Assembly (NCBI RefSeq): GCF_036960685.1
Contig: NZ_JBALXK010000003.1
Span: 244,172 to 308,171 of the forward strand
Source: Pseudoalteromonas sp.
Lineage (GTDB): Bacteria; Pseudomonadota; Gammaproteobacteria; Enterobacterales; Alteromonadaceae
DNA length: 64,000 bases
Reading direction: 5' to 3'
Below, one piece after another: positions 1-64,000 of this stretch (position 1 is its first letter; every line of letters begins with the position of its first letter). Position numbers and translations under genes: made by a program. The notes below the pieces were generated by a model. It had not been told where the DNA came from. It saw only the letters and a list, made by a program, of their open reading frames with translations, and made no database searches.

Positions 1-251
1 TTAATCTTTTGTAAATTAAAGCGATAGAGTGTTACAGCAATAAGGCTATATGCATGTTGCTCAGATGAGGGCGTGTTATCACTCTTTATTGTGTAACTAT
101 TTAGCAGCTTACTGCTGATAAGCGCTTGTTGCAGTGCGACTTGTTGTGGTTCACTTAGAAAAGTAGTGGTCATAACGTATTGGTGGCCTCTATCCGCTGG
201 ATTAAACGTGGCATTTAAACTGGAAGCTAGGCAAGGCGTTGGATGACTCAT
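1..251 (-). CDS. Possible 5' part of a hypothetical protein running off the left edge
   Basis: The frame is open from ATG at 251 (or 173) to the window edge: MSHPTPCLASSLNATFNPADRGHQYVMTTTFLSEPQQVALQQ... No family recognised. Confidence 0.25.
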   Translation of the reverse strand, partial: MSHPTPCLASSLNATFNPADRGHQYVMTTTFLSEPQQVALQQALISSKLLNSYTIKSDNTPSSEQHAYSLIAVTLYRFNLQKI

Positions 252-405
252 GCAATAGCGAAGAAATGCTGCAACAGTGATAGCAAATCAGGACTGACTC
301 TTTACTGAATTAGTAAAATACAATTGTAATCGAAGAAGTGGTTTAGGTTCTAATTTGTGGTTTACTGTTGTGCTGGCCTATAGGTAAAAACAACTAATAA
401 AAGGT

Positions 406-439
406 CAGCCAACAACGATTACTTAATGGTTGTTGGCTG
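406..439 (-). terminator. Stem-loop downstream of the DUF885 gene
   Basis: cagccaacaacgatta / taatggttgttggctg inverted repeat with one mismatch, about 40 bp after the stop codon. Confidence 0.6.
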
Positions 440-481
440 GTACTTATTACATAAATATGTATCAATCAAATGCAATGAGCG

Positions 482-2203
482 TTACTTTTTCTGTTGTGCT
501 ATCCAGTCGTTGATGACTTCCTCAAGCACAGCTATCGGCAGTGAGCCTTGGCCAATTACGGTGTCGTGAAAGCGACGAATGTCAAAATTAGCTCCAAGCT
601 CTTTTTCTGCTTTTGCCCGGAGCTCGCGTATTTTTAACTCGCCCATTTTGTAAGAAAGCGCTTGAGCAGGCCATGATATATAACGATCAATTTGGTCTTC
701 TACGGCACTTTGTGGCAATGCCGTGTACTCGTTTAAGTAGTTAATCGCGCGCTCTCGACTCCAGCCAAATGCGTGAATACCAGTATCAACAACTAGTCTG
801 ACTGCACGCCACATTTCGTAGCCTAAGCGGCCAAAGTCGCTGTATGGGTCTTGATAAAAACCGGCTTCTTTACCAAGACGCTCAGCATAGAGCCCCCAGC
901 CTTCGCCAAATGCAGAGTGGTTCAATGTGCGTCTAAATTGCGGTACATCAAGCTCCATCGCTATCGCATTTTGTAAATGATGGCCCGGTATGGCTTCGTG
1001 CAAACTTAAGGCTTCTAAATTATATAGAGGTTGTAACGAAGGTGTTGAGGCTAAGAAGTAAGTGCCTGCTGAGCGATTATCTGCCGGTGGCATATAAAAA
1101 GCGCCTCGACTTGCAGAGTCTTTAATTGCGAAGGTGTTGCGCGGTAAATGGCTGAAATAAGCCGGCAATTTGCCATACATTTTTTGAGTAATGAAGGCCG
1201 CTTTTTCTAATAAATCTTGTTTGTCGGTGGCATAAAACTGCGGATCGGTGGCTAAAAATTTTAAGAAGTCAGCATATGTGCCTTTAAAATTCAGAGAGTC
1301 AATAATAGCCTGCATTTGGGCTTTAATACGTGCGACTTCCTGTAGACCTAACTCATGGATCTCTTTAGGTGTCGCTTGTGTCGTGGTGTAGTAATTTACT
1401 GCATATTGATAATATTCAAGCCCGCCTTTAATGCTCGAAATACCAGGCTTTGCCCTGCAGTTTGGCATGTAATCATCAACAAAAAAATCATAAAAATGTT
1501 GGTACGCAGGGATCACTTTATTGCTAATCAGCTTTTTTGCTTTTTCTTGATAAGCTGCCTTTTGCTGTTGGCTAAAGGTGTTGGGTATACGAGTGAACGG
1601 CTCGTACAAAGCACTATTTTTTGGATCTTTAACAATATGCGCACTGATGCTCTTGCCGTAGTTTTTAAAGGTGGTGCAATAGTGTGTGTAGCCGTGTTGT
1701 ACACCTTCTTTCATCAAGCTTATGTTTTCTTGATTAAAGCGAGGGTAGTCGTCCAAACTGATTAAAAAGTTGTCGTAGTCGGCTGTGGTTAAAAACGCCA
1801 TGTTTGCAGGAGCCTCAGCAAAGTAGGTGTGCCAGCCGCTTAAAAAGTTAACAGGAAAATACTTATCATATGACTGGTAGCTTTTTTGCTCGGTTTCGCG
1901 CTCATATTTAAACAGTCGATAATTCATTAACTGTGCTTTACTGAGAGATTGCGCGTCAATAGCGGCTAATTTTTGCAACACTTGTTTGTTATAGGCTTGG
2001 CGTTTTTGTATTGCTTGCTCAGTCCAATTAGCAAGTTTGCCATTGGGTTTCCAGCCATCTGGGTCGGTACGAAAAAATATTTTTTCACCTTGTGCATGCT
2101 GCCAGTGCTGATCAATTATATTTTTTAAATTGGTATTGTCATCAGCGTGGCTTAGCAATGAAAAAAGAGTTAAAGAAAGAGCCAAGAGGTTTATTTTATA
2201 CAT
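482..2203 (-). CDS. DUF885 family secreted protein (zincin-like, HExxPGHH)
   Basis: Signal peptide MYKINLLALSLTLFSLLSHA; motifs HEAIPGHHLQ, FGEGWGLYAE, WRAVRLVVDTGIH, PAQALSYKMG. The track starts the ORF at 2224; ATG 2203 has a better-placed RBS. Confidence 0.9.
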   Translation of the reverse strand: MYKINLLALSLTLFSLLSHADDNTNLKNIIDQHWQHAQGEKIFFRTDPDGWKPNGKLANWTEQAIQKRQAYNKQVLQKLAAIDAQSLSKAQLMNYRLFKYERETEQKSYQSYDKYFPVNFLSGWHTYFAEAPANMAFLTTADYDNFLISLDDYPRFNQENISLMKEGVQHGYTHYCTTFKNYGKSISAHIVKDPKNSALYEPFTRIPNTFSQQQKAAYQEKAKKLISNKVIPAYQHFYDFFVDDYMPNCRAKPGISSIKGGLEYYQYAVNYYTTTQATPKEIHELGLQEVARIKAQMQAIIDSLNFKGTYADFLKFLATDPQFYATDKQDLLEKAAFITQKMYGKLPAYFSHLPRNTFAIKDSASRGAFYMPPADNRSAGTYFLASTPSLQPLYNLEALSLHEAIPGHHLQNAIAMELDVPQFRRTLNHSAFGEGWGLYAERLGKEAGFYQDPYSDFGRLGYEMWRAVRLVVDTGIHAFGWSRERAINYLNEYTALPQSAVEDQIDRYISWPAQALSYKMGELKIRELRAKAEKELGANFDIRRFHDTVIGQGSLPIAVLEEVINDWIAQQKK

Positions 2204-2427
2204 GTTTTTTCTCATAATTAGCAAGTTAGAGCTTTTATAAAGCAGTCGCGTAGGGTATTAGTTTTGCGTACTTTATAGCTAAAATTAGGGTATCAAATTA
2301 ACGTTGTAAATGCGCTGGCTTTTTCAGCTAGAGCCAATTGAAAACTAATTACTTATTGAGATCGACATCGGTGATAAAGCCGTACAACATAGGCTAGCGG
2401 TTAAACTATTCTACAAAGGGGCTTTCA

Positions 2428-3447
2428 TTGGATTCACTCACACAAGTTGTACTTGGTAGCGCAGTTGCTTATTCAGTATTAGGCAATAAGCTTGGCCGAA
2501 AATCGCTATTGGTTGGTGCGGCGTTTGGCACGTTACCTGACTTAGATGTGCTGATTAATTTTGGTGGCAATGTTGAGAACTTTGTTCAGCACCGTAGCTT
2601 TAGCCATTCTATTCTTGTGCAACTATTAATTAGCCCTTTGTTTGCATGGCTTTTACTTAAAATGAATTGGGCTAAAGGGGTGTCGTTAACGCGCTGGTCT
2701 ATTGCTATATTTTTGATTTTGAGTACCCACGCCTTACTTGATAGTTTTACTGTTTATGGCACACAGTTACTGTGGCCGCTTTCGACATACCCGTTCGGTA
2801 TTTCGAGTATATTTATAATTGACCCCGCTTATACTCTGCCACTTATAGTCTCGTGTATTGGGCTTTGTTTTGTGCGTACTAAGAATCAAGCTCAACGCAT
2901 AAATACCTGCGCGTTAATTGTCAGTTCGCTTTATTTAACGTGGGGCTTAGCGGCAAAGTGGCATATCAACGAGAAGATTCATCAGGCGCTAAATAATCAG
3001 AACATTACATTTAAACACTTTGAAAGTATGCCTACCCCTCTTAATACCATGCTTTGGCGAGGGGTAGCCGTGACCGAACAAGGGCATTATGAGATTTATG
3101 CCTCTGTGTTTGATAACGTTACAAACGTTGATATGCAATTTTACCTCAGCGAAAACACGCTACTAGAAAAGCTTGTTGGTACAAAGCGGATAAGTTTACT
3201 GCAAAACTTCACTAAGGGGCTTTATGGCGTGTATCAACAAGACGAAAAAGTGATTATGAGTGATTTAAGAATGGGTCAAGAGGGCTATTACGTATTCTCG
3301 TTTGTGGTTGCCGAGAAAAACAACCAGCAATGGGCAGCAGGGAATTTTCAAAAACTGAATAACCGACTTCCGCTAGATAAGCTCGAACTAATTTTTTCGC
3401 GCATTACAGATCCTAGCGTTGATTTATCAGCTAAAGCCACTGATTAA
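2428..3447 (+). CDS. Inner-membrane metal-dependent hydrolase (YdjM/DUF457 family)
   Basis: MDSLTQVVLG start, LPDLDV, HRSFSHS and THALLD motifs, several TM segments. Confidence 0.85.
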   Translation: MDSLTQVVLGSAVAYSVLGNKLGRKSLLVGAAFGTLPDLDVLINFGGNVENFVQHRSFSHSILVQLLISPLFAWLLLKMNWAKGVSLTRWSIAIFLILSTHALLDSFTVYGTQLLWPLSTYPFGISSIFIIDPAYTLPLIVSCIGLCFVRTKNQAQRINTCALIVSSLYLTWGLAAKWHINEKIHQALNNQNITFKHFESMPTPLNTMLWRGVAVTEQGHYEIYASVFDNVTNVDMQFYLSENTLLEKLVGTKRISLLQNFTKGLYGVYQQDEKVIMSDLRMGQEGYYVFSFVVAEKNNQQWAAGNFQKLNNRLPLDKLELIFSRITDPSVDLSAKATD

Positions 3448-3509
3448 TAAAGTGGCTTTTGATTGGACGTTAATCAGAAATTCCCCCTTTTGAATAGAGG
3501 GGAGTATGT

Positions 3510-4316
3510 CTATAAGTTAACTATTGCCGGGAACCAGTTGGCTAACACGACCCCAAATAAACCCACTAGAAAAATAATGGCTATCATTACCATTAAGCTT
3601 GCGGTGGCGATTGTAATAACTTTATTCGTTGTACCTTCAGCATATCTTACCAGCTCAGCAATAAGCAAAGGGATCACGTAAGAGCAAATACTAACAGCTA
3701 ACACGGTTGGGCCGGTGAAGGTTGTAGTATCGACTCCTAAAGTACCAAATATTAAGAACCAAGCAAAAATCATCAAGCGAAAAAATAATACCCCATTTGC
3801 CGCAAGATATAAGCGTGTTGCCCATATTTTGTGAAGGTTAATATTACGTTTTCTGGCAGCTATTACAGCTAATATACTTGATAAAATGACCACGCAACCG
3901 CCAAATATAGTTAACCCATGCATCAATGTGTTGCCAACAGTTCCTCTGGCGAGTATTAGGTAAATACCTGCCATCGAAATGGTGCAGGCTAATAGCACAA
4001 AAATACGGCCGTTATAACGGTGAAAGCGAGGGTGCTTTGTTCGTATAGCGGGGATTAATTGTAAGCTGCCGCCTATAATCATTACGATGGCTAATAATAC
4101 ATGTGCCGCATACATGACGTTTCCTGTTTCATCGTTAGCAACATAGGCGCTGCTATTTAGACGACTCCAACCAGATATTCCGCTAGTGACCCCTGTAAGC
4201 CCGTAGCCTAATGTGAGGTATATAACAAAGCAGGTCTGTGCCATCAGCAGGCATGTAAACCATATTTTTTTACTGCTATTAAGCAATGAATTTGGGTTAA
4301 GTTTGATTTTATTCAT
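3510..4316 (-). CDS. DUF2306-type integral membrane protein
   Basis: Multiple TM helices with HV..A....G.LQL.P..R, HRYNGR and HKIWATRLY motifs. Confidence 0.75.
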   Translation of the reverse strand: MNKIKLNPNSLLNSSKKIWFTCLLMAQTCFVIYLTLGYGLTGVTSGISGWSRLNSSAYVANDETGNVMYAAHVLLAIVMIIGGSLQLIPAIRTKHPRFHRYNGRIFVLLACTISMAGIYLILARGTVGNTLMHGLTIFGGCVVILSSILAVIAARKRNINLHKIWATRLYLAANGVLFFRLMIFAWFLIFGTLGVDTTTFTGPTVLAVSICSYVIPLLIAELVRYAEGTTNKVITIATASLMVMIAIIFLVGLFGVVLANWFPAIVNL

Positions 4317-4539
4317 GTGTATTTTCTTTTTTCTTCATAAAACGAATAACGCAAATATAAAGGGCTTGCAGGGTGGTTTCTTATCAAATTTGAAATTTGA
4401 GTAACGATATATGGGTAATTTTTAGAATTAATTAACTTCTACAGACACATTCCCTAACAAAGTCTTTTTGCTAACTGAAAAGTTACTTTGTACTATGTTA
4501 ACTAGGTAAGTTTATACGTCAGGTTAAAAGCGCACTGTT

Positions 4540-5679
4540 ATGCAAAATACGTCTCCTTATTTTCTGCTAATTTTTGTTTGTATGAGTTTGATGCTTTTAA
4601 ATGCGCTTAAAAAAGATAAGCAGCTGGTTCATTATTTATTTGTTATATTTTGTGGCTCGCTGTGTATGGTGGGGGCGCAAAAACTCAGTGCACCGAGCAT
4701 TGGTGAATATCAGTATTTTATTGGCTTGTTTACTTGCGCAACGTGTAATGTTTCGTGGTTAATTTCACGGGCCTTATTTCGTGAACACAATCCTATTTCA
4801 CGCAGGCATGTGGCCGTTGCTTCAGTTATCGCGCTTTTGATCATGTTTAATCAAACATGGCACTATTTAGTTAGCCTTGACCCGCAACCGCTTTCTAGCA
4901 GTCATATAATGTGGCGATTAAAACAAGGCATGAATGAAATAACAGGTTTACTTTCATCGTGCATTTTAGTGCTTTCTTTTTGGGAGTCGCTGAGAGGTTT
5001 CAATAGCAAAACACACGCTCAAAAAGTGCAGTCGGTGATTTTTGCTAGTGCGTACTTTTTAGCGGTTGTTAATGCCAGTATATTACCTGTATTTATATTT
5101 AGCCCCGCGGAGATTGCGCTATATAATCCGCTAATTATCACCTCTTCTGCGCTGTTAATTGTATTTGCAATGCACACGGTCATGACTCTTCAAGCAAGTA
5201 ACTCAATCAAGCAAATGCAACTTCAAAATGGTGAGAATGAGGTTGGTTTTGATAGTGATGAAGTAAAGCATTCTAGTGATAGTAATCATCAAGAGCAAAT
5301 ACCACCCGAGTTGGTGGCTGGTATTTCTGAACTCATAAACGAACAGCAATTATTCTTACAAACGAACCTTAAAATTTCAGATTTTGCGCAAGCGCTGATG
5401 GTGCCGGAATATAAAATTAGCCGAGCGATTCGATATCATTATAAGGTTGCTAACTTTAATCTTTTTATAAATCAATATCGTGTAAATTATGCGAAAGAGT
5501 TATTAGCAAGTGAACAAGCTCGAGAATGGAGTATATTGAGCATTGCACTTGAGAGTGGCTTTTCGTCTCTTGCAACGTTTAATCGTGTGTTTAAAAGTAT
5601 TGTGGGGAATATTCCCAATGAATATCGAAAACAAAATAGTGACTATCAAAGTCAGATCCTTGCAGGGCTGGTTGAGTAG
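4540..5679 (+). CDS. Membrane-anchored AraC-family transcriptional regulator
   Basis: About 6-7 N-terminal TM segments, then an AraC HTH (NFNLFINQYRV...ILSIALESGFSSLATFNRVFK...PNEYRK). Confidence 0.9.
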   Translation: MQNTSPYFLLIFVCMSLMLLNALKKDKQLVHYLFVIFCGSLCMVGAQKLSAPSIGEYQYFIGLFTCATCNVSWLISRALFREHNPISRRHVAVASVIALLIMFNQTWHYLVSLDPQPLSSSHIMWRLKQGMNEITGLLSSCILVLSFWESLRGFNSKTHAQKVQSVIFASAYFLAVVNASILPVFIFSPAEIALYNPLIITSSALLIVFAMHTVMTLQASNSIKQMQLQNGENEVGFDSDEVKHSSDSNHQEQIPPELVAGISELINEQQLFLQTNLKISDFAQALMVPEYKISRAIRYHYKVANFNLFINQYRVNYAKELLASEQAREWSILSIALESGFSSLATFNRVFKSIVGNIPNEYRKQNSDYQSQILAGLVE

Positions 5680-5724
5680 ATACTTATTGATTCTTAGTGA
5701 CATACATTAGATCGTAGGACTGCC

Positions 5725-6414
5725 TTGAATTATTTGGCTCATCTTTATTTAGCAAAACCGACTGCCGACTCACATTTTGGGAATTTACTGGGAGATTTTG
5801 GTGGCCAACGGCAATTAAAACAGATACCCGCAACCGTTAAAAATGCGCTAGATAACCATTATTTAGTCGACAAATTCACTGATTCGCACTCACTTGTAAA
5901 AGAGGCTAAACAATATTTTTCACCACATCGCAAGCGTTTTGCTGGGGTAGCGGTTGATGTGTTGTTTGACCACTTTTTAATTAAGCATTGGCATATTTTT
6001 AATCAGCAACCACTCACTGATTTTAAGCAAACCAGTTATAAGCTTTTGGGTAAACGTATTCCAGTTATGCCAGCAAAAATGCAGCGCGTAGTTACCAGCA
6101 TGATAGAAAACGATTGGTTTAAAGAGTACGAAACTGTTGAAGGGGTGGGATTGGCGCTTGATAATATTGCTGCGCGGATTCGTTTTACTAACACCTTTAC
6201 TGGCGCTGCGGAAGATATTACCCGTCATTACACTGAATTAGATGCTATTTTTTTAGCATTCTTCCCTGAGTTAATTAAGCTTGACCTAGAGGGCTCTCAA
6301 AGGATAAATAAAGTTAGCTTAATAAGCATCAATACAGTCCCCTATAAGCAGGTTAGACTGATTATCGAGGTTGGTATCCTGAGTGTGACTAACTTTTCTT
6401 TATTGCCGATTTAA
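5725..6414 (+). CDS. acpH: ACP phosphodiesterase (AcpH/DUF479) with an apparently extended C-terminus
   Basis: MNYLAHLYLA, GNLLGDF, VDKFTDSH and DVLFDHFL motifs; TTG start with an AGGA RBS. Confidence 0.85.
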   Translation: MNYLAHLYLAKPTADSHFGNLLGDFGGQRQLKQIPATVKNALDNHYLVDKFTDSHSLVKEAKQYFSPHRKRFAGVAVDVLFDHFLIKHWHIFNQQPLTDFKQTSYKLLGKRIPVMPAKMQRVVTSMIENDWFKEYETVEGVGLALDNIAARIRFTNTFTGAAEDITRHYTELDAIFLAFFPELIKLDLEGSQRINKVSLISINTVPYKQVRLIIEVGILSVTNFSLLPI

Positions 6415-6829
6415 CGAGTATAAAACTAATGTATAACAATAATGAAGACGCACCGAATAGCAATAAAGAAATGGACCAACCGAACGGACCTGTTTCGCAT
6501 CCTGTATTGTACTTACAAGCAATTGAAAACGGATCTAAAATAAATTTATAGGAGAACCACATTGTAAACAAAGAAGTAGAAAGTAAAAAAGAGGCTATTA
6601 ATAATTTTGATAATACTGAATTTAAAGCTTTTGGTTCAGATTGTTGCTGATTTTTTTTTATAATGTGTAAAATATAAAAACATCCAAAAGAGAATATAGT
6701 AATTACTAAACTATATAGTACATTAATTACTTTAGGACTAAGAATCGAAAGAAGAACACATACTGCAGCAATTAAGGTTATATAAATTAATTCTGATCGC
6801 AAAACTTTATTTACTCGCGAGCACTGCAT
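6389..6829 (-). CDS. Small 4-TM membrane protein in the low-GC islet (candidate immunity protein)
   Basis: 146 aa with four hydrophobic stretches; very AT-rich; overlaps the upstream gene end. Confidence 0.6.
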   Translation of the reverse strand: MQCSRVNKVLRSELIYITLIAAVCVLLSILSPKVINVLYSLVITIFSFGCFYILHIIKKNQQQSEPKALNSVLSKLLIASFLLSTSLFTMWFSYKFILDPFSIACKYNTGCETGPFGWSISLLLFGASSLLLYISFILVKSAIKKS

Positions 6830-7236
6830 GAAACAACCAGTTCACTACTTTCCCCAGAAGAAATAGAAAAATAAATATTCATTTTCTCGTTATCGTTAAT
6901 TCTTGGAGAGCTTCTAACGCGAACTGTGTCTTTGTTCATTTGTGAAATGATTAACTCGAAAGAGCTAATCCATGGCTTTTGTCGGTCTGTTTGAATAACT
7001 GTTGCCGCTTTTGCCTTTACAACAATTTGATTGTTTTTATAAAGTAGCGCATATTTATTAATATTAGTGGATAGCTCAACTAAGTTACTTCTTAGAATAT
7101 TGGAATCATTGTTTAAATAGCCCTCATTAATCAGCACACAACCAATATTATTTAAAGGAAAAGATTTCGAAAATGAATAATCACTAAATAGTAATAATGA
7201 CAGCACTATAAAGGTATTAATTTTTTTAATAAGCAT
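6811..7236 (-). CDS. Secreted/periplasmic hypothetical protein in the low-GC islet
   Basis: ATG 7236 gives MLIKKINTFIVLSLLLFSDYSFS, which looks like a signal peptide. The track starts the ORF at 7305. Confidence 0.55.
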   Translation of the reverse strand: MLIKKINTFIVLSLLLFSDYSFSKSFPLNNIGCVLINEGYLNNDSNILRSNLVELSTNINKYALLYKNNQIVVKAKAATVIQTDRQKPWISSFELIISQMNKDTVRVRSSPRINDNEKMNIYFSISSGESSELVVSCSARE

Positions 7237-7253
7237 GATTGAAGCCAATAATG

Positions 7254-8033
7254 TTAAGGGTAGAAGATGCCTTTTCCTGGTCGAATATCGTTCGCAATTT
7301 GCCAACGAAGAATTTTTTCTAACTCCCAGCCTTTTCTACTTATTTCACCAATAGTTGCATCTTCTATTTCCCTTAAAATTAGACCAAGCTTTTCAGTAAT
7401 ACTAAAATGCTCATCTAATTTATCTAAAGAGTAAGCTACCGCAAGACCAATAAATATAGCTACAGCCAATGGCAGTGCAGCTATCGTAGTTGTTGTTCCT
7501 ATTGCTACTGCTGCAACAGCCGCAGCTATACTAGATATACCTATTTTTATTAAGGATACAGCCATATCTGCTAGTAAGTTACTAAGTAATATTTCATCCT
7601 CTAGAATATGTTCAAGTATCACAATAGGAACAGTAAAGAAGATAGTTAGTCTTGCGCCTGAACGAACATGTTTTACGATAGCTGAGGTTTTACCTATCGC
7701 CATGTCAACGACACGGGCGTTTTGTGCTGTCTTAGTAAATATTGTTCTAAATTCAAGTTTGCCTTTGAAAATAATGTATTTCTCGCCTCGAATATACTTC
7801 TCATAAACTTGACCATTAACTCCAAGGTCACGAACCATTTGAATGAGAGTTCTGGTATCTAAAGCTGCTGATGCATTACCCGCGACAACTCTACTGTTGG
7901 ATATCGCGCTATTTTTGGTGATTTTATCATGCATCTCTTCAAGTTCATGGGGCTTTAATAAATAAATTACTTGATGATTTTTGCGGATGGCTTCGACTAA
8001 CTTTTTATTATCCTTAACTTGTGAGCTATTCAT
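7254..8033 (-). CDS. Putative membrane-disrupting toxin/effector (Tme-like)
   Basis: YIIFKG...VVDMAIG...GARLTIFF motif block, then Ala/Gly-rich hydrophobic helices and LDKLDEHFSITEKL. Family recalled, not searched. Confidence 0.55.
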   Translation of the reverse strand: MNSSQVKDNKKLVEAIRKNHQVIYLLKPHELEEMHDKITKNSAISNSRVVAGNASAALDTRTLIQMVRDLGVNGQVYEKYIRGEKYIIFKGKLEFRTIFTKTAQNARVVDMAIGKTSAIVKHVRSGARLTIFFTVPIVILEHILEDEILLSNLLADMAVSLIKIGISSIAAAVAAVAIGTTTTIAALPLAVAIFIGLAVAYSLDKLDEHFSITEKLGLILREIEDATIGEISRKGWELEKILRWQIANDIRPGKGIFYP

Positions 8034-8285
8034 GTTTTATCCTTTTAACATTATATATTGATAAATGTACCTAATGTAGAGTTAAAAATCAAGAGTCAGA
8101 TAGTGAGCCGGTTTATAACCTTTAGGTTAGATGAGCATAATTCATAAAGTTTGAAAGCGGATGGCTAAGGTAAACATTTTATTCCACTTTAGGCCAAGCT
8201 TTAGTCTTATAATAATGTTTCTATGACTGAATCGATTATAATTGTCACTATGTTAAAAAATATACGAAAATGACAAAAACCTGAT

Positions 8286-8594
8286 TTAATCATCAGGCCC
8301 TTTGAGGGTAAATACCAAATGCTTGCGCATGTCTTTTAAAATCACGCCTTTTTTAAGCATCGCACCACTTAAGCGTTTTTGCCATTTTAAAAGCTCTGGC
8401 TCTGCGGCGGCTAGTGCCTGTTCATCTTCAAACTGAAAGCACATAAGTAACGAACCCGGAAATAAGTGGTACTCAACATCAAACCAGCATTGCAGCATAC
8501 CTGGGAGTTCATTGCGGCCTTGTTCTTCTATTGTGTCGGCAACATTCAGTACAAGTGCTTGTTGCTTGATTTGCACGGCAGAGAGTTTTTTCAT
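8286..8594 (-). CDS. Hypothetical protein
   Basis: 102-aa ORF with ordinary composition; no motif recognised. Confidence 0.7.
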   Translation of the reverse strand: MKKLSAVQIKQQALVLNVADTIEEQGRNELPGMLQCWFDVEYHLFPGSLLMCFQFEDEQALAAAEPELLKWQKRLSGAMLKKGVILKDMRKHLVFTLKGPDD

Positions 8595-8814
8595 TGTTGT
8601 GGGTCCAAGTTAGAGGCTAAAAATGTAGCTTTAAAGGGGGATTATAACTGAGCTTTTAAACTGGCAACAGTATGATAAGACTTGTGTAGTAAATGATGTT
8701 CAGGTGTGGCAATAAGTTGTTAATAGTGACAGCGATTATCGCTTTTACGCATAAATCTCGTTGATGATACCTGTTTATACCCTATGCTTTAAATAATAAA
8801 AGCATGGGGGCGTT

Positions 8815-10047
8815 ATGAGTAAGGATAAATCTGTAGTTAATAAATATGTAGCTGTAATGGCTCTATCGGGAGTATTAATTTCACCAGTATCTGTTTTGGC
8901 CAAAGAACCGAAGCAATTAGTTGAGCAGTTATGCAGTAGTTGCCATAGCCTTAAGAATCTCGAGCGCAGTACGGGTTACAGTCAAGAGCATTGGAAAACG
9001 CTTATTAGCTACATGGTTGATACAGGCTCAGACACGCAATTAACTCAAGATGTAAGTGCTTATCTAGCAGAACATTATCCAGTTAACGCTAAGCGTGAGT
9101 CAAAGGTTGTGGCTGGTGATATAAAGCTGCAGTTTAAATACTGGCAAGTGCCCACACTTGGGCAACGTGCGCGGGATCCCGTACAGGGTGAAAACGGCAT
9201 TATATGGTGGGTTGGCCAATGGGGGAATATTCTAGGTAGGTTAAACCCTAAAACGGGTGATATGAAAGAGTACACATTGCCCAGCGGTACGTATGCACAC
9301 AGTGTCTCACTTGATAAAAACCAGACCCCTTGGTTTTTAGGCAATAAAAATGGCACCGTTGGCTACTTAGATTTAGCAACGGAGCAGTTTAAAGTTTATA
9401 AAATGCCTGATAAAAAAGCCTGCGATCCGCATACCGGTGTGTTTGATGATGCTGGGACGTTTTGGTTTACCCTACAACACAGTAATATGATTGGTAAACT
9501 CAATCCTAAAAGTGGTGATATTAAATTAGTTACTTTACCAACCGCGGGCTCGCGGCCTTATGGTATCAAGCTTGATTCAAACGGTACTCCTTGGGTGTCG
9601 TGCAATGGCAGTAATTGTTTGATTAAGGTCGATAAAAGCTCTATGAAACTGACCGAAATTAAACTACCTGGCGCGAATACTCATACCCGCCGACTTGCCA
9701 TAACGCCGGATGATATGGTTTTTTACGTTAATTCGGGCATGGGTAAACTGGGTCGCTATAACCCAAAAACGACTAAAATAACTCAGTGGGATAATCCCAG
9801 TGGCGAAGAGAGTCACCCGTATGCTATTGAGTATGCAGATAATGCAATTTGGTTTAACGAGTCAGCTAAGCGGCCTGAAACCTTAGTTAGGTTCGACCTT
9901 GCAACTGAAACCATGCAAAGCTGGCAAATACCCAGTAAAGAGGGGGTATACTCGGGCTTAATAAGGCATATGCGAATGGGTAATAATGGGCTTATTATTC
10001 ATCAAACAGCAACCAATCAGTTAGCTGAGATTACCTGGAGCAAATAA
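8815..10047 (+). CDS. Secreted cytochrome c / Vgb-like (streptogramin-lyase-fold) beta-propeller fusion
   Basis: Signal peptide, CSSCH heme motif near the N-terminus, then ~42-aa WF/IG+LNP repeats. Confidence 0.8.
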   Translation: MSKDKSVVNKYVAVMALSGVLISPVSVLAKEPKQLVEQLCSSCHSLKNLERSTGYSQEHWKTLISYMVDTGSDTQLTQDVSAYLAEHYPVNAKRESKVVAGDIKLQFKYWQVPTLGQRARDPVQGENGIIWWVGQWGNILGRLNPKTGDMKEYTLPSGTYAHSVSLDKNQTPWFLGNKNGTVGYLDLATEQFKVYKMPDKKACDPHTGVFDDAGTFWFTLQHSNMIGKLNPKSGDIKLVTLPTAGSRPYGIKLDSNGTPWVSCNGSNCLIKVDKSSMKLTEIKLPGANTHTRRLAITPDDMVFYVNSGMGKLGRYNPKTTKITQWDNPSGEESHPYAIEYADNAIWFNESAKRPETLVRFDLATETMQSWQIPSKEGVYSGLIRHMRMGNNGLIIHQTATNQLAEITWSK

Positions 10048-10240
10048 TTTTACGATATTACTGACCAACCTATATGTAGACTCCTTTTGCTGTTCAGCTT
10101 TTGGGGTTTACACTGTTAAATAATTAACAGCATTCGCTTGCTAGCTAGTCACTTACCCTCAAAATTAGTTTAACTTTTATAAAGCTTAGTTATGTGTTGC
10201 TCAAAGCTTTTTAGCTAAACAACTACATTACTTATTAAAC

Positions 10241-10276
10241 AAACCCCCGCATGTAAATGCGGGGGGGGGGGATTTT
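10241..10276 (-). terminator. Intrinsic terminator of the TonB receptor gene, containing a G11 run
   Basis: cccccgcat-gtaa-atgcggggg stem, followed by TTTGTTT on the minus strand. Confidence 0.7.
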
Positions 10277-10309
10277 TGTTGTTAATTTAATCTTGTGGCT
10301 AAGCGTTTT

Positions 10310-12433
10310 TTAAAAACGCGCTCTTACGCCAAGGCTAACTGAGCGGCCAGGAAGAGGGGCTTCGTCTTTTAAATATGATGAATGCACTCGTGCTTCTTGG
10401 TCTGTTAGGTTATCGGCCTTTAAATACACTGTCATATCAACCTTCCCTAAATCAATATAGTAGTTGGCAGCAGCTGATACCATGGTATAGCCATCGGTTG
10501 GTGTTTCGTTAGCGGCTATCTTATTTTGTTTACTGTTGCGAATGACTTCAACTTCAGTGTGCCAGTTACCATACTCATAATGCAGTGATGAACCAACGCG
10601 TAAAGGTGGAATGCGTGGTACGTTTCCACCTTTATCCAACTTCGCACGGGTATAATCCGAAAACACATCTAATCGCCACTGTTCGTTTAAGTGCCAGTCT
10701 ACTTGTGCTTCAAACCCATAGAGCTTTGCGTCTTGTTGGGCAAAGAGTACAACAGGTAAACCGTCGGTTTCTTCGTCAGAGCCTACGCCGTTGTTTAGTT
10801 GTTGTTGATAATCTTGCGCCGTAATAAACTCACCATCACTGAGCACAAGGTTGCTTACATCTTCGTATATGTAGTCATTCACTTGGTTTTGGAACAGGCT
10901 TAAGCTTGCATTCCAGTTATCAGCATTATAGCGATATGTAGCGTCTAAGTTGTTTGATACTTCTTTATCCATACTCTGGGCAACTTGAGCTACTGAGTAA
11001 GTACCATCATTGTTATTAACAACATCAAAAGCACCGCCTACTTCATATGTACCTGATCCTATGTGTGGGCCATAGGCATAAATTTCAGATGAAGAAGGCG
11101 CGCGTTGTGAGTATGCATAATTAAAGGCTAATGAGTGCTTATCCGTAAGACTCCAAACTACTCCAGCAGAACCAGATACTGCGGTATAATCTTGGTCTTC
11201 AAAAGATATACTGTTATCAACTGCTAGCTCATCAAAAAACTGGTTGTTTACTTTATGGGTAAGCTGTTCGACTCGTGTGCCAATTTGCCATAGTAAAGCA
11301 CCTGTTTGCTTTTCTTCCATGACAAATGCCGCTAGGCTGTCTGTTTTTGTTGGTGGGGTAAAGGCTTCTTCGCCAATCGCTTCAAAGTCACTGTTGTTGT
11401 AATGCAAACCAACGATGCCGTGCCAGCCATATACCGCGCTGTGCTCTGCCCACAGCCTAGACTCGATACTTTCATTCTTAAACGTGGTGCCTATTTCTGT
11501 GCCTTCTATTTCTGAGTGCTGGTAATCAGTATATGCATTTTGCCAATGCACTGATTTTATAAAACCGTCAAGGTTATTCCAATCAACGACGCCTTGATAG
11601 CGGTCTTGTTTTAATTTAATAAATACGCCATCTTCACCTGGTAAACCGTATTCTGAATCCATTGAGCCATAAGCAAAAGCTACGCGTGTATCGTCAGTTA
11701 TCCAGCCAGCACCTAAATTATAGCCATGTGCATCGATTGCTGAGTTTGAGAGTTTAGTGCTACCGCCATCTTCATTTATATCAGCAGGGACAGGTATTTT
11801 ATAGTCACCGGTATTACGATTGTAGGCATCAATATGAACAGCAAAGTCACCTGATCCAGCATTTAAATCTGTGGATGTTGTTTTTGAATCTGCTACGTTA
11901 TCGTACTGAGCAAATACCTCTCCACTAATACCTTGTTGTCTTTCTACAGGTAGGCGATTATCAACCACATTAACCACGCCGCCAATAGCACCGCTGCCAT
12001 AAAGTAAGGTGGCTGGTCCGCGTAATACTTCAATTTGTGTTGCTGTTGATGTTTCCGTTGATACTTGGTGATCGGGACCAACGCGCGAGGCATCAGATGC
12101 ACCTAATCCGTTTTGTACAACCTTGATTCGAGGTCCATCTAATCCTCTGATAATTGGACTGCTGGCAACAGGTCCAAAATAAGAGCTGTGTACGCCGGGT
12201 ACATTTTTCAAGGTTTCGCCTAAGGTTGCGGCTTGGTGTTGATCAAGTTCTTCGCCACTTAAAATAGATACAGGTGTACTTGATTGAAGTACGGTACGTT
12301 TGATTGGGGATGCAGTAATAACAATTTTTTCTAAATCGCTTTCATCTTTTTGAATTTGTTTCTCTGCTGCCATAGCATGTGAACTGATAGCAGTTAATAC
12401 CGCTAAAACTAATGGTGAATACTTAATTTTCAT
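10310..12433 (-). CDS. TonB-dependent receptor, ZnuD-like subfamily
   Basis: Signal peptide; plug motif TLGETLKNVPGVHSSYFGPVASSPIIRGLDGPRIKV; C-terminal PLPGRSVSLGVRARF. Confidence 0.9.
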   Translation of the reverse strand: MKIKYSPLVLAVLTAISSHAMAAEKQIQKDESDLEKIVITASPIKRTVLQSSTPVSILSGEELDQHQAATLGETLKNVPGVHSSYFGPVASSPIIRGLDGPRIKVVQNGLGASDASRVGPDHQVSTETSTATQIEVLRGPATLLYGSGAIGGVVNVVDNRLPVERQQGISGEVFAQYDNVADSKTTSTDLNAGSGDFAVHIDAYNRNTGDYKIPVPADINEDGGSTKLSNSAIDAHGYNLGAGWITDDTRVAFAYGSMDSEYGLPGEDGVFIKLKQDRYQGVVDWNNLDGFIKSVHWQNAYTDYQHSEIEGTEIGTTFKNESIESRLWAEHSAVYGWHGIVGLHYNNSDFEAIGEEAFTPPTKTDSLAAFVMEEKQTGALLWQIGTRVEQLTHKVNNQFFDELAVDNSISFEDQDYTAVSGSAGVVWSLTDKHSLAFNYAYSQRAPSSSEIYAYGPHIGSGTYEVGGAFDVVNNNDGTYSVAQVAQSMDKEVSNNLDATYRYNADNWNASLSLFQNQVNDYIYEDVSNLVLSDGEFITAQDYQQQLNNGVGSDEETDGLPVVLFAQQDAKLYGFEAQVDWHLNEQWRLDVFSDYTRAKLDKGGNVPRIPPLRVGSSLHYEYGNWHTEVEVIRNSKQNKIAANETPTDGYTMVSAAANYYIDLGKVDMTVYLKADNLTDQEARVHSSYLKDEAPLPGRSVSLGVRARF

Positions 12434-12517
12434 TATTTTATCTCTAAAATTTGCACTAAAACGGGCTGTTTGCCTGATGACAAACAGTCTGTGTAAAACG
12501 ATTTTTAATAGTAAATT

Positions 12518-12817
12518 TTAAAGCGTACTCGGTGGATCGCGGTTTCCAGTGGTTACAACTGATCCGCCAAATAAAGAGGGCAGAACAGTTAAAACAGCAC
12601 CGTATAGGTTTGTTTCAGGTTCAAAAACGCTGGCGGTAGGGGATAAAAAATCGTCAAAATCAAACGAATTTATGCAGAGTTGGCATTCAGTGCTATTTTG
12701 CACTGCGTGCACGGTTGAGTGCCACGGTGAAAAAACACTAAACAGCAGCAAACACACCATTAAATATTTTAAGAGTGTTTTATTATGTCTGAGCGAGTGT
12801 AAATTCATGTATTTCAT
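12518..12817 (-). CDS. DUF2946-like leader protein (TM, HxxxH, CxxC, C-terminal RDPP)
   Basis: 99 aa with a hydrophobic N-terminus, WHSTVHA, CQLC and a GNRDPP terminus; 84 bp upstream of the receptor on the same strand. Confidence 0.7.
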   Translation of the reverse strand: MKYMNLHSLRHNKTLLKYLMVCLLLFSVFSPWHSTVHAVQNSTECQLCINSFDFDDFLSPTASVFEPETNLYGAVLTVLPSLFGGSVVTTGNRDPPSTL

Positions 12818-12819
12818 TA

Positions 12820-12834
12820 GGTGATAGTATAACG
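12820..12834. promoter_or_regulatory. Putative Zur box
   Basis: The minus strand reads CGTTATACTATCACC against the gammaproteobacterial consensus TGTTATAnTATAACA; it lies next to the leader ORF start. Confidence 0.55.
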
Positions 12835-13008
12835 TTGTTTTTTTTACAATGTCGAGGGAAGATATGATGAAATGTAAAAAACTGCAATTTAACCTATTTG
12901 TAAGTAGTCTTGAAGACGACCTTGCTGTGGTTTTTGAGTACCAACAAAAGGCTATAAATGGGTCATGCGATATTAGATATAACTCTCAAAGTCAGGGAAG
13001 GATAAATA

Positions 13009-13043
13009 AATATGCCCGCTAATTTTTAATTAGCGGGCATATT
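13009..13043 (-). terminator. Terminator of the chitinase gene
   Basis: Perfect 16-bp inverted repeat aatatgcccgctaatt / aattagcgggcatatt. Confidence 0.8.
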
Positions 13044-13076
13044 ATTGTGTTGTTGTGGGATTGTTTAATGTTTCGC

Positions 13077-15662
13077 TTAAAGCGGGTTTAACCCCAGCTT
13101 TTGTAGTACTAGTTTAAAGTTAGCGCGGCGCTCTTCAATCGCGTGTACTTCACCACTCACTGGGCAATGATCATCAGGGCAACCACGGTTTACAATACCA
13201 GATACCGCATCCACAAAGGCGGTGCCTTGTAAGCCACCATCCACATAGTTTTTCAGCTCTGTGTAGTAGTCCCAACCGGCGTATGGGCCACCTGTATTGT
13301 CATAGGCTTGTACTGAATTAACCCAGAAGAATAAACCGGCAATCCACTTAATTTCTTTATGTTCTTCTGAGCTACAAACCAGTCCTGGGTTTGAACATAA
13401 ATCTAAGTCTGCGTATAGCGGGCTTTCTGGTGCAGCTGCAACAGTTACGCCGTCAATGGTTGTGCCAATGGTATCAGGGTCAACATGTGAGCGGCCAACA
13501 AAGTGATTTAAAGTACCGAAGTTTTGACGGCCTGTGGTTTGAATTACACCACGACCCCACCAGCCACAGCCTTGCACACTTTCATCACTACCATCCCAAA
13601 TAAAGCTGCCGGCTTTTTGACCTACGTATTGCTTACATTCGTCGCGCTCGTAAACTTGTTTAGAGGTATCGATAGCGGTTGGTACGGTATTACAGTGGCC
13701 GGCATTGGTCCAACGACCTACTTTGCCATTAACTAATAAACCTTGCTCTGCAAGTACGGCATCGGGAGCCACAAATATGGGGGCTGGTGCGCCATACCAT
13801 TTAGCATGTGTGGTGGCTGTTTGCTCCATCTTTTCATCGCGTGGGCATGAGTATGGATGATCGTTTCCTGAAACCGGATTAGTACCGTAATCAGCATATT
13901 TTTGCCCTAATTGACCACAGCTGGCGGTCATTGGGTAGTCGACGGCTGCGCCGTATTTTACCTCTGACCAATTGTTCTCATCACAGGCATCGAAACGTAT
14001 GGTTTCTTGCATGCTTTGTGATAAAAACGCTGCAATAGCTACTTTAGCGTAAATAGCATTGGTGGCATCGTCTGCTGAGCTGTCAATTAGCCAGAACTTT
14101 TCGCCAGCAACACCCACGTTATGCATTGAGTTTAAGCCCGTTAAAAAGTCAGCCCATTTATAAATAGTTGAAGGAACCCAAGTTGAATTGGGGGTTTCAT
14201 ACAAGAAGACTTCACTGTCCATCACTGTTTCAGCATTAGTTAAATCACTGTTCAATGATGCGATACTAGTTAGAGATGAGACATTAGCAGGTGTACCAAC
14301 ATAATAAAGAGGCACAGGGCTGCTCTGATAGCTGGCTATTTTATTTGTTAAATCAGTGCTGTCAGTATCAAATAAGATAGCAAATAGATTACTGTGCGCG
14401 GCTTTGCGGATATTACTTTCGCCTAAAGTGTTACCCATAAAGTAAGTTGCAGCCTGTGCAGTAGGTACTGATGACAGCATCGCCGGTGCTTGTACAAAAT
14501 CGGTTACTTGTTTTACGTATTCAAGGGCGTTATGCCATTGATCGCTAGTTAAGCTTGCGGAGCTACTTGATTTAGTAAAGGCAATAAAATCTGCTTTAGA
14601 TGCACCTTTATACAGCGATAAGGTATCAAGTAAGTCAGCTGTATCCTTTGACGCTGCATTCCATACTGAGCGCTTACCTGAATGAGTATCAAAAGCAAAG
14701 TCACCAATGCTTAATGACCAACCAAAAGTCGCATTAGGTGCGATTGCTGTCATGATTAAGTTTTGTGCCTGCGCCCAACCCATGGCGTCATCGGTTAAGG
14801 CGTCAATGTCGGCAACGTTGATACTGCCGCTTTTATTTGTTGTTGCTAAGGCATCAGTTAAAGCTTGTTTAACACTTATCGTCCCTAAAGAGACGCCTTT
14901 ATCTAAGGTAATATTATCAAGAACATTGCTTTGTAGAATGATAGATGTAGTGCCAGCTTGTGCAGCTTGGCCAATGGCAGCAACAAAATCATTAGTAAGT
15001 TTAGTGATATCCGCTAAATCAGCACTGCTAATTAGATTAACGCTAAGATGAGCTGGCGCCGAAGATGCTGGGCTTGCAACCACAAAGTCACTAGGCCAAC
15101 CAGGCATTTCTAAATTAACCGGATCATTGGCATTGGGTAATGAAAGCAGTGGTGCTGTGCCTTGTTCAGTACCGTCGCAATTTACTTGCCAGTTCCAGGT
15201 GTCATCGCTACCTGGGCGTGAAGATGTTTCCCATTTAGCGGTGTAAGCGATATATTCATCATTCACCAGTGTATCGCCAGCTTTAGCGACAGTACCTTGG
15301 CTCCAAATACTGTAGTCTTTACATATCTCACCTAGTTTCGGGTCTGTTGGAATGGTGGGATCTGTAGGGTCAGTTGGATCCGTAGGATCTCCACATTGAT
15401 GTTCGAAGGCCCAACTACCATCACTCCCTGGAATTGAATTTGTATACCACTTCGCTTTGTAAGCACTGTTTTCATGCTGCATTAAATCCCCTGCGTTGGC
15501 GTGGCTAGGGCTGCCTTGCCAATCTAATTGTGGGAAGTCTGGGTAAGTGTTTATGCCGTCACAACTCGCTGCAAACGCGTTGCTTGAAATAACAGCGCTA
15601 GTAGCAAGTGATACAGCAATAAACGTTTTACTGGGTTTAAACCCAATCAGGTGGCTCTTCAT
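13077..15662 (-). CDS. Secreted multidomain chitinase: two CBM5/12-like modules and a C-terminal GH19-like catalytic domain
   Basis: Signal peptide; two YxAKW...PGSD..W modules; FLSQSMQET, WWGRGVIQTTGRQNFG and IAGLFFW GH19-type motifs. Confidence 0.85.
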   Translation of the reverse strand: MKSHLIGFKPSKTFIAVSLATSAVISSNAFAASCDGINTYPDFPQLDWQGSPSHANAGDLMQHENSAYKAKWYTNSIPGSDGSWAFEHQCGDPTDPTDPTDPTIPTDPKLGEICKDYSIWSQGTVAKAGDTLVNDEYIAYTAKWETSSRPGSDDTWNWQVNCDGTEQGTAPLLSLPNANDPVNLEMPGWPSDFVVASPASSAPAHLSVNLISSADLADITKLTNDFVAAIGQAAQAGTTSIILQSNVLDNITLDKGVSLGTISVKQALTDALATTNKSGSINVADIDALTDDAMGWAQAQNLIMTAIAPNATFGWSLSIGDFAFDTHSGKRSVWNAASKDTADLLDTLSLYKGASKADFIAFTKSSSSASLTSDQWHNALEYVKQVTDFVQAPAMLSSVPTAQAATYFMGNTLGESNIRKAAHSNLFAILFDTDSTDLTNKIASYQSSPVPLYYVGTPANVSSLTSIASLNSDLTNAETVMDSEVFLYETPNSTWVPSTIYKWADFLTGLNSMHNVGVAGEKFWLIDSSADDATNAIYAKVAIAAFLSQSMQETIRFDACDENNWSEVKYGAAVDYPMTASCGQLGQKYADYGTNPVSGNDHPYSCPRDEKMEQTATTHAKWYGAPAPIFVAPDAVLAEQGLLVNGKVGRWTNAGHCNTVPTAIDTSKQVYERDECKQYVGQKAGSFIWDGSDESVQGCGWWGRGVIQTTGRQNFGTLNHFVGRSHVDPDTIGTTIDGVTVAAAPESPLYADLDLCSNPGLVCSSEEHKEIKWIAGLFFWVNSVQAYDNTGGPYAGWDYYTELKNYVDGGLQGTAFVDAVSGIVNRGCPDDHCPVSGEVHAIEERRANFKLVLQKLGLNPL
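15339..15389 (-). repeat. DPT-repeat linker between the chitin-binding modules
   Basis: Encodes DPTDPTDPTDPTIPTDP with synonymous divergence. Confidence 0.85.
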
Positions 15663-15772
15663 TTTTACTTTCCTTACTTTAATTTTTTAGGGCAACGTTA
15701 GCGAGTTGGACACTCAGTTTTAAGTAACTTTTAGTTATCATTTATTTAACATTTAACCAAAGCTAGCACGCA

Positions 15773-15790
15773 GTTGACAACGCTGTCAAA
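15773..15790. promoter_or_regulatory. Putative NagR (LacI-family) operator upstream of the chitinase
   Basis: GTTGACAACGCTGTCAAA palindrome, one base off TTGACAACGTTGTCAA, about 110 bp upstream of the ATG. Confidence 0.65.
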
Positions 15791-16110
15791 TGCCTTGAAA
15801 AATAAAATTAAGCTGGCTTATGCTAGGTTTTAAGTGCTGCTAAATCTTATTTCATTGATATTTAATGATTAATTTATCTATATTTGGTACGAAAACGGAG
15901 GTGATTAAAAAATTATTTTGTGAACAAATGTTAATTATTTCGTAAGTTTAATTTTATGACTTTAACTGTTTATGCGTTACTCGTGATGCTTAGTTATCTT
16001 TGCTGTAAATGAAGGCTGCGACAATATGTCACACCCTGTGAAACGTGCTTAGCTTGTATAATATTACGAATAAATTTTAATACTATCCTATGTTTATATT
16101 CGGAGTTGTC

Positions 16111-18180
16111 ATGGCACAGCAATTTTTGCCTGTTGTTACTGTTCTTTCTTTACTCGTTACCTATTCAGCAAATGCACACGTCCAGCCGCAGGCAAAGTCT
16201 AATCCAACTAAAAAATTAGGAGACACCAGTTTTGTTGTGGGCGATACAATTAGTGTTGTTGGCACACGATTCATAGACAGCTCCAGAGCACTTACTTCTG
16301 TTGATAGAATGTCGGCAGAGGTCGCTCAAAATACCGATTTTGATTATGCATGGCAGTTAGTGGGTAAAATGCCTGGTGTTATGTTGACTGAGTTTAATCA
16401 AGGCACTACCAGCGGCAAGTTGTCGTTTCGGGGCTTTAACGGTGAAGGCTCTGTGAATGCAATTAAGCTGTTAATTGATGGCATTCCTGCCAACACTAAT
16501 GATGGCATTCCTGCCAACACTAATGATGGCAATATGCCGTTCATTGACATGATTTTCCCTATTGAAATAGATGCGGTAGAAGTTATACGTGGTACTAATG
16601 ATCCCCGTTATGGGCTGAATAATATTGCCGGTAATGTCGCATTTGCAACCCGTAGTGGTGGCAATTATATAGATGGTCGTCTAACTGCTGGCAGTTTTGG
16701 TGCGTATCAAGGAGAAGCTGCATTAGGCATTGAAAGCGACAAGTTTAAACAAAATTACGCAATAGGTTATCGTGAAAAAGAGGGCTATCGTGATCATTCA
16801 GCGCTTGATAAAAAAAGTATCTCAGGAAAGTGGGGGTATGATATTTCAAGCGATACAGAGGTCACTGCAAGTGCTCGTCATTATGAAGCGAACGCTGAAG
16901 AACCTGGTTATTTAACCGCAGATGTTGCTTACTCAACACCTGATGTTAGCAATGCCTACAATGAAACAGATAAAGATTCCCGCAGCATCAGCCAATACAG
17001 TTTAGGGTTAGAGAGCCAGTTAGCTGAAGAAACTCATTTTAATGCCCTTACTTGGTTAAATGAATATGAAGACGACCGGTTTGTTAAATTTTCAGCGCAA
17101 GCCTCGCAGCAAAACCGTTTTAGTAAAGAGAAACACTATGGTGCAAGCACATCGTTAACTTATACGCCTAAAGTCGCTGCTTTGAATACGCTTTTGTTTG
17201 AAGTAGGAGCAAGTATAGAGAAACAAGATGTGGTAACAAAACGGTATTTAACCGACGAGCGAGTGATTGTTGAGCAAACACGTGATCAAAACTTTGATCT
17301 GTCAGTACAAGGGCTTTATGTACAAACTATGATTGAGCCGACTAAGTGGTTACGTATTACGCCAGCTTTACGGGTTGATTGGATCGATGGTGGGTTTTAT
17401 AACGCGTTAACCGACGAGCATGCTGAAATTAACGATTATGGCGCAATTAAGCAGCCAAAATTATCGCTCGCAATTATGCCTGCTGAACAACTAACCATTT
17501 TTGCTAACTGGGGGAAAACGTATCAGATTGGCACAAACTCTGGTGCTTATTTGATTGGTGCGAGGCAAAATGATCTAGACCCTTCAATGAACGAAGGGCT
17601 GGAATCTGGTGTGAAATGGAAGCCAAGTCGAGATAGTGAAATACGGATTGCTTTATGGCAGCAAACAGCGACTGGTGAATTTAAGCGTAAATTGAATGAT
17701 CCGCTCGGGGATTTTGATAATTTAGGGGCAACTAAACGCAAAGGTGTTGATGTTCAAGCATCGTGGAATCCTACCAATAAACTTTCGTTATGGGGCGCAC
17801 TTGCGTGGCAGCAAGCTAAAATAGACACCCCTGATCCAAGTACACCAGAGTATGCAGGTAATGATATTGATCATATTCCTAATCGCTTATTCACCGCAGG
17901 AATAGATTACCAGTTCACTAGTCAATTAAATCTGGCTGCAACACTGCGTGCGCAATCTGATTACGAATTAACACCAAGTAATAGTCAAGGACGCTATGGT
18001 GATTTTACTCAATTAGGCTTAAAAGCAAGGTATGAAGTTAACTCGGCGCTGATGTTAAGTGCACAAATTGATAATTTAACCGATGAATATTACGAATATG
18101 TTTGGTGGGATGGCTCGCAAACATTGCATAGTCCAGGACAAGGTCGTGCTGTATCTGCTGCCATCAAGTTTAAGTATTAA
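16111..18180 (+). CDS. TonB-dependent receptor with an 8-aa duplication in the plug
   Basis: GGAG RBS before ATG 16111 (track start 16090); plug motifs FRGF..G, LLIDGIP and EVIRG; C-terminal aromatic strand. Confidence 0.9.
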   Translation: MAQQFLPVVTVLSLLVTYSANAHVQPQAKSNPTKKLGDTSFVVGDTISVVGTRFIDSSRALTSVDRMSAEVAQNTDFDYAWQLVGKMPGVMLTEFNQGTTSGKLSFRGFNGEGSVNAIKLLIDGIPANTNDGIPANTNDGNMPFIDMIFPIEIDAVEVIRGTNDPRYGLNNIAGNVAFATRSGGNYIDGRLTAGSFGAYQGEAALGIESDKFKQNYAIGYREKEGYRDHSALDKKSISGKWGYDISSDTEVTASARHYEANAEEPGYLTADVAYSTPDVSNAYNETDKDSRSISQYSLGLESQLAEETHFNALTWLNEYEDDRFVKFSAQASQQNRFSKEKHYGASTSLTYTPKVAALNTLLFEVGASIEKQDVVTKRYLTDERVIVEQTRDQNFDLSVQGLYVQTMIEPTKWLRITPALRVDWIDGGFYNALTDEHAEINDYGAIKQPKLSLAIMPAEQLTIFANWGKTYQIGTNSGAYLIGARQNDLDPSMNEGLESGVKWKPSRDSEIRIALWQQTATGEFKRKLNDPLGDFDNLGATKRKGVDVQASWNPTNKLSLWGALAWQQAKIDTPDPSTPEYAGNDIDHIPNRLFTAGIDYQFTSQLNLAATLRAQSDYELTPSNSQGRYGDFTQLGLKARYEVNSALMLSAQIDNLTDEYYEYVWWDGSQTLHSPGQGRAVSAAIKFKY
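16477..16531 (+). repeat. Exact 24-bp tandem duplication
   Basis: gatggcattcctgccaacactaat occurs twice (16477-16500, 16501-16524), followed by gatggca. Confidence 0.95.
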
Positions 18181-19313
18181 TGCATAAGCAACGTCTGACA
18201 TGGCGTAAACTTGCAAGGCGCGTGCACCTTTGGTTAGGGCTGAGCGTTGGCATTGTTTTTGTGATGCTATGCTTGTCTGGGGCTGTATTGGTTTATTACC
18301 CGCAAATTGATACTTGGCTACACCCCGAACTTGCAAGCTCAGTGCAGCAACCAGCGGATTATAATGCGGCACTTAGCACTTTACGCACACAATACCCTGA
18401 TAAATTGGGGCCGTGGCGTTTTGAAGTAACACCTGAGCAGCAATTTATTCCGGCGCGGTATTATAACCCGCAGGAAACACAAGGGCAGGGATTTGCTCCT
18501 ATGATGGTGTGGCTGTCAGCCGATGGCAATAAATTGCTTAGGCAGTCATTTTGGGGGGATTACTTAGTTACTTGGTTATATAACCTCCATTTTGCTTTAT
18601 TACTCGGTAGCACAGGAACCATTATTGTCGGTTACCTTGGCCTTGGCTGCGTACTGTTATTGCTCAGTGGCTTAATTGCATGGTGGCCAAAGCCAGGCTT
18701 TTGGATCAAGCAATTACGTTTTAAACGCCGAGCGGCTTTGTTAGGGCTTTTATACGATTGGCATAAAACCATTGGTTTACTGGCATTGTTGCCGTTACTT
18801 GTTGTTACGCTCACAGGTGTAATGCTTGCTTTGCCTAAAGAGACCAATGCTATTTTGGGGTGGACGCTTGATGAAGTTACAACGGCTAATAGACCCACAG
18901 CAACAATAACGTTTCAGCAGCCACAAATCAGTGTTAGTCAGGCTGTCAACATAGCACAAACAAAACTGCCAAATGCACGCCTTGCATGGATAGAAACCCC
19001 TAGCGTAAACCAAGGCTATTATCGATTACGTATGCAAGTAGCCGGCGATAAATCAACTCGCTTTCCGCATAGTTATATTGATATTAACCCGCACTCAGGT
19101 GAGGTGGTTAAGCTATTTGATCTTAACCAGCAAGGAATAAGTAACCAAGTCAAAAACTGGTTACATCCACTACACAATGGCAGTGTTGGCGGTACGGCGC
19201 TGAAAATACTGTGGATTATCGTATCATTGGCAAGCTTAGCATTAGCTTGGCTAGGGTGTTACCGCTGGTATTTGCGCATAACAATGGCAAAGTCAAAATC
19301 AACTAAACCGTAA
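18180..19313 (+). CDS. PepSY-associated TM helix protein
   Basis: RRVHLWLGL, WLYNLHF, YDWHKTIG and WLHPLHNG motifs; TAATG coupling to the receptor gene. Confidence 0.9.
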   Translation: MHKQRLTWRKLARRVHLWLGLSVGIVFVMLCLSGAVLVYYPQIDTWLHPELASSVQQPADYNAALSTLRTQYPDKLGPWRFEVTPEQQFIPARYYNPQETQGQGFAPMMVWLSADGNKLLRQSFWGDYLVTWLYNLHFALLLGSTGTIIVGYLGLGCVLLLLSGLIAWWPKPGFWIKQLRFKRRAALLGLLYDWHKTIGLLALLPLLVVTLTGVMLALPKETNAILGWTLDEVTTANRPTATITFQQPQISVSQAVNIAQTKLPNARLAWIETPSVNQGYYRLRMQVAGDKSTRFPHSYIDINPHSGEVVKLFDLNQQGISNQVKNWLHPLHNGSVGGTALKILWIIVSLASLALAWLGCYRWYLRITMAKSKSTKP

Positions 19314-19477
19314 CGAGCTGTTGCAAAATCAAGCTGCTTAATGCTGCTTTTTTGTTCGCCAGTGATTTGGCATTTTAGTTTATAATTGCATTCACAGTTT
19401 GTTAAAAATAGTGTTATATTTGTGTTTTACATTAAAAGTAATAAAATAATACAAATCAAAATTAACAATCAGGTTGA

Positions 19478-20482
19478 GTGATGACAATACAAACAAATAG
19501 TCCGTTAGTAGAGCAGCGTGCCGACCCATTTGTGCATAAGCACAACGATGGCTTTTATTATTTTACAGGTTCAGTGCCTACGTATGATCGTATTGAGCTG
19601 AGAAAATCAAAAACATTAGCTGGTTTAAAAGACGCAGAAACGGTTGATATTTGGTTTAAGCACGAAAGCGGTCCTATGAGTCGTCATATTTGGGCACCAG
19701 AAATTCATTACTTAGACGGCAAATGGTATATCTATTTTGCTGCTAGTGAAGAAGGTGATATTTGGGCTCTGCGTCCGTATGTACTTGAGTGCAAAGGCCA
19801 AGATCCGCTCAATGATGAGTGGGTTGAGCTTGGTATGATGCAAGCGGCTGAAGGTGATGATAAGTCATTCACTGATTTTTCATTAGATGCGACTATCTTT
19901 GAGAATAATGGCAAACGCTATTTTTGTTGGGCTGAAAAAACCGGTGGGCAATTTGCAGCATCCAACTTGTACTTAGCTGAGATGGAATCACCAATCAAGT
20001 TAAAAACAGTGCAGTTTATGCTTACAACCCCTGACTATGATTGGGAACGTGTCGATTTTTGGGTGAACGAAGGCCCGGCGGTATTAAAACACAACGGCAA
20101 AATCTTTATTGCATTTTCAGCCAGTGCCACAGGCGCATGTTATTGTATGGGTTATATGGAAGCAGATGAAAATGCTGACCTACTTGATCGTAACTCATGG
20201 ACTAAAACACGCATGCCAGTGCTTGAAACAGACGTTGATAAGAAGATTTTTGGCCCAGGTCATAACTGTTTTACTGTTGCAGAAGACGATGTAACGCCGC
20301 TATGTATTTATCATGCACGTGATTATGAAGATGCTATTGGTGAGCCAAGTGTAGTGCCAAAAACAGATACTCGTCCGCTTGCAGAAATAGTTAAAGATCC
20401 GCTTTACGATCCAAATCGTCATGCGCGGGTATTTGCAGTGAAATACGATGAAAACGGCAAACCTGTATTTGAACTGTACTAA
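19478..20482 (+). CDS. GH43 glycosidase (arabinofuranosidase/xylosidase type), no signal peptide
   Basis: RADP, WAPEIH, SLDAT, VNEGP and GPGHNCF catalytic motifs. Confidence 0.9.
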   Translation: MMTIQTNSPLVEQRADPFVHKHNDGFYYFTGSVPTYDRIELRKSKTLAGLKDAETVDIWFKHESGPMSRHIWAPEIHYLDGKWYIYFAASEEGDIWALRPYVLECKGQDPLNDEWVELGMMQAAEGDDKSFTDFSLDATIFENNGKRYFCWAEKTGGQFAASNLYLAEMESPIKLKTVQFMLTTPDYDWERVDFWVNEGPAVLKHNGKIFIAFSASATGACYCMGYMEADENADLLDRNSWTKTRMPVLETDVDKKIFGPGHNCFTVAEDDVTPLCIYHARDYEDAIGEPSVVPKTDTRPLAEIVKDPLYDPNRHARVFAVKYDENGKPVFELY

Positions 20483-20493
20483 AAAGTATAAAA

Positions 20494-20545
20494 AAGCCAC
20501 CGAGTAGGTGGCTTACTAACGGCTATTAGTTTACTAATAGCCGTT
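20494..20545. terminator. Two back-to-back terminator hairpins between convergent genes
   Basis: aagccacc/ggtggctt (20494-20514, A-run on the left) and aacggctattagt/actaatagccgtt (20518-20545, T-run on the right). Confidence 0.75.
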
Positions 20546-20559
20546 TTTTAATGTCGGTT

Positions 20560-21708
20560 TTATAGTGCGACTAAACTTTGCTCTAGCATTGCTTTAATTT
20601 GCTGCACTATTTTGGCCTCAGTTGCGGGGTCAAATTGTGCGATACGCGGGGTGTGGATATGGCCAGTTGGAATATCCGAATTAAGCTCATCACGCAGGCG
20701 AATACTGCGATACGAAATTTCGTTCGACAGATAACCACCGCCGCCACCTTTAACAGCTATAGCTCCTTCAAGCTCTGCCAGTGTTTTTGCTTCAAACGCT
20801 TTCTCAAGGGTTATTACTTTGTGGTTATCGTTTATCTTGAATTGCCCTTGGGCTTGCTGCATTTGCGAGACAGGTAAGCTAAATTGCACAAACTCACTAC
20901 CGGGTAATGGGCGGTCATTAAGACTTGGCACCAACGGTGCTGTTGCTGTGCCACCGTAAACGATATTAGCATTATCTGGCGCTGTTACGCTGCGGCGCTT
21001 ACCTGGAAACCGCTCAAGATCAAATTCTTTACCGCCCATGCTTACAGTAACAACCATATCTACATTATTAACTGCGTAATAAGGCGCAAGCAGCTGCTCA
21101 ATAATACCTTGATCAAAGTCCTCATAGCGTACAGGCACCATCACGGTATTAATTTCAGCGGTTATACCATTGTGGGTGATCACTTGGCCATCGAGTAATA
21201 ATGCCGCTACGCCTGAAGGATTGCTTTGATTGATATTTCTATCCAGTAAAAACGGATCAAACCCCGTTAGTAAAATCTTTTTATTAGTGTTTTGCGAGTA
21301 AGCTAAATCGGTGCGGCCACGACTGCCATTTTCAAGCAGTGTTAGCAATGTACTTTGCTCTGCTGATGTAATTGGAAAATCAGGTTTTGTGGTGCGGATC
21401 GCTTTACTTGAAAGTAACCGTGCCCAGTAAAGCTCGCGATCATCATAGCTTTTACTTGTTATGATACGTTGCTTTGCATCCAGCCATAGTTGGCTTGAAT
21501 AATCATGGACTAAATCAGTCGCCTGTTTATAGCTTTTTAGGTTTTTCCAGCGTTGCTCAAATTGAGTTATCTCTTTAGAAAATGCGGCTAAAACCTCTGG
21601 CATGGCGGTGCTGGCTTTTTCAATGCGCTGTTCTTCAACTGTTAAAGAGGCACTTATTGTTGAAAAGGAGGATAAAAGTAAGCTCGTGCTTAAAATTAGT
21701 TTGATCAT
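20560..21708 (-). CDS. Secreted pyroglutamyl-peptidase-I-like (C15 fold) protein with Ser at the catalytic Cys position
   Basis: ILLTGFDPF, SNPSG, DLERF, GGGYLSNE and GHIHTP motifs; signal peptide. Confidence 0.75.
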   Translation of the reverse strand: MIKLILSTSLLLSSFSTISASLTVEEQRIEKASTAMPEVLAAFSKEITQFEQRWKNLKSYKQATDLVHDYSSQLWLDAKQRIITSKSYDDRELYWARLLSSKAIRTTKPDFPITSAEQSTLLTLLENGSRGRTDLAYSQNTNKKILLTGFDPFLLDRNINQSNPSGVAALLLDGQVITHNGITAEINTVMVPVRYEDFDQGIIEQLLAPYYAVNNVDMVVTVSMGGKEFDLERFPGKRRSVTAPDNANIVYGGTATAPLVPSLNDRPLPGSEFVQFSLPVSQMQQAQGQFKINDNHKVITLEKAFEAKTLAELEGAIAVKGGGGGYLSNEISYRSIRLRDELNSDIPTGHIHTPRIAQFDPATEAKIVQQIKAMLEQSLVAL

Positions 21709-21861
21709 GTGTGTCCTAAAAATATCTGCTAATGAGTAGGCTTTTGCTTACTATCCTACTGTTATAATGTGAGTGCAAATTAAAACGATAGTTGGCTAAT
21801 CCTAGAGGCAATGCTAGCAAACTGTTATCCTTCACGCATTAGAAGTAACAGAGTAAATAAT

Positions 21862-22110
21862 ATGATCAACGATAACGATTTAATCGACACCCTTGAAGAG
21901 CTAGAAGCATTTTTATTACTGATTGATAATGGCGGCCTAGGTTTAAAGAACGTAGCGGGGGTGGCGTTAGCCACCAATAACACTAACGGTCGCCCGTTTG
22001 TCGCGGTACTTGATGATGACCATAAGTTGCTTTTAGGGCGTTGGGTAACGCAAGAGGTGTTTGAAAACGGCAAGGACTTAGTGCGTCGCGGCCCGCAGAA
22101 AACGCATTAA
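21862..22110 (+). CDS. Small hypothetical protein
   Basis: 82 aa from ATG 21862 (track start 21811); globular-looking composition. Confidence 0.65.
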   Translation: MINDNDLIDTLEELEAFLLLIDNGGLGLKNVAGVALATNNTNGRPFVAVLDDDHKLLLGRWVTQEVFENGKDLVRRGPQKTH

Positions 22111-22251
22111 GGTTCAGTGTTATATCAAATAAATGGCTCAGTGCTGGTGGTTTACTTAAGCTCACTTTTTTAATCTTATTTTAATGTTGCTGATAAGTCT
22201 TTTTTAGATACTTTCAATACTATGACTTTATCAATTTTATTAAAGGCATAA

Positions 22252-23130
22252 ATGAAAGTGAAACAAAAAAAAGCAGCAATTTTTGCAAAATGTGCATGGT
22301 TAATGAGTGTGTCTACAGTGGTTGTAACCAGCGCAGTTGTCAGTGCTGAGACTATTAATGATAGTGCGGTTGCTGAGCAGCGAGCTGTGCTTGAGAAAAA
22401 TACTCATGGTAAAGGCTTTGGGCCACAATCTCCGCGTGATATCGACCAATATTATGGTACCAACTTACGTAGCTTTGCAAAGGCACCCAGTCGTAGTGAT
22501 CTTAATTTATGTAATATTCATTTTCATAAAAACGCTGAACATAAAGGCGGTGAGTTTACTACCTTTGCAGGCAATGGTGATGGCAAAGGGCATAATACTG
22601 GTTACGTCTACGATGGCATGTTGTCAGCAGCACAACTAAAGCCTGTTGAGGGTAAGGTATGCGCTGCAAAAGCTGATTCATTAAAAGTGGGTGATACTCT
22701 AGAGGTACACTTTGTGTATTCGTCAGCACAAGTAAGCCCAGGGCCGACTTTAGGTGCTTGTTTGGCGGATAGCACGATGAACCCTGCTTTTCGTGTCGAA
22801 GGACAGGTAATTGTGCTGGCTAATGATAAACAGGCTGTTAACTTTGGTGAGCTTGCTGAAATTGAGCAAGTTAATGGTTATTATCAAGCACCCAATATAC
22901 CGACAAATATGGGGATCCCGGTTGAATATCTAGGCTCAACCACGGGCCCTGCTTACAATGAAAAAGCATCACCAATTCAGGTAAGTTGGAGTGTGCGGCC
23001 ACTTGTCGCCGTGGTAGATATAAACAGTGTTAGCGAGTGGTGTGATGATAATGTATTTAATGAAGATCACGCCCATGGTGTACGTAACTTAGTACAAAAC
23101 CCTAAATTATTGTCACCTATCTCTCAGTAA
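22252..23130 (+). CDS. Delta-class carbonic anhydrase-like secreted protein
   Basis: LCNIHFHKNAEH, EVHFVYSS, GPTLGAC, YLGSTTGP and HAHGVRNLV motifs; signal peptide. Confidence 0.75.
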   Translation: MKVKQKKAAIFAKCAWLMSVSTVVVTSAVVSAETINDSAVAEQRAVLEKNTHGKGFGPQSPRDIDQYYGTNLRSFAKAPSRSDLNLCNIHFHKNAEHKGGEFTTFAGNGDGKGHNTGYVYDGMLSAAQLKPVEGKVCAAKADSLKVGDTLEVHFVYSSAQVSPGPTLGACLADSTMNPAFRVEGQVIVLANDKQAVNFGELAEIEQVNGYYQAPNIPTNMGIPVEYLGSTTGPAYNEKASPIQVSWSVRPLVAVVDINSVSEWCDDNVFNEDHAHGVRNLVQNPKLLSPISQ

Positions 23131-23145
23131 TCATAAAAAAATTAT

Positions 23146-23166
23146 GCGCGAGCACTCGGCTCGCGC
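23146..23166. terminator. Hairpin between convergent genes
   Basis: gcgcgagc-actcg-gctcgcgc, preceded by an A-run. Confidence 0.6.
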
Positions 23167-23843
23167 TATCTTAAGCTCATTCGGTAGCCATTGCCGCGCA
23201 AGGTTTGAATAGCTAAATTGGGCTGCGTTTCTATTTTCTTTCTGAGTCGGCTGACATACACATCAATAATATTGGTATTGGGCTCACTGTAAGTTTGCCA
23301 GACCCTACTTAGTATCCGCTCACGGGACAATACCTTGTCTTGGTTTTCAACAAAATACAGCAGTAGCTCAAACTCAATTTTAGTCAGTGGTAATTCTTGC
23401 TCGTTAAGTAAGGCAATACGTTGCTGAATATTCAGCGTCAATGAGCCGATATTTAGCGTTGTTTGATTCTGCTGTTGTGGCGCTGTCATACGCCGTTTTA
23501 AAGCGAGGACACGGGCTAATAGTTCATCAAAATCAAAAGGTTTGCACAAGTAATCGTCAGCGCCCATTTCCAGCCCTTTAACCCGCTCGGGTACTTCATC
23601 TAATGCGGTTAACATCAAAATCATAGGAGGATTAGGAAGAGTTTTGAGTACCTCAAGTATTGTTAAACTATCTTGGTTGCCAAATAGTCTATCGAGTATC
23701 ACTATATGCGGCGAATTTTTTTTAATAAATGGCAGTACTTCATGTAATTCATTAATGCTGGTGCATTCATAGCCTTCGCTACGTAATCCTCGTGAGAGAA
23801 AATTTAACAGCGGTTGCTCGTCATCTGCGAGTAAAATATTCAT
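23166..23843 (-). CDS. OmpR/PhoB-family response regulator
   Basis: Receiver domain (ILLADDE, LD, GADDYLCKPF) and wHTH (DVYVSRLRKKI, TLRGNGY). Confidence 0.95.
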   Translation of the reverse strand: MNILLADDEQPLLNFLSRGLRSEGYECTSINELHEVLPFIKKNSPHIVILDRLFGNQDSLTILEVLKTLPNPPMILMLTALDEVPERVKGLEMGADDYLCKPFDFDELLARVLALKRRMTAPQQQNQTTLNIGSLTLNIQQRIALLNEQELPLTKIEFELLLYFVENQDKVLSRERILSRVWQTYSEPNTNIIDVYVSRLRKKIETQPNLAIQTLRGNGYRMSLR

Positions 23844-25438
23844 TATGTGTATCCCAGTGGTAGAGCAACAGAAAATACCGAACCTTGGCCTTGCGTTGAG
23901 GTAACACTGATTGTGCCATCGTGAGCCTCAACAATGGCTTTTGCGATTGGTAGGCCAAGCCCTAAGCCCTCACTATGTTTACTAAAACGCACAAAGCGCT
24001 CAAAAATATTGTCAACTTCAGCTGCTGAGATCCCTTCGCCATAATCTTTAATGGCAATGGTGAGCATTGAGTTGGCCTTAGCTAGCGTAATTTCGATTGG
24101 TTGATCTGACTTTGAATACTTAATTGCGTTATCAAATAAAATCGCCAGTACTTGTTGGATCCTTTGCGTATCAATAGTCACAAGTAGTTCGTTTAAGTTT
24201 GCATCGGCGTCGAATGTGATCGTTCGAGTTACATTGAGTTTTTGCCATTTGACAACCTCTGACTCAACCAAGGGTATGATTGTGGTTGGTGTAACCTCAA
24301 GGTTTATTTGGTTCATTTCAGCCCGCGTTAATAGCAATAAATCATCTACTAAGCGGCTTAAACTGAGTGCTTGCCCAAGTATTGACTGTAACGTTTGGTT
24401 AAAGTCATCAACCGACACAGACTGCATGCGCAGTGTTACTTGTGCCTCGCCACGAATGATGGTCAGTGGTGTACGCAGTTCATGTGATACATCAGCAATA
24501 AATTGGCGGCGCCTTGAATCAATTTTAGTAAGCAGCAGGTTGGCTTCAGTGAGTTCACTGGTACGCTGTTGAACTTCAAGTTCTAATTGTTTTCTTGATT
24601 GTATTGCGTTTTTTTCGTGCTCTTGCAGGCGCAGCGCAAGTTGGTTTATCGATGTGGCGAGTTCTTCAAATTCATCATCGAGCGTTACTGAAATTGGCTT
24701 TTGATAGTGGCCTAACGCAATCGAGTTGGTTGCGTTAGCAATTAGTATTAGTGGTTGATAGAGCTGGTTAAACAACCAATAACAACCGTACAAGATTAAC
24801 GGAATAGAAAGCGCACCTAAGCCAATTGCAAACCATAAAATGGTGGTGTTGAGCATCTCAATTTTGGCATTGAGTGCTGCAACTACTTTGCTTTGCCGTG
24901 CTACAGCAGAGTTGATTGCTTCTCTAAATTGATCATCAATTGTGACCTCAAGTAAACGCTTTAGCTGCGCTTGCTGATTTAAAGGGGCTGTATTACCGCT
25001 ACTAACTACGGCTCTAAATTCAACGGTGATTTCATCAATGAGTCGTACCAGTTCATCGGTGTCTTCAATGCTACCTTTGGTAAAAGATAAGCCGAGCGCG
25101 TTACGCTGTTCGATCTCTAGTTTTTTAATTTGACTGATTGATTGTTGGATCAGGTTTTGCTTTTTACGAACATAGGCTTGGTTAGCATTTTGGCCAAAGA
25201 TAATTTCATCGGTTAATTGCTTAAATAACCGGTAAGAAATGCTCGAGAGCTTTTCATGTTCGACCAATAATGACTGAGCAATATTACTTTGCTGCAAATT
25301 TTCGCGAGTTAAATGAGCGGAGATTGCGGTGCTCAGTAGCGCCAAAAATAAAATAAAAGCGGTGGTTAGACCAAAGTAAAAAAGTTTGCGCTTGTACATA
25401 GAGATTGACTGAGCTAAAAAGGTTAACAAAGGGTACAT
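23843..25438 (-). CDS. HAMP sensor histidine kinase
   Basis: Two TMs, HAMP, SHELRTPL, DNAIKYS, DYGEGI and GLGLGL boxes. Confidence 0.95.
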   Translation of the reverse strand: MYPLLTFLAQSISMYKRKLFYFGLTTAFILFLALLSTAISAHLTRENLQQSNIAQSLLVEHEKLSSISYRLFKQLTDEIIFGQNANQAYVRKKQNLIQQSISQIKKLEIEQRNALGLSFTKGSIEDTDELVRLIDEITVEFRAVVSSGNTAPLNQQAQLKRLLEVTIDDQFREAINSAVARQSKVVAALNAKIEMLNTTILWFAIGLGALSIPLILYGCYWLFNQLYQPLILIANATNSIALGHYQKPISVTLDDEFEELATSINQLALRLQEHEKNAIQSRKQLELEVQQRTSELTEANLLLTKIDSRRRQFIADVSHELRTPLTIIRGEAQVTLRMQSVSVDDFNQTLQSILGQALSLSRLVDDLLLLTRAEMNQINLEVTPTTIIPLVESEVVKWQKLNVTRTITFDADANLNELLVTIDTQRIQQVLAILFDNAIKYSKSDQPIEITLAKANSMLTIAIKDYGEGISAAEVDNIFERFVRFSKHSEGLGLGLPIAKAIVEAHDGTISVTSTQGQGSVFSVALPLGYT

Positions 25439-25506
25439 TGAAGGCTTTTGCTAAGCAATAGAGCTTACACTTAATAGCACTGAGGAGTTATTTGAAAATG
25501 AAGCTG

Positions 25507-25557
25507 AAACAGGTAAGTTAAAACAGGTAAGTTAAAAAATATAAGTTAAGCAGGTAA
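25507..25557. repeat. 14-bp tandem repeat upstream of the kinase gene
   Basis: aaacaggtaagtta twice exactly, then the degenerate copies aaaaatataagtta and agcaggtaa. Confidence 0.8.
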
Positions 25558-25576
25558 AAACTATTACCTGCTTAAC
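25545..25576 (-). terminator. Stem-loop after the MFS gene
   Basis: Perfect 13-bp inverted repeat gttaagcaggtaa / ttacctgcttaac. Confidence 0.65.
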
Positions 25577-25593
25577 TGGAGCAGAATACATCG

Positions 25594-26955
25594 CTATTTT
25601 TTCAGCTCATTGGCTAGCTCTTGCTCGGGAAAATCTTTAAAAAGATCACCTTGTGCGTTGTCTTTCGGTGCGGCATCGTTATCTTCTTCATATTCATCAT
25701 CAATGTCATCGACCACCAGCATTTGTTCATGAGCGGTGGTCTCTTCAATCCGTGGATCCATGGTTGCAGCCAGTGGTGAATTGGTGACATCAGACGTACC
25801 GACCACGTAATCACTCGACTCTGGTTGCTCTACTTTTTGCTTTGAGTTTATGAAGGTAAGTAATAAATACATCACCACAGTTAATGAAGCAAGTGACGCA
25901 TATAACGCTTGATGGCCAAAATAACTCATGATCTGCGCATTTGCGGTTGAACCAAGGGCTGCGCCTGCACCAAAGGCAACCAACAATGCAGAAGATACGC
26001 CAACGCGCTCTTCATCTTCAACACGGGAGTTAGCCAACGCTGATGATAACGGGTATAAGGTAAAAGCAAATAAGCCGAATACAAATGTCAGTATAAAGGC
26101 GAGTGTTTGCGAAATAGGCAGTAAAAACAAGGCAAGACTGACCACGCAGATAGCAACTGCATTACTGCGTAATAACACACTGCGACGTACTCTATCTGAT
26201 AGCATTCCCATGGGCCATTGGGCTAATAAACCGGCTAAAATAGTGGCGGACATAAAAATGGCAATTTCCGACGAACTAAAGCCTGATAGCTTTGCAAAAG
26301 TAGGCGCAAGGCCGTAAAAGCTACCATTAATAATACCCGCAAAATGCACCGCAGTCATAGATTGTGGTACTTTTTTAAAGTAATCAAACAGGCTTACTTG
26401 TATTGGCTTTAATGGCTTGGGGTGGATTCTACGCGTGATGGAAATTGGAATAATACCAATAGCCAGCGCCATACAAACTAAAAACAGTGGCGCATAACCT
26501 AACTCTGGAAATTCAGCTAAAGCAAATTGGCCTAAAATAGTGCCTAAATATGAGGTGATCATATAAAACGAAAACACTCTACCACGAGACTCAGGAGCCG
26601 CTTGTTCGTTAAGCCAGCTTTCCAGCACCATGTAATTGCACATCATACCCAGGCCTACACAAAGTCGTAGGCCAAGCCAAACATAGATGTTATCACTTAC
26701 CCCATGCGCTGCTACACACGCTATTACAGCGGCAGTGCTGGCAGTAAAGGTTCGAATATGACCGACCGACTTTATAAGGTGATAGCCAAGCTTAGCCCCC
26801 AATAATAAGCCGAGGTAATAACATGAGGTTATCAAACCTATCCATAAGGTTGACGTACCATGCTGCCCTAAATAAAGGGCTAAATAGGTGGTTAGTAGGC
26901 TGGTGCCAATAATTAAGAAAAGGTTGGCAAAATATAACGAAGGAAATGATTTCAT
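25594..26955 (-). CDS. MFS transporter (YcaD-like)
   Basis: 12 TMs, ESWLNE...RGRVFS and GMLSDRVRR motifs; acidic C-terminal tail. Confidence 0.9.
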   Translation of the reverse strand: MKSFPSLYFANLFLIIGTSLLTTYLALYLGQHGTSTLWIGLITSCYYLGLLLGAKLGYHLIKSVGHIRTFTASTAAVIACVAAHGVSDNIYVWLGLRLCVGLGMMCNYMVLESWLNEQAAPESRGRVFSFYMITSYLGTILGQFALAEFPELGYAPLFLVCMALAIGIIPISITRRIHPKPLKPIQVSLFDYFKKVPQSMTAVHFAGIINGSFYGLAPTFAKLSGFSSSEIAIFMSATILAGLLAQWPMGMLSDRVRRSVLLRSNAVAICVVSLALFLLPISQTLAFILTFVFGLFAFTLYPLSSALANSRVEDEERVGVSSALLVAFGAGAALGSTANAQIMSYFGHQALYASLASLTVVMYLLLTFINSKQKVEQPESSDYVVGTSDVTNSPLAATMDPRIEETTAHEQMLVVDDIDDEYEEDNDAAPKDNAQGDLFKDFPEQELANELKK

Positions 26956-27111
26956 TTATATACAAATTATTAGCTTGGACAACTAGATACTAGAATAATC
27001 AAAGGGATTTTCCAAGTAATAAACACCAGCGTGCTCATCGGTGCATTCAGTTAGACAAACTTTGCTTGAGCAATTACCATAGCCGCAGAATGATTTTTAC
27101 AGAGTGCTATT

Positions 27112-27447
27112 ATGTCGTTGCCTGCTTGCCCTAAATGCCAATCTGAATATGTGTATCAAGATCTAAGCTTATTGATTTGCCCTGAGTGTTCGCACGAATG
27201 GGACCCTAAAAGTGATAGTGATGAAGACACAGTTATAGTCAAAGATGCTAATGGCACCTTATTGGCAGAAGGCGATAAAGTCACTGTTGTTAAAGATTTA
27301 AAAATTAAAGGCAGTTCGCAAGTCATTAAGATTGGCAGCAAAGCCGTGATCCGTTGGATCAAAGACAGTAAAGACCACCAACTTGATTGCAAAGTTGATG
27401 GTGTGGGTGAAATGATGGTAACAGCCAAGTTTGTGAAAAAGGCCTAA
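27112..27447 (+). CDS. yjdM: PhnA/YjdM zinc-ribbon protein
   Basis: [15 protein letters not shown] and [22 protein letters not shown]. Confidence 0.9.
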
Positions 27448-27516
27448 CTAATTAATTTATAGCTCATTTCAAGGCCTTTGCATGGTTTAACTACAGCTCG
27501 TAGATGGAAATTAAAT

Positions 27517-30205
27517 GTGAGTAAGCAAAATGTACTGAGTTACTATCGCGATTGCTACAAAGAAGATAGCGCTGATCTAAACCTATGGGATTTGAGTAAA
27601 TTAAAAAAAACAAGACCGCCACGTACTTGAAGGAAGAGATGACTTAGGCTCGGGCTTTTTACCCAGATTGCCAATACCGCAACAATTTGCAGAGCCAATG
27701 ATGAAGCGTGTGGAGGTTTATAAACGTGAGCGTATTTTATTGTACGTACGGTTTTTATTGGTCGCAAAGCTTGAGATCAAAGGCGAGATCAAACAAGTTG
27801 TATCCCCGATTTTGTTTAACGAAGCTGTAATAGAAAAAGACAATGACGAGGACTATTATTTTTCGGTTGTCGACTCTCAAGCTGAAATTAATGAACCGCT
27901 TACTCAGCTATTAATGCCTGAAGCTGAACTTCTCGATGACACAGCAGATATACAATCAGCCTACTTTTGGACCTCATTACTTAAACAAAGCCCCGTTGAG
28001 TTAAATTTATTAACGCTTTTAAATTACCCTGAATTAGCCAATCTAGATGAAATTAAAACAGCTTTAAAAAGTAGCACAGCAACCTTGTTACCGGCATCAA
28101 TGTTGGTGTTTGTAGAACGCTCAGCCAGTAGTCGAGGTGTACTTCACGAGCTTGAAGAAATTACTGGCTCTAAAACGCTTTCACCACCAATTAACGCGTT
28201 AGTTGCAGGTGATGAGATGCCCAAAAGTACTAAAGAGTTAAAGTATGACTATTTACCAGGGTTATTATCAGCGCCGCAAAAGAAAGTCATTTCGATAGCT
28301 GCTAACGCCCATTTAGGCTGTGTATCAGGGCCGCCGGGGACAGGGAAAAGCTACACCATTGCCGCAGTTGCAGCAGAGCACATAGCGCGTGGTGAGTCAG
28401 TATTAATTGTTGCAAATAATGATCCTGCACTTGATGTGATCGCAGATAAACTGGATGAAAATTTTGCGTTAAGTGATGTATCAATTCGGGCTGGACAAAA
28501 AGAGTTCTTAAGAAAACTAAAAGATTATATTGCTGACTTATTATCTGGTTATTTAACAGATGAGCAGGAAAAATCCCCAGCTATTTTTGAGTCAGAGCTA
28601 AGAGCACAAAACGCACTACTGCATGATTTAGAGCAACGTTTTGATAAGTTTTGTCGTAACGCGATAATCCGAGGACAACGGCTTAAAAAGCTTGAAGATA
28701 AAAACATTCAATGGTTAAGCAACTTATACCTCAAGTGGGCTCAGCGCAGCATTAAAAAATTAGCCAAACAGTGGTCAGCCTTAGATCAAATTAATGAGCA
28801 ACAAACAAAAAGAGAGATGCTGGCTAGCCGCTATTTAACCGCGTTAAAGAATAATAATTTGCGGGCATTAGTTAAAACTGAACGTAAATCGTTACAGGCA
28901 TTTAATCAGGCTATTCGTAGCCGTACTTCTAAAAGGCAGTTTGAGTTATTTGATAATATAGAATACCCATCATTGCTAGCGGCATTTCCGGTGTGGTTAG
29001 TGAGTTTAAATTCGTTATATCGAGTATTGCCCTTAAAGCCGCAAATGTTTGATTTAGTTATTATCGATGAAGCAACGCAGTGCAATATTAGCAGTTGTTT
29101 ACCAGCTCTTTATCGGGCAAAGCGAGCGTTGGTGGTTGGAGATACTAAACAACTACGGCATTACTCCTTTTTAGCCAAATCTAAAGAGGCTCAGCTTCGT
29201 GCTAAAAATCACTTATCGCTCTCAAGTGAAGGGGTCGTTAGTTATCGTGATAACTCAATTTTAGATTTGACATTAAATGCGCTCAACAGCGATCAGCAAT
29301 TAGCCTTTTTAGATGAACATTTTAGAAGCAAACCTGAGTTAATTCATTTTAGTAACAGCTATTTTTATCAATCAAAATTAAAAGTAATGCAACACCGTCC
29401 CTGCACAAGTAGTGGCCACTTATTTATACAGCGTGTTAATGGGGTAAGAGATAAAAATGGCGTTAATCAACTTGAAGCAAGTGCCATAATAGCGTGTATT
29501 AAGCAGCAAATGAGTGATGATCGAGATAGCGGGGTGTATCACAGTATTGGTGTTGTTTCGCCATTTCGAAGTCAGGCCGATTTTATAGCCAAGCAAATAG
29601 ACAGCCACTTCAGTGAAACCGAAATAACTAATCACAAGCTCAGAGCTGCCACCCCTTTTGGGTTTCAGGGGGAAGAACGCGATATTATGCTGCTTTCTTT
29701 TGCCGTGGATAATGATGCAAAACGCGCGGCCGTTTATTTAAATAAAGCTGATGTTTTTAATGTGACGATAACGCGGGCAAGACAAGCACAGCATTTATTT
29801 TTATCTATTGATGAAACACAGCTACCAGAACACTATTTATTAAGGCGTTATTTAGGCTCGATAAACGAGTTTGCCGCTGCTCATAGTTATTTGTCTGATA
29901 TTGATAATTTTCAACGCGATGTTATACAAGAGCTGCTCAAATTACAGATAGAAACATGGCCGGGTTACTCTGTAGCAGGTACCGAGGTTGATATTTTGTG
30001 TCGTTACCAAGGCCACTACTTGGCAGTTGATCTAATTGGTTACCCGGGGCCTTGGGCTGAATTTTTTGAGTTAGATACTTATAAATTATTTAGCCGCGCT
30101 AATATAGAAATGCTACCCATAAGCTATGGTTTATGGGTCGTTGATAAAGACACCTGTCTACAAGCAATTGCAAGTAGGCTGAAAGTGAGCAGCAATAAGC
30201 CTTAA
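27517..30205 (+). CDS. SF1B (UPF1/DNA2-like) helicase with a C-terminal restriction-endonuclease-like domain; +1 frameshift in an A8 run near the 5' end
   Basis: GPPGTGKS, IIDEATQ, VGDTKQL, EHFRS, FQGEERD and NVTITRAR. GTG 27517 opens MSKQNVLSYYRDCYKE, which joins the 27668 frame if A8 at 27603-27610 is A7. Confidence 0.8.
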
Positions 30206-30217
30206 TATCGATTAGGC

Positions 30218-31981
30218 TTATTGCCTGCAGGTATCTTGAACTTCTTCTGTCTCAAACAAGTTTACTTCTGCACTTGATCGACTGACGCTGTTTTTTTGTA
30301 AGGCAATATACAGATCTGAGTGCACGTAGATGCCTTCTTTACCGGATGTCATACCGGCAACCTCAAACCATGATAGTAGTTGTCGCTTTCTGCCTGCGAT
30401 TTCTAACCTTATATTACGTTTTTTAAAGATCACGTCTAAATCTGCGAGCATCGCCATCACGCTTAAATCTAAATGAGTAAAGCAGGGCACAGCATCAATA
30501 ATAACGCATTGGGTGTCGTCTTTTTGCCGTGCATATTGTTCTAGTAAGCGTCGTTTAAAGTAACCGGCATTAAAGTAAGTTAACGGTGAATTAAAGCGAT
30601 AAATAAACACTCCTTGTACTGCTTTTGCTTTATCAGTGGCATCTAGGCTTCTTACGACCCCGTTAATATCAACACCTAATATAGTGTCTGTTGGGCGCAT
30701 TACAGTACGAATAAATTGAAATAAACCCAATAATACCGCGAGCGTAATGCCCGGTATTACGCCAATAAAAAGCACGGCAAATAAGGTTGCTAACGCAAGA
30801 TAAAAGGCGTGTTTATCTTTACGTTTTAATTGCCATACGGCTTTTAAGTCTAATAAGTGAATTGACGCAATTATTAGCACAACCCCTAATGCGGCACTGG
30901 GGATAAACTCAAGTGGCGCTGTTAAAAACAATGCAATAATGGCGATGATCCCTGCTGCAATAATAGAGACTAATTGCGTTTTACCGCCAGTCGCATCATT
31001 AACGGCAGTGCGCGAATCAGCGCCACTGACAGCAAAACCTTGCGATAAAGCAGAGGCAAAATTCGCAATACCTAAGGCTCTAAACTCTTTATCTGCATCG
31101 ATATCGTAGCCATTTTTAGCGGCAAAACTGCGGGCTGTAAGCATCATGCTAACAAAGCTAACGATTGCTAAATTAAGCGCTGGTACAACAAGTTCACGAA
31201 TAATACCGATATCATAAATAGGCGTGTTAAACACTGGCAGACCACCACTTACAGTGCCAATGGTATTGATATCAAACTGTTTTAAGTTGAAAAGCCACAC
31301 TAATAAGGCGCCAAATGCGATAGCAAACATAGATGCGGGCCAGTTCGGTTTAAGTCGTTTCATTGCAAAGTAAACAGCAACAGTGAATAAGGCCATCAAT
31401 AAGGTGGGGATATGGGTTTGTGCTAAGTAAGTGGGCACGCCACCGAGTCGTTCGAGTAAATATTTATTATCAAAAGTAAAACCAAATACTTTAGAAAATT
31501 GACTGACAATAATAGTGATCGCCACCCCGTTTAACAGGCCCATTAAGATTGGTTTAGATAAAAAGTCAGCCAGTACACCTAATTTAAATTTGCTGGCAAT
31601 TAAGCACCAAAAGCCAGTCATGGCGGTCATAGTAACAACGAGTTGCCAATGCTTGACAGTGTCGCCTGCTGCAAGGGGAGTGACTACCGCAGCTATAACG
31701 GCGCAGGTTGCGGCATCAGGGCCAACAATGAGTTGTTTGGAGCTGCCAAACAGAGCATATAGGATCATCGGTAGTATGCATGAGTACAAGCCAACGGCGG
31801 CATTTACCCCGGTAAGTTGTGCATAGGCAATAGCAACCGGCAAAGCAACAGCGGCAACAGATAGTGCGGCTCTGGCATCATCAGCAAACCACTTTCGTTC
31901 ATAATGAAATAAAGTGTTTAAACCCGGCATAAAATCATACAAACGCGACAGCACACTTGTTTCCTTGTTGGTTGTGAGCAC
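30218..31981 (-). CDS. SulP-family anion permease with a STAS domain
   Basis: PVAIAYAQL, GLYSCILP, IVGPDA, SGADSRT and C-terminal RFNSPLTYFNA. The start may be at 31930. Confidence 0.92.
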   Translation of the reverse strand: MLTTNKETSVLSRLYDFMPGLNTLFHYERKWFADDARAALSVAAVALPVAIAYAQLTGVNAAVGLYSCILPMILYALFGSSKQLIVGPDAATCAVIAAVVTPLAAGDTVKHWQLVVTMTAMTGFWCLIASKFKLGVLADFLSKPILMGLLNGVAITIIVSQFSKVFGFTFDNKYLLERLGGVPTYLAQTHIPTLLMALFTVAVYFAMKRLKPNWPASMFAIAFGALLVWLFNLKQFDINTIGTVSGGLPVFNTPIYDIGIIRELVVPALNLAIVSFVSMMLTARSFAAKNGYDIDADKEFRALGIANFASALSQGFAVSGADSRTAVNDATGGKTQLVSIIAAGIIAIIALFLTAPLEFIPSAALGVVLIIASIHLLDLKAVWQLKRKDKHAFYLALATLFAVLFIGVIPGITLAVLLGLFQFIRTVMRPTDTILGVDINGVVRSLDATDKAKAVQGVFIYRFNSPLTYFNAGYFKRRLLEQYARQKDDTQCVIIDAVPCFTHLDLSVMAMLADLDVIFKKRNIRLEIAGRKRQLLSWFEVAGMTSGKEGIYVHSDLYIALQKNSVSRSSAEVNLFETEEVQDTCRQ

Positions 31982-32042
31982 TGGGATAGTATAGCTACCC
32001 CTTTGTTATTTCGATAGATACAAAGGGGAGTGGAGATGTTAT

Positions 32043-32697
32043 TTAGCTTGCAAGCTGCTGGTGAATATTGCTAACTAACTCTTTTGGTAAACAAAGTTGA
32101 TTGGCAAGTGCTGCCAAATATTGTTCTGACACGGATTGTTGCAAATCAATAGCACTGGCACTGGCGGCGTATACTTCGATACCTGTTTGCGCATCTGGTA
32201 CGGCTTGCACTAGCTCTGCAAGCTGCATTGGTTTGCGCAATTCATCAAACAACATGGCTTTTTCTTGCATTGAAAGCTGCATATTCTCAACAGCAGCAAA
32301 TATTTTTTGTCGCTCTGTTTCGTCTATATGGCCATCAGCATATGCCGCAGCAATCATTGCCCGCATTAAAATTAGTTGGCCCGCTCCACTCTCATCTTCT
32401 ACAACTTGCTGAAAAGACTGCTCTGGCATTGTTTCTGGGGCATAATCAAAACTACTCGTTTGTTTAGTCGTTTGACTTTGTGTGCTGTTAGTTTGTGCTG
32501 AGTATTGTTTGTAAGCCTTCCACGCTAAGCCGCCAACAGCTGCAAGTGCGCCATATTTTATGGCTTTTTTTACCGGTTTTTTTACTGCCTTTACCGCTCA
32601 CTAAGCTGGTTAAGCCGCCCCCAGCTACACCACCCAAAAAGCCACTTAATGCACCTGATTTATTTAGACTGCCTACTAATTTTTGTAAGTCTTCCAT
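32043..32697 (-). CDS. DUF533 (YebE/TerB-like) protein split by a +1 frameshift in a homopolymer
   Basis: Removing one T from T7 at 32565-32571 gives ...GKKAIKYGALAAVGGLAWKAYKQY...MPEQSFQ...RAMIAAAYADGHID..E in one frame. Confidence 0.85.
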
Positions 32698-32815
32698 TAT
32701 TGTCTCCTATTTGCACTTGTTCCCAGAATATGTGAAAAGTGATGTAAATAAAACCAGATCTTTGTTACTCACTATTTATACGTAGCGCGCTTTATCATTT
32801 GTGGCAGTTGTCTTA

Positions 32816-33406
32816 TTACATACTAAACAATACCGAGATGATTAATAGCAAAGCCATTGTGATATTGAATAGCCGCAGACGACGTGGGTCGTTTAAATAG
32901 TTTTGTAGCTTTTGACCAAGCAGTGTCCATGAGCTTACACAAGGCAAGTTTATTAAACCAAAAACTAAACCAACAAGGAGTATTGCATTGAACGTTTTTG
33001 ATGGTGCGTAAATACTTATGGCACTTAATGCCATGGTCCACGCTTTAGGATTTACCCATTGAAATAATGCTGCTTGTACAAACGTAAAAGGTTTAGTTTC
33101 ATCCTTACAACTGCTATCCGGAGCATTGCTGGTGGCAATTTTATAGGCAAGGTAAAACAAATAGCTGACGCACAGCACTTTGAGTACTTGATAGCTAATT
33201 GGAAATAAATCAAATAATTGCATTACCCCAAGACCAACGAGCACCAACATCAATACAAATCCCAGTGCAACGCCCAACATATGCGGTACTGTGCGCTTAA
33301 AGCCGAAGTTAGCCCCCGAGCTCATTAACATAAAGTTGTTAGGGCCCGGAGTGATGGAAGAAACCAGTGCAAATAATGCCAGTGCTGATAATAGTTCAAT
33401 ATTCAT
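32816..33406 (-). CDS. LysE-family translocator
   Basis: ITPGPNN, SGANFG and LFQWVNPKAW motifs. Confidence 0.92.
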   Translation of the reverse strand: MNIELLSALALFALVSSITPGPNNFMLMSSGANFGFKRTVPHMLGVALGFVLMLVLVGLGVMQLFDLFPISYQVLKVLCVSYLFYLAYKIATSNAPDSSCKDETKPFTFVQAALFQWVNPKAWTMALSAISIYAPSKTFNAILLVGLVFGLINLPCVSSWTLLGQKLQNYLNDPRRLRLFNITMALLLIISVLFSM

Positions 33407-33506
33407 TAATAGTTGCTCAGAGGATGATTGTTATGCAATTATATTTTTATTCTCGCGCAACTTTCGCGCTAACTCCGTTTTAAATTATTTATTTTGGCAA
33501 CTTACC

Positions 33507-33956
33507 ATGAAAAAAGATCGAATTAACGACAGAATATTGCAAGAGTTAAAAGTCAATGGCCGCATAGCGAACGCAGAACTTGCTGAACACGTTGGTTTAT
33601 CACCGTCAGCTTGCTTGCGCCGTGTACAAGAATTAGAAAAAGCAGACGTGATAAAAGGCTATCGCGCCGTTATTAATAATCAAGCATTTGGCTTAGGGTT
33701 TGTCGCTTATGTAGGTGTGGGCTTAAATGAACACTCCACGAAATCGCAACGTGCATTTGAACAAGCGCTGGAATTTATAGATGAAGTAAAAGAGTGCCAC
33801 AACGTGACAGGTTCATTTGAATATTTGTTACGAGTAGAGACGGCCGATATAAAATCTTATAAAGCGTTTCACGCTGATGTATTAGGAGCAATACCGCAAG
33901 TGCGAACTATTACCTCCCATATAGTAATGGATTCGCCAAAAGATGAGCGAGCATAA
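33507..33956 (+). CDS. Lrp/AsnC-family regulator, divergent from LysE
   Basis: MKKDRINDRILQEL, ELAEHVGLSPSACLRRV and ECHNVTG..EYLLRV. The real start is ATG 33507; the track extension to 33291 overlaps LysE. Confidence 0.92.
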   Translation: MKKDRINDRILQELKVNGRIANAELAEHVGLSPSACLRRVQELEKADVIKGYRAVINNQAFGLGFVAYVGVGLNEHSTKSQRAFEQALEFIDEVKECHNVTGSFEYLLRVETADIKSYKAFHADVLGAIPQVRTITSHIVMDSPKDERA

Positions 33957-34302
33957 GTTTATTTATCACGCTTATTGCTGATTTACAGTAGGTACAAAAC
34001 CCGTACAATACGAGACATGAGAGAAGGGTAATGTGCTTGGTGCCCGAATCATTTTATAGTTAACCTTTAAGGCAGATATCTTTAGATTTTTTATAATTGA
34101 AGTTTGCCATTCAATTTTTAAAAACATCAACTTCTATACGTTTGTCTTATATCTACAATATGTTTATATGCTAAACATAGTTCAAGATTAGATTCTTAAT
34201 TCAAAGAACTACTTTTATTGTGATTGCCAGTATGATTTCGATTAATAAGCTCTCGATGTATCAATACCATTGAGCTTTGACATTGCTACACGAGGGGAAA
34301 AA

Positions 34303-35970
34303 ATGAGTAATTTAAGTCTTAAACACAAACTACTGTTATTAGCTATATTGCCGCTTACGCTGCTGTTAATTAGTTTAATGGCCAGCTCATACTATTTAGA
34401 ATATCAAAATCAACAGCAAAACTTTGTATCATTTAAAACTAAATTAATTGCTGATAAAGAAAGCCTGTTAGCGACTGAGGTTGACATAGGCCGACAAATA
34501 ATTAGTTATGAATTATCTAAAGGAAGCAAAGAAGATGCAAAAAAAGCGTTGCGCGATCTTACTTTTGGTCAAGATGGTTACTTTTTTATCTATGATACAA
34601 AAGGCATTAGTATTTTCCATGCGCTTTTGGGAGATGCAATTGAAGGGCAAAATAAAATAGCCATGACAGACCCCAATGGCAAAAAAATAGTTGTAGGGTT
34701 GCTTGAACAAGCAAGACAAGGTGGTGGTGCTTTTTATTATGATTTTCAAAAGCCTAATACAACTGGTTTAGTTGAGAAAATGGGTTATGCAATGATGGTT
34801 CCTGGTACAGATTGGATGTTAGGAACAGGTGCTTATATGGATGATATTGAAGCCGAGTTAACAAAATATCAAGCCACAATACAAGCGCACATGAATGAAA
34901 AAGTAACTACCCTGTTATTAATTGCATTATTTTGGCTGGTATTGACCGTGTTCTGTGCCTTGATCGCGGCTAACAATATGATAAAACCTATCCAAAATAT
35001 GGTGCAAAACTTAGATGATATTGCAAAAGGCGAAGGTGATTTAACTAAGCGCTTAGAGGTGCATAGTAACGATGAAATTGGTCAACTAGGTAATTCCTTT
35101 AATGTGTTTGTGAGTAAACTACATAGCATTATTGCCAATGTGGCAGACGTAACTCGCGATGTAAAAGACTCATCAAATAATATTAATACACAAACTCAGT
35201 TAATTGAAAATCAATTACTAAACCACAATCACGAAACTGAACTAGTGGCTACCGCAATCACTGAAATGTCTGCAACCTCTCAGGAAGTTGCCCAGAATAC
35301 TACGCAAGTGGCGGTTTCGACTCAGTCTGCCACACAAGACGTTGCCAATGCCCAGCAGTGTGTTGATATCTCTTTAGAGGAAGTGTCAAACTTAATGAGT
35401 GAGATCAATCAAGCAGCTGAACAAGTTAATTCATTAAGTGAACAATCTAAAAAAATTAACAGCGTACTTAGTGTTATTGGTGGTATTGCAGAGCAAACGA
35501 ACTTACTAGCCCTAAATGCAGCTATTGAAGCGGCAAGGGCTGGCGAGCAAGGCCGTGGTTTTGCGGTTGTTGCTGATGAAGTGAGAAGTTTAGCCAGTCG
35601 TACACAAGAAAGCACGTTAGAGATTAATGAAATGCTGAATGAGTTACACACTTTGGTTACAGCCGCGGTAAAGGCAATGTTAGCAAGTCAGCAGAGTTGT
35701 AACCGTTCAGTTGAGTCATCTCGCGCAATTTCTGAAAGTTTAGGTGCGGTCACCAGCTCTGTAACGACAATTAATGATATGAGCACACAAATAGCCACCG
35801 CTGCCACAGAGCAAAGTAGTGTTACAGAGGAAATTAATCGTAACGTATTTGCAATTCAAGAGATTGTGAACGAGCTTACTCGTTCAATTAAAACTACTTC
35901 ATCAGTAAGTCACCACTTAGCTGACCGAGGCGAGAGCTTAGGTGACTTAGTTGGACAGTTTAAAATTTAA
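34303..35970 (+). CDS. Methyl-accepting chemotaxis protein with a Cache sensor domain
   Basis: TM-Cache ([21 protein letters not shown])-TM-HAMP and signalling hairpin [34 protein letters not shown]. Confidence 0.95.
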
Positions 35971-35998
35971 TATACTGCTGATGCTAAAGTTTACATTT

Positions 35999-36032
35999 TA
36001 AAGGTCAGGCTTTATAAAGTCTGACCTTTTTT
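35999..36032 (+). terminator. Terminator of the MCP gene
   Basis: aaaaggtcaggctt / aagtctgacctttt, then a T-run. Confidence 0.75.
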
Positions 36033-36142
36033 GATGGTTTAGAGGTTTGGTTAATAATAACTGTACTGAGCATTGTATTGTCATTGTTGATTAATGGTCT
36101 GTTACATATACTCAAGCTATCTTGTTTTTATTGGAGAAGTGT

Positions 36143-37099
36143 ATGCTGAGATTTTTTTCTATCGAGCAGGGAGTGATCAATGAGTTAGAGCCTTCTGCTG
36201 ATACTCCTCTAGAGACATCAATAAAAAACGCACATTGGATTGACACAATCAAACCCACTGAAGATGAGCGTAATATCCTGGCAAAAACACTCGACATAAC
36301 GTTTCCTGAGTCTGGAGATGTTCAGGAGATTGAGGCTTCATCGCGATGCTTTATCGACAATGAAGGCTTGCATGTACATGCATTATTTATGTCGCCAAAC
36401 GAAGGGCGTTTTAATACGGTTACAGTGGCATGTTTACTTAAAGATAACTGTTTACTGACTATTCGCGATGATGAGCTCGCTGACTTTCGACTATTACGTT
36501 TAAGAGCGCGTAAAGGTCAGGTAGTGTGTGATACACCAAAGCAATTACTGGTTACGTTATTTGACCAAAAAGTCGAAAACCACGCCGATATGCTTGAGGA
36601 TATGCATCATCAGTTAGAGAAGCTCAGTGCTTATGTACTGGAAGAAGATGATTCTGATTTAGAAGAAGCGGTCAGTCGTATCGCACGTTTAGAAGATGCC
36701 AATGGTAAAGTACGGTTATGTTTGATGGACACTCGGCGCAATATTTCATTTTTGATACGCCGATTAGGTGTCCAAGGTGAGGATCGCGAGTCATTAAGAG
36801 AAATCGTACTTGATATAGATACTCTAATGTCACACTGTACCTTTTTGTTTGATAAAGTTAATTTCCTTATGGATTCCACCCAAGGCTTTATTAATATTGA
36901 ACAAAACCAAATAATTAAAACTTTCTCAATTGCTTCAGTCGTGTTTTTACCGCCTACTGTGGTGGCCAGTGTTTATGGTATGAATTTTAATAGCATGCCA
37001 GAGCTTGAGTGGGCGTGGGGGTATCCGTTTGCGATTGGGGTGATGCTGCTATCTGGATTTGCACCTTACTTGTTTTTTAAACACAAGGGTTGGTTGTAG
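36143..37099 (+). CDS. corA: CorA magnesium/cobalt transporter
   Basis: EIEASSR and FLPPT.VASVYGMNF signature, two C-terminal TMs. Confidence 0.93.
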   Translation: MLRFFSIEQGVINELEPSADTPLETSIKNAHWIDTIKPTEDERNILAKTLDITFPESGDVQEIEASSRCFIDNEGLHVHALFMSPNEGRFNTVTVACLLKDNCLLTIRDDELADFRLLRLRARKGQVVCDTPKQLLVTLFDQKVENHADMLEDMHHQLEKLSAYVLEEDDSDLEEAVSRIARLEDANGKVRLCLMDTRRNISFLIRRLGVQGEDRESLREIVLDIDTLMSHCTFLFDKVNFLMDSTQGFINIEQNQIIKTFSIASVVFLPPTVVASVYGMNFNSMPELEWAWGYPFAIGVMLLSGFAPYLFFKHKGWL

Positions 37100-37156
37100 T
37101 GCTCAGTTTATGTGACTTTAGTTTTGTTTGTGATCACCACCGCACTTAAAATAATA

Positions 37157-37191
37157 CTATAGCCCAAGCAACTAAGTTACTTGGGCTATAG
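37157..37191. terminator. Hairpin between convergent corA and dps
   Basis: 12-bp inverted repeat ctatagcccaag / cttgggctatag. Confidence 0.65.
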
Positions 37192-37210
37192 CTAGTGTGG
37201 TTACAGTATA

Positions 37211-37723
37211 TTAGCTTTGTAATTCACCAGTAGATGATTCTATGTGGGCACGTACAAACCACTGAAACTGCTCAAGTTCAGCCAGTTGTGCGATGATCAT
37301 ATCTTCTGATACTGGGTCAAGTTCAGACAGTTTTTCAAGTGCTTTGCGGTGATCGCCATTAACCCCGTTATATACTTTATCTAAAGCAATTAAATGATCT
37401 TTTGCTAATCCCTTACCAATTGAATAATCGTGCCATGAACGGCGATCAACAATCGATTTCGGTGTTCCTACTGGCACACCACCGAGCGTTGCAATTCGCT
37501 CTGCGATAGTATCGGTCATTTCCTGTACTGCTGCCACTTGTGGGTCGAGCATTTCATGGACGCCAATAAAATTAGGGCCAACCACATTCCAATGAATGTG
37601 TTTTAAAGTAAGTTGTAAATCAATTAGCGCTACCATGCGGTTGTCGAGTTGTGCAATTGTTTGCTCCGCAGATTCACTATTCATGCCTGGGGCGGTAAAT
37701 TCAGCGACTTTACTATTACTCAT
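37211..37723 (-). CDS. dps: Dps DNA-protection/ferritin-like protein
   Basis: KHIHWNVVGPNFIGVHEMLD, DTIAERIATLGG and WFVRAH. Confidence 0.93.
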   Translation of the reverse strand: MSNSKVAEFTAPGMNSESAEQTIAQLDNRMVALIDLQLTLKHIHWNVVGPNFIGVHEMLDPQVAAVQEMTDTIAERIATLGGVPVGTPKSIVDRRSWHDYSIGKGLAKDHLIALDKVYNGVNGDHRKALEKLSELDPVSEDMIIAQLAELEQFQWFVRAHIESSTGELQS

Positions 37724-38060
37724 ACTTCCTCCTAGATTAAAAACTGGACGCTTAGAGTTAATGAAATTCTAAGCGTGTATGTAATTAATAAAGCAATGGC
37801 TATGCCGAGATGTGTATCGGCTTAATTCTTGTTATTTATCAGTATTTTAATTTTTTTATTTTGATATGAGCAAGCGTTTATCACAACGCTGATATGAAAA
37901 TAGTGCAGGGCTTTGTAAATTATTCGCAGCGGAAATCGCCACTAGTGAATAAGTGTAAAATATGACAATTGCGTGAATTTACTGCTCGGCGCCATTTTTG
38001 TTGCTCGTTTTAATTTATGATGTTGGCAAATTTAGTCAGTCATTATAAATAGAGCAGATT

Positions 38061-39428
38061 ATGGTTAGCAGAAGACAGTTTTTATTTAGTGCGGGAACAC
38101 TCGCGTTTGTTGGCCTATCACGTAGTGCGTTTGGTAAAGTGCCAGTCACTGATTTAGGTAGTAATTTACCTGCGTATGGGCCTTTAATCGCCGATATTAA
38201 CACGTTATTAGACTTACCAGAGGGCTTTAGTTACAAGGTTATTTCTCAGCTCGGTGATAAAATGTCTGATGGCTTTACTGTACCAGATAAAGCCGATGGT
38301 ATGGGCTGTATCGCCCTTGATGATGAACGTGTCGTCTTGGTGCGTAACCATGAATTAAAACCCACTGATTTAGCAAAAGCTCACGCAAGTATTCAAGCCC
38401 ATAAAACACCACTCGCTTATGATGTTGATAATAAAGGTGTTGCTTTACCAGGTGGCACTAGCCATATCGTATACAATTTAAAGACTGGTAAAAAAGAACA
38501 AGAGTATTTGTCACTGGTTGGCACTATTCGTAATTGTTCTGGTGGTGTGACCCCTTGGGGAACTTGGCTGACATGTGAAGAAACAACGCAAACGAAAGCG
38601 GATGGCTTGGGGCAAGATCACGGCTATATATTTGAAGTACCAGCAGACGCCACAGGTTTGGTTAAGCCTCAGCCGTTAAAAGCTATGGGGCGCTTTAACC
38701 ATGAAGCTGCCGCGATTGATCCCAAAACGGGGATTGTTTACCTTACAGAAGATAAAGGCGATAGCTTGTTTTATCGCTTTATTCCCAATGAGGTTGGTAA
38801 ATTAAATAAAGGCGGGAAATTACAAGCGATGGTTATCAAGCAACAACCACAATTTGATACGCGAAATTGGGCTGGTGCGAAAATGCCATTACACGCCAAT
38901 ATGGATGTAGAGTGGATTGATTTAGATAACCCTGAAAGCCCTAAAGATGATCTGCGTTTACGTGGTCATGCTAATGGCGCTGCATTATTTGCTCGTGGTG
39001 AAGGAATACATTGGGGCGAAAAGGAATTGTACTTCTGTTGTACAAATGGCGGTAAAAAACAACTTGGCCAAGTAATGAAGTATCAACCATCACAGTTTGA
39101 AGGAACAGCAAAAGAGCAGACTTCGCCAGGACAAGTACAGTTATTTGTAGAAAGTACCGATGCATCGCTGTTTAACTTTGGGGATAACCTGACCGTTGCA
39201 CCTAACGGCCATTTAATTGTCTGTGAAGACCAATACACAGACATCGTTGATAACCATTTACGTGGTGTTACGCCTAAAGGCGAAGTGTATAACTTCGCAA
39301 AGCTACAAACACAAACAGAGTTAGCAGGCGCATGTTTTTCACCCGATGGCAGCACGTTATTTGTTAATATTTACAAACCCACCAAAACACTTGCTATCAC
39401 AGGACCATGGGATAGTTTTCAGCGATAA
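38061..39428 (+). CDS. phoX: Tat-exported PhoX-family (DUF839) alkaline phosphatase
   Basis: SRRQFL Tat motif; RNHE, NCSGG.TPWGTWLTCEE, GRFNHEA, YLTED, GEG, DNL, CED and ELAGACFSPDG. Confidence 0.9.
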   Translation: MVSRRQFLFSAGTLAFVGLSRSAFGKVPVTDLGSNLPAYGPLIADINTLLDLPEGFSYKVISQLGDKMSDGFTVPDKADGMGCIALDDERVVLVRNHELKPTDLAKAHASIQAHKTPLAYDVDNKGVALPGGTSHIVYNLKTGKKEQEYLSLVGTIRNCSGGVTPWGTWLTCEETTQTKADGLGQDHGYIFEVPADATGLVKPQPLKAMGRFNHEAAAIDPKTGIVYLTEDKGDSLFYRFIPNEVGKLNKGGKLQAMVIKQQPQFDTRNWAGAKMPLHANMDVEWIDLDNPESPKDDLRLRGHANGAALFARGEGIHWGEKELYFCCTNGGKKQLGQVMKYQPSQFEGTAKEQTSPGQVQLFVESTDASLFNFGDNLTVAPNGHLIVCEDQYTDIVDNHLRGVTPKGEVYNFAKLQTQTELAGACFSPDGSTLFVNIYKPTKTLAITGPWDSFQR

Positions 39429-39435
39429 AATAGGC

Positions 39436-39466
39436 GCTTAAGTGAAGTCAGAGGCTTCACTTAAGC
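39436..39466 (+). terminator. Stem-loop after phoX
   Basis: 12-bp inverted repeat gcttaagtgaag / cttcacttaagc. Confidence 0.6.
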
Positions 39467-39581
39467 ATCCTGCATTGAAGCGCGCCGCTCGCTTTCTTTA
39501 AATCATATTTTACCCGACATGCAGTTGATAATTTATTTTTGTACCCATTGTGGTTGTAAATTAAGCTGTTAAAGGGAAGTT

Positions 39582-40566
39582 ATGCGCCATTATCCATTAT
39601 ATAAATTAGAGCAAGAGGGCTTAAACCGCTTAGCTCAAGGAGTTTTAAATAGCTATAAACTGGACACCATATCGGACTTAGATGTTGGAAAAGCCATAGC
39701 TAAAGAATGCGAAGATTTACTTGCTTTAGATGAAAACTGTACGCCAGCAGGCATTAGGGAAATTCGCAGTAGGCGTCAGATCAGTGATGATGTTCCAGAT
39801 GACGATATTCATGCGCAAGTTGTTGAAGATGACAACGGTAACTTATTTATTATAAGTGTTTGTCGCAATGATGATGACGAAACCATGTTTGAAATCTTTA
39901 GTGAACAGTCAATATCAGAGGTTGTCGTTAAAGAAGTCATTACTTACATTCGTAAGGTGTTTTGCTGGTGCACACCGGTGCACACCGGTGCACATTTGTG
40001 TTTGGCCAGCGCCAGATTCACCACAAGCACAGCAATTACTGTCATTATCAGGTGCTCGCGCCGTTGATTCTTTGTTAGGTAGCCAAACGCCACTTCTTGA
40101 TGTACGTGATGATTTAAAAACGGCTATCTCTTTGCAGCCCTTTGAACTTGATAAGCATTGGGCTTGGTATGAGCATGAGTACAACCAGTTTCTAACTAAA
40201 AACCCAGCGATGGCAAATATAGTACCAATCAGCGATAACGAAGAGCTGAGTGAGTCTATTGAAGAGGGCTTATGCAGCATGGCTTTTTATCAAGGTCAGC
40301 CCCTAGGTATGATTATGGGCGAGCAAAGTGAAGAGTTGGGCTTTGATGGTTTATTGGTGAGTGATATTTTTATTGCTAAGCAGTTTAGAGGCCAAGGTTT
40401 TGCATCACCCATGTAGCGTTTGTACTATCAGCTGCATGAACCAAATTTTGAGTTCTTTTTTGGTTATATCGATGCGACTAACAAACCGTCTTATTACAAT
40501 GCGCTTAAGCAAGGACGTAAGTTACTTCGCCAAGAGCTATACCTGCCAGCTCAGCTATTTATTTGA
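39582..40566 (+). pseudogene. GNAT-like acetyltransferase pseudogene (10-bp duplication plus in-frame TAG)
   Basis: cacaccggtg duplicated at 39971-39990 shifts the frame; TAG at 40414-40416 interrupts FRGQGFASPM*RLYY...GYIDATNKPSYYNALKQGR. The reconstructed protein is 324 aa. Confidence 0.8.
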
Positions 40567-40724
40567 TTTTAGATCACTAGTTCTGCCCGTAAAGCGACTA
40601 TCATTTAGGTGCTATGAACCTAAATGTAAATTCTTTTTAATTTATTGAAATAGTTTCCTTCTTTCGTCGGTCTTTGCAGGGGAGTATTGATAATAAATAA
40701 TGGGATAGAAGGGCTCGCTATAAT

Positions 40725-41810
40725 ATGACTAAAGATAAACGCAGTACCAAGAATGGCTCCTCAGTCGTACGTAAATGTTTATTGGTCGCCTCGCTTGCAT
40801 GTTTTGCAACTGCGACTTTGTATTTTGCTGGCGCATTTAATGGCGATACAGTGACCGCACAAAGGTTTGTCGATTTACAGCAAGGTGAACAGCCTCACCT
40901 TGGCTTTCGCCGTGCTCATGCGAAAGGGATGTGTGTTTCTGGTCACTTTGAATCGACTGGCGCACTAGCTAGTTATTCCACCGCAGCAATATTTGCTCAG
41001 GGCAATACTGAATTTATGGGGCGTTTTTCAATTGCGGGCAATAATCCTACGGCACCTGATTTAAAAGCACCGGTGCGCAGTTTTGCTTTTGTGGTTAACA
41101 GTGCAACTTCGCAGGAATGGCGTGTGGCGATGAATACTCCACCGGTGATGGCTGTTGCAACACCTGAGGCATTTTTTCAGCAATTGCAGGCGTTAGCGCC
41201 CGATCCAGTCACCAAGCAACGTGATCCTGAAAAAATTAAAGCCTTTTTTAACGCGCACCCAGAAAGTAAAGCATTTAACCAGTGGAAAGCCAGTTATGTG
41301 CCGAGCAATAGCTTTGCTACAGAGTATTACCATAGCATCAATGCATTTTATTTACATAATGAGCAAGGCAAGCAGCAAGCTGTGCGCTGGCAGGCCGTCC
41401 CTCATGATGACTACAATGAGTTCGCAGAGCTTGATAAAAAATCGAGTGATGCCTTACAACAGCAGCTTGCGCAGCAGTTAAAGCACCAACCGGTAAAATT
41501 TGATTTGCTGTTTACCTTGGCAAATAGCAGCGATGATGAAAATAATCCGACAATACCATGGCCCGCAACTCGTAAAACAGTTAATGCTGGCACATTAGTG
41601 ATCACTAATTGGCGCCCCCAAAATGAAGGGAAGTGTGACGCTCAAAACTTTGATCCACTCGTTTTACCTGAAGGAATGAGTGCGACAGCGGATCCTATTT
41701 TGCGTGCCAGAGGTGCGGCGTATGCGCAGTCTTATCGTCGTAGAGCCACTGAAACACTGCTTGATGCTAAATCAGAAAATCAACAAGGAGCACGTAATGG
41801 CAGTAAATAA
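40725..41810 (+). CDS. Catalase-related peroxidase (SrpA-like), exported or membrane-anchored
   Basis: GFRRAHAKG, GRFSIAG, NFDP and DPILRARGAAY motifs; N-terminal hydrophobic segment. Confidence 0.9.
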   Translation: MTKDKRSTKNGSSVVRKCLLVASLACFATATLYFAGAFNGDTVTAQRFVDLQQGEQPHLGFRRAHAKGMCVSGHFESTGALASYSTAAIFAQGNTEFMGRFSIAGNNPTAPDLKAPVRSFAFVVNSATSQEWRVAMNTPPVMAVATPEAFFQQLQALAPDPVTKQRDPEKIKAFFNAHPESKAFNQWKASYVPSNSFATEYYHSINAFYLHNEQGKQQAVRWQAVPHDDYNEFAELDKKSSDALQQQLAQQLKHQPVKFDLLFTLANSSDDENNPTIPWPATRKTVNAGTLVITNWRPQNEGKCDAQNFDPLVLPEGMSATADPILRARGAAYAQSYRRRATETLLDAKSENQQGARNGSK

Positions 41811-42330
41811 AGGTTACTCAGCAACCAGTCGAACTTTGCATTGGACTATGGCGTTACTTTTGATTTCGATGCTCTTTTTAGGGTTATCAATGGTGCAAAG
41901 CTTGGCTGTTTGGCAAGTTGAAGCTGTCGCACTGCATAAGTCATTTGGCTTTTTGGCATTGTTGCTGGTGGTTGTAAGGCTGATAAATAAAGCGTTTAGT
42001 GTCACACCTGCATTGCCTAATGAGCTACCAGCAATCCAGCGGTTAGCAGCATCGATAACTCATTTGGGCCTTTATATCGCGATGATCCTCATGCCGTTAT
42101 CAGGTTGGTTGATGCAAAATGCTGATGGGCGAGTAATTCAAGTATTTGGGCTTTTTACTTTACCTAACTTAGTTGATGCGGATATTAAATACTTTGCGTT
42201 TTTTCGAGAATTACATGGGATAACTGCGTGGTTATTTTTAGTAATGATCTTTATGCACATCAGCGCGGCGTTATATCACGGCTTGATTAAGCAAGATGGC
42301 GTAATGAGTAAAATGCTTAGCGGTAAGTAA
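41797..42330 (+). CDS. Cytochrome b561
   Basis: LHWTMA, LHKSFG, HLGLY..M..MPLSGW, HG and HISAALYH; ATG 41797 overlaps the peroxidase stop. Confidence 0.9.
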   Translation: MAVNKGYSATSRTLHWTMALLLISMLFLGLSMVQSLAVWQVEAVALHKSFGFLALLLVVVRLINKAFSVTPALPNELPAIQRLAASITHLGLYIAMILMPLSGWLMQNADGRVIQVFGLFTLPNLVDADIKYFAFFRELHGITAWLFLVMIFMHISAALYHGLIKQDGVMSKMLSGK

Positions 42331-42354
42331 TAACTGATTTATTAGAGCTAATAA

Positions 42355-42377
42355 AAAGGCCAGCAATGCTGGCCTTT
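42355..42377. terminator. Hairpin between convergent genes
   Basis: aaaggccagc-aat-gctggccttt. Confidence 0.65.
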
Positions 42378-42388
42378 GGCTTTTTAGT

Positions 42389-43168
42389 TTACTCATAACC
42401 TCTCGCTTTTTTGGTTTTGATTACTGCAATATAACCGTGCCAACTGGCGTAACTAAGTAGCGGCATAATGACAATAAACCCGGTAGCGCCAGTCATAAAA
42501 CCAATGGCAACCAATACAAAAATACAGCCAGACCAAACAATCATCGCGCTAAAATTAGTTTTTACCGCATTCATAGAAGACATAACAGCGGTCATTATAT
42601 CGACTCGTCTTTCCATCATAATTTGCGGCGTAAATGCTGAAATGGCAAATACAGTGACGAGCAATATTCCGCCAATGATGGTGCCTAAAGTTAAAAATGC
42701 CGAGAGTTCTTCAAACGTAGGGTTTGCATGACTTGGGTATAATGCGTGTACTAAAGCTGCTAGGCGCATCCAGATAATCATGATCACCATAAGTAATACT
42801 GCAAACCCCCATTCACCCGCAGGGTTTCTGAACATTGATTTTAATGAGTGCAATAAAGTAGGGGAGTGACCTTTTTCAAGCTCCCAAGCAATATCGTATA
42901 AACCTACAGCAAATGCAGGCCCTATTAGAGCAAACGCGACTGTTGCAGGAAGTATAACAAGGTAAGTGCCGGCATAAACGCCGCTGTAAATAATGGCCAG
43001 TGGGATTATTGTAAAAATTAATCCATAAATTAAGCTCAGTATAGGGGCTCGCATCATGTCTTGAAAAGCAAGAGCTAACCAATGAAAAGCTGCAAAAGTA
43101 CTTACTTTATTGCACTCTAAACAACGTGCAAACTCAGTGTTTTTATTAAGTGTGTTCGATGACGGCAT
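42389..43168 (-). CDS. DUF2189 integral membrane protein
   Basis: WL..AFQD, GP.FAVGLYDIAWELE.G and MPLLSYASWHGY motifs. Confidence 0.85.
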   Translation of the reverse strand: MPSSNTLNKNTEFARCLECNKVSTFAAFHWLALAFQDMMRAPILSLIYGLIFTIIPLAIIYSGVYAGTYLVILPATVAFALIGPAFAVGLYDIAWELEKGHSPTLLHSLKSMFRNPAGEWGFAVLLMVIMIIWMRLAALVHALYPSHANPTFEELSAFLTLGTIIGGILLVTVFAISAFTPQIMMERRVDIMTAVMSSMNAVKTNFSAMIVWSGCIFVLVAIGFMTGATGFIVIMPLLSYASWHGYIAVIKTKKARGYE

Positions 43169-43249
43169 AAGAGTCTTCCTGTGTTAGGCTACTCTTTAGG
43201 TTTAGAACAAATCACTATTATTTACAAATTTCAACTAAACTATAGCTCT

Positions 43250-45418
43250 TTACTGATAAGCCTTTTGTTGAATAAGTAAAAGCAACTCAGCGGTAGCGCT
43301 AGCATCAGCTAAAGCACGGTGATGGTTAGTTAATGCTAAGCCAAAATGCGCGGATAAGTTACCAAGCGAGTAAGACTTAAGCCCTGCAAAGGCTTTACGT
43401 GATTCAACCACAGTACACAGCTTGGGCATTTTAAAATTAATGCCTGCCATTTCACACTCTTTACGGATAAAGCCATAATCAAAATTGACATTGTGGGCGA
43501 CAAAAATACTGCCTTGTAACTTGCTCACTAGTGTATCGGCAATGTGGTTAAAGCTAGGTGCAGACGCAACCATGGCGTCGGTGATCCCCGTTAACGACAC
43601 AATAAATTTAGGAATACGCATTTGCGGATTCACCAGTGTTGACCAAGTTTCGATAACCTTGCCGTGCTGCATTTTCACAAGGCCAATTTCAGTGATCCGA
43701 TTGCCGCCTTTTAAATTACCGGTTGTTTCAATGTCGACCACACTGTAAATACGGTTAGGGTCGTTAACCCAATTCACGGCTGCAATTTGTACGTTAAATC
43801 TAGATTGTTTCAGGTTATCGATGGTGGTTAGCTGATTACGCCTAAGTTTATCACCGGGCGCTTTAACCTCTTCAAAATAGACGGTGCTGTCCTTTAAAAT
43901 CATTAGATCAGGGTAGCCGTCTTTTAGTTCTAAAAAGCGCATGCTCATGTTTTTTAAGTGGCTTTTTAGCGCTGTAACAGGGCTATTTAAAATAAGTACT
44001 TCTAATGGTTTTAACAGCTCAGTGTGCCAACGAAATAAGCCATTTGGTTGCTCAAAATAGCGCGCCGCGTTTTTGCACACATGCTTTAGTAAATCATCAG
44101 GTGTTTGCCACTGCGCAAGTAGTGCATCAATTTGCTGCTGTTGTGTGTGATAAAAGCTATTCGCGCGCAATACGTGTGGAAATAAATCAAATTCATTACA
44201 CGGTGGGTGAGGCGTTTCTACGTAAAGTTCGTGCCAAAATACCAGGCCAAACAGGCTTTGCCATAGCGTGTTCTCGGTGTTAAATGCTTGCAGGCCTTGG
44301 TTTGCATAATACTGTGCCACTCCTAGCTCTACATCGCCGCGATAAATCTCATCTATTTCAATTACACACTGTGTATCCGCAAGCATGGTGCTTAATCGAG
44401 AGCGGGTTTGTTTATTGAATTTACGCATTAAGAAATCATCGGCAAAATAGAGCTGATCATCGGTCAGTGGATCTTCAATAATGGTTTCAAGCTTTGCTTT
44501 AACCCAGTCCTTATTACCTTGGCGATATTGCTCGCGTATTTGTATTTCTGTGGCTTCAGGACTATTTTCACAGGCGTTTAATATTTTAAAACTGAGTTTT
44601 TCATCTACTTTTTTTAGCTGCTGGTAGAGCCTCAGTAATAGCTTATTTTTAAGATTAACTGCCAGTGTGCCTTGTGCTTGTTGCGTAATTACCTCGTGAG
44701 CTAAACTTGGGTATTGCTCGTCATTTTTTATGTTCTTAAATGCCAAACGAGAGCGGTTTAACGTATAGTTCGATTTTGCCTCATCTAAAGTATCAAAGCG
44801 CGCCAAGCTCTGTTCGTGACTTTGCCTTGTTGCTCTAACGCCTAAATCACGCAGTACAAAACTATTTTGATGATTGATATCGCCACTACTTAAACGGCCA
44901 ATGTATAAAAACTCAAAGTACTCATAAATATCAGCGCGGTTGTTAATTATAAATTGGTGATACAAAGGGGTTAAATACTCAAGTTTGCAGGCAAAAAAAT
45001 CGCAAGCCTTTGTTACTAATGTCGCTTTGGCAGCACTTTTTTTAATATTCAATGTAGTCGTAAACGGCGATAGTAGCTCAAGTAATGCTGGTTTTGTTAA
45101 ATGAGCAAGCACGTGTTGGTAGTCGCTGTTGCTTGGGTGTGCAATTAGGCCCGCGTGTTCTAATTCTGTAATTGCCTGTGCCGGACTAGGTATTTCATCA
45201 TAATCGAGAGTGTGTATTGCCACTAACAAGGGCTTTCGTGAATAAATACGCGCAAGCATGCATTGGCCTTGCTCACTTAGGTTAGTAACTTGTGTAATAA
45301 AATCAAAATGCTTTTGCTCTAACAAGTGATTGCATTGGGTGTTTATAAATGCGAGTAACTCATGAAAATGAGCTAAATAATATTTCGCTGGAAGCGCTTT
45401 GTGCATCACGTTTATCAT
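43250..45418 (-). CDS. FAN1-like VRR-NUC nuclease fused to a C-terminal DEDDh 3'-5' exonuclease
   Basis: YYLAHF N-terminus; GYPDL...FEEVKAPGD.L...Q; then VVDIETTG, FVAHNVNFD, CTV and HHRALADA. Confidence 0.9.
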   Translation of the reverse strand: MINVMHKALPAKYYLAHFHELLAFINTQCNHLLEQKHFDFITQVTNLSEQGQCMLARIYSRKPLLVAIHTLDYDEIPSPAQAITELEHAGLIAHPSNSDYQHVLAHLTKPALLELLSPFTTTLNIKKSAAKATLVTKACDFFACKLEYLTPLYHQFIINNRADIYEYFEFLYIGRLSSGDINHQNSFVLRDLGVRATRQSHEQSLARFDTLDEAKSNYTLNRSRLAFKNIKNDEQYPSLAHEVITQQAQGTLAVNLKNKLLLRLYQQLKKVDEKLSFKILNACENSPEATEIQIREQYRQGNKDWVKAKLETIIEDPLTDDQLYFADDFLMRKFNKQTRSRLSTMLADTQCVIEIDEIYRGDVELGVAQYYANQGLQAFNTENTLWQSLFGLVFWHELYVETPHPPCNEFDLFPHVLRANSFYHTQQQQIDALLAQWQTPDDLLKHVCKNAARYFEQPNGLFRWHTELLKPLEVLILNSPVTALKSHLKNMSMRFLELKDGYPDLMILKDSTVYFEEVKAPGDKLRRNQLTTIDNLKQSRFNVQIAAVNWVNDPNRIYSVVDIETTGNLKGGNRITEIGLVKMQHGKVIETWSTLVNPQMRIPKFIVSLTGITDAMVASAPSFNHIADTLVSKLQGSIFVAHNVNFDYGFIRKECEMAGINFKMPKLCTVVESRKAFAGLKSYSLGNLSAHFGLALTNHHRALADASATAELLLLIQQKAYQ

Positions 45419-45427
45419 TTACTAGTG

Positions 45428-45443
45428 CTGTATATATAAACAG
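45428..45443. promoter_or_regulatory. LexA (SOS) box
   Basis: CTGTATATATAAACAG (CTG-N10-CAG, one mismatch to the consensus core), 9 bp upstream of the nuclease ATG. Confidence 0.85.
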
Positions 45444-45781
45444 TGTACTGTAATTTATTTAGCTAGGCCATAAAAATAAAAGAACAACCTGAGTGATGTT
45501 AATTTATGGTCGCTCTTGCTACTTTAATTGGATGATTATAGCTAAAACGTCTTTTAAAATTAATTGCTTAAGGTATTTAACGTTGAATTATTGCTTGGTA
45601 CTGATCTGTATCTCTTAAGTGTTGCAAGCCTTGATTAAAATCGTCACGTAAAAAGTTATCTTTAAAGCTTACTTAGTGATGCGTTTCAATGGGAAAGATA
45701 TCATGGAAATCTATTTGTTTAACTGTGTCATATGTAGAGGCTAGTTTGTTTATAAGTTTTTGAAATATATATTTATCTACA

Positions 45782-46232
45782 ATTCCACTGCCGGTGGATT
45801 TTACGCTCACGGGTCGTGCATATAAAAGCTAAACTTTAATTACCTGTTATTATACCAATCGGCTTAAATATTTAACCATTCTAGCGTGCTAAATAAAGCG
45901 CTAACTGCGTTATAAATTTCTCAAGTAGAACAACTACATGTCGAAATTTATGCCTTGTTATCACTCTATTTATCTATCGCTATAAATGGCTAATAACTTG
46001 ACACGATTGGTATCAATTATCCGCAAGTACAGAACAAGATTGCCAAATGTTGCATAAAGGTGGTTTAACCACTTGTATGGATGCGGCAATTATTTTTAAT
46101 GATCGTTGTTATGGCACGTTAAATGTTGCGCGAATTGCAGGGCGCTTTAGCGAGCAAGAAGCTATTCAATTGTTTTGTATCGCGAGTATATTGGGGTTAA
46201 GTTTTAGGGCTTGTGATAGTCGCTCAGCATAG
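45782..46232 (+). pseudogene. Decayed GAF-domain gene (probably a sensor of a GGDEF-type protein) interrupted by a MITE-like element
   Basis: IPLPVDFTLTGRAYKS*TLITCY (45782-45850) continues after the insert as QLSASTEQDCQMLHKGGLTTCMDAAIIFNDRCYGTLNVA, a GAF-like pattern. Confidence 0.6.
45852..46013. mobile_element. ~162-bp MITE/ERIC-like imperfect palindromic element
   Basis: Terminal inverted repeats ATACCAATCG...CGATTGGTAT; internal dyad AAATTTC..GTAG-AACAA-CTAC..GAAATTT; no coding capacity. Confidence 0.7.
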
Positions 46233-46287
46233 CTGACAAGTGCAGCTTATGTGCTCATGAGCTTAGCGTGGTTTATGCGGGGGAAAT

Positions 46288-46318
46288 AAAAGCAGGTGAG
46301 TTAGCTCACCTGCTTTTT
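46288..46318 (-). terminator. Terminator of the S8 protease gene (could act in both directions)
   Basis: aaaagcaggtgag-ttag-ctcacctgctttt. Confidence 0.8.
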
Positions 46319-46339
46319 AATTACTAAATTAACAACGGG

Positions 46340-49300
46340 TTAATCTAGCGAGTAAGCACGTAATACCGATTGATCAGTGCTGTTGTTTTTAGCATCAGTC
46401 ACAATCACACGTAAGTGAACAAATTGACCAGCCTCAGCGGCATTTGGAATAGTTGCATACCATTGACCACCAATATTCTCAACTTTTGCTACTTCTGAGA
46501 TATCCTCAGGTAGTACGCGGTCATTAAGTGTCGGATAGCTAGTGCTTTCGTCTTGACGACATCTGCCATAGCCATACATTCTACATTCACGGCCGTAGCT
46601 GTAGCTTACTTGTACATTGGTTAAATCAACAACGCCGTCAGCTTCAGATACAGCACCAATTTTGATTTTTACAGGTGTATTTGCAGTCGCCGTATTTTGT
46701 AAGTCTAAAGGCACATCAATAGAAGGTATTAACATTGATTGCGGCCCTTGGCTATCAGCGCTGGTGGTAAACGTGTGAGTTACGAAAAGTTCTGCACTTA
46801 GCTGTTCATTAGCTTGGTGAGTTGCACCTACTGCACGCTTAGAAGTATTGATTGAATATTCGACTACGGCCGGTTCATCAGGTAGCTCTAAGTAACCATT
46901 ACTTAAATAAACTTGTTCACCGTTGAGTGTTAAACCATAAGATGAACTTAGACTGTACCCTAAACCACCATCATGACCATTACTATCACCATATGCAGCA
47001 TTTGCAATGTGCAATAGATTTGTATCGCGATAAGCGCGCGAGCGACCACTGGTTAGTAAAGCGGCGCCCCAAGGTGCTTTATCCCAGCTTGTTGCTGTGT
47101 GGCTACCAATAACATGTTCTCGAGAACCATCAAATAAGCCACCATCGGTGTTAAAGTAAATACTTGGCATAACTAGATTAGTCCAAGCGACCCTTGGTAA
47201 TGCTTTATCTTTACCTTTTAGTGGTTCTGCCGCTTTAGTTGCCGTAAAGTACTCAGTACGCACGCTTGGTGTGGCAATTAGCTGTGGGCTGCCCGTGGCA
47301 TAAAACTCTCCTGTGCTTGGTAGATTTGCATAAATATCAGAATACTTAATGCGGGCTTCACCTTGTGTATAGTGGGTTGTTTCGATGGCTGATAAATCTT
47401 TGTTTTTAACTTTAATGGTGCCTGTCATGATTTTACCATCATTCAAGTGCGCTAAGTTATAAACATAAGGTGAATGCTCATGCGCAATACCTGACCAGTT
47501 AATTGTTAACTCTGGATTTTGTTCTAACTCTGCATAGATTTTTTCCATTTCACTTTGCGCAATTGCTGCCACTGGAATATCGTAGCGGCCAGATATGTTT
47601 GGTTTATAGCGGCCAGTACGATTATTAACAGAACCAATTACACCTACAGCGCCATGCTCTTGTGCATTTTTGATTTGCGTGCCAGTAATATAAAAGTCTG
47701 CATCGACGAGAGCAATTTTACCTGCGACATCAAATTGACTCCAATCAGTTGAGTAACCACCATCACCGACCGCAACAACCTCAGCGCTGCCTTGGCCATT
47801 AAATGATTTTGCAGCACCTGCTAAAATGTACTCAAGTTGGGTGCCGTTTTCAGTGGTGATAACGGGTTTTGGCGCAAAAGCACGGGTTGTTAAAAAGCTT
47901 CTAAAACGCTCATCATAGCCAGTTGATTTTGTATAAAAACCAGTTACATAGTCAGGCGCAAGTTCCATTGCAGCGAGCTTCAGTGTGTCTTTTTCGCTTA
48001 ACGCATAAGTGAAACCAAATGAGAAACCTTGCATTTGTGAAGGTTTATCCGTTTTAAAGGTCACAGGCTCAGCGGTGCTTGCATCAAAACTAATACTGGT
48101 ATCTACGTCTAAATCCACACCTAATTCGGCCATCATAGTTGCAGATTCTACTAAGCCGCCAAAAGGGGTTGGATTATCATAAGTCATAATATGACTGACA
48201 ACACTGTATTTACCTTTCGGTAGTTCAACAGTCGCTGTACCATTGGTAAATTGACCTGATTGACCCCAAGTATCTTCACCACTCATGATATAAAACTTAG
48301 ATGGGCTTGCTGCCGGAAGGCCTAAACGGTCATTGGCATTAAGTATTAGGTTCATTGTTGGTGGTTCAATCCAGAAGGATACAGGCACGGTAATCTTTTG
48401 TAAGTCGTCAAACTTACCATTTTTATAATGGCCTTTCTTTTTGCCATTGTGAGATTTTACCTCCGTCCCTTTAATACGACCTGTTATCGTACCGTAAGCT
48501 GCGTTTTCTAGTGCTACAGTTGGGTTGATCCACACCGGTACTTCAACGCTGCTGTTAGCTCCAATTGTAACGCGTTTAGCATCAAGACCTGCAAGGTTGT
48601 AGGCTGATAATGGCTTGTCGTCTTCACCGACAAAAGTCACCTCTAAATCAAATGTCACATCTTCATCACTGATATTTTCTAAAGTAACACTGCTTTGGTG
48701 ACTTTCAACCGGGTTTTGTGAGTCAAAGAAACCCAGTTCAAGGTTTGGTTGCGCAATTACAGATTGCACCATCGCTTGGTTGACGTCCATTGGACCCGCG
48801 CCTTGGTCAAGTACATGGGCACGGGTTTCGGTGACAGATGAAGTTAAAACTGCTTTTAATTGCTGTGGCGTAAGCTCTGGGCGAGCTTGTAATACCACTG
48901 CTGCACCGCCTGCAACGTGTGGTGCAGACATCGAAGTTCCTGAGTTAGCACGATACGCATACTCGCCTTTACCACCTGATGCTGCCGCGATAACGTTCAC
49001 ACCTTGAGAGGTAATATCAGGTTTGGCTGAGTGCCCATCTGGTGAAGGACCTCGGCTTGAGAATTCAGCGGTTACATTTTCACGATCTGCGGCGCCAACG
49101 GTTAAGGCATATGGTGAACAACCTGGAGAGCCAATAGTTTCACGGATAAAATTGTTACCTGCAGAGATGACGAATAACGCTTGATCTTTTAATGCTTCAA
49201 CCATTTCAACCATAGGGCCGTCACAGGCTGTCACTGAGCCACCTAACGACATATTAACGATATCAGCACCATTATCAACGGCCCACTGCATACCAGCAAG

Positions 49301-50302
49301 AATGCCAGACGTTGACCCTGAACCATTGTCAGCCAGTACTTTAGCAATCAACAAATCAGCACCTGGTGCCATACCAACATATTTACCATTACTTGCAACA
49401 CCAGAACCTGCAACGGTTGAAGCGGTATGCGTACCATGGCCATTTAAGTCATCAATATTTGGCGTGTTGTAACTGCTGAAATCTTGATACATGAAAATGT
49501 TAGTTTGCAGATCTGGGTGATCGGTATCAAAGCCAGTATCGAGAACGGCAACTTTGATCCCTGTACCATCGTAATCTACAGCGTATGGGCCATAAGCACC
49601 TGTTAGTGGCACAGTTGGTGATGTTTCATCTGCCGCTATTTGATTTTTCCACCAGTGATCTTTATCTTTTTTACCTTTGCCCTTATTGTGGCCTGGGTTG
49701 TTTTTAGCTGGGTGTTTATGAGCGAATACCATGCCATCTAGCCATACGCCTTCAACTGCAGTATTTGCTGAAAGGCCCTCAATTACGTCTTCGAGGTTAT
49801 CTTTGTTGACTTCCATTACTACACTGTCGATAACTTTGAATTGTGCTTTGACTTTGGCACCAGGCATCGCCATTGAAAAAGGCTTTTCATCAAAGCTGTT
49901 GTCACGATATTCAACAATGATTTGCAGAGAGTCAGAGCTGGCATCATCAAAGCCTGCTTGATAGAGCTTATCAATATTGAAAAGCTCCATATCTAAGGCG
50001 CCAGAGTCAACTTTTGCTTGTACAGATGCCGGGATCACGTAGCTCTCACCGCCACGTTTAAATAGACTGGTAAATGTTTCTTGACCGTCTTCAGCAAGTA
50101 AACGAATGCCACCAATAGTGCCATCGGTATTTAAACGGGCAGCAACTTTATCACCGGTGATTAGGGTAAAACTAAGGTTTCTTTCAGAGCTCTCAGGTTG
50201 TGCGTCTGCAAAGGCATGGCTACTGATGGTAGATAATAATCCAACATAAAGCGTTTTTCGCAAAGCACGCGTTAAAGTGGAAAGATTTGGTTTTTTTTTC
50301 AT
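46340..50302 (-). CDS. Large secreted S8 subtilase: signal peptide, pro-domain, catalytic domain, PA domain and C-terminal domains
   Basis: Triad motifs VAVLDTG, NGHGTHTAS and SGTSMSAPHVAG; PA-like VAGKIALV. Confidence 0.95.
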   Translation of the reverse strand: MKKKPNLSTLTRALRKTLYVGLLSTISSHAFADAQPESSERNLSFTLITGDKVAARLNTDGTIGGIRLLAEDGQETFTSLFKRGGESYVIPASVQAKVDSGALDMELFNIDKLYQAGFDDASSDSLQIIVEYRDNSFDEKPFSMAMPGAKVKAQFKVIDSVVMEVNKDNLEDVIEGLSANTAVEGVWLDGMVFAHKHPAKNNPGHNKGKGKKDKDHWWKNQIAADETSPTVPLTGAYGPYAVDYDGTGIKVAVLDTGFDTDHPDLQTNIFMYQDFSSYNTPNIDDLNGHGTHTASTVAGSGVASNGKYVGMAPGADLLIAKVLADNGSGSTSGILAGMQWAVDNGADIVNMSLGGSVTACDGPMVEMVEALKDQALFVISAGNNFIRETIGSPGCSPYALTVGAADRENVTAEFSSRGPSPDGHSAKPDITSQGVNVIAAASGGKGEYAYRANSGTSMSAPHVAGGAAVVLQARPELTPQQLKAVLTSSVTETRAHVLDQGAGPMDVNQAMVQSVIAQPNLELGFFDSQNPVESHQSSVTLENISDEDVTFDLEVTFVGEDDKPLSAYNLAGLDAKRVTIGANSSVEVPVWINPTVALENAAYGTITGRIKGTEVKSHNGKKKGHYKNGKFDDLQKITVPVSFWIEPPTMNLILNANDRLGLPAASPSKFYIMSGEDTWGQSGQFTNGTATVELPKGKYSVVSHIMTYDNPTPFGGLVESATMMAELGVDLDVDTSISFDASTAEPVTFKTDKPSQMQGFSFGFTYALSEKDTLKLAAMELAPDYVTGFYTKSTGYDERFRSFLTTRAFAPKPVITTENGTQLEYILAGAAKSFNGQGSAEVVAVGDGGYSTDWSQFDVAGKIALVDADFYITGTQIKNAQEHGAVGVIGSVNNRTGRYKPNISGRYDIPVAAIAQSEMEKIYAELEQNPELTINWSGIAHEHSPYVYNLAHLNDGKIMTGTIKVKNKDLSAIETTHYTQGEARIKYSDIYANLPSTGEFYATGSPQLIATPSVRTEYFTATKAAEPLKGKDKALPRVAWTNLVMPSIYFNTDGGLFDGSREHVIGSHTATSWDKAPWGAALLTSGRSRAYRDTNLLHIANAAYGDSNGHDGGLGYSLSSSYGLTLNGEQVYLSNGYLELPDEPAVVEYSINTSKRAVGATHQANEQLSAELFVTHTFTTSADSQGPQSMLIPSIDVPLDLQNTATANTPVKIKIGAVSEADGVVDLTNVQVSYSYGRECRMYGYGRCRQDESTSYPTLNDRVLPEDISEVAKVENIGGQWYATIPNAAEAGQFVHLRVIVTDAKNNSTDQSVLRAYSLD

Positions 50303-50367
50303 TATTTATCCTTAGATTGATGATTTATTGTGTTTTTGTATTTAGTCGTTCTGATGGTCGATAACCA

Positions 50368-50907
50368 TTAGTGGTGAGTGATTTGCTTATCTAATGTGAC
50401 GGATTTAATTGTTGGGTCGTTACTTATCTGTAGCCACGTTTGAGTTAATTTAGATTTATCTAATCGAATAAACTGTGTGTTGATAGCGGGATAAAATTGA
50501 CTGTCTATTCCTGCTGTTAGGCGTTGCTGTGGAACTGAGTATTTAACTAACACAGGCAGGTAGTTGCTATTGCGATCATCAAGTTTTAGTGACACCAGTT
50601 TTGATAAGTTAAACAGCTCAACATTGACCCTACCTTGCTTTATAAGGGATTGTGTGTGGTTGGGAATTAAATAGGTCTGTGCATTTTTTACATAAGCAAT
50701 AAATGTGCTAGTAGGGTCGTTTAATCGAGCGTGGGCAATCGATTGCGTTTGGCTAATATCGAAAATCGCGACATCCCCCGTGATCAGGGTTATTTGCTGC
50801 TGCGCAATTTTATTAGCTGAAACCACAGGGCGCACAAGCGCAGCTACGTGAGTACTGGCAATACCCATCAAAATAATTAATACAACCAGTAATAGTTTAT
50901 TACTCAA
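50368..50907 (-). CDS. Secreted stand-alone paralog of the S8 pro-domain
   Basis: Signal peptide, then TLITGD...YLIP...ELFNLSKL...DD...LPVLVKY...VTLD, colinear with the protease pro-region. Confidence 0.8.
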   Translation of the reverse strand: MSNKLLLVVLIILMGIASTHVAALVRPVVSANKIAQQQITLITGDVAIFDISQTQSIAHARLNDPTSTFIAYVKNAQTYLIPNHTQSLIKQGRVNVELFNLSKLVSLKLDDRNSNYLPVLVKYSVPQQRLTAGIDSQFYPAINTQFIRLDKSKLTQTWLQISNDPTIKSVTLDKQITHH

Positions 50908-51246
50908 ATCTATAATTCCAATTCTTTATCATTATAAAATTAAATTCTGCTAATTATTTATGGTTAATCATTTGGTATGGAAAACCAAGCGCACAAATGT
51001 AGCGTTTTGTAGCTTCAGTTAACTATTTAGAAATATAATTAACAGTAAAGTTAAGCGGTGATAATTGACGAAAACGATGGAATGTTGTTATTTAGGGTCT
51101 CTTTAGGCAGTTTTTTTAATCTTTTTTCTAAGCCATTTTATAAAAGCTAATACAGTTACTTACAGCTACTTAGCCGCCACCAATTTAGGCTGTTCACAGT
51201 TTGTCAACCTTGAATTATCAGTTCACTTACTCTAACCTTTATTTTT

Positions 51247-51260
51247 ATTGAACGTTCAAT
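51247..51260. promoter_or_regulatory. BetI operator
   Basis: Perfect palindrome ATTGAACGTTCAAT, 11 bp before the betI ATG; matches the core of the E. coli BetI operator. Confidence 0.85.
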
Positions 51261-51271
51261 TAATAAAAATT

Positions 51272-51862
51272 ATGCCTAAAGTTGGAATGGAACCTGTCCG
51301 TCGTCAGCAGCTAATTGACGCAACAATAGAGTCGGTTGCTGAGCTTGGTTTACAAGGCACAACGATTAATAGCATCAGTAAAAAAGCCGGTTTGTCGTCA
51401 GGCATTATTAGTCATTACTTTGGTGGCAAGCAGGGACTTATTGAAGCAACGGTGCGTTATTTATTAACCAACTTGAAGCGAGAGTTGATTGAACGTGTCA
51501 CAGTAACGACTACGCCAGAGCAAAGGCTGATGTTTATAATTGAAGCAAACTTTGCACGCTTACAGCTGCAAAGCGATACCACTAAAACCTGGTTAAGCTT
51601 TTGGGCGCAGTCAATGCATGATGTGCAATTGCATCGCCTGCAAAACGTTAATAGCCGCCGTCTTTTTAGTAACTTAACCAGTTCATTCAAAGCATTAATG
51701 AATGATGATGATGCCAAGCTTGCAGCTGAACTTTGTGCGGCAATGATCGATGGGCTTTGGTTAAGAGCGGTGTTGAGTAAGTCAGACGAAAATCAATTTG
51801 AACATTGCGAACGCTTAGCCAAAGGCTATGTAAATTCACTTATCAAACAGTATGGAGCTTAA
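51272..51862 (+). CDS. betI: Transcriptional repressor BetI (TetR family)
   Basis: [18 protein letters not shown] and WLSFW..SMH...L.RLQ.VN.RRL.SNL. Confidence 0.96.
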
Positions 51863-53327
51863 TGTGACAACGCCTGTTTATCAAAATTTTATCAACGGTC
51901 ATTTTTTAAAAAATCAAAGTGGCGATACTTTCGCAGTTAAAAACCCGGCCACTGATGAAGTAATTTATCATGTAGAAGTCGCCGATGCGTTTGTACAAAA
52001 TGCAGCAATTGAAAGTGCTAAGCAAGGTTTTGCTACGTGGTCAGCAATGGCACCCATTGAGCGTAGTCGTATTTTATTAAAAGCCGTTGAATTACTACGC
52101 GCACGTAACGATGAGTTAGCAAAAATTGAAGTACTCGATACAGGTAAGCCTTGGCAAGAAGCAGAGTGTGTTGATGTACAAACAGGTGCTGATGTTATTG
52201 AATATTTTGCAGGACTCGCTCCTGCGCAAGTTGGCCAGCAGCAAATGGTTGGCGAAGATTTTTATTATACCCGTAAAGAGCCATTAGGGATTTGTGCAGG
52301 GATTGGCGCATGGAACTACCCATTACAAATAGCCTGCTGGAAATCAGGCCCTGCGCTTGCTGCGGGTAATGCGCTTATTTTTAAACCTTCAGAAGAGACG
52401 CCGCTTGGCGCAATTAAACTGGCAGAAATATTTTTTGAAGCGGGCGTACCTGCGGGTGTGTTTAATGTTGTACAAGGTGCGGCTGAGGTTGGCCAGTGGT
52501 TAACGCAAAGCGATGATATCGAGAAAGTATCGTTCACAGGTGAAGTAGGCACAGGTAAAAAAGTGGTCGCTAGTGCCGCAGGTTCACTTAAAGACGTGAC
52601 CATGGAGCTCGGTGGTAAGTCACCATTATTAGTGTTTGATGATGCTGATATTTCGCAAGCGGTAAGCGCGGCGATGCTGGGTAACTTTTATACGCAAGGC
52701 GAAATTTGCACTAACTGTACCCGTATTTATGTTCATAAGAACGTCTATCAGCAATTTATTGATGAGCTTAAAGCGCGCACAGAGCAAAATATTATTGCTG
52801 GCGACCCAATGGATCCTGAGGTGAACTTTGGTGCGCTTATATCAAAGAAGCATCATGATTTAGTGATGGGTTACATCGACAAAGGCATTAGTGAAGGCGC
52901 AACTTTGCTTACTGGCGGTAAGGCGCTTAACCCAGAGTCTGCCCCGAACGGTTATTTCGTTGCCCCAACCGTATTTATTGATTGCAACGACGACATGACT
53001 ATCGTTAAAGAAGAGATTTTTGGTCCAGTGATGAGCGTGCTGGTGTTTGATGATGAAGATGACGCAATTCGCCGTGCTAATGATACTCACCTTGGTTTAG
53101 CCGCTGGTGTATTTACCAAAGATATTAAGCGTGCACACCGTGTTATTCATCAGTTGCAAGCGGGTATTTGTTGGATCAACAGTTATGGTAATTCACCAGC
53201 CGAAATGCCGGTTGGTGGCTACAAACAATCGGGTATTGGCCGTGAGAATGGTATCGAAACCCTAGATCACTACACCCAAACTAAATCAATTTATGTTGGT
53301 ATGACAGATATAGAGAGCCCATTTTAA
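51852..53327 (+). CDS. betB: Betaine-aldehyde dehydrogenase
   Basis: [39 protein letters not shown] and EEIFGPV. The start may be GTG 51864. Confidence 0.95.
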
Positions 53328-54997
53328 TGACTGCACATACTTATGATTACATCATAGTCGGTGCAGGCTCAGCAGGGTGTGTATTGGCTAATCGTCTGTC
53401 AGAAGACAACAATAATCGTGTTTTATTGTTAGAGACTGGCGGCAGCGATAAAAGTATTTTTATCAAAATGCCTACAGCCTTGTCTATTCCAATGAACACC
53501 GATAAATACGCATGGCAGTTTCACACTCAAGCGGAACCCTTTTTAGATAACCGCAAAATGCATTGCCCACGCGGTAAGGTATTAGGTGGTTCATCGTCTA
53601 TCAATGGCATGGTTTACGTACGTGGCCACGCCAAAGATTTTGATGAGTGGCAACAACATGGTGCGAACGGTTGGGATTATCAATCATGTTTACCGTATTT
53701 TCAAAAAGCCGAAACCTTTTATTTAGGCAAAGATACATACCGTGGCGGCAACGGCCCGCTGGGCGTTAATAACGGTAATGAAATGGCCAACCCATTGTAT
53801 AAAGCCTTTATTAATGCCGGTCAGCAGGCAGGTTATGCGACTACAGATGATTACAATGCTGGGCAGCAAGAAGGGTTTGGGCCAATGCACATGACTGTTA
53901 AAGACGGTGTGCGCAGCTCTGCAAGTCGTGAATATTTAGACCCAGTTAAATCGCGCAGTAACCTTACTGTAGTCACAGGTGCGCTTGCTGAAAAAGTATT
54001 ACTCGAAGGCAAAAAAGCCACAGGTATTGAGTACAGTATTAATGGTCAAAAACAGCAAGTATTTGCAAATAAAGACGTTATATTGAGTGCAGGGCCAATC
54101 GGTTCTCCGCATTTACTGCAGCTTTCAGGCATTGGTGATAGTGAAACCCTAGCGGCAGCGGGTGTTGAGGTTAAACATCATTTACCGGGTGTGGGCCAAA
54201 ACCTGCAAGACCACTTAGAGTTTTATTTTCAATATAAGTGTAAGCAGCCAATTACTTTAAATGGCAAGCTGGGGCTTATTTCTAAAGGGCTAATAGGCGC
54301 ACGTTGGTTATTAAGCCGCAGCGGTTTAGGTGCGACCAATCACTTTGAATCATGTGCGTTTATTCGTTCAAAAGCAGGGGTAGAGTGGCCAGATATTCAG
54401 TATCATTTTTTACCGGCTGCTATTCGCTATGATGGTAAAAGTGCCTTTGCTGGCCATGGTTTCCAAGTGCATGTGGGCCATAACAAACCTAAAAGCCGCG
54501 GGGCGGTGACGATTACGTCTGCTGATCCTACGGTTGCACCAAAAATTCAGTTTAATTATTTACAGCATCAAGATGATATTGAAGGGTTTAGAGCGTGTGT
54601 ACGTTTAACCCGTGAAATCATTGAGCAAAACGCATTTGATGACTATCGCGATGATGAAATTCAGCCGGGTAAAGACATCCAAACCGATGAGCAAATTGAT
54701 GCTTTTGTGCGCCAAGCGGTTGAGAGTGCTTACCATCCATCTTGTTCATGCAAAATGGGTGAAGATGAACTGGCAGTCGTGAACTCAAATACGCAAGTTC
54801 ACGGTATTGAAGGGCTGCGAGTGGTTGATTCGTCAATCTTCCCAACGATACCAAACGGTAATTTAAATGCGCCAACCATTATGGTGGCAGAAAAAGCGGC
54901 AGACTTAATTTTAGGTAAGCCATCACTTAGTAAATCGCAAGTAAAGGTTGTCATTGCATCACAATGGCAAACTGTGCAGCGTAGCTCGGAGATTTAA
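53327..54997 (+). CDS. betA: Choline dehydrogenase
   Basis: [35 protein letters not shown] and GNLNAPTIM; TAATG coupling to betB. Confidence 0.96.
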
Positions 54998-55129
54998 CTC
55001 GGCCACCTGGAGTGCATGGCACTTTGGGGCTTGCAGTGGCGCGCATCATAAGTAGTTTGTGGTGCGTTAATGCGAGATTAAAACACGGAGATACAATGAC
55101 CTATTATCATTTATTTTGGGGGGCAAATT

Positions 55130-56347
55130 ATGACCTTATGGCTTAGTGCTGGCATTATTTTTACCCTACTGGCAATTATCGCAATTTTAGTAAAATGGGG
55201 AAACGTAAAGTGTGTAGGCGTCACACCGGTTAGAACATTTACCTTTATCGCAATCTTATTTACATCAGGCCTAGACGTTGGCTTGATCATGTTTCCGCTA
55301 ACAGAGTTTGCAGGTTATGCAGACATAAAAGCAAGCCCAGAATATGCGTTTGCCAATCCACTGGCCATTGAGTTTGGTTATTGGGGCTTTCTTATCTGGG
55401 GATTTTATTTCCTTACGTGCTTTTATTTCTGTGTAATAGAACCTAAAGTAAAATTTTTCGAAATTCCTTTGGTTAAATTAATCAATAATATTGTTATTAT
55501 TGGTACTTGTGCATTTACTGCTTTTTTATTGCTGTCTAACTTACCTTGGTACTTGCCGAGTCTCGGCGATGGTGAATCGCTCATTCCTTCGTTTTATTTA
55601 ATCGTCTTTGCAGCGATTTGCTTTGCTGTGTATTCCAGCACTGATATTAAATATGTACGCTTTTTAAGTATCTCAACGACTTGGCTATTCATTGCCTTAA
55701 TTGGCTTTATGTGGGTTGGTGCGTTTATGGGTGAAAACGGGCAAGTGTCTGACTTTACAAATAACCTTGCATCTATCGGTAATTACTTTGGCAACATTAA
55801 TGAGTTTGTTTTACCGCTTAATGATTACCATGAGTTTTACTTATTTTGGTGGTTTGCGTGGAGTATTATGATTGGTCAGTTTACCTCTCGTTTTGTGGGT
55901 GGCTTAAAAACTTATCAGGTATTGGGCGCGATGCTTATTTTCCCGTCAATCCCAATTGCGATTTGGTTTAGCGTGCTTTATCAATATCACGAAGCGGGTT
56001 TACCAACGCAAGGTATTAAAAATATCGCCATGGTATTTGTTGGGGTGGTGTTTGTGATCAATTCACTTGATTCGCTGATCCGTTTATACACTGACAATAT
56101 GAATATCACCGTTAAGCGATTAGGTAAATTTAACTATATTGCACTAAATATAGTGGCTCTTTCATTGTTAACTTTGTTATTTAAACTAAACTTTTTACAA
56201 ATACAATGGGTTGGGGCACTGGTAATTGGCTTGTTTTTTGGTTGCGCAGCATATATTGCATACAGCAAGTTTAAAACAGTGAGCAACATTGATAGCTCGC
56301 CAAAAGATAACAAAATTGACTATACAAAAATTGAATCAGTAAGCTAA
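55130..56347 (+). CDS. Short BCCT-family (choline/betaine) transporter
   Basis: TSGLDVGLIMFP and FWWFAWSIMIGQF..R motifs; multiple TMs; position in the bet operon. Confidence 0.85.
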   Translation: MTLWLSAGIIFTLLAIIAILVKWGNVKCVGVTPVRTFTFIAILFTSGLDVGLIMFPLTEFAGYADIKASPEYAFANPLAIEFGYWGFLIWGFYFLTCFYFCVIEPKVKFFEIPLVKLINNIVIIGTCAFTAFLLLSNLPWYLPSLGDGESLIPSFYLIVFAAICFAVYSSTDIKYVRFLSISTTWLFIALIGFMWVGAFMGENGQVSDFTNNLASIGNYFGNINEFVLPLNDYHEFYLFWWFAWSIMIGQFTSRFVGGLKTYQVLGAMLIFPSIPIAIWFSVLYQYHEAGLPTQGIKNIAMVFVGVVFVINSLDSLIRLYTDNMNITVKRLGKFNYIALNIVALSLLTLLFKLNFLQIQWVGALVIGLFFGCAAYIAYSKFKTVSNIDSSPKDNKIDYTKIESVS

Positions 56348-56356
56348 GGAATTAAC

Positions 56357-57064
56357 ATGACAACACAAAAAACATTACTTGCAGTTGCACTGCCAATGGC
56401 ACTTTTTTCGGCATCTGCACTAGCTGACTGGTCAACGACCATCACGGGTGTATCTGACTATACCTTTAACGGTGTGAGTCAAACCAACAATGATCCTGCA
56501 ATTCAAGGTAGCCTTGATTATTCATTTGGTGAGTCGGGTATGTACGCCGGCACGTGGGCATCAAATGTGGATTTTGGTGATGATACTAATATTGAATGGG
56601 ATGCTTATTTTGGCCGTTACGCGCAGTTAAACGATGCATTTAGCGTTGATTATGGTTTAGCGTATTACAGCTATCATGGGCAAAGTAATTCAAGCGATGG
56701 TAATTATTTTGAAGCCTACACAAAATTTGGTTATGTCAGTGAATTGGGCCAAACCGAGCTTAACTTTTGGTACAGCTGGGATTACTTTGGTACAGGTGCA
56801 GGCCATGTGATCTCTATGGTTGCGCATACGATTGAACTTGCGCCAAATCATGCACTGCGTGCCAGCTTTGATATTTCTAATTCACTTGATGGCGATAAGT
56901 TTGCATGGGATACCGATGGTAAATCATATAACCACTACCGTTTAGCGTATCAAACAAGCCTAGCTGGTTTTGATATAGAAGTAGCGGGCGAGAACACTAG
57001 CTTAGATATCGATACTGCCGATGAGCGTATAGTGTTATCTGTTGGTCGTACTTTCTCACTTTAA
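56357..57064 (+). CDS. TorF-like putative porin (TIGR02001 type)
   Basis: Signal peptide, SDYTFNGVSQT...PAIQGSLDY, YAGTWASNVDF, C-terminal Phe-containing strand. Confidence 0.85.
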   Translation: MTTQKTLLAVALPMALFSASALADWSTTITGVSDYTFNGVSQTNNDPAIQGSLDYSFGESGMYAGTWASNVDFGDDTNIEWDAYFGRYAQLNDAFSVDYGLAYYSYHGQSNSSDGNYFEAYTKFGYVSELGQTELNFWYSWDYFGTGAGHVISMVAHTIELAPNHALRASFDISNSLDGDKFAWDTDGKSYNHYRLAYQTSLAGFDIEVAGENTSLDIDTADERIVLSVGRTFSL

Positions 57065-57088
57065 TTTATAAAAGTTTGTTTAAGCACC

Positions 57089-57113
57089 AAAGCGGCCATT
57101 TGGCCGCTTTTTT
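57089..57113. terminator. Terminator at the end of the bet operon
   Basis: aaagcggcca-tt-tggccgcttt, then a T-run. Confidence 0.75.
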
Positions 57114-57119
57114 ATGTAA

Positions 57120-57935
57120 TTACTTTATACTAGGTTTGCTAGGCCGGTAATCACCTTGCTCTAAGCCTTTAAAGTAAGCTTGGTAACGACCATCTTGCTT
57201 AAATTGTGCTAAGTGTACATTAAATATTTCCAGCAACTCGTTACTTTGCTCTGCATTTTTGGGAAACAATAAAAAGCTGTTATTAAGCAGTATCGGTTGT
57301 GTGTGATGAGTGATCGTGTCAGCAAGTTCAGGGTGTTGATTATAAAGGGTGTGGTAGCCAATATTTATCTCCTCAGCAAATGCATCAATGCGACCTGCTG
57401 ATAAACGACGAAAGTTTTGCTCTGTACTACTTACTTGCGAGAGGTCGAATATACCGTCGGCAACAGCCTTATCGAATTTAGGGCCATAGCTATAACTCAG
57501 TCCGCCGCCTATTATCAGACCACGTAAATCATTAAAATTGTGCCATTCAAAATGGTTATCCTTTTTATAAAAAAACACGAATTTTTCACTAAGCACTGCA
57601 TCGCTGTAATAATAATTTTTAACCCTTTCTTTACTATGCATCCAAACCGCAGTTGCTGCATATTTACCGTTGTATGTGTCATGATAAGCGCGGCCCCATG
57701 GTAAAAAGGTGAAGTTAGCTTGGATCCCCGCCTCACTAAAAATATCCTTGATAAGGTGAGCTGCAACACCTTGATAGGGGAGAGATTCACTTAAAAATGG
57801 CGGCCATTCACCGGCACTTATATTGATGGTTTTTTGATTGGGGTTTGACTTCATTGGTACGGCGAATGCACTGGTTATGCTGCAGAGTAACAACCAAGTA
57901 AAGCATAATGGCACTATTACTCTAGTATTAAACAT
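57120..57935 (-). CDS. Orphan family-3 periplasmic substrate-binding protein
   Basis: GEWPPF, PWGRA, YSDAV and L..GRIDAF motifs; signal peptide. Confidence 0.85.
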   Translation of the reverse strand: MFNTRVIVPLCFTWLLLCSITSAFAVPMKSNPNQKTINISAGEWPPFLSESLPYQGVAAHLIKDIFSEAGIQANFTFLPWGRAYHDTYNGKYAATAVWMHSKERVKNYYYSDAVLSEKFVFFYKKDNHFEWHNFNDLRGLIIGGGLSYSYGPKFDKAVADGIFDLSQVSSTEQNFRRLSAGRIDAFAEEINIGYHTLYNQHPELADTITHHTQPILLNNSFLLFPKNAEQSNELLEIFNVHLAQFKQDGRYQAYFKGLEQGDYRPSKPSIK

Positions 57936-58069
57936 TTCGTGCCCCTTGGCTTATGGCTTAAATTGTTAACGAATTGTTTTGATATTACCTCAGCAAATAT
58001 TGAAAAGCGAATTTCAGCAGGAGTCGTTGTAGGTAGTGATTAGAGTTCTATTTTTAGTAAATACTGCTT

Positions 58070-58106
58070 GTAAGCATAAGCTGTTGTTACAACAGCTTAT
58101 GCTTAC
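58070..58106. terminator. Perfect 18-bp inverted repeat after the lipoprotein gene
   Basis: gtaagcataagctgttgt-t-acaacagcttatgcttac; no U-tract. Confidence 0.55.
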
Positions 58107-58110
58107 GCTA

Positions 58111-58749
58111 TTACATCTTTATCCATTCACCAGAAAGTGCGTTGCCTGGCAGATAAACCTCTAAACCTAGATTGTCGTTGTTGATAAAAGCAATACCAGC
58201 TAGATTCTCAGTAGCGCAAACACTATTAAACGGTGTAATGCTAAAGTAAGTATCTTCATTGCCAATAGAGCCTGTAATATTACACCCTTGATATTGAGCT
58301 ACATAGGTACCCTGATTATCTAAATTTACATCAATAACTAGATTATCCCCAGCCACGTTGTAATCACCTGCCAGCAGGTTGACTGCTGTGTAATGACGCG
58401 GCTCGCTCTTAGTTAAATTCACCGGTTGCGAATCAATAATGCAATTGAAGCCAATGTCAGCGCTTTGGCAATTGGTTTGCGAACTAAATACAATATTTTT
58501 CTTGATAACCGAGCCTGTGTGCGCCGTAGATACTTCTCTGTCAGAAGTTAGCACTAACGTAACACCTAGTTCATTGATAGCAAGGCGAGCTAACTGTGCT
58601 GTGCCATCTTTTTCATAGGCGCTAGTATATAAACCGGCATGCTTTACAAGGTAGTTTTGTAGTTGTTGTTCACTTTTATCGTTATCTAAATTGCAGCCAG
58701 CAAGTAGTAAGCTCAATGCCGCTGTGCTCAAAAGCAGTCGTTTTTTCAT
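58111..58749 (-). CDS. Lipoprotein of unknown function
   Basis: MKKRLLLSTAALSLLLAGC lipobox; 9-bp gap after surE containing an AAGG RBS. Confidence 0.8.
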   Translation of the reverse strand: MKKRLLLSTAALSLLLAGCNLDNDKSEQQLQNYLVKHAGLYTSAYEKDGTAQLARLAINELGVTLVLTSDREVSTAHTGSVIKKNIVFSSQTNCQSADIGFNCIIDSQPVNLTKSEPRHYTAVNLLAGDYNVAGDNLVIDVNLDNQGTYVAQYQGCNITGSIGNEDTYFSITPFNSVCATENLAGIAFINNDNLGLEVYLPGNALSGEWIKM

Positions 58750-58758
58750 TAGAACACC

Positions 58759-59760
58759 TTACTTAACTAAGTTGTTTAGTTTGATTTGTGTAACGGCTGC
58801 CTTGGCTCGGCTTGCTTGCACATTCGCTTCAATAGTACTGATGGTTATATAGCCTTGCTCAAGTAATACGCCTTCACTGAGTTCACTTTCGTCATCCACT
58901 AAGCCCTGATCACGAGCGATGGAAACCCCAGCTTTGCCTTGATATTGCGCTTGCGCCATCGCGAGTGCCTGTTCATATGTTGCAGCATAACCTTTTGCTA
59001 AAATACCTTGTGCTACATAGGCCATGACTAGCTGATCTTGTGACATATCACCTGCAAATTTAACTTCAAGGCCGCCTGCATTCCAGCCTACTTGACTAAA
59101 CTTATAACCTAAGTGATTACTCATGTCCTCAGGTGTATTAACGTTTAAACCAGTAAACTTAGGTAATAAAGGTTGATTTACTTGTTTGTTAGTTACCAGT
59201 TCACTAACAATTTTTACGATAACATCAGCAACCATAGGTGCTTTTGTTTCATCAGCATCAAATGCACTCACTGCTATGGCCGGAATTCCACGAGCTATAA
59301 CGACATTTGCAGCGCCAAGCGTACCTGAATTATTGGTCATATAACCTAAGTTGTTGCCTTCATTAGGGCCTGATATCACTAAGTCTGGAAATTGCCCCCA
59401 TTTTTCTTGAGCCAGTACATCGATACCGTAAAGTGCGGCCATAACTGGCGTACCTTCAACAAAATCTGAAAAGGCAACGCTTTCATCAGTATCACCCACA
59501 CACACTTGATTTTGCTCTACTTTTGAACGGTCTACATTAACAGGCTCCATAAAATGAATAGCGCCACCTTTACCGCTTTGTCCGGTGCACGGTGCTGACA
59601 TAACAACGCTATGACCGGCTTCGGTCAATTTAGAGAATAAGGTTTGGATGTTACCGGTACTCCAGCTGTCGTCATTGGTAAGCACAATATTTAGTGCGCT
59701 TGCTGGCATAGATAGAGTGGCGGCTGCGATTGCTGCGGCTAATAAAGAGTAACTTTTCAT
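58759..59760 (-). CDS. surE: Secreted SurE-family 5'/3'-nucleotidase / acid phosphatase
   Basis: Sec signal peptide, then IVLTNDD, QSGKG, EGTP, SGPNEGNNLG, SGT and IPAIAVS motifs. Confidence 0.85.
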   Translation of the reverse strand: MKSYSLLAAAIAAATLSMPASALNIVLTNDDSWSTGNIQTLFSKLTEAGHSVVMSAPCTGQSGKGGAIHFMEPVNVDRSKVEQNQVCVGDTDESVAFSDFVEGTPVMAALYGIDVLAQEKWGQFPDLVISGPNEGNNLGYMTNNSGTLGAANVVIARGIPAIAVSAFDADETKAPMVADVIVKIVSELVTNKQVNQPLLPKFTGLNVNTPEDMSNHLGYKFSQVGWNAGGLEVKFAGDMSQDQLVMAYVAQGILAKGYAATYEQALAMAQAQYQGKAGVSIARDQGLVDDESELSEGVLLEQGYITISTIEANVQASRAKAAVTQIKLNNLVK

Positions 59761-59879
59761 AATACGTCCATTGAGTTTGGTTTGAATGCAAACACCATAG
59801 GAAGTTTTATTTACACTTTTGTGAATTAGATATTTCCGTCGTTTTAGAGATATCTTTTATTTTAACTTTATGTTTATTC

Positions 59880-60971
59880 TTATTTTATTGTTTTTCCTGC
59901 GCTGTTCAATCGGTATTTGTAACGTGCTGTTTTCGGGTCACGCTCGCTGATAAATAGATAATCATCAGCAAGGTCACCAATTGTCTTTTGTAGCTGAGCT
60001 TTAATTTTATTACGGTTTTGATCCAGCGTTTTACCTTTGAGCCCTTCTTCAGTTAAATCACGAATAGCCTTTTGGTGGCCGTTATAAGCTGTCATTAATT
60101 GGGCTAATTGTTCACCACTTTCTCTATCAGGTTTATTAGTTGGCGGGTTGGTGTAGGGAGGAAGTTTATTAATTTCTCGTTGGGCGTACCAATAATAGTA
60201 AAATAGCGGGGTTTTAGCTAAAAAAATTGTCAAGCCATGAATAACAACCTGTTGTTGTGAAAGGTTAAAAACGATTGCTTCAGGGGATCTTGCAACAGCA
60301 ATCGCAGCTGTTATTTTTAATTGGTTATTAACAGCAACAATAAACCATTTTAACTGCACTTCACTAAGCGAGTTTACTTGCTCATTGCGACACAATGCGT
60401 TTACCTCATCAGCTGTTAATTGCGTTTTTTCAATGAGTTGTTGATATAAAATCGACTCTATTTGCTGATGACTATCAGCTAAATTGACACCGAGACTGTG
60501 GTTATTTACTTTTAACACAATGTCAGTGATGAGTTTATTTAACAGCCTATGAAATTGAATAACGAATAAGCTCAGCAATAAACTTAGCAGTAGGGTATTA
60601 GCAATATTAAAATGAGGTTTTGTTGTCAGCTGCAGTGAAATACTGCCTTCACCGTATGGCCAAGTAAAGTCACTGACTGGTTTATTTGCTGTGTTGTTGA
60701 TTAATTTAATCTTCGTAACTTCAAGTTGCTTAAGTAGCTCGAAGAATAGGGGATTAGTAACGTCAACTCGACTCAACACTTCCAGTAAATGGTTGCTTAT
60801 ACGGGCTAATTCATCATCACTACTTACCGCGTTTTTTAGTGAGGCATTAGTTAGTGTTGGCAGCGCTTGCTTTAAAAAAAACTCTAATGAGTTAGCCGCA
60901 CTGTACCATGCGTGAAGGCATAAACATGTGCTTATTAGCACGCAAAGCAGACTATGTTTTAATTTTATCAT
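59880..60971 (-). CDS. Membrane-spanning hypothetical protein, putative one-component regulator
   Basis: N-terminal hydrophobic segment, second TM near residues 125-145, and a basic C-terminal region (TPLFYYYWY...KTLDQNRNKIK...YKYRL); ATGA coupling to the upstream gene. Confidence 0.65.
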   Translation of the reverse strand: MIKLKHSLLCVLISTCLCLHAWYSAANSLEFFLKQALPTLTNASLKNAVSSDDELARISNHLLEVLSRVDVTNPLFFELLKQLEVTKIKLINNTANKPVSDFTWPYGEGSISLQLTTKPHFNIANTLLLSLLLSLFVIQFHRLLNKLITDIVLKVNNHSLGVNLADSHQQIESILYQQLIEKTQLTADEVNALCRNEQVNSLSEVQLKWFIVAVNNQLKITAAIAVARSPEAIVFNLSQQQVVIHGLTIFLAKTPLFYYYWYAQREINKLPPYTNPPTNKPDRESGEQLAQLMTAYNGHQKAIRDLTEEGLKGKTLDQNRNKIKAQLQKTIGDLADDYLFISERDPKTARYKYRLNSAGKTIK

Positions 60972-61810
60972 TGAGTGAGTTCAGTTTGGGTTGTTTTATG
61001 CTGAGTGACTTTGCTAAATAATTGCTGCTGATAGTGGATGATAAGATTTTTAATTTTTGCTCGTAGCTGGGGCTCAGTATTGTTACTTATAATCCAGATA
61101 ACTTTAGAGTTTGTTTCTTTAAGCGGTCGTTTTTTATCTTTTGGCCAGTTTATCAAGGCACTATAACGGTCAACACTGGGTATCACATCAAGCTTCTTTT
61201 TTATAAAATCAGCAACTAATGCTTCCCTGCTTGGATACAAATGTATTTGTTGCGAAGTTAAAGAGATACCTGCTTGACTAAGCTGACTCATTGGCGAGAG
61301 GTAACCTGAAGCACTGTTTTTATCTGCTAATAAACCAACTTGTTTATTTGCAAAGTAATCTGCAGTAATTGCCATGTTACTTTGATGAGAAAACCAGTAA
61401 GTAGAGTAATTGGGCAAATTCAATATTACTTGATAAAAATCAGTCCAATTAGGTAACAGTCCCACTAGAGCATGCTCTCTGTATAGCATGACATCAAAAT
61501 TTTGTGCCATCATCACATCGCTGTTTAGAGATCCCCTTGGTTGCCAAGAGATGGTTACTTTACTGTATGCAGTATTTTTCAGGGTGTTATTGCATAGCTC
61601 TTGCGCAAGCGTAGATACTTGCCAATTAGTTGGGATATAGAGATTAAAATTGTTTTTTCCATTAGGGTTAACAACATCACATTGATAGGTATATAACTGG
61701 CCAAGTTCAGGGTTTTTTATTTGTGGAGATGAAATAATATAAATCAAAAAAAGAGTGAATATACCGAGCAATAAGTATTTAGTTAAAGTTAGTAAGAGTC
61801 GGTATTGCAT
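60968..61810 (-). CDS. Membrane-anchored PhnD/SsuA-like substrate-binding protein
   Basis: N-terminal TM; VGLLADKNSASGYLSP resembles the PhnD D..S.SGYL.P motif. Confidence 0.7.
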   Translation of the reverse strand: MQYRLLLTLTKYLLLGIFTLFLIYIISSPQIKNPELGQLYTYQCDVVNPNGKNNFNLYIPTNWQVSTLAQELCNNTLKNTAYSKVTISWQPRGSLNSDVMMAQNFDVMLYREHALVGLLPNWTDFYQVILNLPNYSTYWFSHQSNMAITADYFANKQVGLLADKNSASGYLSPMSQLSQAGISLTSQQIHLYPSREALVADFIKKKLDVIPSVDRYSALINWPKDKKRPLKETNSKVIWIISNNTEPQLRAKIKNLIIHYQQQLFSKVTQHKTTQTELTQ

Positions 61811-61856
61811 AGCCTGAGTAATTAGATGAAATAATTGTTAAATTTATCTTATCTAC

Positions 61857-61874
61857 ATGTCAGTTTCATGACAT
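61857..61874 (-). promoter_or_regulatory. Putative Pho box
   Basis: The minus strand reads ATGTCAT-GAAA-CTGACAT, each half 6/7 to CTGTCAT, with 11-bp period; 46 bp upstream of the PhnD-like ATG and in the sense orientation. Confidence 0.7.
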
Positions 61875-61981
61875 TTATTGCACTCTCAGTTGTTTCCCCT
61901 AAGTGGTGGCACTGAATCTATGCTACTGGTGCGCTTTGCTACAATAATCTTGGGTGTTTTACTTAAATTATAAAATAGGAG

Positions 61982-62392
61982 TTAGCAAAGCTGTTTTACT
62001 TCATCAAGTTGTATATGCTCTATCACAGGGTCATTTAGTAATATTTTAAACACGTTAGCTGCTTGGGATTTTTCAATATTGGCGCTGCTAAAATTAATGA
62101 TTTTGAACTGCCGCTTGATGGTTATGCCCGTAATCAAATTAAGCGGCTGTTGATGCTTGATTAGCACCGGTAATACTGTTTTTGTATCATCGTATTTTGC
62201 TAAAGCAAGTTTTGATACGTTAAATAAATCTTTAGCGAGTTTACCTGCATTAATAAATGGCACGACCGTATCAGGTATAAAGAATATATGCCCAAGTCGG
62301 TCACAACTTTGGCTTCCTGTGCAGTTCAGTGGCTTGACGATGTTATTACTGAACTCGATGACATCGCCATTGATCAAAGTAAATTGTGCCAT
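61982..62392 (-). CDS. Stand-alone S8 pro-domain paralog without a signal peptide
   Basis: FTLINGD...FFIP...DLFNVSKL...YDD...LPVLIKH...IQLD, colinear with the protease pro-region and with the 50368-50907 protein. Confidence 0.75.
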   Translation of the reverse strand: MAQFTLINGDVIEFSNNIVKPLNCTGSQSCDRLGHIFFIPDTVVPFINAGKLAKDLFNVSKLALAKYDDTKTVLPVLIKHQQPLNLITGITIKRQFKIINFSSANIEKSQAANVFKILLNDPVIEHIQLDEVKQLC

Positions 62393-62447
62393 TGCGCGTC
62401 TCGTTTATCGATTATTATTTATCATTTATTAGAGTCACAAAGCGAGA

Positions 62448-62969
62448 TCATAAGGTCTCGCTGTACTCAGTCATGATTTGTTCAACCCAGTTGGCTATTC
62501 GCTCATCACTGTGTTCGTATTGGCTGTCTTCATCAAGCGCTAAACCAACAAAGTGTTTGCCGTCTTCGGTGAGTGCTTTCGAGGCTTCAAATTCATAGCT
62601 ACTGTCATTAGGCCACATGCCTAATAAAGTAAATTGTTGGTCGCTTATTTCGTCATGCAACATGCCGAGTGCATCTTGAAACCATTGGCCGTAACCTTGT
62701 TGGTCACCCATGCCAAATAAAGCAATGGTTTTGCCGTTAAGGTCAACATCTTTAATGTCATCCCAAATTGATTCCCAATCTTCTTGTAACTCACCAAAAT
62801 CCCATGTCGAGATACCAAAGATGATAAAGTCGTAATTCTCTGCGTTTTTTAATGGTTCATCTTTGATGTTATGTAGGCTGACAATGTCTTGACCGATAAT
62901 ATCGCGGATTTTTTCTGCCGCTATTTCTGTATAGCATGTGGTAGAACCATAAAATAAACCAATTTGCAT
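62448..62969 (-). CDS. fldB: Flavodoxin FldB
   Basis: [29 protein letters not shown] and ALFGMGDQ; divergent from xerD. Confidence 0.93.
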
Positions 62970-63061
62970 CGTATTTATCACTGTGTATTTGCCTGATATG
63001 ATAGGCTGAAGTTTACCGTAAGGTATTATTAATTGATACCTTGATAACTATGAGAATAACT

Positions 63062-64000
63062 GTGACAACGTTACCTGATCATGAGTCATTAGACTCAGCC
63101 AATACAGATCACGACGAATTACTCAGTAATAGTGATTACCTTGAGTCTTTTTTAGATAACCTCTATTTAGAACAACACGTAAGCGATAATACGCTATCAG
63201 CCTATCGTAGTGATTTAGATAAGTTTTGCCGATTTTTAGAAGGCCAAGATCTATTGACGGTCTGCGCTCAAGATATCGAAAGTTACTTAGCTCATCGTGT
63301 TGATTTAGGTTTAAAGCCACGCAGCACCGCGCGTAGTATTAGCGCATTAAAGCGTTTTTATCAGTACTTTGTGCGCGAAAAACATATTACCGATTCGCCA
63401 ATGGTGAATATTGCCCAGCCTAAAGCGGGGCAGTCACTGCCTAAAACTTTGTCTGAAAACGAAGTTGAGGCATTACTTGCAGCGCCTAATGTTGAAGAGC
63501 CTATGGGGCTGCGTGATAAAGCCATGCTGGAATTATTATACGCCACAGGATTGCGGGTCAGTGAATTAGTAGGGCTTAGGATGGAGCAAATTAATTTGCG
63601 TCAATCGGTGGTTTTTGTAAAAGGTAAAGGCAATAAAGAGCGTTTAGTACCGCTTGGTGAAGAAGCCATGTATTGGTTAGAGCAGTTTTTAAAAGTAGGC
63701 CGAGCGCAAATGATCAAACATGCCACTGATTTTGTGTTTCCGTCAAAGCGTGGAGTAGGCATGACTCGACAAACTTTTTGGCATCGTATTAAACACTATG
63801 CTATTTTGGCAGCAGTTGAATCACCTTTATCGCCCCATACGTTGCGTCATGCGTTTGCAACACACTTACTAAATCATGGTGCAGACCTGCGGGTTGTGCA
63901 GATGATGTTAGGGCATAGTGATTTATCAACCACACAAATTTATACCCATGTTGCTAATGAAAGGTTAAAGTCGGTACATCAGCAACATCATCCGCGCGCT
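63062..64000 (+). CDS. xerD: Site-specific tyrosine recombinase XerD; the stop codon lies just past the window, so it is absent from the ORF track
   Basis: GTG start; SDNTLSAYRSDL, RDKAMLELLYATGLRVSELV, GKGNKERLVP, SPHTLRHAFATHLLNHGADLRVVQMMLGHSDLSTTQIYTHV, ending HHPRA at 64000. Confidence 0.95.
   Translation, partial: MTTLPDHESLDSANTDHDELLSNSDYLESFLDNLYLEQHVSDNTLSAYRSDLDKFCRFLEGQDLLTVCAQDIESYLAHRVDLGLKPRSTARSISALKRFYQYFVREKHITDSPMVNIAQPKAGQSLPKTLSENEVEALLAAPNVEEPMGLRDKAMLELLYATGLRVSELVGLRMEQINLRQSVVFVKGKGNKERLVPLGEEAMYWLEQFLKVGRAQMIKHATDFVFPSKRGVGMTRQTFWHRIKHYAILAAVESPLSPHTLRHAFATHLLNHGADLRVVQMMLGHSDLSTTQIYTHVANERLKSVHQQHHPRA

Follow-up and report, generated by a model that had tools for sequence, protein, structure and literature searches.

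A probably horizontally acquired islet in Pseudoalteromonas encodes a predicted orphan Tme-family effector and two candidate immunity proteins

Membrane-disrupting effectors of the Tme family, which bacteria deliver into rival cells through a type VI secretion system (T6SS), are widespread; to our knowledge no structure of a Tme protein exists, and D301 of Tme-AIEC is the sole residue shown to be essential. Other effectors that depolarise membranes from the periplasm, Ssp6 of Serratia and Tse4 of Pseudomonas, are neutralised by exported proteins (Sip6 and Tsi4, respectively) rather than by polytopic inner-membrane ones. The founding Tme members are those of the Tme1/Tmi1 and Tme2/Tmi2 pairs of Vibrio parahaemolyticus (Fridman et al. 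2020, PMC7046647); Tme1 is without a trafficking domain, and some of the proteins encoded downstream of Tme genes were not linked to DUF1240 (PMC7046647). In Tme-AIEC of Escherichia coli LF82 the Tme domain comprises residues 210–361, and the protein is toxic only from the periplasm and harmless in the cytoplasm, according to its report (10.64898/2026.10.08.757527).

Here we analysed a 64,000-nucleotide stretch of a Pseudoalteromonas genome (the window, on contig C33), in which an AT-rich islet carries three genes for hypothetical proteins. The islet is probably an orphan T6SS effector/immunity cassette obtained by horizontal transfer, a reading in which secretion, toxicity and immunity are predicted from sequence.

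An inserted islet with three genes

The islet, an insertion of ~1.9 kb, has acpH on one side and a conserved core gene of 102 aa on the other (Table 1). Two related species of the same genus (L038 and L039) have nothing inserted here, and only ~50–105 bp separate acpH from the 102-aa gene in them; homology between the window and these genomes stops at ~6273 and restarts at ~8190–8271. The G+C content of the islet is 33.1% against 40.9% for the genome, a value as low as this occurring in only 0.5% of the genome's 1.9-kb segments (4,829 counted), and the 13 and 11 G+C that the initial annotation had counted in lines 6601–6660 and 6661–6720 were exact. Horizontal acquisition, also proposed in the initial annotation, is supported by the empty sites, the low G+C content and the absence of the 259-aa gene from all 36 sampled Pseudoalteromonas species. 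Among 14 related loci, 13 have a G+C content below that of their flanks; the distribution of the short-Tme cassette is patchy, and its chromosomal sites differ between genera. A search of the islet edges for repeats, an integrase and tRNA returned only chance-level repeats and no integrase. Relative to L038 and L039, the last ~12 codons of acpH have been replaced by islet DNA, lengthening its open reading frame from 197 to 229 aa. On the other side, a terminator-like hairpin of the 102-aa gene lies at 8302–8275.

Table 1. Features of the islet and its flanks, in window coordinates
Feature	Position	Strand	Basis
acpH (ACP phosphodiesterase), left flank	5725..6414	+	Pfam PF04336, 4.8e-62, residues 1–183
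Inserted AT-rich islet	6275..8190	none	empty sites in L038/L039, low G+C
146-aa small inner-membrane protein (predicted)	6389..6829	-	four hydrophobic segments by hydropathy
141-aa Sec-exported companion (predicted)	6811..7236	-	signal peptide from ATG at 7236
259-aa short Tme-family membrane-disrupting effector (predicted)	7254..8033	-	profile homology to Tme-AIEC
Cassette 5' region within inserted DNA	8034..8190	-	read from sequence
Conserved 102-aa core gene, right flank	8286..8594	-	40 of 41 same-genus genomes

The three genes are co-oriented and encode proteins of 259, 141 and 146 aa; all three open reading frames of the initial annotation, there called overlapping or closely spaced, were recovered. 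Between the end of the 259-aa gene and the start of the 141-aa gene lie 17 nt, and there is a 19-nt overlap between the 141-aa and 146-aa genes. The cassette 5' region holds an AAGGA ribosome-binding site 8 nt ahead of the ATG of the 259-aa gene and a TATAAT-like box; a promoter and terminator scan stayed at background level, with consensus promoter sites no more frequent than by chance. Compared with P. ostreae, pN/pS is 0.08 for the 259-aa gene and 0.29 for each of the other two, so all three are under purifying selection, which is strong for the first. Scans of the three proteins against Pfam, NCBIfam, PADLOC and PHROG gave nothing significant, the best PADLOC/PHROG matches reaching only E 0.01–0.25.

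The 259-aa protein and the aspartate of DxxK

Profile homology supports assignment of the 259-aa protein as a predicted short effector of the Tme family, the type named in the initial annotation. Its family profile (A1) matches the validated PAAR-Tme protein of LF82, Tme-AIEC, at E 1.9e-35; hhalign, at 99.7%, aligns residues 7–239 with Tme-AIEC 135–382, thereby covering the Tme domain; and pairwise BLASTP between the two proteins gives 6e-11. We located the LF82 gene by a profile search of the chromosome (L013:7514–8770), where a DUF1240 gene follows it. The family assignment rested on a profile search of 1.8 billion representatives, and the 885 related clusters (50% identity) that it returned include PAAR fusions (Morganella PAAR-domain proteins). 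The window protein itself carries no PAAR, MIX or VgrG domain.

Several hallmarks of the family are retained. Ala/Gly-rich hydrophobic helices, evident from hydropathy as in the initial annotation, occupy residues ~148–200; the segment at ~179–200 has a Kyte–Doolittle peak of 2.29, and helix 179–199 aligns with the transmembrane (TM) helix 320–340 of Tme-AIEC, so that a predicted TM helix follows the motif as is typical of Tme proteins. D207 aligns with D347 of Tme-AIEC, at a position that is Asp in 182 of 200 aligned family stretches, and the Lys of DxxK is kept, K163 standing opposite K304. The previously flagged motifs YIIFKG, VVDMAIG and GARLTIF are all present. An AF2 model of the protein, from 21 sequences, has low confidence (pLDDT 59.5).

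The Asp of DxxK, a motif almost invariant in the family and lying upstream of the TM helix, is by contrast displaced. In an ungapped alignment S160-L-I-K163 stands opposite D301-V-G-K304 of Tme-AIEC, so that DxxK itself is lacking; among aligned stretches from family members, 167 of 200 have Asp at this position. The clade to which the window protein belongs has Ser or Thr here and an invariant Asp at i-4, giving the motif ADxxx[S/T]xxK (ADxxxSxxK in the window protein), and the shifted-Asp sequences form a single derived monophyletic group. The alignment thus places the Asp one helical turn upstream, on what is predicted to be the same helical face.

Such a change might mark a detoxified or repurposed protein that no longer kills and that forms a membrane complex with the exported β-barrel encoded next to it, for some other envelope function: the D301A change abolishes the toxicity of Tme-AIEC (10.64898/2026.10.08.757527), 24 of 26 tabulated shifted-Asp sequences carry Ser or Thr at the equivalent residue, and DUF1240 is missing from all 10 clade loci. 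Yet the clade, a single derived monophyletic group, invariably has an Asp at i-4 on the same face, and purifying selection on the gene is strong. The occurrence of the cassette in patchy, low-G+C islets, in none of 36 congeners and at sites that vary by genus, is moreover the pattern of a competition cassette and not of a housekeeping gene, and we consider loss of toxicity very improbable. A natural clade that keeps every other Tme hallmark, with the Asp shifted by exactly one turn, offers a ready test of the role of this residue; such a test bears on a role of the Asp in lining a pore or in driving insertion, and on whether what counts is where it sits on the helix face.

The exported companion and the four-TM protein

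Immediately after the toxin gene, all 10 window-clade loci have a gene for a predicted exported companion. Its open reading frame (6811–7305) reads 164 aa from a TTG; the ATG at 7236, which starts the signal peptide, gives 141 aa, in keeping with the secreted protein of about that length in the initial annotation. The companion has two invariant Cys residues (C33 and C137) and a predicted eight-stranded all-β fold (AF2 pLDDT 90.4). It has no match in Pfam, none of 18 companions matches PF06836 (DUF1240), PDB sequences searched by profile yielded 0 matches, and Foldseek found no match to the model in the PDB at E<0.07; a TbpB handle, lipocalin-like proteins and other small barrels reached TM≤0.41 and were not counted as evidence. 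Word-index searches with the companion and with the 146-aa protein returned only near-identical proteins, and the diversity of both was taken from the loci of toxin homologues.

A sister clade of short Tme proteins (Desulfobacteraceae, Thiodiazotropha, Oleispira, Agarilytica and Marinobacter; L043–L062) shares 37–43% identity and a length of ~259 aa with the window toxin. The third gene of its loci is homologous to the companion (hhalign 92.5%, E 5e-7) and is kept in 12 of 12 loci; the companion is the only partner common to both clades. A metagenome scan with the sister-clade companion alignment found an intact companion persisting where the toxin and most of DUF1240 have been deleted, which is how orphan immunity genes behave. 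The companion is a good candidate for a periplasmic immunity protein, of an undescribed family.

The 146-aa protein has, by hydropathy, the four TM segments previously ascribed to it. TM3 and TM4 are joined by a Cys-x6-Cys...GP[FY]GW loop, whose most likely location is the periplasm. Its gene is the second downstream of the toxin in 8 of 10 window-clade loci; those of Agarivorans litoreus and Vibrio sp. vnigr-6D03 consist of toxin and companion and leave no space for a third gene. For the initial annotation DUF1240 was simply a family to search against, and neither downstream gene matches it. None of 10 members of the four-TM family matches PF06836 at E≤1, and hhalign of the family against two DUF1240 sets gave a probability of 0.2–0.3%, compared with 92% for a DUF1240-versus-DUF1240 control; a diverged DUF1240, which the superficially alike Cys...GW loop might suggest, was rejected on these comparisons. 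A DUF1240 (Tmi) gene is absent from all 10 window-clade loci. By sequence, then, the window clade is a derived lineage with a shifted Asp and no canonical DUF1240 immunity gene, and the four-TM protein is a candidate second, membrane immunity protein, also of an undescribed family.

The companion may have no immunity function and be an accessory (for example in folding or assembly of the membrane immunity protein) or an unrelated hitch-hiker, the four-TM protein alone giving protection. All proven Tmi proteins are membrane proteins (PMC7046647), and the sister clade already has DUF1240 straight after its toxin, with the companion third. What makes this rather unlikely is that the two loci without a third gene retain the companion, that no other partner is conserved in both clades, and that the companion stays intact after toxin deletion. 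A bolder reading, that of a three-part system in the short Tme lineage, seems to us less likely than not, and we hold it tentatively: the exported two-Cys β-barrel would be a new class of periplasmic immunity or co-immunity protein; the toxin of the window clade would have escaped DUF1240 immunity by shifting its essential Asp one turn; and DUF1240 would then have been lost or replaced by the unrelated four-TM protein, leaving the companion as primary antidote. If true, this would be a natural case of toxin–immunity coevolution in which a residue key to the pore or to insertion has shifted register, and would provide a soluble handle for a first Tme-inhibitor structure.

Confidently predicted as soluble, the companion may in any case prove easy to work with as a binding partner in structural studies of the toxin, which is otherwise difficult to handle. 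As candidate immunity it would extend the kinds known against membrane-disrupting T6SS effectors beyond DUF1240, and its family could serve to annotate orphan immunity genes in marine metagenomes. The three hypothetical proteins can now be named in Pseudoalteromonas, Vibrio, Photobacterium, Marinomonas, Thalassomonas and Agarivorans.

Delivery and comparison with known systems

A complete T6SS (Hcp, VgrG, PAAR, TssA–M and Rhs) is encoded on another contig, C44. There, tblastn with E. coli proteins found TssB, C, F, G, J, K, L, M and ClpV/TssH together with VgrG and PAAR; Pfam confirmed Hcp, TssE, VgrG, ImpE and an Rhs protein; and TssA was assigned from gene position and size only. The same tblastn queries found no T6SS gene on contig C33, and ~22 loci examined have no adjacent trafficking domain, adaptor, VgrG or PAAR gene. 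The initial annotation, which saw neither a trafficking domain nor a T6SS gene in the window and called the delivery route unclear, was right about the surroundings of the cassette; the search that it proposed elsewhere in the genome nevertheless leads to the cluster on C44, and the T6SS sheath protein TssC occurs in 18 of 19 short-Tme carriers (16 of 17 other carriers, Agarivorans and the window genome), compared with 28 of 60 relatives, which makes the route a good deal clearer. Of the 8 genomes in the genus that share this T6SS type, 6 contain Tme-family genes; of the other 28, none does. A T6SS gene as upstream neighbour or a fused PAAR/MIX/ImpA delivery domain accompanies ~70% of Tme members and so is not strictly defining.

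The proposed mechanism runs as follows. The 259-aa protein would be made in the cytoplasm, where Tme proteins do no harm, and would travel as cargo on the Hcp/VgrG/PAAR spike of the C44 T6SS, to be fired into the periplasm of neighbouring cells. Approaching from the periplasmic side, its Ala/Gly-rich hydrophobic helices would insert into the inner membrane and dissipate its potential. Sister cells would be shielded by either or both of the proteins encoded downstream, with the exported companion as conserved partner and the four-TM protein as accessory or replacement membrane immunity. Counted against a T6SS function were the Ser at the D301 equivalent, the orphan state of the cassette, a carrier without TssC (Marinobacter caseinilyticus), partners that belong to no known immunity family, and the poor AF2 model of the toxin.

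An orphan position in every locus examined, a protein devoid of PAAR, MIX and VgrG, and the one TssC-less carrier genome would suit a module independent of T6SS: a toxin–antitoxin or abortive-infection depolariser, or a holin-like protein, acting in the producer and curbed by two envelope proteins, or else a toxin leaving by another route. We give this little credence. None of the proteins matches PADLOC or PHROG, the toxin is clearly homologous to PAAR-fused T6SS effectors, and carriers have TssC far more often than relatives, of which about half do. Both downstream products, a Sec-exported β-barrel of disulfide type and a predicted four-TM inner-membrane protein, are built to face the periplasm, fitting a toxin that arrives from outside, and Tme-AIEC is reported to be harmless in the cytoplasm. 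A T6SS effector/immunity cassette remains the probable reading, and it is set beside described systems below.

The Ssp6/Sip6 and Tse4/Tsi4 pairs would resemble the window cassette in concept; no similarity of sequence or fold emerged, with no Pfam match and, for the companion, no PDB match. The closer Tme-AIEC/Tmi-AIEC pair (LF82_440/441; 10.64898/2026.10.08.757527) is similar over the whole Tme domain and ~75 residues upstream, shares the hydrophobic helix, the DxxK Lys and the Asp further downstream, and has its immunity gene downstream in the same operon, as would hold for the window's candidate immunity genes. Tme-AIEC, however, has an N-terminal PAAR and lies inside the T6SS-1 cluster, whereas the window protein is an orphan of 259 aa with no added domain; the essential D301 of Tme-AIEC corresponds to S160 of the window protein, with an Asp at i-4; and the LF82 immunity protein is a three-TM DUF1240 protein, in contrast to an exported β-barrel and an unrelated four-TM protein.

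Tme1 and Tme2 are, like the window toxin, stand-alone proteins of marine gammaproteobacteria with no recognisable trafficking domain. Membrane immunity genes lie downstream of them, and they depolarise membranes from the periplasm, as we propose for the window toxin. By their description, they are set apart by a canonical DxxK and DUF1240-like immunity, and no exported companion is described for them. The sister short-Tme clade is alike in its C-terminal G-x-G-I-F-Y tail, in the two-Cys exported companion family and in its orphan loci, and differs in its canonical TDLVK motif. Gene order differs too: in the sister clade the toxin is followed by DUF1240 and then the companion, whereas in the window clade the companion comes directly after the toxin, ahead of the small four-TM protein.

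The 259-residue protein and the Tme superfamily

The 259-residue protein had no match in curated libraries (Pfam, NCBIfam, PADLOC, PHROG). A word-index search retrieved 33 hypothetical proteins from marine Gammaproteobacteria, 21 of which made up the toxin-family alignment A1; searched against 1.84 billion representatives, the profile of this alignment matched 885 clusters (50% identity, E ≤ 1e-3). Protein P0174, from a cluster of Morganella PAAR-domain proteins (PF05488, 2e-13), matches A1 over its C-terminal 230 residues (E 1.5e-34).

The validated E. coli LF82 effector Tme-AIEC (LF82_440, 418 residues) joins a PAAR domain to a Tme domain at 210-361 that bears a D301xxK304 motif, a transmembrane helix at 320-340 and D347, and it is partnered by the DUF1240-like Tmi-AIEC (10.64898/2026.10.08.757527). 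The A1 profile found a single strong match on the LF82 chromosome (E 1.9e-35, profile positions 6-230), a 418-residue PAAR-domain gene between tssA and tssF followed by a DUF1240 gene; residues 7-239 of the window protein aligned with Tme-AIEC 135-382 in hhalign (probability 99.7%), and pairwise BLASTP gave 6e-11. From these matches we assign the protein, on sequence grounds, to the Tme superfamily as scarcely more than a toxin module, in agreement with the Tme-type effector of the initial annotation. Its predicted structure was a poor model.

The register between the toxin and Tme-AIEC is secure because the stretch from the GARLT motif to the motif Lys aligns without gaps, with 35 residues from Arg to Lys in both. 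By hhalign, K163 corresponds to K304, helix 179-199 to the transmembrane helix and D207 to D347, and S160 stands at the D301 position. In Tme-AIEC, D301A abolishes toxicity and leaves membrane association unaffected, and the K304A and D347A mutants are still toxic (10.64898/2026.10.08.757527); D301 is thus the one residue known to be essential, and it is this residue that is displaced by one helical turn in the window's clade. Asp occupies this position in 167 of 200 aligned stretches of family members; 26, including the window's whole clade, have a residue other than Asp (Ser or Thr in 24), with an Asp at i-4; both Asps are present in two further stretches. In a FastTree phylogeny of a 175-column core, the shifted sequences formed one clade (24 tips, support 0.98) adjoining a canonical-Asp clade of equally short proteins. 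The shifted Asp is the toxin's main departure from the Tme family definition.

The extreme C-terminus, G-K-G-I-F-Y-P (window 7254-7275), is invariant in both short clades at G253, G255, F257 and Y258; other marine Tme branches (loci L008, L018, L021 and L024) end in a similar [LIF]-F-G-[VIL]-P, and Tme-AIEC does not align over this segment, which might be a loading or recognition signal.

A low-G+C insertion beside acpH

Genes of the islet and the adjacent core gene (window positions)
Feature	Position	Strand	Description
Toxin gene	7254-8033	minus	ORF, 259 aa
Companion gene	6811-7305	minus	ORF, 164 aa counted from TTG; 141 aa from ATG at 7236
4-TM protein gene	6389-6829	minus	ORF, 146 aa
102-aa gene	8286-8594		genus core gene, in 40/41 genomes

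The genome comprises 4.69 Mb in 86 contigs, with the window at C33:244172-308171. Islet G+C is 33.1% against 40.9% for the genome, a level reached by only 0.5% of the genome's 1.9-kb windows (n = 4,829), and exact counts of 13 G+C in 6601-6660 and 11 in 6661-6720 reproduce the AT-rich stretch first noticed. The described minus-strand group of three closely spaced or overlapping genes was likewise recovered: 17 nt separate the end of the toxin gene from the companion start, where a signal-peptide-like MLIKKINTFIVLSLLLF... begins at the ATG, and the companion and 4-TM genes overlap by 19 nt. An AAGGA ribosome-binding site and a TATAAT-like box lie 5' of the toxin gene within AT-rich DNA. Hydropathy also bore out the four hydrophobic segments of the 146-residue protein and the hydrophobic Ala/Gly-rich helices of the toxin (~148-200).

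Comparison with congeners shows that the islet is an insertion. At the empty sites of L038 and L039, 50-105 bp separate acpH (ACP phosphodiesterase) from the 102-aa gene, compared with ~2 kb in the window; homology to these sites ends at ~6273 and starts again at ~8190-8271. Inserted DNA replaced the last ~12 codons of acpH (window 6273-6414), which is why its ORF has 229 residues rather than the 197 of relatives; the 44 foreign codons that it gains from the islet take it over the end of the oppositely oriented 4-TM gene. A search of the islet edges for repeats, an integrase or a tRNA found none.

A toxin orthologue was found in none of the 36 sampled species of the genus, where the best match was a canonical 294-residue Tme (E 1e-53). 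The corresponding site in Pseudoalteromonas ostreae hOe-66 holds all three genes, and the two toxins share 97% amino-acid identity. Homologous cassettes lie at unrelated chromosomal sites in Marinomonas, Vibrio campbellii, Agarivorans, Vibrio sp., Thalassomonas and Photobacterium, and cassette G+C was below that of the flanks in 13 of 14 loci. The empty sites, low G+C and absence from sampled congeners uphold the initial annotation's view of a horizontally acquired cassette. Against P. ostreae, pN/pS was 0.08 for the toxin and 0.29 for both the companion and the 4-TM gene, showing that all three genes are under purifying selection. Islet pS against this strain (0.18-0.24) was well below that of the neighbouring 102-aa core gene (0.56), a hint, in a small sample, that the two lineages exchanged the islet after diverging. 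In V. campbellii (L002:7051-10211, JBLWDZ010000063.1), the cassette lies between two complete yggT copies of 96% DNA identity, suggesting that homology-facilitated recombination brought it in from a related Vibrio along with a yggT flank.

Partner genes and candidate immunity

In the window's clade, an exported protein with two invariant Cys and a mature length of roughly 105-120 residues is encoded next after the toxin in all 10 loci with downstream sequence. A small 3-4-TM protein with a C...C..GP[FY]GW loop comes third in eight of these; in Agarivorans and Vibrio sp. vnigr-6D03 the space after the companion is too short for it. In Marinomonas sp. A3A (L001:9218-9649), the 4-TM gene is conserved in frame and uncalled by annotators; its first 30 codons contain no ATG, GTG or TTG, so it has either an unusual start or is decaying.

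The sister clade, with a canonical TDLVK motif (Desulfobacteraceae, Thiodiazotropha, Oleispira, Agarilytica, Marinobacter), has, in all 12 loci, the order toxin, DUF1240-like protein, exported two-Cys protein, with DUF1240 status resting in most of them on homology to Pfam-positive members. The exported proteins of the two clades are homologous (hhalign 92.5%, E 5e-7), with C33, C137 and F93 conserved in a joint alignment; the companion is shared by two short-Tme clades, which between them span Gamma- and Deltaproteobacteria. It was modelled with pLDDT 90.4 and pTM 0.77 as a signal helix and then eight beta strands; PDB searches gave no sequence match and no fold hit below E 0.077, and none of 18 members matched Pfam. 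The small TM family had no PF06836 match in 10 members and reached only 0.2-0.3% in hhalign against DUF1240, compared with 92% for a DUF1240-against-DUF1240 control; the initially suggested comparison with DUF1240 thus matched neither partner. At the LF82 locus and in the genus's other Tme branches there are DUF1240-type genes only, and no companion.

A reverse search of metagenomes with the sister-clade companion gave 12 loci, eight with the toxin upstream (one cut by a contig end). In two others (L073:2508-3055 and L071), all that precedes an intact companion is the final 27 codons of a DUF1240 gene, and Tme is missing, which is the behaviour of orphan immunity genes. Beside this orphan lies a gene for a 261-residue protein that, judged by eye, looked like a peptidoglycan-binding, amidase-type protein.

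The companion is favoured as immunity because every locus of both clades has it, the toxin has no other partner in two genomes, and it is kept after toxin loss. We put at no better than even the chance that it is the conserved immunity element and the 4-TM protein an accessory or replacement membrane immunity.

Delivery and comparison with known Tme loci

As initially annotated, the window holds no T6SS gene, nor does its whole contig, C33. The suggested search elsewhere in the genome found a complete T6SS on contig C44 (C44:108,450-139,620, of which L063 is part), with tagH, tssJ, tssK, tssL, tssM, tagF, pppA, tssA, tssB, two tandem tssC-like genes, impE, tssE, tssF, tssG, clpV, hcp, vgrG and PAAR; most were matched by tblastn or Pfam, and tagH, tagF, pppA and tssA by position and size alone. 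Downstream of the vgrG-PAAR module lie two unknown genes (342 and 286 aa) and then a 1,613-residue Rhs protein, which is probably a further effector accompanied by its chaperone or immunity genes.

TssC was present in 18 of 19 short-Tme carriers (16 of 17 further genomes, Agarivorans and the window's genome) against a background of 28 of 60 relatives. Within the genus, Tme-family genes occur in six of eight genomes with the window genome's T6SS type versus none of 28 others (hypergeometric p ~1e-5, phylogeny ignored). The orphan state is ordinary for the Tme family, because Tme1 has no recognisable delivery domain and ~30% of Tme genes adjoin no T6SS gene, with a T6SS in 77% of Tme genomes (PMC7046647).

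The toxin has a hydrophobic helix with conserved flanking residues, and both partners have export signals or a periplasm-facing topology. We propose that the T6SS would take up the toxin as cargo in the cytoplasm and carry it to a rival's periplasm, where it would insert in the inner membrane and dissipate the membrane potential; kin would be protected by the exported companion, the 4-TM protein or both.

The same genome has a second Tme/Tmi locus between glmU and siderophore genes (C7:~89,750-93,150; L008:7758-11148). Its Tme gene is split by a 1-nt frameshift (114 + 171 aa, versus an intact 314-residue orthologue in L024). Also present are a tandem pair of DUF1240 genes, a 198-residue Tme truncated at its N-terminus and one more DUF1240 gene; the locus looks like a toxin array in decay that has kept its immunity genes.

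Since the toxin belongs to a known superfamily, the core of the Tme reading is correct and not new. The only remark in the 2020 paper on partners of another kind is that some proteins downstream of Tme do not link to DUF1240 (PMC7046647). Set against the known systems, with the founding Tme1 and Tme2 taken here by description, three features appear to be undescribed: the displacement of the Asp, the lack of a DUF1240 gene, and the exported beta-barrel companion.

What the first reader, a model, noticed from the sequence alone, without database searches (positions are those of the whole stretch)
46340..50907. A giant subtilase is preceded by a separate secreted gene that encodes only a copy of its own pro-domain
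Seen in sequence: the 179-aa ORF at 50368-50907 aligns by eye along its whole mature length with the pro-region of the 1320-aa S8 protease 65 bp downstream. Matching blocks (protease vs ORF): FTLITGD/ITLITGD, YVIP/YLIP, G.LDMELFNIDKL/G.VNVELFNLSKL, FDD..SDSLQIIVEY/LDD..SNYLPVLVKY, VNKDNL...VWLD/LDKSKL...VTLD. The small gene stops just after the LD motif, where the pro-domain ends, and has its own signal peptide. Established: subtilisin propeptides (I9-like) are intramolecular chaperones and tight inhibitors, and free I9-type inhibitors exist in fungi (POIA1, yeast IB2). Inference: this is a dedicated protease plus free-propeptide pair acting as a periplasmic or extracellular inhibitor, or as a trans-chaperone. 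I do not know of a description of this arrangement in marine bacteria.
Basis: partly seen in the sequence, partly recalled or inferred. Interest (0 to 1): 0.82.

Follow-up and report, generated by a model that had tools for sequence, protein, structure and literature searches.

The report
Free-standing subtilase pro-domain copy beside protease
A small exported protein encoded just upstream of a giant Pseudoalteromonas subtilisin-type protease is an intact, selected copy of that protease's own pro-domain and stops at the predicted pro-domain cleavage point, so it most likely plugs the enzyme in trans, a role shown so far in eukaryotes.

Summary
The 179-aa ORF (50368-50907, minus strand) is homologous over its whole mature length to residues about 43-195 of the 1320-aa S8+PA protease that starts 65 bp downstream (BLASTP E 9e-15).

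It is not a decaying fragment:
- dN/dS is 0.17-0.27 over dS up to 0.98.
- Length is kept at 179-202 aa.
- An exported small gene lies directly upstream of every 'long' (1313-1330 aa) protease examined, in four Pseudoalteromonas species, Colwellia sp. Arc7-D and metagenome contigs. It lies upstream of none of the 'short' (1232-1277 aa) relatives.

The small proteins form their own old clade. All alleles but one end exactly six residues after an invariant Asp, with Ile/Met at the aligned P4 position and His/Tyr at P1, as at the protease's predicted cleavage junction. An AlphaFold model of protease residues 1-529 superposes best on unprocessed pro-subtilisins.

My best reading is a periplasmic or extracellular trans inhibitor that mimics the cleaved pro-domain. 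This is inferred and untested (about 0.55). A trans-chaperone role is less likely.

Small-gene and protease alleles are shuffled by recombination, so the pairs do not co-evolve tightly. A third copy without a signal peptide lies at 61982-62392. I rate this a new bacterial variant of a known eukaryotic theme.

The parts
50368..50907 (-). Small gene ('SEC' type): 179-aa exported stand-alone copy of the protease pro-region. It ends ...VTLDKQITHH*, six residues after the invariant Asp.
   Evidence: ORF. Homology to the protease N-terminus. dN/dS 0.17-0.27. Orthologs P0003-P0005, P0052, P0053 and P0058. AF2 model with pLDDT 83.
50839..50907 (-). Predicted Sec signal peptide of the small protein (residues 1 to about 23, MSNKLLLVVLIILMGIASTHVAA|LV). 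The cleavage site is inferred.
   Evidence: The hydrophobic window has a Kyte-Doolittle mean of 3.53. Residues 1-28 are low-confidence in the AF2 model. A hydrophobic leader is present in every allele despite sequence divergence.
50303..50367 (-). 65-bp intergenic spacer carrying AAGGA about 6 nt before the protease ATG. It has no terminator, so co-transcription is likely (inferred).
   Evidence: Sequence. No terminator-like site. No significant hairpin (z -0.74).
46340..50302 (-). 1320-aa secreted subtilase of the 'long' type: signal peptide, pro-region, Lys-rich linker, S8 catalytic domain, PA domain and a C-terminal extension.
   Evidence: Pfam S8 and PA. Triad D255/H289/S457. Homologs of 1313-1330 aa.
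49718..50176 (-). Cis pro-region of the protease (residues about 43-195): beta subdomain, short helices, then an I9-like half ending WLDGMVFAH.
   Evidence: Alignment A1. In the AF2 model residues 41-194 are confident and 191-194 form a strand. Foldseek's best hits are unprocessed zymogens 3afg, 3whi, 2e1p and 1r6v.
49619..49717 (-). Lys-rich linker (residues about 196-228) with an HWWK motif, seen in the long-type proteases aligned here. It is predicted to be disordered.
   Evidence: pLDDT below 50 for residues 197-218. Comparison of long-type and short-type sequences.
48806..49567 (-). S8 catalytic domain (residues 246-499).
   Evidence: Pfam PF00082, E 1.1e-57. PDB sequence hits 3afg and subtilisins.
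47537..47785 (-). PA (protease-associated) domain (residues 840-922).
   Evidence: Pfam PF02225, E 1.3e-9.
46286..46318 (-). Intrinsic terminator after the protease stop codon: a 13-bp stem followed by a U-run.
   Evidence: Fold energy -21.6 kcal/mol, z -4.23, 0 of 200 shuffles as stable. Sequence.
61982..62392 (-). Third copy ('CYT' type): 136-aa stand-alone pro-region paralog without a signal peptide, next to a flavodoxin-like ORF and a XerD-like integrase ORF. It ends ...QLDEVKQLC*, again six residues after the Asp.
   Evidence: Orthologs with 41-93% identity in about 20 Pseudoalteromonas species. The clade is monophyletic at 100/99 support.

Best explanation
The small gene encodes a free-standing, Sec-exported paralog of the whole two-part pro-region of the adjacent giant S8+PA subtilase. 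It is probably co-transcribed with the protease.

Proposed mechanism (inferred). After export, the small protein binds the catalytic domain the way a cleaved cis pro-domain does. Its I9-like sheet lies on the catalytic domain. The invariant 'LD' Asp corresponds to the helix-capping Asp71 of the subtilisin BPN' propeptide. The free C-terminal tail (Ile/Met at P4, His/Tyr at P1) lies in the substrate cleft like a bound product. It would therefore act as a trans inhibitor or latency factor. It would keep the protease silent in the periplasm or near the cell after the protease's own pro-domain has been cut and degraded.

Shown here: homology, exact end point, purifying selection, conserved adjacency, and a pro-subtilisin-like arrangement in the model of the protease's own pro-region.

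Inferred: export, co-transcription, binding and inhibition.
For: 1. Homology over the full module: BLASTP E 9e-15. The 18-sequence alignment has invariant T-L-x-x-G, LFN, DD, K and LD.
2. The protease 1-529 model (pTM 0.81) has a confident pro-region, a strand at 191-194 and a disordered linker at 197-218. It superposes best on unprocessed zymogens: 3afg with 407-435 columns and 3whi with TMt 0.80-0.82. Mature subtilisins give only about 295 columns.
3. Eight of the nine distinct small-gene alleles examined end exactly at Asp+6, as (I/M)-x-x-(H/Y). This matches the protease junction V-F-A-H|K. An hhalign comparison with the BPN' propeptide gives the same register: Asp on Asp71 and the last residue on Tyr77, which is P1 (weak).
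4. Purifying selection: dN/dS 0.17-0.27 over dS 0.1-0.98, with length kept.
5. Conserved pairing: the small gene lies directly upstream of every long-type protease examined. These are the window, L009-L011, L026 (P. shioyasakiensis), L027 (Colwellia sp. Arc7-D), L032/L033, G051, G085 and G511. It lies upstream of none of 14 Pseudoalteromonas species with short-type proteases, nor of the Pseudoalteromonas and Microbulbifer controls.
6. The small proteins form an old monophyletic clade (100/99 support) that is not nested inside the long-type pro-regions.
7. The small protein's amino-acid sequence changes at least four times faster than the cis pro-region. Against L027, dN is about 0.9 versus 0.21. 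This fits a binder without a folding role.
8. A signal peptide is present in all alleles. There is no terminator in the 65-bp gap and a strong one after the protease.
9. Precedents: stand-alone propeptide-like subtilase inhibitors SUB1-ProM, POIA1, PBI2, SPI-1 and TgMIC5 (PMC6993865), and the C-terminal tail of Aeromonas ORF2 in the ASP active site (PMC5638518).
Against:
- The protease keeps its own, highly conserved pro-domain, so the need for a second copy is not obvious.
- There is no Pfam I9 hit. Foldseek with the small-protein model alone found nothing below E 0.17, only generic ferredoxin/RRM-like folds.
- Small-gene and protease trees are incongruent, and 37%-identical small proteins sit next to 93%-identical proteases. 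Any interaction therefore rests on the few conserved motifs and not on pair-specific co-evolution.
- One allele (L032/L033) has a longer tail, LDKQIPPSLMVTGH.
- No complex model could be built with these tools.
Confidence: 0.55

Rival explanations
1. Trans-acting folding chaperone (foldase). The small protein helps the catalytic domain fold in the periplasm, as ORF2 does for the propeptide-less Aeromonas sobria serine protease. Any inhibition would be only a transient by-product.
For: - It has the same module as the cis pro-region, and classical subtilisin propeptides are intramolecular chaperones (established knowledge, summarised in PMC6993865).
- It is adjacent to the protease and probably co-transcribed.
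- There is a bacterial precedent: ORF2 is encoded next to asp, is required for active ASP, and inserts its C-terminal tail in the active site (PMC5638518).
- Long-type proteases differ from short-type ones by a disordered Lys-rich linker after the pro-domain. This might weaken cis chaperoning (speculative).
Against: - The protease retains a complete cis pro-region under strong constraint (dN/dS 0.04-0.11). ASP, in contrast, lacks a propeptide.
- Short-type relatives manage without any partner gene.
- The small protein evolves several times faster than the cis pro-region, and its alleles are swapped freely among protease alleles. That is not expected of an essential, shape-specific folding template.
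Confidence: 0.15
2. Decaying 5' remnant of a duplicated protease gene, or a chance ORF with no function.
For: - It is a paralog of the 5' end of the neighbouring gene.
- It has a TTG start with a weak ribosome-binding site.
- It carries no annotation beyond 'hypothetical protein'.
- One metagenome contig carries a deletion that destroys both genes.
Against: - dN/dS is 0.17-0.27 over dS up to 0.98, with no frame disruption.
- The clade is monophyletic and old, not nested in the long-type pro-regions.
- It is conserved at 179-202 aa with a signal peptide across alleles that share only 26-37% identity, and across two genera.
- The 65-bp spacer leaves no room for catalytic-domain remnants.
- The stop is placed at Asp+6 in eight of nine alleles.
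Confidence: 0.02
3. The module is not, or not only, a removable pro-domain. It could be a binding or regulatory domain used in several contexts. The secreted and cytoplasmic stand-alone copies would then act on other partners, such as other proteases, including those of competitors, or unrelated ligands, and not on the adjacent enzyme.
For: - The extra five-strand beta subdomain has no counterpart in classical I9 domains.
- The cytoplasmic copy occurs in three Pseudoalteromonas species (G507, G528, G531) that have no protease with this pro-region at E<=1e-6.
- Small-gene alleles are deeply divergent and recombine independently of the protease. This pattern would also fit selection from outside the pair.
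Against: - The exported copy shows strict adjacency with the long-type protease, in 4 of 4 Pseudoalteromonas species with a long-type protease plus Colwellia sp. Arc7-D and the metagenome contigs.
- The C-terminus sits exactly at the P1-equivalent position with protease-like P4 and P1 residues.
- In the profile search the module otherwise occurs almost only at the N-terminus of S8 proteases of 1000-1400 aa.
Confidence: 0.15

Closest known systems
Plasmodium SUB1-ProM and the other stand-alone subtilisin propeptide-like inhibitors (Pleurotus POIA1, yeast PBI2, Arabidopsis SPI-1, Toxoplasma MIC5; MEROPS I9) - PMC6993865
   Same: Each is a small separate gene product that copies the subtilase propeptide fold. 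SUB1-ProM is encoded next to its subtilase genes and travels to the same compartment. The proposed action is tight, propeptide-like inhibition of an enzyme that still has its own propeptide.
   Different: All of these are eukaryotic. Most are single I9 domains of about 70-80 aa with little sequence similarity to the cognate propeptide. Here the protein is bacterial. It is a clear sequence paralog (E 9e-15) of a two-part, roughly 150-aa pro-region, has no Pfam I9 match, and its function is untested.
Aeromonas sobria serine protease ASP and its external chaperone ORF2 (PMC5638518, which cites Kobayashi et al. 2015)
   Same: This is a Gram-negative system with a small partner gene adjacent to a secreted subtilase. 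The partner's C-terminal residues occupy the active site, and it acts as a temporary inhibitor (IC50 about 84 nM). Similar operons are reported in Vibrio, Shewanella and Pseudoalteromonas.
   Different: ASP has no propeptide of its own and needs ORF2 to fold. orf2 lies downstream of asp. Here the protease keeps a conserved cis pro-region, the small gene is upstream, and the small protein is a paralog of that pro-region.
Tannerella forsythia potempins upstream of the KLIKK peptidase genes (PMC9890683)
   Same: Small ORFs lie immediately upstream of secreted peptidase genes and encode dedicated inhibitors of the downstream enzyme.
   Different: Per that paper's abstract, potempins are outer-membrane-anchored lipoproteins. 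From my own recollection they are not homologous to the peptidases' pro-domains, and I did not check this here. The protein here has no lipobox and is a pro-domain paralog.
Classical cis propeptides of bacterial and archaeal subtilases (subtilisin E/BPN' pro-form 3whi, ProN-Tk-SP 3afg, pro-Tk-subtilisin 2e1p, fervidolysin 1r6v)
   Same: The model of protease residues 1-529 superposes on these zymogens, pro-part included. The tail ends at P1 with an Asp six residues earlier, as with Asp71...Tyr77 in BPN'.
   Different: Here there is an additional N-terminal five-strand beta subdomain, no Pfam I9 hit, and separately encoded copies besides the cis one.

Membership tests
MEROPS I9 / Pfam PF05922 Inhibitor_I9 (subtilase propeptide) | Significant match to the I9 sequence profile | tested here: not met
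   There is no Pfam family for the small protein or for the protease N-terminus at E<=0.01. At E<=10 there are only sub-threshold hits to two other subtilase prodomain families, each in one of 18 members: Fervidolysin_NPro-like (E 0.0057) and CspB_prodomain (E 0.18). NCBIfam gives nothing.
MEROPS I9 / Pfam PF05922 Inhibitor_I9 (subtilase propeptide) | [quoted passage not shown] | tested here: inconclusive
   The protease 1-529 model aligns with whole zymogens (3whi TMt 0.80-0.82; 3afg 407-435 columns). This supports a canonical placement of the cis pro-region. The small-protein model has strand-strand-strand-helix-strand preceded by short helices. Searched alone against the PDB it gave only generic ferredoxin/RRM-like hits at E>=0.17. 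Model coordinates could not be inspected.
MEROPS I9 / Pfam PF05922 Inhibitor_I9 (subtilase propeptide) | C-terminal tail ending at the P1 residue of the processing site | tested here: met
   The evidence is by alignment only. Eight of nine exported alleles, and most cytoplasmic ones, stop at Asp+6. This aligns with ...LDGMVFAH195 of the protease.
Stand-alone propeptide-like subtilase inhibitors (SUB1-ProM type) | Separate small gene product, not derived from a larger precursor, conserved as such | tested here: met
   Intact ORFs of 179-202 aa occur in at least nine distinct alleles and two genera, with dN/dS 0.17-0.27.
Stand-alone propeptide-like subtilase inhibitors (SUB1-ProM type) | Measured inhibition of a subtilase | not testable with these tools
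   This needs purified proteins and an activity assay.
External chaperone of a propeptide-deficient subtilase (Aeromonas ORF2 type) | The cognate protease lacks a propeptide of its own | tested here: not met
   The protease has a complete and conserved cis pro-region.
Pseudogene or decaying duplicate | dN/dS near 1, frame disruptions, variable length, catalytic remnants downstream | tested here: not met
   dN/dS is 0.17-0.27, there are no stops, and length is conserved. The 65-bp spacer is all that separates the two genes.

The most novel reading that the evidence does not exclude
One giant subtilase may be controlled by paralogs of its own pro-domain in three places:
- the cis pro-domain on the zymogen;
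- an exported trans copy that recaptures the mature enzyme in the periplasm or at the cell surface;
- a leaderless cytoplasmic copy that guards against enzyme folding before export.

In addition, the exported copy exists as deeply divergent allele types (26-37% identity) that are shuffled by recombination among nearly identical proteases. This would fit balancing or diversifying selection, for example if the small protein also works as 'immunity' against the proteases secreted by neighbouring strains.
Probability: 0.12. Interest if true: 0.78.

Novelty: new variant of a known kind. Interest (0 to 1): 0.55.

Why it matters
Secreted subtilases are major agents of marine protein turnover and are important industrial enzymes. 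How Gram-negative cells keep such large proteases silent on the way out is poorly known.

In the sources I read, stand-alone propeptide mimics that inhibit subtilases are documented in fungi, plants and apicomplexans. The best-studied bacterial partner protein I found, Aeromonas ORF2, serves an enzyme that has no propeptide.

This locus is a clear bacterial case of a separately encoded, exported sequence paralog of the pro-domain next to an enzyme that keeps its own. It comes with natural allele swaps and a leaderless third paralog. It therefore gives a directly testable system for three questions:
- trans-latency versus trans-folding;
- which pro-domain residues are needed for binding alone;
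- whether the small protein could serve as a specific, genetically encoded off-switch for this protease family.

The family has no Pfam or NCBIfam model and is annotated only as 'hypothetical protein'. Other notes in this scan suggest that similar free prodomain copies recur in several bacterial lineages. The general phenomenon may therefore be broader than this one family.

Tried and rejected
- **Pfam and NCBIfam scans.** No family was found for the small protein or the pro-region.
- **Profile search of PDB sequences with alignment A1.** Only a chance YhaM hit came back, at E 0.76.
- **Foldseek of the small-protein model against the PDB.** There were no hits below E 0.17, so the fold cannot be assigned from that model alone.
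- **Census with the search for related loci on genome contigs using the SEC alignment.** I used the genome search at genus and family level instead.
- **Sigma-70 promoter scan.** No consensus promoter was found upstream of the small gene, so the promoter is unassigned.
- **'Recent local duplication of the neighbouring 5' end'.** Rejected, because the exported copies form their own old clade outside the long-type pro-regions.
- **'Hyper-mutation of the small gene'.** Rejected as the cause of the contrast between 99.7% protease identity and 74% small-gene identity. Synonymous divergence also jumps (dS 0.95 against 0.01) and the identity break is sharp at about 50435. Recombination between old alleles is therefore the cause.
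- **Cytoplasmic copy strictly tied to the protease.** Weakened, because three species have the copy but no such protease.
- **Complex prediction (small protein plus catalytic domain).** Not possible with the single-chain tool.

Full report
**1. What is there**

On the minus strand, a 179-aa ORF (50368-50907, TTG start) is followed after 65 bp by a 1320-aa ORF (46340-50302). The large protein has Pfam Peptidase_S8 (residues 246-499, E 1e-57) and PA (840-922) domains. Its triad motifs are intact: D255, H289 and S457.

The small protein matches no Pfam or NCBIfam family. BLASTP of the two products gives E 9e-15 and 26% identity over 190 columns, covering the small protein end to end and protease residues 10-195.

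A search of the window's own genome found a third copy, a 136-aa ORF at 61982-62392(-). It starts directly at the first conserved block (MAQFTLINGD) and has only four more in-frame codons upstream, so it has no signal peptide.

Names attached to close homologs place the genome in Pseudoalteromonas, near P. prydzensis.

**2. Not a decaying fragment**

Database orthologs of the small protein at 96%, 79% and 70% identity are all 179-182 aa. On their contigs each lies directly upstream of a 1320-aa S8+PA gene.

Nei-Gojobori dN/dS for the small gene is 0.17-0.27 over dS 0.1-0.98, with no frame disruption.

A profile built from the three kinds of copy was searched against 1.84 billion representative proteins. 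It found 1896 hits at E<=1e-3. Nearly all of the best 150 are N-termini of S8 proteases of 1000-1400 aa, many high in G+C and actinobacterial in appearance. Most short hits are truncated or frameshifted protease fragments that run on into the catalytic domain.

True stand-alone proteins fall into two groups:
- **'SEC' (exported).** These are 179-202 aa with a hydrophobic leader, for example P0052 from P. shioyasakiensis, P0053 from Colwellia sp. Arc7-D, P0200 from P. mariniglutinosa, and P0058.
- **'CYT' (no leader).** These are 133-152 aa.

All are named 'hypothetical protein'. P0052 and P0053 share only 30-38% identity with the window's protein. Each is nevertheless directly upstream of a 1323- or 1330-aa S8+PA protease, in a different genomic neighbourhood. 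P0058 lies upstream of a protease N-terminus as well.

**3. Strict association with one protease subfamily**

Homologous proteases split into two types. The 'long' type (1313-1330 aa) carries a Lys-rich linker with an HWWK motif after the pro-region. The 'short' type (1232-1277 aa) lacks this linker.

In a census of all 140 Pseudoalteromonas species genomes held, 4 have the long type (G000, G051, G085, G511). All 4 have the SEC gene immediately upstream. Fourteen species have short-type proteases and none has a SEC gene. The family-level sample of 401 genomes adds Colwellia (G410), which has the pair, and three genomes of another genus with only short-type proteases. Direct inspection confirmed a SEC gene upstream of long-type P0018. 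Upstream of short-type P0025 (Pseudoalteromonas) and P0029 (Microbulbifer) there are unrelated genes.

**4. Age and shape of the family**

A maximum-likelihood tree of 41 pro-region modules shows SEC as monophyletic (100/99 support), CYT as monophyletic (100/99) and the long-type cis pro-regions as monophyletic (99/98). SEC is not nested in the long-type clade. The stand-alone genes are therefore old duplications and not recent copies of the neighbouring 5' end. SEC branches are much longer than those of the cis pro-regions.

**5. Structure**

The AlphaFold2 model of the small protein has mean pLDDT 83 and pTM 0.75. It shows:
- a disordered leader (residues 1-28);
- a five-strand beta subdomain (33-82);
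- short helices (83-106);
- a strand-strand-strand-helix-strand half (116-172).

Alone, this model finds no PDB match below E 0.17. Its top hits are ferredoxin/RRM-like folds.

The model of protease residues 1-529 (pTM 0.81) has the same pro-region architecture at high confidence (41-194). It also has a short strand at 191-194 (MVFA) and a disordered stretch at 197-218 before the catalytic domain.

Foldseek places unprocessed zymogens on top for this model: ProN-Tk-SP 3afg (407-435 aligned columns), pro-subtilisin E 3whi (TMt 0.80-0.82 over pro-part plus catalytic part), pro-Tk-subtilisin 2e1p and fervidolysin 1r6v. Mature subtilisins align over only about 295 columns. So the C-terminal half of the module is predicted to sit on the catalytic domain as a classical propeptide does. 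The N-terminal beta subdomain is an addition.

Pfam I9 is not matched. Only sub-threshold hits to two other subtilase prodomain families appear.

**6. The C-terminus**

In the alignment the invariant 'LD' Asp is followed by exactly six residues in the window's SEC protein (KQITHH*). The same holds for its orthologs and the other SEC types (EKINHH*, EQIKHY*, EAMKHY*, EEIYMH*) and for most CYT proteins (EVKQLC*). In the proteases the same six positions read GMVFAH, AVVHAH or AMVHAY and are followed by Lys and the linker.

An hhalign comparison with the subtilisin BPN' propeptide gives the same register. The Asp falls on Asp71 and the last residue on Tyr77, which is P1 (E 0.0016, probability 16%). 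Asp71 is one of the two helix-capping residues of the BPN' propeptide (PMC6993865).

The stand-alone proteins therefore end where a cleaved pro-domain would end, with a hydrophobic P4 and a His/Tyr P1 like the enzyme's own junction. This is the strongest sequence argument that they occupy the active-site cleft as product mimics.

One allele, seen in two independent assemblies (L032 and L033), has a frameshifted, longer tail: LDKQIPPSLMVTGH.

**7. Operon signals**

The spacer has AAGGA before the protease ATG and no terminator or significant hairpin. A 13-bp-stem terminator follows the protease stop codon (-21.6 kcal/mol, z -4.2).

The TTG start is supported by two observations. The hydrophobic leader is conserved. 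The alternative Met14 is absent in the G085/L012 alleles, and other alleles start with ATG and carry an equivalent leader.

**8. Mosaic evolution**

| Comparison | Protease | Small gene or protein |
|---|---|---|
| Window vs L009 | 99.7% nt identity (dS 0.01) | 73.7% nt identity (dS 0.95) |
| Window vs L026 | 93% aa identity | 37% aa identity |
| L032 vs window/L010 | 75-76% aa identity | 96-99% aa identity |

In the window-versus-L009 comparison the identity break is sharp, near position 50435.

Trees of the same eight loci conflict with strong support. The small-gene tree gives (G051,L026) and (W,L010,L032,L009,G085). The protease tree gives (G051,(G085,L032)) and (L026,(W,L009,L010)).

The two genes therefore recombine independently. 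Deeply divergent small-gene types coexist with similar proteases. This argues against tight pair-specific co-evolution. Any interaction must rest on the conserved motifs.

It also argues, together with the roughly four-fold or greater excess of amino-acid change in SEC over the cis pro-region, that SEC is less constrained than the cis pro-domain. That fits a binder without a folding role better than an essential foldase.

**9. Interpretation**

| Reading | Estimated probability |
|---|---|
| Exported trans inhibitor or latency factor that mimics the cleaved pro-domain | about 0.55 |
| Trans-chaperone | about 0.15 |
| Acts on other partners | about 0.15 |
| Non-functional remnant | about 0.02 |

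The identity of the gene as a selected, stand-alone pro-region paralog is close to certain. The function is inferred.

The closest precedents are:
- the eukaryotic stand-alone propeptide-like inhibitors, with SUB1-ProM encoded next to its subtilases (PMC6993865);
- the Aeromonas ASP/ORF2 pair, in which the partner's C-terminal tail plugs the active site but the enzyme has no propeptide (PMC5638518);
- the Tannerella potempins, which are upstream inhibitor ORFs (PMC9890683).

**10. The cytoplasmic copy**

The CYT copy is conserved at 41-93% identity in about 20 of 140 Pseudoalteromonas species. In the window, and in the one other genome I inspected (G013, locus L008), it lies beside a flavodoxin-like ORF and a XerD-like integrase ORF. 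Those neighbours were identified by reading the translations.

It co-occurs with a protease that has this pro-region in most species, but not in all. G507, G528 and G531 have CYT only. G011, G086, G273 and G518 have a protease only. A role as a cytoplasmic guard is possible but weaker than the case for SEC.

**11. Novelty**

I found no paper describing this family. Other notes from this scan are AI notes that I did not check. They report free prodomain copies beside subtilases in several other bacterial lineages. I therefore rate this as a new bacterial variant of a known kind and not a new category.

Noticed in passing
window 61982-62392 (-): There is a third, leaderless 136-aa paralog of the pro-region, beside a flavodoxin-like ORF and a XerD-like integrase ORF. 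It is conserved in about 20 of 140 Pseudoalteromonas species and also ends at Asp+6. Three species have it without any protease that bears this pro-region.
   Followed up: partly
window about 50300-50450, compared with L009, L026 and L032: A recombination breakpoint lies at the 3' end of the small gene. Small-gene and protease alleles have strongly incongruent trees: the same protease (99.7% nt) carries small alleles that are 70% identical, and the same small allele (96-99%) sits beside proteases that are 75% identical.
   Followed up: yes
L037 (ENA ERZ27247121 k141_668414), 1588-1602: A metagenome contig carries a 1248-bp deletion. It joins codon about 42 of the small gene to codon about 257 of the protease, out of frame, at a 15-nt overlap (microhomology). 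This is a natural null allele of both genes.
   Followed up: partly
L032 2398-2955 and L033 2437-2955: One small-gene allele, seen in two independent assemblies, has a frameshifted and longer C-terminal tail (...LDKQIPPSLMVTGH) in place of ...LDKQI(T/P)HH. It lies at the junction with a different protease allele.
   Followed up: no
window 49619-49717 (-), protease residues about 196-228: A Lys-rich linker, predicted to be disordered and carrying a conserved HWWK-like motif, lies between the pro-region and the catalytic domain. It is present in the long-type proteases aligned here, which are the ones that have the upstream small gene, and absent from the short-type ones.
   Followed up: partly
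window 43250-45418 (-): A 722-aa protein combines FAN1_HTH, VRR-NUC nuclease and RNase T-type exonuclease domains. It is conserved downstream of the protease in related contigs, and one contig (L010) shows a truncated version of it.
   Followed up: no
window 51248-57064 (+) and L026: The protease pair lies next to the betI-betB-betA / BCCT / Gcw_chp cluster in the window. In P. shioyasakiensis it is inserted at a different position in the same neighbourhood, between the SBP_bac_3 and Gcw_chp genes. The two genes therefore appear to move as a unit.
   Followed up: partly

What the first reader, a model, noticed from the sequence alone, without database searches (positions are those of the whole stretch)
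58111..61874. Four-gene phosphate-scavenging and sensing module headed by a Pho box
Seen in sequence: four co-oriented genes on the minus strand, in order a Pho-box-led membrane-anchored PhnD-like protein, an ATGA-coupled 363-aa membrane protein, a secreted SurE and a lipoprotein. There is no ABC permease or ATPase. Established: PhnD folds bind phosphonate/phosphate, PhoB binds CTGTCAT repeats with 11-bp period, and SurE is a nucleotidase. Inference: without a transporter, the binding protein may be a sensor that signals through the coupled membrane protein to switch on a surface nucleotidase, making an uncharacterised extracytoplasmic phosphorus-sensing circuit.
Basis: partly seen in the sequence, partly recalled or inferred. 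Interest (0 to 1): 0.7.

Follow-up and report, generated by a model that had tools for sequence, protein, structure and literature searches.

The report
Pho-controlled membrane sensor-regulator phosphatase module
Two overlapping genes, a membrane-tethered phosphonate-binding-type protein and a two-pass membrane protein whose cytoplasmic tail looks like a DNA-binding domain, form an undescribed regulator pair in marine Gammaproteobacteria that sits behind a Pho box and in front of interchangeable secreted phosphatase genes, each preceded by the same palindromic DNA site.

Summary
Four co-oriented minus-strand genes are present: g1 (PhnD/PtxB fold, signal anchor), g2 (363 aa, ATGA-overlapped), g3 (secreted SurE paralogue) and g4 (lipoprotein). 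A Pho box lies 46 bp upstream of g1.

Comparison with 84 loci changes the picture. The conserved unit is g1-g2, adjacent in 80 of 81 loci with room upstream. The downstream cargo varies: SurE with or without the lipoprotein, a TonB receptor with a tyrosine-phosphatase-family enzyme, a TonB receptor with PI-PLC, or alkaline phosphatase.

The g1 tree follows cargo type, not taxonomy. The Pho box upstream of g1 is conserved. So is an 18-bp palindrome, TTTAGAGATATCTCTAAA, between g2 and the cargo (60 of 72 regions against under 1% of shuffles). In the own genome and five others it is unique and lies beside g2.

The g2 model has two membrane helices and a C-terminal domain whose best PDB fold matches are nearly all OmpR/PhoB-type DNA-binding domains. 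Those matches are weak, and no sequence method confirms them.

Best reading: PhoB induces a co-component sensor and transmembrane transcription factor that activates the adjacent phosphatase promoter. This is computational only; I found no description of it. Interest is moderately high.

The parts
61857..61874 (-). Pho box ATGTCATGAAACTGACAT, the promoter element of the g1-g2 operon
   Evidence: It matches 12 of 14 consensus positions. It is one of 15 correctly placed sites of this quality in the genome, alongside phoB, a pstS-like gene and ppk. It is conserved upstream of g1 orthologues.
61841..61846 (-). Candidate -10 hexamer TAAATT, 10 nt downstream of the Pho box
   Evidence: Read from the sequence. 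The spacing resembles E. coli Pho promoters (own knowledge). Inferred, not tested.
60968..61810 (-). g1: membrane-anchored periplasmic protein with the PhnD/PtxB fold, the proposed ligand sensor
   Evidence: Invariant C44/C73, G159 and S166, and near-invariant R92, Y126, Y135, D163 and D208.
59880..60971 (-). g2: two-pass membrane protein, the proposed transmembrane transcription factor
60894..60950 (-). g2 hydrophobic segment 1 (residues 8-26), a TM helix or uncleaved signal
   Evidence: Hydropathy. Helix 2-46 in the model.
60615..60893 (-). g2 periplasmic alpha/beta domain (residues 27-119)
   Evidence: Model secondary structure. This part is poorly conserved between cargo classes.
60537..60614 (-). 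g2 TM helix 2 (residues 120-145)
   Evidence: Hydropathy score 1.84, followed by a net-positive stretch.
59901..60287 (-). g2 C-terminal conserved domain (residues 229-357): three strands, helices and a terminal hairpin, a winged-helix-like fold
   Evidence: Invariant T254-P255, W261-Y262, G310-L311 and K314 to R320. Foldseek top hits are OmpR/PhoB effector domains. A profile of this domain finds 249 clusters, and all 150 listed have the same architecture.
59842..59859 (-). g2-box 1: TAAAAGATATCTCTAAAA, the window's copy of the family palindrome TTTAGAGATATCTCTAAA
   Evidence: It is the only intergenic copy in the own genome that lies beside a related gene.
59826..59836 (-). g2-box 2, degenerate (GAAATATCTAA), centred 20 bp downstream of box 1
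   Evidence: A second copy at 20-21 bp spacing is present in 19 of 49 unique promoters with up to 2 mismatches.
59810..59827 (-). Position of the Pho-box-like element of cargo promoters; degenerate here (AATTCACAAAAGTGTAAA, 7 of 14 mismatches)
   Evidence: Family-level enrichment at a fixed offset: 33 of 49 promoters with up to 5 mismatches, against 13% of shuffles. Weak in this window.
59794..59799 (-). Candidate -10 hexamer TATGGT of the g3-g4 promoter
   Evidence: Read from the sequence. No consensus -35 is present. Inferred.
58759..59760 (-). g3: secreted SurE-family phosphatase or nucleotidase paralogue (cargo)
   Evidence: PF01975 at 126.7 bits; below the TIGR00087 equivalog cut-off. The NDD and SGPNEGNN motifs are kept. 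A canonical surE lies elsewhere in the genome.
58111..58749 (-). g4: lipoprotein with four further invariant cysteines, found only with the ~333-aa SurE cargo
   Evidence: No Pfam, NCBIfam or PDB relative.
58070..58106 (-). Perfect 17-bp hairpin with a 3-nt loop just after the g4 stop, the likely end of the unit
   Evidence: Folding energy -27 kcal/mol, z = -5.7. No clear T tract, so a terminator role is inferred.

Best explanation
g1 and g2 form a two-protein ("co-component") transmembrane signalling unit dedicated to the neighbouring phosphatase genes.

Proposed sequence of events (all inferred unless marked shown):
1. Under phosphate starvation PhoB binds the Pho box at 61857-61874 and transcribes g1-g2. 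The ATGA overlap couples their translation.
2. g1 is tethered to the inner membrane and faces the periplasm. Its PhnD/PtxB-type cleft binds a phosphorus-containing ligand related to the cargo's substrate.
3. g1 contacts the small periplasmic domain of g2.
4. g2 spans the membrane twice. Its cytoplasmic C-terminal winged-helix-like domain binds the palindrome TTTAGAGATATCTCTAAA and a weaker copy two helical turns downstream, just upstream of the g3-g4 promoter, which lacks a -35 element.
5. g2 then activates that promoter. In many relatives it would act together with PhoB at an adjoining degenerate Pho box.
6. The outputs here are a secreted SurE-family phosphatase and its partner lipoprotein.

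Shown by computation: gene anatomy, folds, conservation of the pair, of both DNA motifs and of their geometry, and the match between sensor clade and cargo.
Inferred: DNA binding by g2, ligand binding by g1, the g1-g2 contact, and activation rather than repression.
For: Pair conservation:
- The g2 C-terminal domain is found in all 84 loci, and g1 lies directly upstream in 80 of the 81 with room. The genes often overlap by 4-26 nt.

Cargo:
- It is variable but consists of phosphoesterases with or without an outer-membrane receptor. Counts are TBDR + Y_phosphatase3 in 37 loci, SurE with or without g4 in 32, plus TBDR + PI-PLC-C1 and alkaline phosphatase.
- The g1 tree follows cargo type, with 5 changes against 21-26 in shuffles.
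- P. shioyasakiensis and P. haloplanktis each hold two paralogous modules with different cargo.

Operator:
- 60 of 72 g2-to-cargo intergenic regions have up to 4 of 17 mismatches, against 10 of 1440 shuffles and 8 of 375 other intergenic regions.
- The core AGAYRTCT is nearly invariant, and its register to a second copy and to the -10 is fixed.
- In the own genome the only intergenic copy beside a related gene is this one.
- The strict 12-mer occurs once in the whole genome, within about 40-130 bp of the g2 stop, in 5 of 12 other genomes tested.

g2 model (pLDDT 87.6):
- It has two long hydrophobic helices and a C-terminal three-strand, helix and hairpin domain.
- Twelve of the 17 best PDB fold matches are OmpR/PhoB-family DNA-binding domains, including PhoB on pho-box DNA and KdpE; CadC follows at rank 30. 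TM-scores normalised by target are mostly 0.5-0.59.
- Invariant polar residues K314, Q318, N319, R320, K322 and K324 lie on the helix in the recognition-helix position.
- Charges flanking the membrane segments place the C-terminus in the cytoplasm.

g1:
- The fold matches include XAC2383 and AioX, both PF12974 members. They are known as sensors rather than transport proteins (own knowledge).

Pho box:
- Supported. The PhoB of this genome has a recognition helix almost identical to that of E. coli PhoB (sequence, own knowledge of E. coli PhoB).
Against: - No sequence method links the g2 C-terminus to a known DNA-binding family. Pfam and NCBIfam give nothing. PF00486 finds 23 other domains in this genome but not g2. 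The PDB profile search finds nothing relevant. hhalign against this genome's Trans_reg_C domains gives 13% probability over 23 columns.
- The individual Foldseek E-values are 0.3-2.6, which is not significant. Only the run of same-family hits at the top is telling.
- A perfect palindrome is unusual for OmpR/PhoB-type domains, which mostly bind direct repeats (own knowledge).
- In this window box 1 has 3 of 17 mismatches, and box 2 and the Pho-like element are degenerate.
- g1 scores just under the Pfam cut-off, and its ligand is unknown.
Confidence: 0.62

Rival explanations
1. Relay model. g1 senses and g2 transduces, but g2 does not bind DNA. It modulates another regulator, for instance PhoR/PhoB or an unlinked factor, and that regulator binds the palindrome.
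For: No sequence-level homology of g2 to any DNA-binding family. The fold matches are individually non-significant.
Against: g1 and g2 are the only proteins conserved across the 84 loci, and the palindrome travels with them across orders. In the own genome and in five of the twelve others tested the site is unique, which fits a dedicated local regulator and not a shared one. The most conserved part of g2 is the cytoplasmic winged-helix-like domain.
Confidence: 0.15
2. Accessory-factor model. g1-g2 are not regulators. They are membrane helpers for export, anchoring or substrate hand-over to the phosphatase, and the four genes are simply Pho-regulon members.
For: g1 has a solute-binding fold. 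All products are in the envelope. The Pho box is real.
Against: The cargo proteins are structurally unrelated: SurE, PTP-type, PI-PLC, PhoA-type and TonB receptors. A common maturation or anchoring need is therefore unlikely. About 225 residues of g2, including its best-conserved domain, are cytoplasmic. This model leaves the conserved operator unexplained.
Confidence: 0.1
3. Remnant-transporter model. g1 is an orphan binding protein that serves a phosphonate or phosphate ABC importer encoded elsewhere, and g2 is an unrelated membrane protein.
For: PF12974-type fold. The best matches are transport proteins: PtxB, PhnD and HtxB.
Against: None of the neighbours that were annotated in the 84 loci is a permease or ATPase, though not every neighbour was annotated. 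g1 is always coupled to g2, often by overlapping codons. g1 keeps a membrane anchor. The g1 clades follow cargo type.
Confidence: 0.05
4. The palindrome and Pho-like elements are non-functional, or serve something other than transcription, for example a recombination or replication site or an RNA element.
For: The function of the palindrome is untested. It lies in a transcribed or terminator-proximal region after g2.
Against: It keeps a fixed register to the -10 and the start codon across families. It is an AT-rich 18-bp palindrome without a loop, so it is a poor RNA hairpin. It also occurs upstream of a divergently transcribed TonB receptor in the P. gelatinilytica-type loci, which fits a promoter element.
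Confidence: 0.05

Closest known systems
Co-component systems VtrA/VtrC and ToxR/ToxS (Kinch et al. 2022, PMC9214523)
   Same: Two partially overlapping genes. One encodes a membrane-tethered periplasmic ligand-binding protein. The other encodes a transmembrane transcription factor with a winged-helix-type cytoplasmic domain. There is no phosphorelay.
   Different: - The sensor partner has a type-II periplasmic-binding-protein (PhnD/PtxB) fold, not a lipocalin-like barrel.
- The sensor gene comes first.
- The regulator has two hydrophobic segments and carries its DNA-binding-like domain at the C-terminus, the reverse of ToxR, VtrA and CadC.
- That domain is not recognised by PF00486.
- The system controls phosphorus scavenging, not virulence.
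Transmembrane transcription regulators as a class, e.g. CadC, TcpP, TfoS and ChiS (Demey et al. 2023, PMC10269533; PMC11856585)
   Same: A membrane-anchored one-component regulator that acts on a nearby promoter.
   Different: That census used MiST domain annotations (paper methods). Since no Pfam model detects a DNA-binding domain in g2, I infer that such a census would have missed this family. g2 also needs, by inference, a separate binding protein.
PhnD-family periplasmic sensors: XAC2383 with the diguanylate cyclase XAC2382, and AioX with AioS/AioR (PDB 5ub3 and 6esk; listed as PF12974 members in PMC10942540; their sensor roles are recalled from memory)
   Same: A PF12974-fold protein without a transporter, encoded next to a membrane signalling protein and acting as its ligand receptor.
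   Different: The partner here is neither a diguanylate cyclase nor a histidine kinase. It is a putative DNA-binding membrane protein. g1 keeps an uncleaved anchor.
PhoB/Pho-box regulon of E. coli and Vibrio
   Same: An 18-bp box made of two 7-bp repeats with an 11-bp period replaces the -35. It sits at the same distance from the start codon as the boxes of phoB, the pstS-like gene and ppk in this genome.
   Different: PhoB here appears to drive a second, substrate-specific regulator, which in turn controls the enzyme genes. That would be a feed-forward arrangement, and it is inferred.
SurE 5'/3'-nucleotidase, exopolyphosphatase and acid phosphatase family (PF01975)
   Same: The N-terminal NDD metal site and the SG-x-NxG-x-N motif are conserved.
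   Different: g3 has a signal peptide and a roughly 100-residue different C-terminal part. It scores below the equivalog cut-off. It is an extra copy beside the canonical cytoplasmic surE.

Membership tests
OmpR/PhoB-type winged helix (Trans_reg_C, PF00486) | Significant match to the family profile | tested here: not met
   No Pfam or NCBIfam hit for g2. PF00486 finds 23 domains in the own genome but not g2. hhalign gives 13% probability over 23 columns.
OmpR/PhoB-type winged helix (Trans_reg_C, PF00486) | Fold: N-terminal beta sheet, three helices, C-terminal beta hairpin (wing) | tested here: inconclusive
   The model shows strands 232-250, helices at 253-267, 283-295, 300-309 and 313-338, and a hairpin at 340-355. 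Twelve of the top 17 Foldseek hits are OmpR/PhoB-family effector domains. E-values are 0.3-2.6, probability is at most 0.72, and TM-scores normalised by target are about 0.5-0.59. The model has an extra helix.
OmpR/PhoB-type winged helix (Trans_reg_C, PF00486) | Sequence-specific DNA binding | not testable with these tools
   Indirect evidence only: a conserved, locus-specific palindrome next to g2.
Transmembrane transcription regulator / co-component system | Membrane-spanning segment(s) with the DNA-binding domain on the cytoplasmic side | tested here: met
   Hydrophobic segments at 8-26 and 120-145. The flanking charges (N-tail +2, post-TM2 +3/-1) put residues 146-363 in the cytoplasm. This is a prediction only.
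Transmembrane transcription regulator / co-component system | Partner sensor encoded by an adjacent, overlapping gene and conserved with the regulator | tested here: met
   ATGA overlap. g1 lies upstream of g2 in 80 of 81 loci.
VtrA/VtrC-ToxR/ToxS superfamily (homology) | N-terminal wHTH, a single TM helix, and a lipocalin-like partner | tested here: not met
   The domain order is reversed and there are two hydrophobic segments. The partner has a PBP type-II fold.
PhnD/PtxB phosphonate-binding proteins (PF12974) | Profile match above the gathering score | tested here: not met
   25.0 bits against a cut-off of 27. TIGR01098 gives 14.6 bits against 112. The family profile against the PDB gives E = 0.095 to 5ub3.
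PhnD/PtxB phosphonate-binding proteins (PF12974) | Two-lobe PBP fold closest to PhnD/PtxB structures | tested here: met
   pLDDT 91. The top hits are PtxB, XAC2383, PhnD, HtxB and AioX at E 5e-9 to 5e-7.
PhnD/PtxB phosphonate-binding proteins (PF12974) | Works with an ABC permease and ATPase | tested here: not met
   No such genes in the window at 55-64 kb, and none among the annotated neighbours of g1-g2 in the 84 loci.
PhnD/PtxB phosphonate-binding proteins (PF12974) | Binds a phosphorus oxyanion | not testable with these tools
   The S-x-S-G-Y loop (S166 invariant) aligns with the SGYLLP loop of 5ub3. This is suggestive only.
Pho box (PhoB site) | Two CTGTCAT-like repeats 11 bp apart in place of a -35, about 10 nt upstream of a -10 | tested here: met
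   Twelve of 14 positions match at 61857-61874, with TAAATT 10 nt downstream. The quality and position equal those of the phoB, pstS-like and ppk boxes. The box is conserved in orthologues.
Pho box (PhoB site) | PhoB binding and induction at low phosphate | not testable with these tools
   No expression data were available.
SurE (PF01975) | Profile match and catalytic motifs | tested here: met
   126.7 bits against a cut-off of 22.1. The NDD and SGPNEGNN motifs align to Aquifex SurE 2wqk.
SurE (PF01975) | Orthologue of the housekeeping cytoplasmic SurE (TIGR00087 equivalog) | tested here: not met
   121.2 bits against a cut-off of 135.1. A signal peptide is present. A canonical copy lies at C85.

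The most novel reading that the evidence does not exclude
g2 founds a previously unrecognised family of transmembrane transcription factors, about 250 clusters at 50% identity, in marine Gammaproteobacteria. Its C-terminal DNA-binding domain is so diverged from OmpR/PhoB, or independent of it, that no profile detects it. It works as an obligate pair with a PhnD-fold periplasmic receptor. Together with PhoB the pair would form an AND gate, requiring both phosphate starvation and the presence of a particular organophosphate, that switches on the matching enzyme or receptor set. The receptor clades would be tuned to different substrates such as nucleotides or polyphosphate, inositol phosphates and phospholipid head groups.
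Probability: 0.4. Interest if true: 0.8.

Novelty: new variant of a known kind. Interest (0 to 1): 0.68.

Why it matters
Dissolved organic phosphorus is a major phosphorus source in the sea. How bacteria decide which phosphatase or outer-membrane receptor to deploy is largely attributed to PhoB alone.

This locus suggests a second, substrate-specific layer. It would be a portable two-gene sensor and regulator cassette that has been recombined with at least four unrelated phosphoesterase classes, while keeping one operator sequence.

If the model is correct:
- It adds a reversed-topology family to the transmembrane transcription regulators, one that is not detected by the Pfam, NCBIfam or PDB-sequence searches run here.
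- It gives a ready-made operator and regulator pair for reporter design.
- It offers a route to the natural substrates of secreted SurE-type and PTP-type phosphatases, by finding the ligands of their cognate g1 receptors.

Tried and rejected
- **Sequence links for g2:** Pfam, NCBIfam, a PDB profile search, and hhalign against the 23 Trans_reg_C domains of this genome gave nothing significant. A weak death-domain (RIPK1) hit at E about 0.4 was treated as chance.
- **g4 lipoprotein:** no family and no PDB relative.
- **Other copies of the palindrome in the own genome.** None suggests a wider regulon.
  - The best one (C22) lies inside a 1059-aa ORF.
  - The C5 copy precedes an unrelated 667-aa gene.
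- **MetJ:** I considered MetJ as the binder, because the met box AGACGTCT resembles the core. I rejected it. The site is unique per genome and travels with g2, and the genes are not methionine-related (own knowledge).
- **Pho box by window statistics alone:** not significant. Genome-wide and orthologue comparisons were needed.
- **A second Pho box in front of g3:** real as a family tendency but degenerate in this window, so I do not claim it here.
- **Literature:** six searches found no description of the family.

Full report
**1. Observation**

The four minus-strand ORFs are present as described.
- **g1** (60968-61810, 280 aa) has a single N-terminal hydrophobic anchor. Its PF12974 match is sub-threshold, 25 bits against a cut-off of 27.
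- **g2** (59880-60971, 363 aa) starts inside the g1 stop codon (ATGA). It has no Pfam or NCBIfam match.
- **g3** (58759-59760, 333 aa) is a SurE-family protein (126.7 bits) with a signal peptide.
- **g4** (58111-58749, 212 aa) has a lipobox.
- A 17-bp perfect hairpin follows g4.
- No ABC permease or ATPase is nearby.

The Pho box ATGTCATGAAACTGACAT lies at 61857-61874, 46 nt before the g1 start, with TAAATT 10 nt downstream. Within the window such a match is not beyond chance. Genome-wide, only 36 sites are this good, and 15 sit correctly upstream of an ORF. Those include phoB, a pstS-like gene and ppk, at the same 45-54 nt distance. Among g1 orthologues, 24 of 55 upstream regions carry a box with up to 3 mismatches, against 1.2% of shuffles and 2.3% of other intergenic regions. 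I take the Pho box as real.

**2. What the unit is**

g2 homologues are annotated as hypothetical proteins without domains. A pattern scan of one genome per species found 101 relatives, of which 80 loci were fetched. All but one MAG, labelled Bacteroidia, come from Gammaproteobacteria, mostly marine: Pseudoalteromonas, Colwellia, Catenovulum, Paraglaciecola, Vibrio, Microbulbifer, Cellvibrionaceae, Spongiibacteraceae, Halieaceae and Oceanospirillaceae.

A profile of the C-terminal domain, run against 1.84 billion representatives, finds 249 clusters. All 150 listed hits have the same length range and carry the domain at the C-terminus. In the window's own genus only 7 of 140 species have it (1 of 41 close relatives). 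The flanking genes differ between genera. The unit is therefore accessory and mobile over evolutionary time.

Six-frame HMM searches show g1 directly upstream of g2 in 80 of the 81 loci that have upstream sequence. The one exception has an IS4 transposase inserted between them.

The genes downstream of g2 vary:

| Cargo | Loci |
|---|---|
| TonB-dependent receptor + Y_phosphatase3 enzyme | 37 |
| SurE, 17 of them with the g4 lipoprotein | 32 |
| TonB receptor + one or two PI-PLC-C1 enzymes | the second modules of P. haloplanktis and P. shioyasakiensis (L026, L042) and Paraglaciecola aquimarina (L005) |
| PhoA-type alkaline phosphatase | Vibrio comitans |
| M28 peptidase, with a divergent TonB receptor | P. 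gelatinilytica group |

The conserved unit is therefore g1-g2. The four-gene arrangement is one of several cargo versions.

A maximum-likelihood tree of g1 follows cargo type, with 5 state changes against 21-26 in shuffles. It does not follow taxonomy. Two Pseudoalteromonas genomes carry two modules, one in each of two clades. The C-terminal half of g2 stays 40-55% identical across all of these loci, while its N-terminal half and g1 diverge. This pattern is what one expects of a variable sensor joined to a constant output.

**3. The constant output has a constant DNA target**

When the g2-to-cargo intergenic regions are aligned, a palindrome stands out: TTTAGAGATATCTCTAAA, with core AGAYRTCT nearly invariant.
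- It is present with up to 4 of 17 mismatches in 60 of 72 regions, against 10 of 1440 shuffles and 8 of 375 other intergenic regions of the same loci.
- A weaker copy follows 20-21 bp downstream in many promoters.
- After that comes, at a fixed offset, a degenerate Pho-like element (TTTMAC-N4-CTGTCAY). It has up to 5 mismatches in 33 of 49 promoters, against 13% of shuffles. A -10-like hexamer follows.

In the window the elements are:
- box 1 at 59842-59859
- box 2 at 59826-59836
- a poor Pho-like element at 59810-59827
- TATGGT at 59794-59799

No consensus -35 is present.

In the own genome the other near-matches lie inside long ORFs or have no related gene nearby. The strict 12-mer AGAGAYRTCTCT occurs exactly once in five other genomes, each time about 40-130 bp after the g2 stop. 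In the P. gelatinilytica-type loci the boxes lie upstream of g1, facing a divergently transcribed TonB receptor. That fits a promoter element and not a terminator.

**4. Structures**

*g2.* The model has pLDDT 87.6. It shows:
- a long N-terminal helix
- a small alpha/beta domain (residues 51-121)
- a second long hydrophobic helix
- a helical region (174-228)
- a C-terminal domain of three strands, helices and a terminal hairpin

Hydropathy and flanking charges put residues 27-119 outside the membrane and 146-363 inside.

Against the PDB, 12 of the 17 best fold matches are OmpR/PhoB-family DNA-binding domains: BaeR, VicR, PhoB on pho-box DNA, AdeR, YycF, KdpE, SaeR, GlnR and OmpR. CadC is at rank 30. 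TM-scores normalised by target are about 0.5-0.59, but E-values are only 0.3-2.6. No sequence-based method confirms homology.

I therefore describe the domain as winged-helix-like. I do not file g2 in PF00486. The invariant block G310-L311-x-x-K314-T-L-D-Q-N-R320-x-K-x-K lies on the helix that occupies the recognition-helix position.

*g1.* The model has pLDDT 91. It matches PtxB, XAC2383, PhnD, HtxB and AioX at E 5e-9 to 5e-7. XAC2383 and AioX are PF12974 proteins (PMC10942540). From memory, both serve as periplasmic receptors for a diguanylate cyclase and a histidine kinase respectively.

g1 has two near-invariant cysteines (C44, C73), which fits a periplasmic location. It also has a conserved set of polar residues, including S166 in an S-x-S-G-Y loop. 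That loop aligns with the corresponding loop of XAC2383.

*g3.* It keeps the SurE metal-site motifs and is an extra copy beside the canonical surE.

**5. Mechanism**

The best-supported reading is hierarchical.
1. PhoB turns on g1-g2 at low phosphate.
2. g1 reports a periplasmic phosphorus compound to g2.
3. Membrane-bound g2 binds its palindromic sites and activates the adjacent cargo promoter. In many relatives it would act together with PhoB.

The steps shown are anatomical and comparative. Binding, signalling and the direction of regulation are inferred. My confidence is about 0.62.

The rivals are a non-DNA-binding relay, an export or anchoring helper, an orphan transport protein and a non-transcriptional palindrome. 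They are listed with their tests. Each fails to explain at least one of three findings: the locus-specific operator, the unrelated cargo folds, or the sensor-cargo co-variation.

**6. Comparison with known systems**

In function the unit resembles the co-component systems VtrA/VtrC and ToxR/ToxS (PMC9214523), and transmembrane transcription regulators in general (PMC10269533). Its sensor is of the kind seen in XAC2383 and AioX. It is not a member of the VtrA/ToxR superfamily:
- the domain order is reversed
- there are two hydrophobic segments
- the partner has a binding-protein fold
- the DNA-binding-like domain escapes PF00486

Six literature searches found no description of it. The library is incomplete, so a prior description cannot be excluded.

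**7. Verdict**

- Novelty: a new variant of a known kind, a transmembrane regulator with a separate receptor.
- Interest: 0.68.
- Main weaknesses: no experimental or expression data, and the DNA-binding assignment rests on fold rank order plus a conserved operator.

Noticed in passing
L006 + L042 (P. shioyasakiensis MJCC1); L007 + L026 (P. haloplanktis ATCC 14393): Each genome carries two paralogous g1-g2 modules. One has SurE + lipoprotein cargo. The other has a TonB receptor + PI-PLC-C1 (two copies in L026). The operator variants differ slightly: TTATAGATATCTATAA in the second type.
   Followed up: partly
L010-L014 (P. gelatinilytica, P. shioyasakiensis JCM 18891, Pseudoalteromonas spp.), about 100-230 bp upstream of g1: Here the palindromic boxes (TTTTAGAGATGTCTTTTT and CAGGGATATCTTTTAAA) lie upstream of g1 and face a divergent 829-aa TonB receptor. 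The gene downstream of g2 is an M28 peptidase with no box.
   Followed up: partly
L032:5826-7157 (Vibrio sp. 10N.286.49.B1): An IS4-family transposase is inserted between g1 and g2. This is the only locus where the pair is split.
   Followed up: partly
L004, L008, L009 (Gilvimarinus): The operator lacks one central base (TAGAGATCTCTAAAA, a 10-bp core palindrome). The half-site spacing therefore differs by 1 bp from all other loci.
   Followed up: no
L050, L052, L054, L060, L067, L070, L073, L077, L083 (Halieaceae and relatives): The SurE cargo is 390-520 aa, with about 200 extra N-terminal residues before the SurE domain and no g4. The promoters have two boxes but no recognisable Pho-like element.
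   Followed up: no
Own genome C85:41852 (+), C2:140202 (-), C2:26032 (+): Other good Pho boxes precede a 928-aa TonB-type receptor, a 595-aa EAL-like protein and ppk. They outline the Pho regulon of this strain.
   Followed up: no
window 57120-57935 (-): A second orphan periplasmic binding protein (SBP_bac_3, 271 aa, signal peptide) lies just downstream of the hairpin, with no transporter genes nearby. It is not conserved with the module elsewhere.
   Followed up: no
window 61982-62392 (-): A 136-aa ORF with no family lies between fldB and the module. It is not part of this module, and the flanks differ in other genera.
   Followed up: no
L067 (MAG labelled Bacteroidia): This is the single g2 relative outside Gammaproteobacteria. 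It sits on a 3.9-kb contig, so a binning artefact is possible.
   Followed up: no

Follow-up and report, generated by a model that had tools for sequence, protein, structure and literature searches.

The gene studied here encodes a 136-aa leaderless paralog of a subtilase pro-domain (P0001, hereafter LL). It is located near the end of the window, which is the whole stretch of 64,000 nucleotides of Pseudoalteromonas DNA that was analyzed, beside the flavodoxin gene fldB. A gene for a large secreted subtilase that carries the same pro-domain, and a second stand-alone copy of this domain, lie in the same window. The features are as follows.

46340-50302, minus strand: secreted 1320-aa S8 subtilase with a PA domain (P0003), the presumed partner of LL
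49718-50185, minus strand: cis pro-domain of the protease, P0003 residues ~40-195, ending with WLDGMVFAH
50368-50907, minus strand: secreted stand-alone pro-domain copy (P0002, 179 aa), with a strong signal peptide, ending with LDKQITHH
61982-62392, minus strand: LL, assigned by homology, AF2 model and dN/dS
62411-62440, minus strand: candidate sigma-70-like site, TTGTGA/18-nt spacer/AATAAT, in the fldB-LL spacer; weak, consensus match 9/12
62441-62462, minus strand: hairpin AGCGAGA/8-nt loop/TCTCGCT, with a 7-bp stem, across the fldB stop codon, read from the sequence
62448-62981, minus strand: fldB (flavodoxin), the neighbor upstream of LL, PF00258 at the orthologous place
63041-64000, plus strand: xerD, open at the window end and divergent from fldB

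Genomic setting of the leaderless gene

The spacer from fldB to LL is 55 bp in the window, and the fldB-LL spacers in the window's group are between 26 and 112 bp, with a hairpin across the fldB stop codon. The site at 62411-62440 is a possible promoter of LL, and co-transcription with fldB is equally possible; promoter-like sites showed no enrichment when compared with shuffled sequences. The same hairpin stem was found upstream of LL at the loci L004, L005 and L006, and it may serve as a terminator, an attenuator or a stabilizer of the fldB mRNA. An equivalent stem at the fldB stop codon was also seen in G056, G024, G057, G059 and G045, with or without LL after it.

LL was located downstream of fldB on the same strand in 16 of the 17 genomes that carry it, the exception being G125. 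At the locus of a G125-type strain (L036, 8580-11129), LL comes after two genes of no known family, of 379 and 86 aa, and is followed by a methyltransferase gene in convergent orientation. The group-2 genomes have a convergent gene and a bidirectional terminator between fldB and LL, and LL there has its own Shine-Dalgarno sequence, GAGGGA. The intervening gene, which we take by eye from its sequence to be DUF2147-like, encodes a secreted protein of 143-148 aa on the opposite strand and stands after a strong bidirectional terminator (~925-1500 of L011, L013 and L018). Since a convergent gene and a terminator intervene, the association of fldB with LL is positional rather than operonic, and obligatory co-transcription of the two genes was ruled out for group 2. 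With the short spacers of the window's group, co-transcription is possible there.

The genes 3' of LL differ even between G000 and G056. A PhnD-like gene lies directly 3' of LL in the window (60968-61810). In G056 (L004), where the LL-fldB locus is otherwise 93-99% identical to the window, no counterpart of this gene occurs within 1.5 kb of LL; hence the downstream cluster is not a conserved neighbor of LL. The distance from LL to the secreted copy was measured as 11.1 kb, in agreement with the 11 kb of the original prediction, and the distance to the protease gene is 11.7 kb. LL neither adjoins the protease gene nor is co-transcribed with it, and in this respect it departs from the class of cytoplasmic guard proteins, whose genes are next to that of the protease and co-transcribed with it.

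Homology to the protease pro-domain and predicted fold

The protease P0003 contains a Peptidase_S8 domain (E = 1.1e-57) and a PA domain (E = 1.3e-09), and among solved structures its catalytic domain is closest to those of 9ues and 3afg (Tk-SP). BLASTP aligned LL with residues 45-189 of P0003 over 145 columns (E = 1e-11, 26% identity) and with the secreted copy over 143 columns (E = 3e-14, 29% identity), while the secreted copy matched the protease with an E-value of 9e-15. When a profile of the leaderless orthologs was compared with 87 cis pro-domains using hhalign, the probability was 99.7% (E = 6e-27, 134 columns); against the secreted copies it was 99.2% (E = 2e-19). These results confirmed by both pairwise and profile-profile comparison that LL is a true homolog and the third pro-domain copy, in a genome with exactly three. 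The conserved blocks named in the original prediction are real as well, since 15 columns are invariant in all three classes in a 12-row alignment (T5, L6, I7, G9, D10, I39, P40, L56, F57, N58, L62, D69, K108, L129 and D130).

LL matched no Pfam family at E up to 10 and no NCBIfam family at E up to 1, the secreted copy matched no Pfam or NCBIfam model, and no Pfam family covered the pro-region of eight distant relatives (E up to 0.01). Residues 127-184 of the P0003 pro-region gave a sub-threshold match to PF22148, Fervidolysin_NPro-like, with an E-value of 0.048 and 14.5 bits compared with a cut-off of 21. The curated I9 model (MEROPS I9/PF05922) does not recognize LL. LL is homologous to a real subtilase propeptide, as the BLASTP and hhalign matches show. 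Every LL ortholog carries the annotation hypothetical protein.

The AF2 model of LL had a pLDDT of 88 and a pTM of 0.79. According to DSSP, it consists of five N-terminal strands, helices at residues 41-64, and then a beta-beta-beta-alpha-beta arrangement at residues 73-129. The N-terminal half (residues 1-65) is beta-rich and contains the blocks FTLINGD and FFIP...LFNVSKL...YDD, and the C-terminal half (residues ~70-136), ending with LD-EVKQLC, is I9-like in the model. The top Foldseek matches in the PDB were entries of the Tk-subtilisin propeptide (3wiv_C, 2zwo_A, 3vhq and 3a3n_B), with probabilities of 0.97-0.99 and weak E-values of 0.085-0.6. They superimposed with an rmsd of 2.4-2.9 Å over ~64 columns, and the TM relative to the propeptide (63 residues) was 0.69. 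POIA1, an I9 inhibitor, was also among the matches. The C-terminal half of LL models as a subtilisin-propeptide (I9-like) fold. The first I9 helix is not in its canonical place in the model, and the helices at residues 41-64 might substitute for it.

A search of the PDB with the LL profile picked out the prosegments of subtilisin BPN' (E = 0.22) and subtilisin E (E = 0.68). In a one-to-one search, profile positions 89-135 aligned to residues 33-75 of the BPN' prosegment. In this alignment, the family's invariant LD pairs with Glu70-Asp71 of BPN', with D130 on Asp71, one of the helix-capping residues in the 1SPB complex. The 137-position profile ends at Tyr77, the P1 residue of the BPN' autoprocessing site. 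Six residues follow the LD in each case, namely EVKQLC in LL, KQITHH in the secreted copy, GMVFAH in the cis domain, where a basic linker comes next, and HVAHAY in BPN'. Since these six-residue tails are equal in length, both stand-alone proteins stop where a processed propeptide would stop, and the chain end of LL would lie at about the P1 position of a propeptide, within one residue. The I9-type tail, i.e., an end at P1 together with an acidic helix cap, is present in LL by alignment only.

The LL orthologs share a conserved QL-x at the tail, with C, F, S, H, Q or R at P1. The P2/P1 residues are AH in the cis pro-domain and HH, HY, MH or AH in the secreted copies. The group-2 LL proteins run on with Pro-Pro at the would-be P1'-P2' positions (LDEVMQLQ-PP...), and a proline at P1' is generally unfavorable for cleavage. 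An AF2 prediction of the pro and catalytic regions of the protease (505 aa, 12-row alignment) had a pLDDT of 35 and gave no docking geometry. From the end of the pro-domain to the predicted mature N-terminus (SPTVPLTG), P0003 has a Lys/His/Gly-rich basic linker (residues 196-222, window 49637-49717), KHPAKNNPGHNKGKGKKDKDHWWKNQIAADE, and this linker is much shorter in the consensus of the group-2 proteases.

Selection, distribution and origin of LL

LL begins three residues before the FTLI motif, and an in-frame stop is located four codons upstream. All 17 orthologs start with M-x-x-[FY]-T-[LF]-[IL]-x-[GA]-D, without a hydrophobic leader, and the NCBI annotation has the same start in the group-2 members (143 aa). 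The in-frame sequence 5' of the ortholog starts is neither conserved nor hydrophobic. Together with the upstream stop, this led us to reject a hidden N-terminal extension or an alternative start. The highest 12-residue Kyte-Doolittle mean near the N-terminus was 0.99 for LL versus 3.53 for the secreted copy, the first eight residues of LL contain no Lys or Arg, and residues 2-5 form a strand of the fold in the AF2 model. The original prediction that LL has no signal peptide holds for all 17 orthologs, and the lack of an export signal is a trait that LL shares with the cytoplasmic guard class. Conversely, the traits of the secreted copy (a signal peptide, a position directly upstream of the protease and a His-rich C-terminus) are all missing from LL.

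The LL orthologs are intact, with lengths of 136-145 aa, down to 42% identity, and their dN/dS values were 0.07-0.17 (NG86), showing that LL is a real gene under purifying selection.

A domain-profile search of 140 Pseudoalteromonas species genomes found LL in 17 species and the protease (1230-1350 aa with this pro-domain) in 18, with both genes together in 14 species. The secreted copy was present in four species (G000, G056, G024 and G069), always directly upstream of the protease, while the other ten species with LL and the protease were without it. The proposed system of one inhibitor per compartment therefore fits four species and does not hold for these ten. LL and the protease are on different contigs in 10 of the 14 species, and on different replicons in G068, G027 and G004, so that linkage cannot explain their association. 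LL without an ortholog of the protease was found in three complete genomes (G057, G125 and G119), which hold only S8 paralogs ~35% identical to the protease, and the protease without LL was found in four distant species with small genomes (G047, G090, G091 and G092).

Relatedness was assessed by XerD identity, which is a crude yardstick, and the clades rest on single genes. Group A (XerD at least 96%; 8 species) contained three species with both genes, one with LL only and four with neither; the corresponding numbers for group B (XerD 90-91%; 6 species) were one, one and four, and group C (12 species) had ten with both and two with neither. For the 26 species of groups A-C taken together, 14 had both genes, two had LL only, none had the protease only and ten had neither. 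Hence LL co-occurs with the S8 gene in all 14 protease carriers of the three clades. With shared ancestry ignored, the Fisher p value was 1e-5 among the 26 species and 3e-13 among all 140.

When 1.84 billion representative proteins were searched exhaustively with the profile, the pro-domain family comprised 1,238 clusters (E up to 1e-3). The domain lies at ~40-200 in most of them, in proteins of 1000-1400 aa, one of which is named as an S8 peptidase, from Shewanella. Leaderless stand-alone forms were seen only in the P0011, P0012 and P0014 clusters, and P0011 and the named members of the other two are from Pseudoalteromonas. A segment of the domain (IP...G.LD..LFN...L...YDD, profile positions 40-83) also gave 10 and 14 tandem matches in P0024 (610 aa) and P0114 (3280 aa), respectively; the two proteins are long and unrelated, so this portion of the domain also exists as a repeat module.

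In a quick IQ-TREE analysis of 156 domains, the LL sequences grouped as a single clade (SH-aLRT 99) whose long stem measured 1.58 substitutions per site. A separate clade (SH-aLRT 95) held the secreted copies, with relatives in Pseudoalteromonas and Colwellia, and the two clades were loosely joined (92, unresolved). The pro-domains of the Pseudoalteromonas proteases formed a clade of their own (98) with P0020 (Shewanella) and two other sequences. This placement indicates that LL is a derived paralog confined to this lineage, and its ancestor may have been a secreted stand-alone copy from which the leader was lost. The original prediction had suggested an older origin or a wider distribution for LL than for the protease. 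Neither part was upheld: LL is one long-stemmed derived clade and a single-gene indel at the fldB site, and it occurs in 17 species and three clusters, versus 18 species and 1,238 clusters for the protease and its family.

The pro and catalytic regions of the G000 protease are 95% identical to those of G069 but only 80% identical to those of G056, the closest relative of G000. The LL of G000 is 93% identical to that of G056 and 58% identical to that of G069, and its fldB is 99% and 94% identical, respectively. Judged from these identities, the protease module has moved independently of LL. The secreted copy of G000 groups with that of G056, and the copy of G069 with that of G024. The protease module (window 46340-50907) looks to have recombined among species, and the breakpoint would lie between its two genes.

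Six LL-negative relatives keep xerD and fldB, and those of group C the DUF2147-like gene as well; tblastn detected no remnant of LL in these six. Both flanks are collinear in the five LL-negative relatives that blastn resolved on both sides, where the place of LL is taken by 224-278 bp or 1.9 kb of unrelated sequence. LL is thus a dispensable single-gene indel between conserved flanks. In the fldB DNA tree, the protease-less subclades, (G057,(G007,(G045,SG43-7,G059))), (G010,G119) and (G005,G094), contain LL-keeping genomes alongside genomes from which LL has gone. Such an order of events would be expected if LL is no longer needed once the protease is lost. For the LL pair of G057 and SG43-7, of which protease absence was established for G057 only, dN/dS was 0.37 (26 non-synonymous and 17 synonymous differences), compared with 0.08-0.17 at similar dS in protease-carrying lineages (Fisher p 0.008-0.09, depending on the comparator).

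In G057 (L032, 13662-18203), ~4.5 kb of unrelated DNA replaces 7.9 kb of the window (43229-51122) between betI and a conserved gene. The replaced stretch holds the genes for the S8 protease and the secreted copy together with an exonuclease-like gene (722 aa); the replacement marks it as a variable island.

Proposed function and related systems

We propose, as a reading about evenly poised between right and wrong, that LL is a cytoplasmic mimic of the pro-domain that guards against the giant S8/PA subtilase. In the manner of a propeptide acting in trans, LL would dock on the catalytic domain whenever a protease molecule folds ahead of Sec export, with the C-terminal tail of LL lying in the substrate cleft like a product, and activity in the cytoplasm would be blocked. 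In a variant of this mechanism, LL would act as a pre-export holdase. The cytoplasmic location, the binding and the inhibition are what we infer, and the guard function is plausible, with circumstantial support from homology, absence of a leader, selection and distribution.

Several observations speak against a guard. The QL-x tail of LL is unlike the His-rich P2/P1 residues found in the cis domain and the secreted copies, and the LL clade has a long stem (1.58) that would also suit a functional shift. The protease is found without LL in four species, and LL is intact in three genomes that have no protease. Sec substrates cross the membrane unfolded, and a Sec substrate with its own cis pro-domain may perhaps need no cytoplasmic guard. 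No cytoplasmic S8 target was found in this genome, where all ten S8 genes encode hydrophobic N-termini.

The main rival reading, which we regard as less likely than the guard but worth weighing, is that LL was exapted for a cytoplasmic role unrelated to inhibiting this protease, e.g., with another partner. The long stem and separate clade of LL, its diverged tail, and its intact state in the three complete genomes without the cognate protease are consistent with exaptation. So are the conserved position at the side of fldB, the Shine-Dalgarno sequence and promoter region that LL has of its own in group 2, and the fact that LL follows the core phylogeny while the protease module is exchanged. 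A precedent is yeast IB2, which acts with thioredoxin in vacuole fusion (PMC2134815). However, LL is present in every protease carrier of clades A-C and was repeatedly lost only where the protease is absent, its dN/dS is raised in a protease-less lineage, and two propeptide features, the Asp cap and a C-terminus of P1 length, have been kept. Its absence from 123 of the 140 species also argues against a general housekeeping role. All ten S8 genes encode hydrophobic N-termini, so each candidate target is exported, and this would suit an LL that acts outside the cytoplasm (after non-classical release or lysis) or on another S8 protease, as a trans inhibitor or folding catalyst. Propeptides do act in trans in vitro, as is generally known and as described in PMC6993865. 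This possibility nevertheless seems improbable, because LL has no recognizable signal and its N-terminus is a strand of the fold in the AF2 model, a separate secreted copy already exists in four species, and the distribution of LL tracks one protease family and not S8 genes generally.

It is scarcely credible that LL is a functionless relic, either a decaying duplicate of the pro-domain or a chance ORF. The annotation as hypothetical protein, the lack of a curated family and the dispensability in close relatives would agree with a relic, but the purifying selection (dN/dS 0.07-0.17) and the intact orthologs of 136-145 aa, without a frameshift or stop, ruled out a pseudogene or chance ORF; moreover, the start codon is conserved in the 17 species down to 42% identity, and the fold is predicted with confidence. 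Returning to the guard function, a fuller version of it can be offered tentatively, with less conviction than the guard itself. The subtilase would be handled at three levels (in cis, in trans by the secreted copy and in trans in the cytoplasm), with LL being antidote-like, or LL would have gained a second, protease-independent role. If LL is an antidote, carriage of the protease would depend on LL, and LL would outlive loss of the protease and then decay.

The guard concept itself is known from cysteine proteases. Spi has been described as an analogue of the SpeB propeptide, and staphostatins as exerting cytoplasmic control of premature zymogen activation (as summarized in PMC2873492, citing Kagawa et al. 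2005 and Shaw et al. 2005, respectively). Spi of Streptococcus pyogenes resembles LL in being a small, leaderless propeptide analogue, for which protection of the producer from ectopic or premature activity has been proposed. In contrast, the target of Spi is a C10 cysteine protease, and its gene adjoins speB and is co-transcribed with it, whereas LL belongs to an S8 serine system and lies 11 kb away or on another replicon. Also unlike Spi, LL is a two-part domain of 136 aa, and it is a putative inhibitor. The staphostatins A and B (ScpB and SspC of Staphylococcus aureus) follow the logic proposed here for LL, in which a cytoplasmic inhibitor acts against premature activation of a Sec-exported zymogen. 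Unlike LL, they have a lipocalin-like fold unrelated to a propeptide and are in an operon with a cysteine protease.

Stand-alone I9-like inhibitors include POIA1, the yeast proteinase B inhibitor, AtSPI-1, TgMIC5 and SUB1-ProM (PMC6993865). Like LL, these proteins (IB2/PBI2 in yeast) are stand-alone mimics of subtilase propeptides, and a C-terminal tail of product length is typical of them. Yeast IB2 is cytosolic with a vacuolar target, and has a second, protease-independent role (PMC2134815); the proposed LL would likewise be cytosolic with its subtilase in another compartment. The I9 mimics are all eukaryotic and mostly have no detectable similarity to real propeptides, and convergence has been proposed for them. 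Unlike these mimics, LL is a clear sequence paralog of a pro-domain and has an extra beta-rich N-terminal half. The nearest likeness within the window is P0002, which is encoded by a separate gene and has the same two-part domain and six-residue tail after LD; it differs from LL in its signal peptide, its place directly upstream of the protease, its His-rich P2/P1 residues and its separate clade.

From a limited literature search, we know of no characterized bacterial subtilase counterpart of Spi and the staphostatins. While the concept of a guard is known, the instance described here differs in that it concerns a Gram-negative bacterium and a serine protease, the candidate guard is a pro-domain paralog unlinked to the protease, and a second, secreted copy exists in four species. 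If the proposed function is true, bacteria would have in LL a first equivalent of Spi and the staphostatins for a serine protease, derived by duplication of a pro-domain. Its evolutionary route would be clear, with a pro-domain that was duplicated and then lost its leader, in contrast to the convergence proposed for the eukaryotic I9 proteins. The pro-domain of this S8/PA family spans ~150 aa, and no Pfam model matched it in the sequences tested. LL would then be a ready-made specific protein inhibitor for a widespread family of 1000-1400-aa S8/PA proteases. If LL does inhibit its presumed partner, the self-protection seen with the cysteine proteases of Gram-positive pathogens would extend to the serine subtilase of a marine Gram-negative bacterium.
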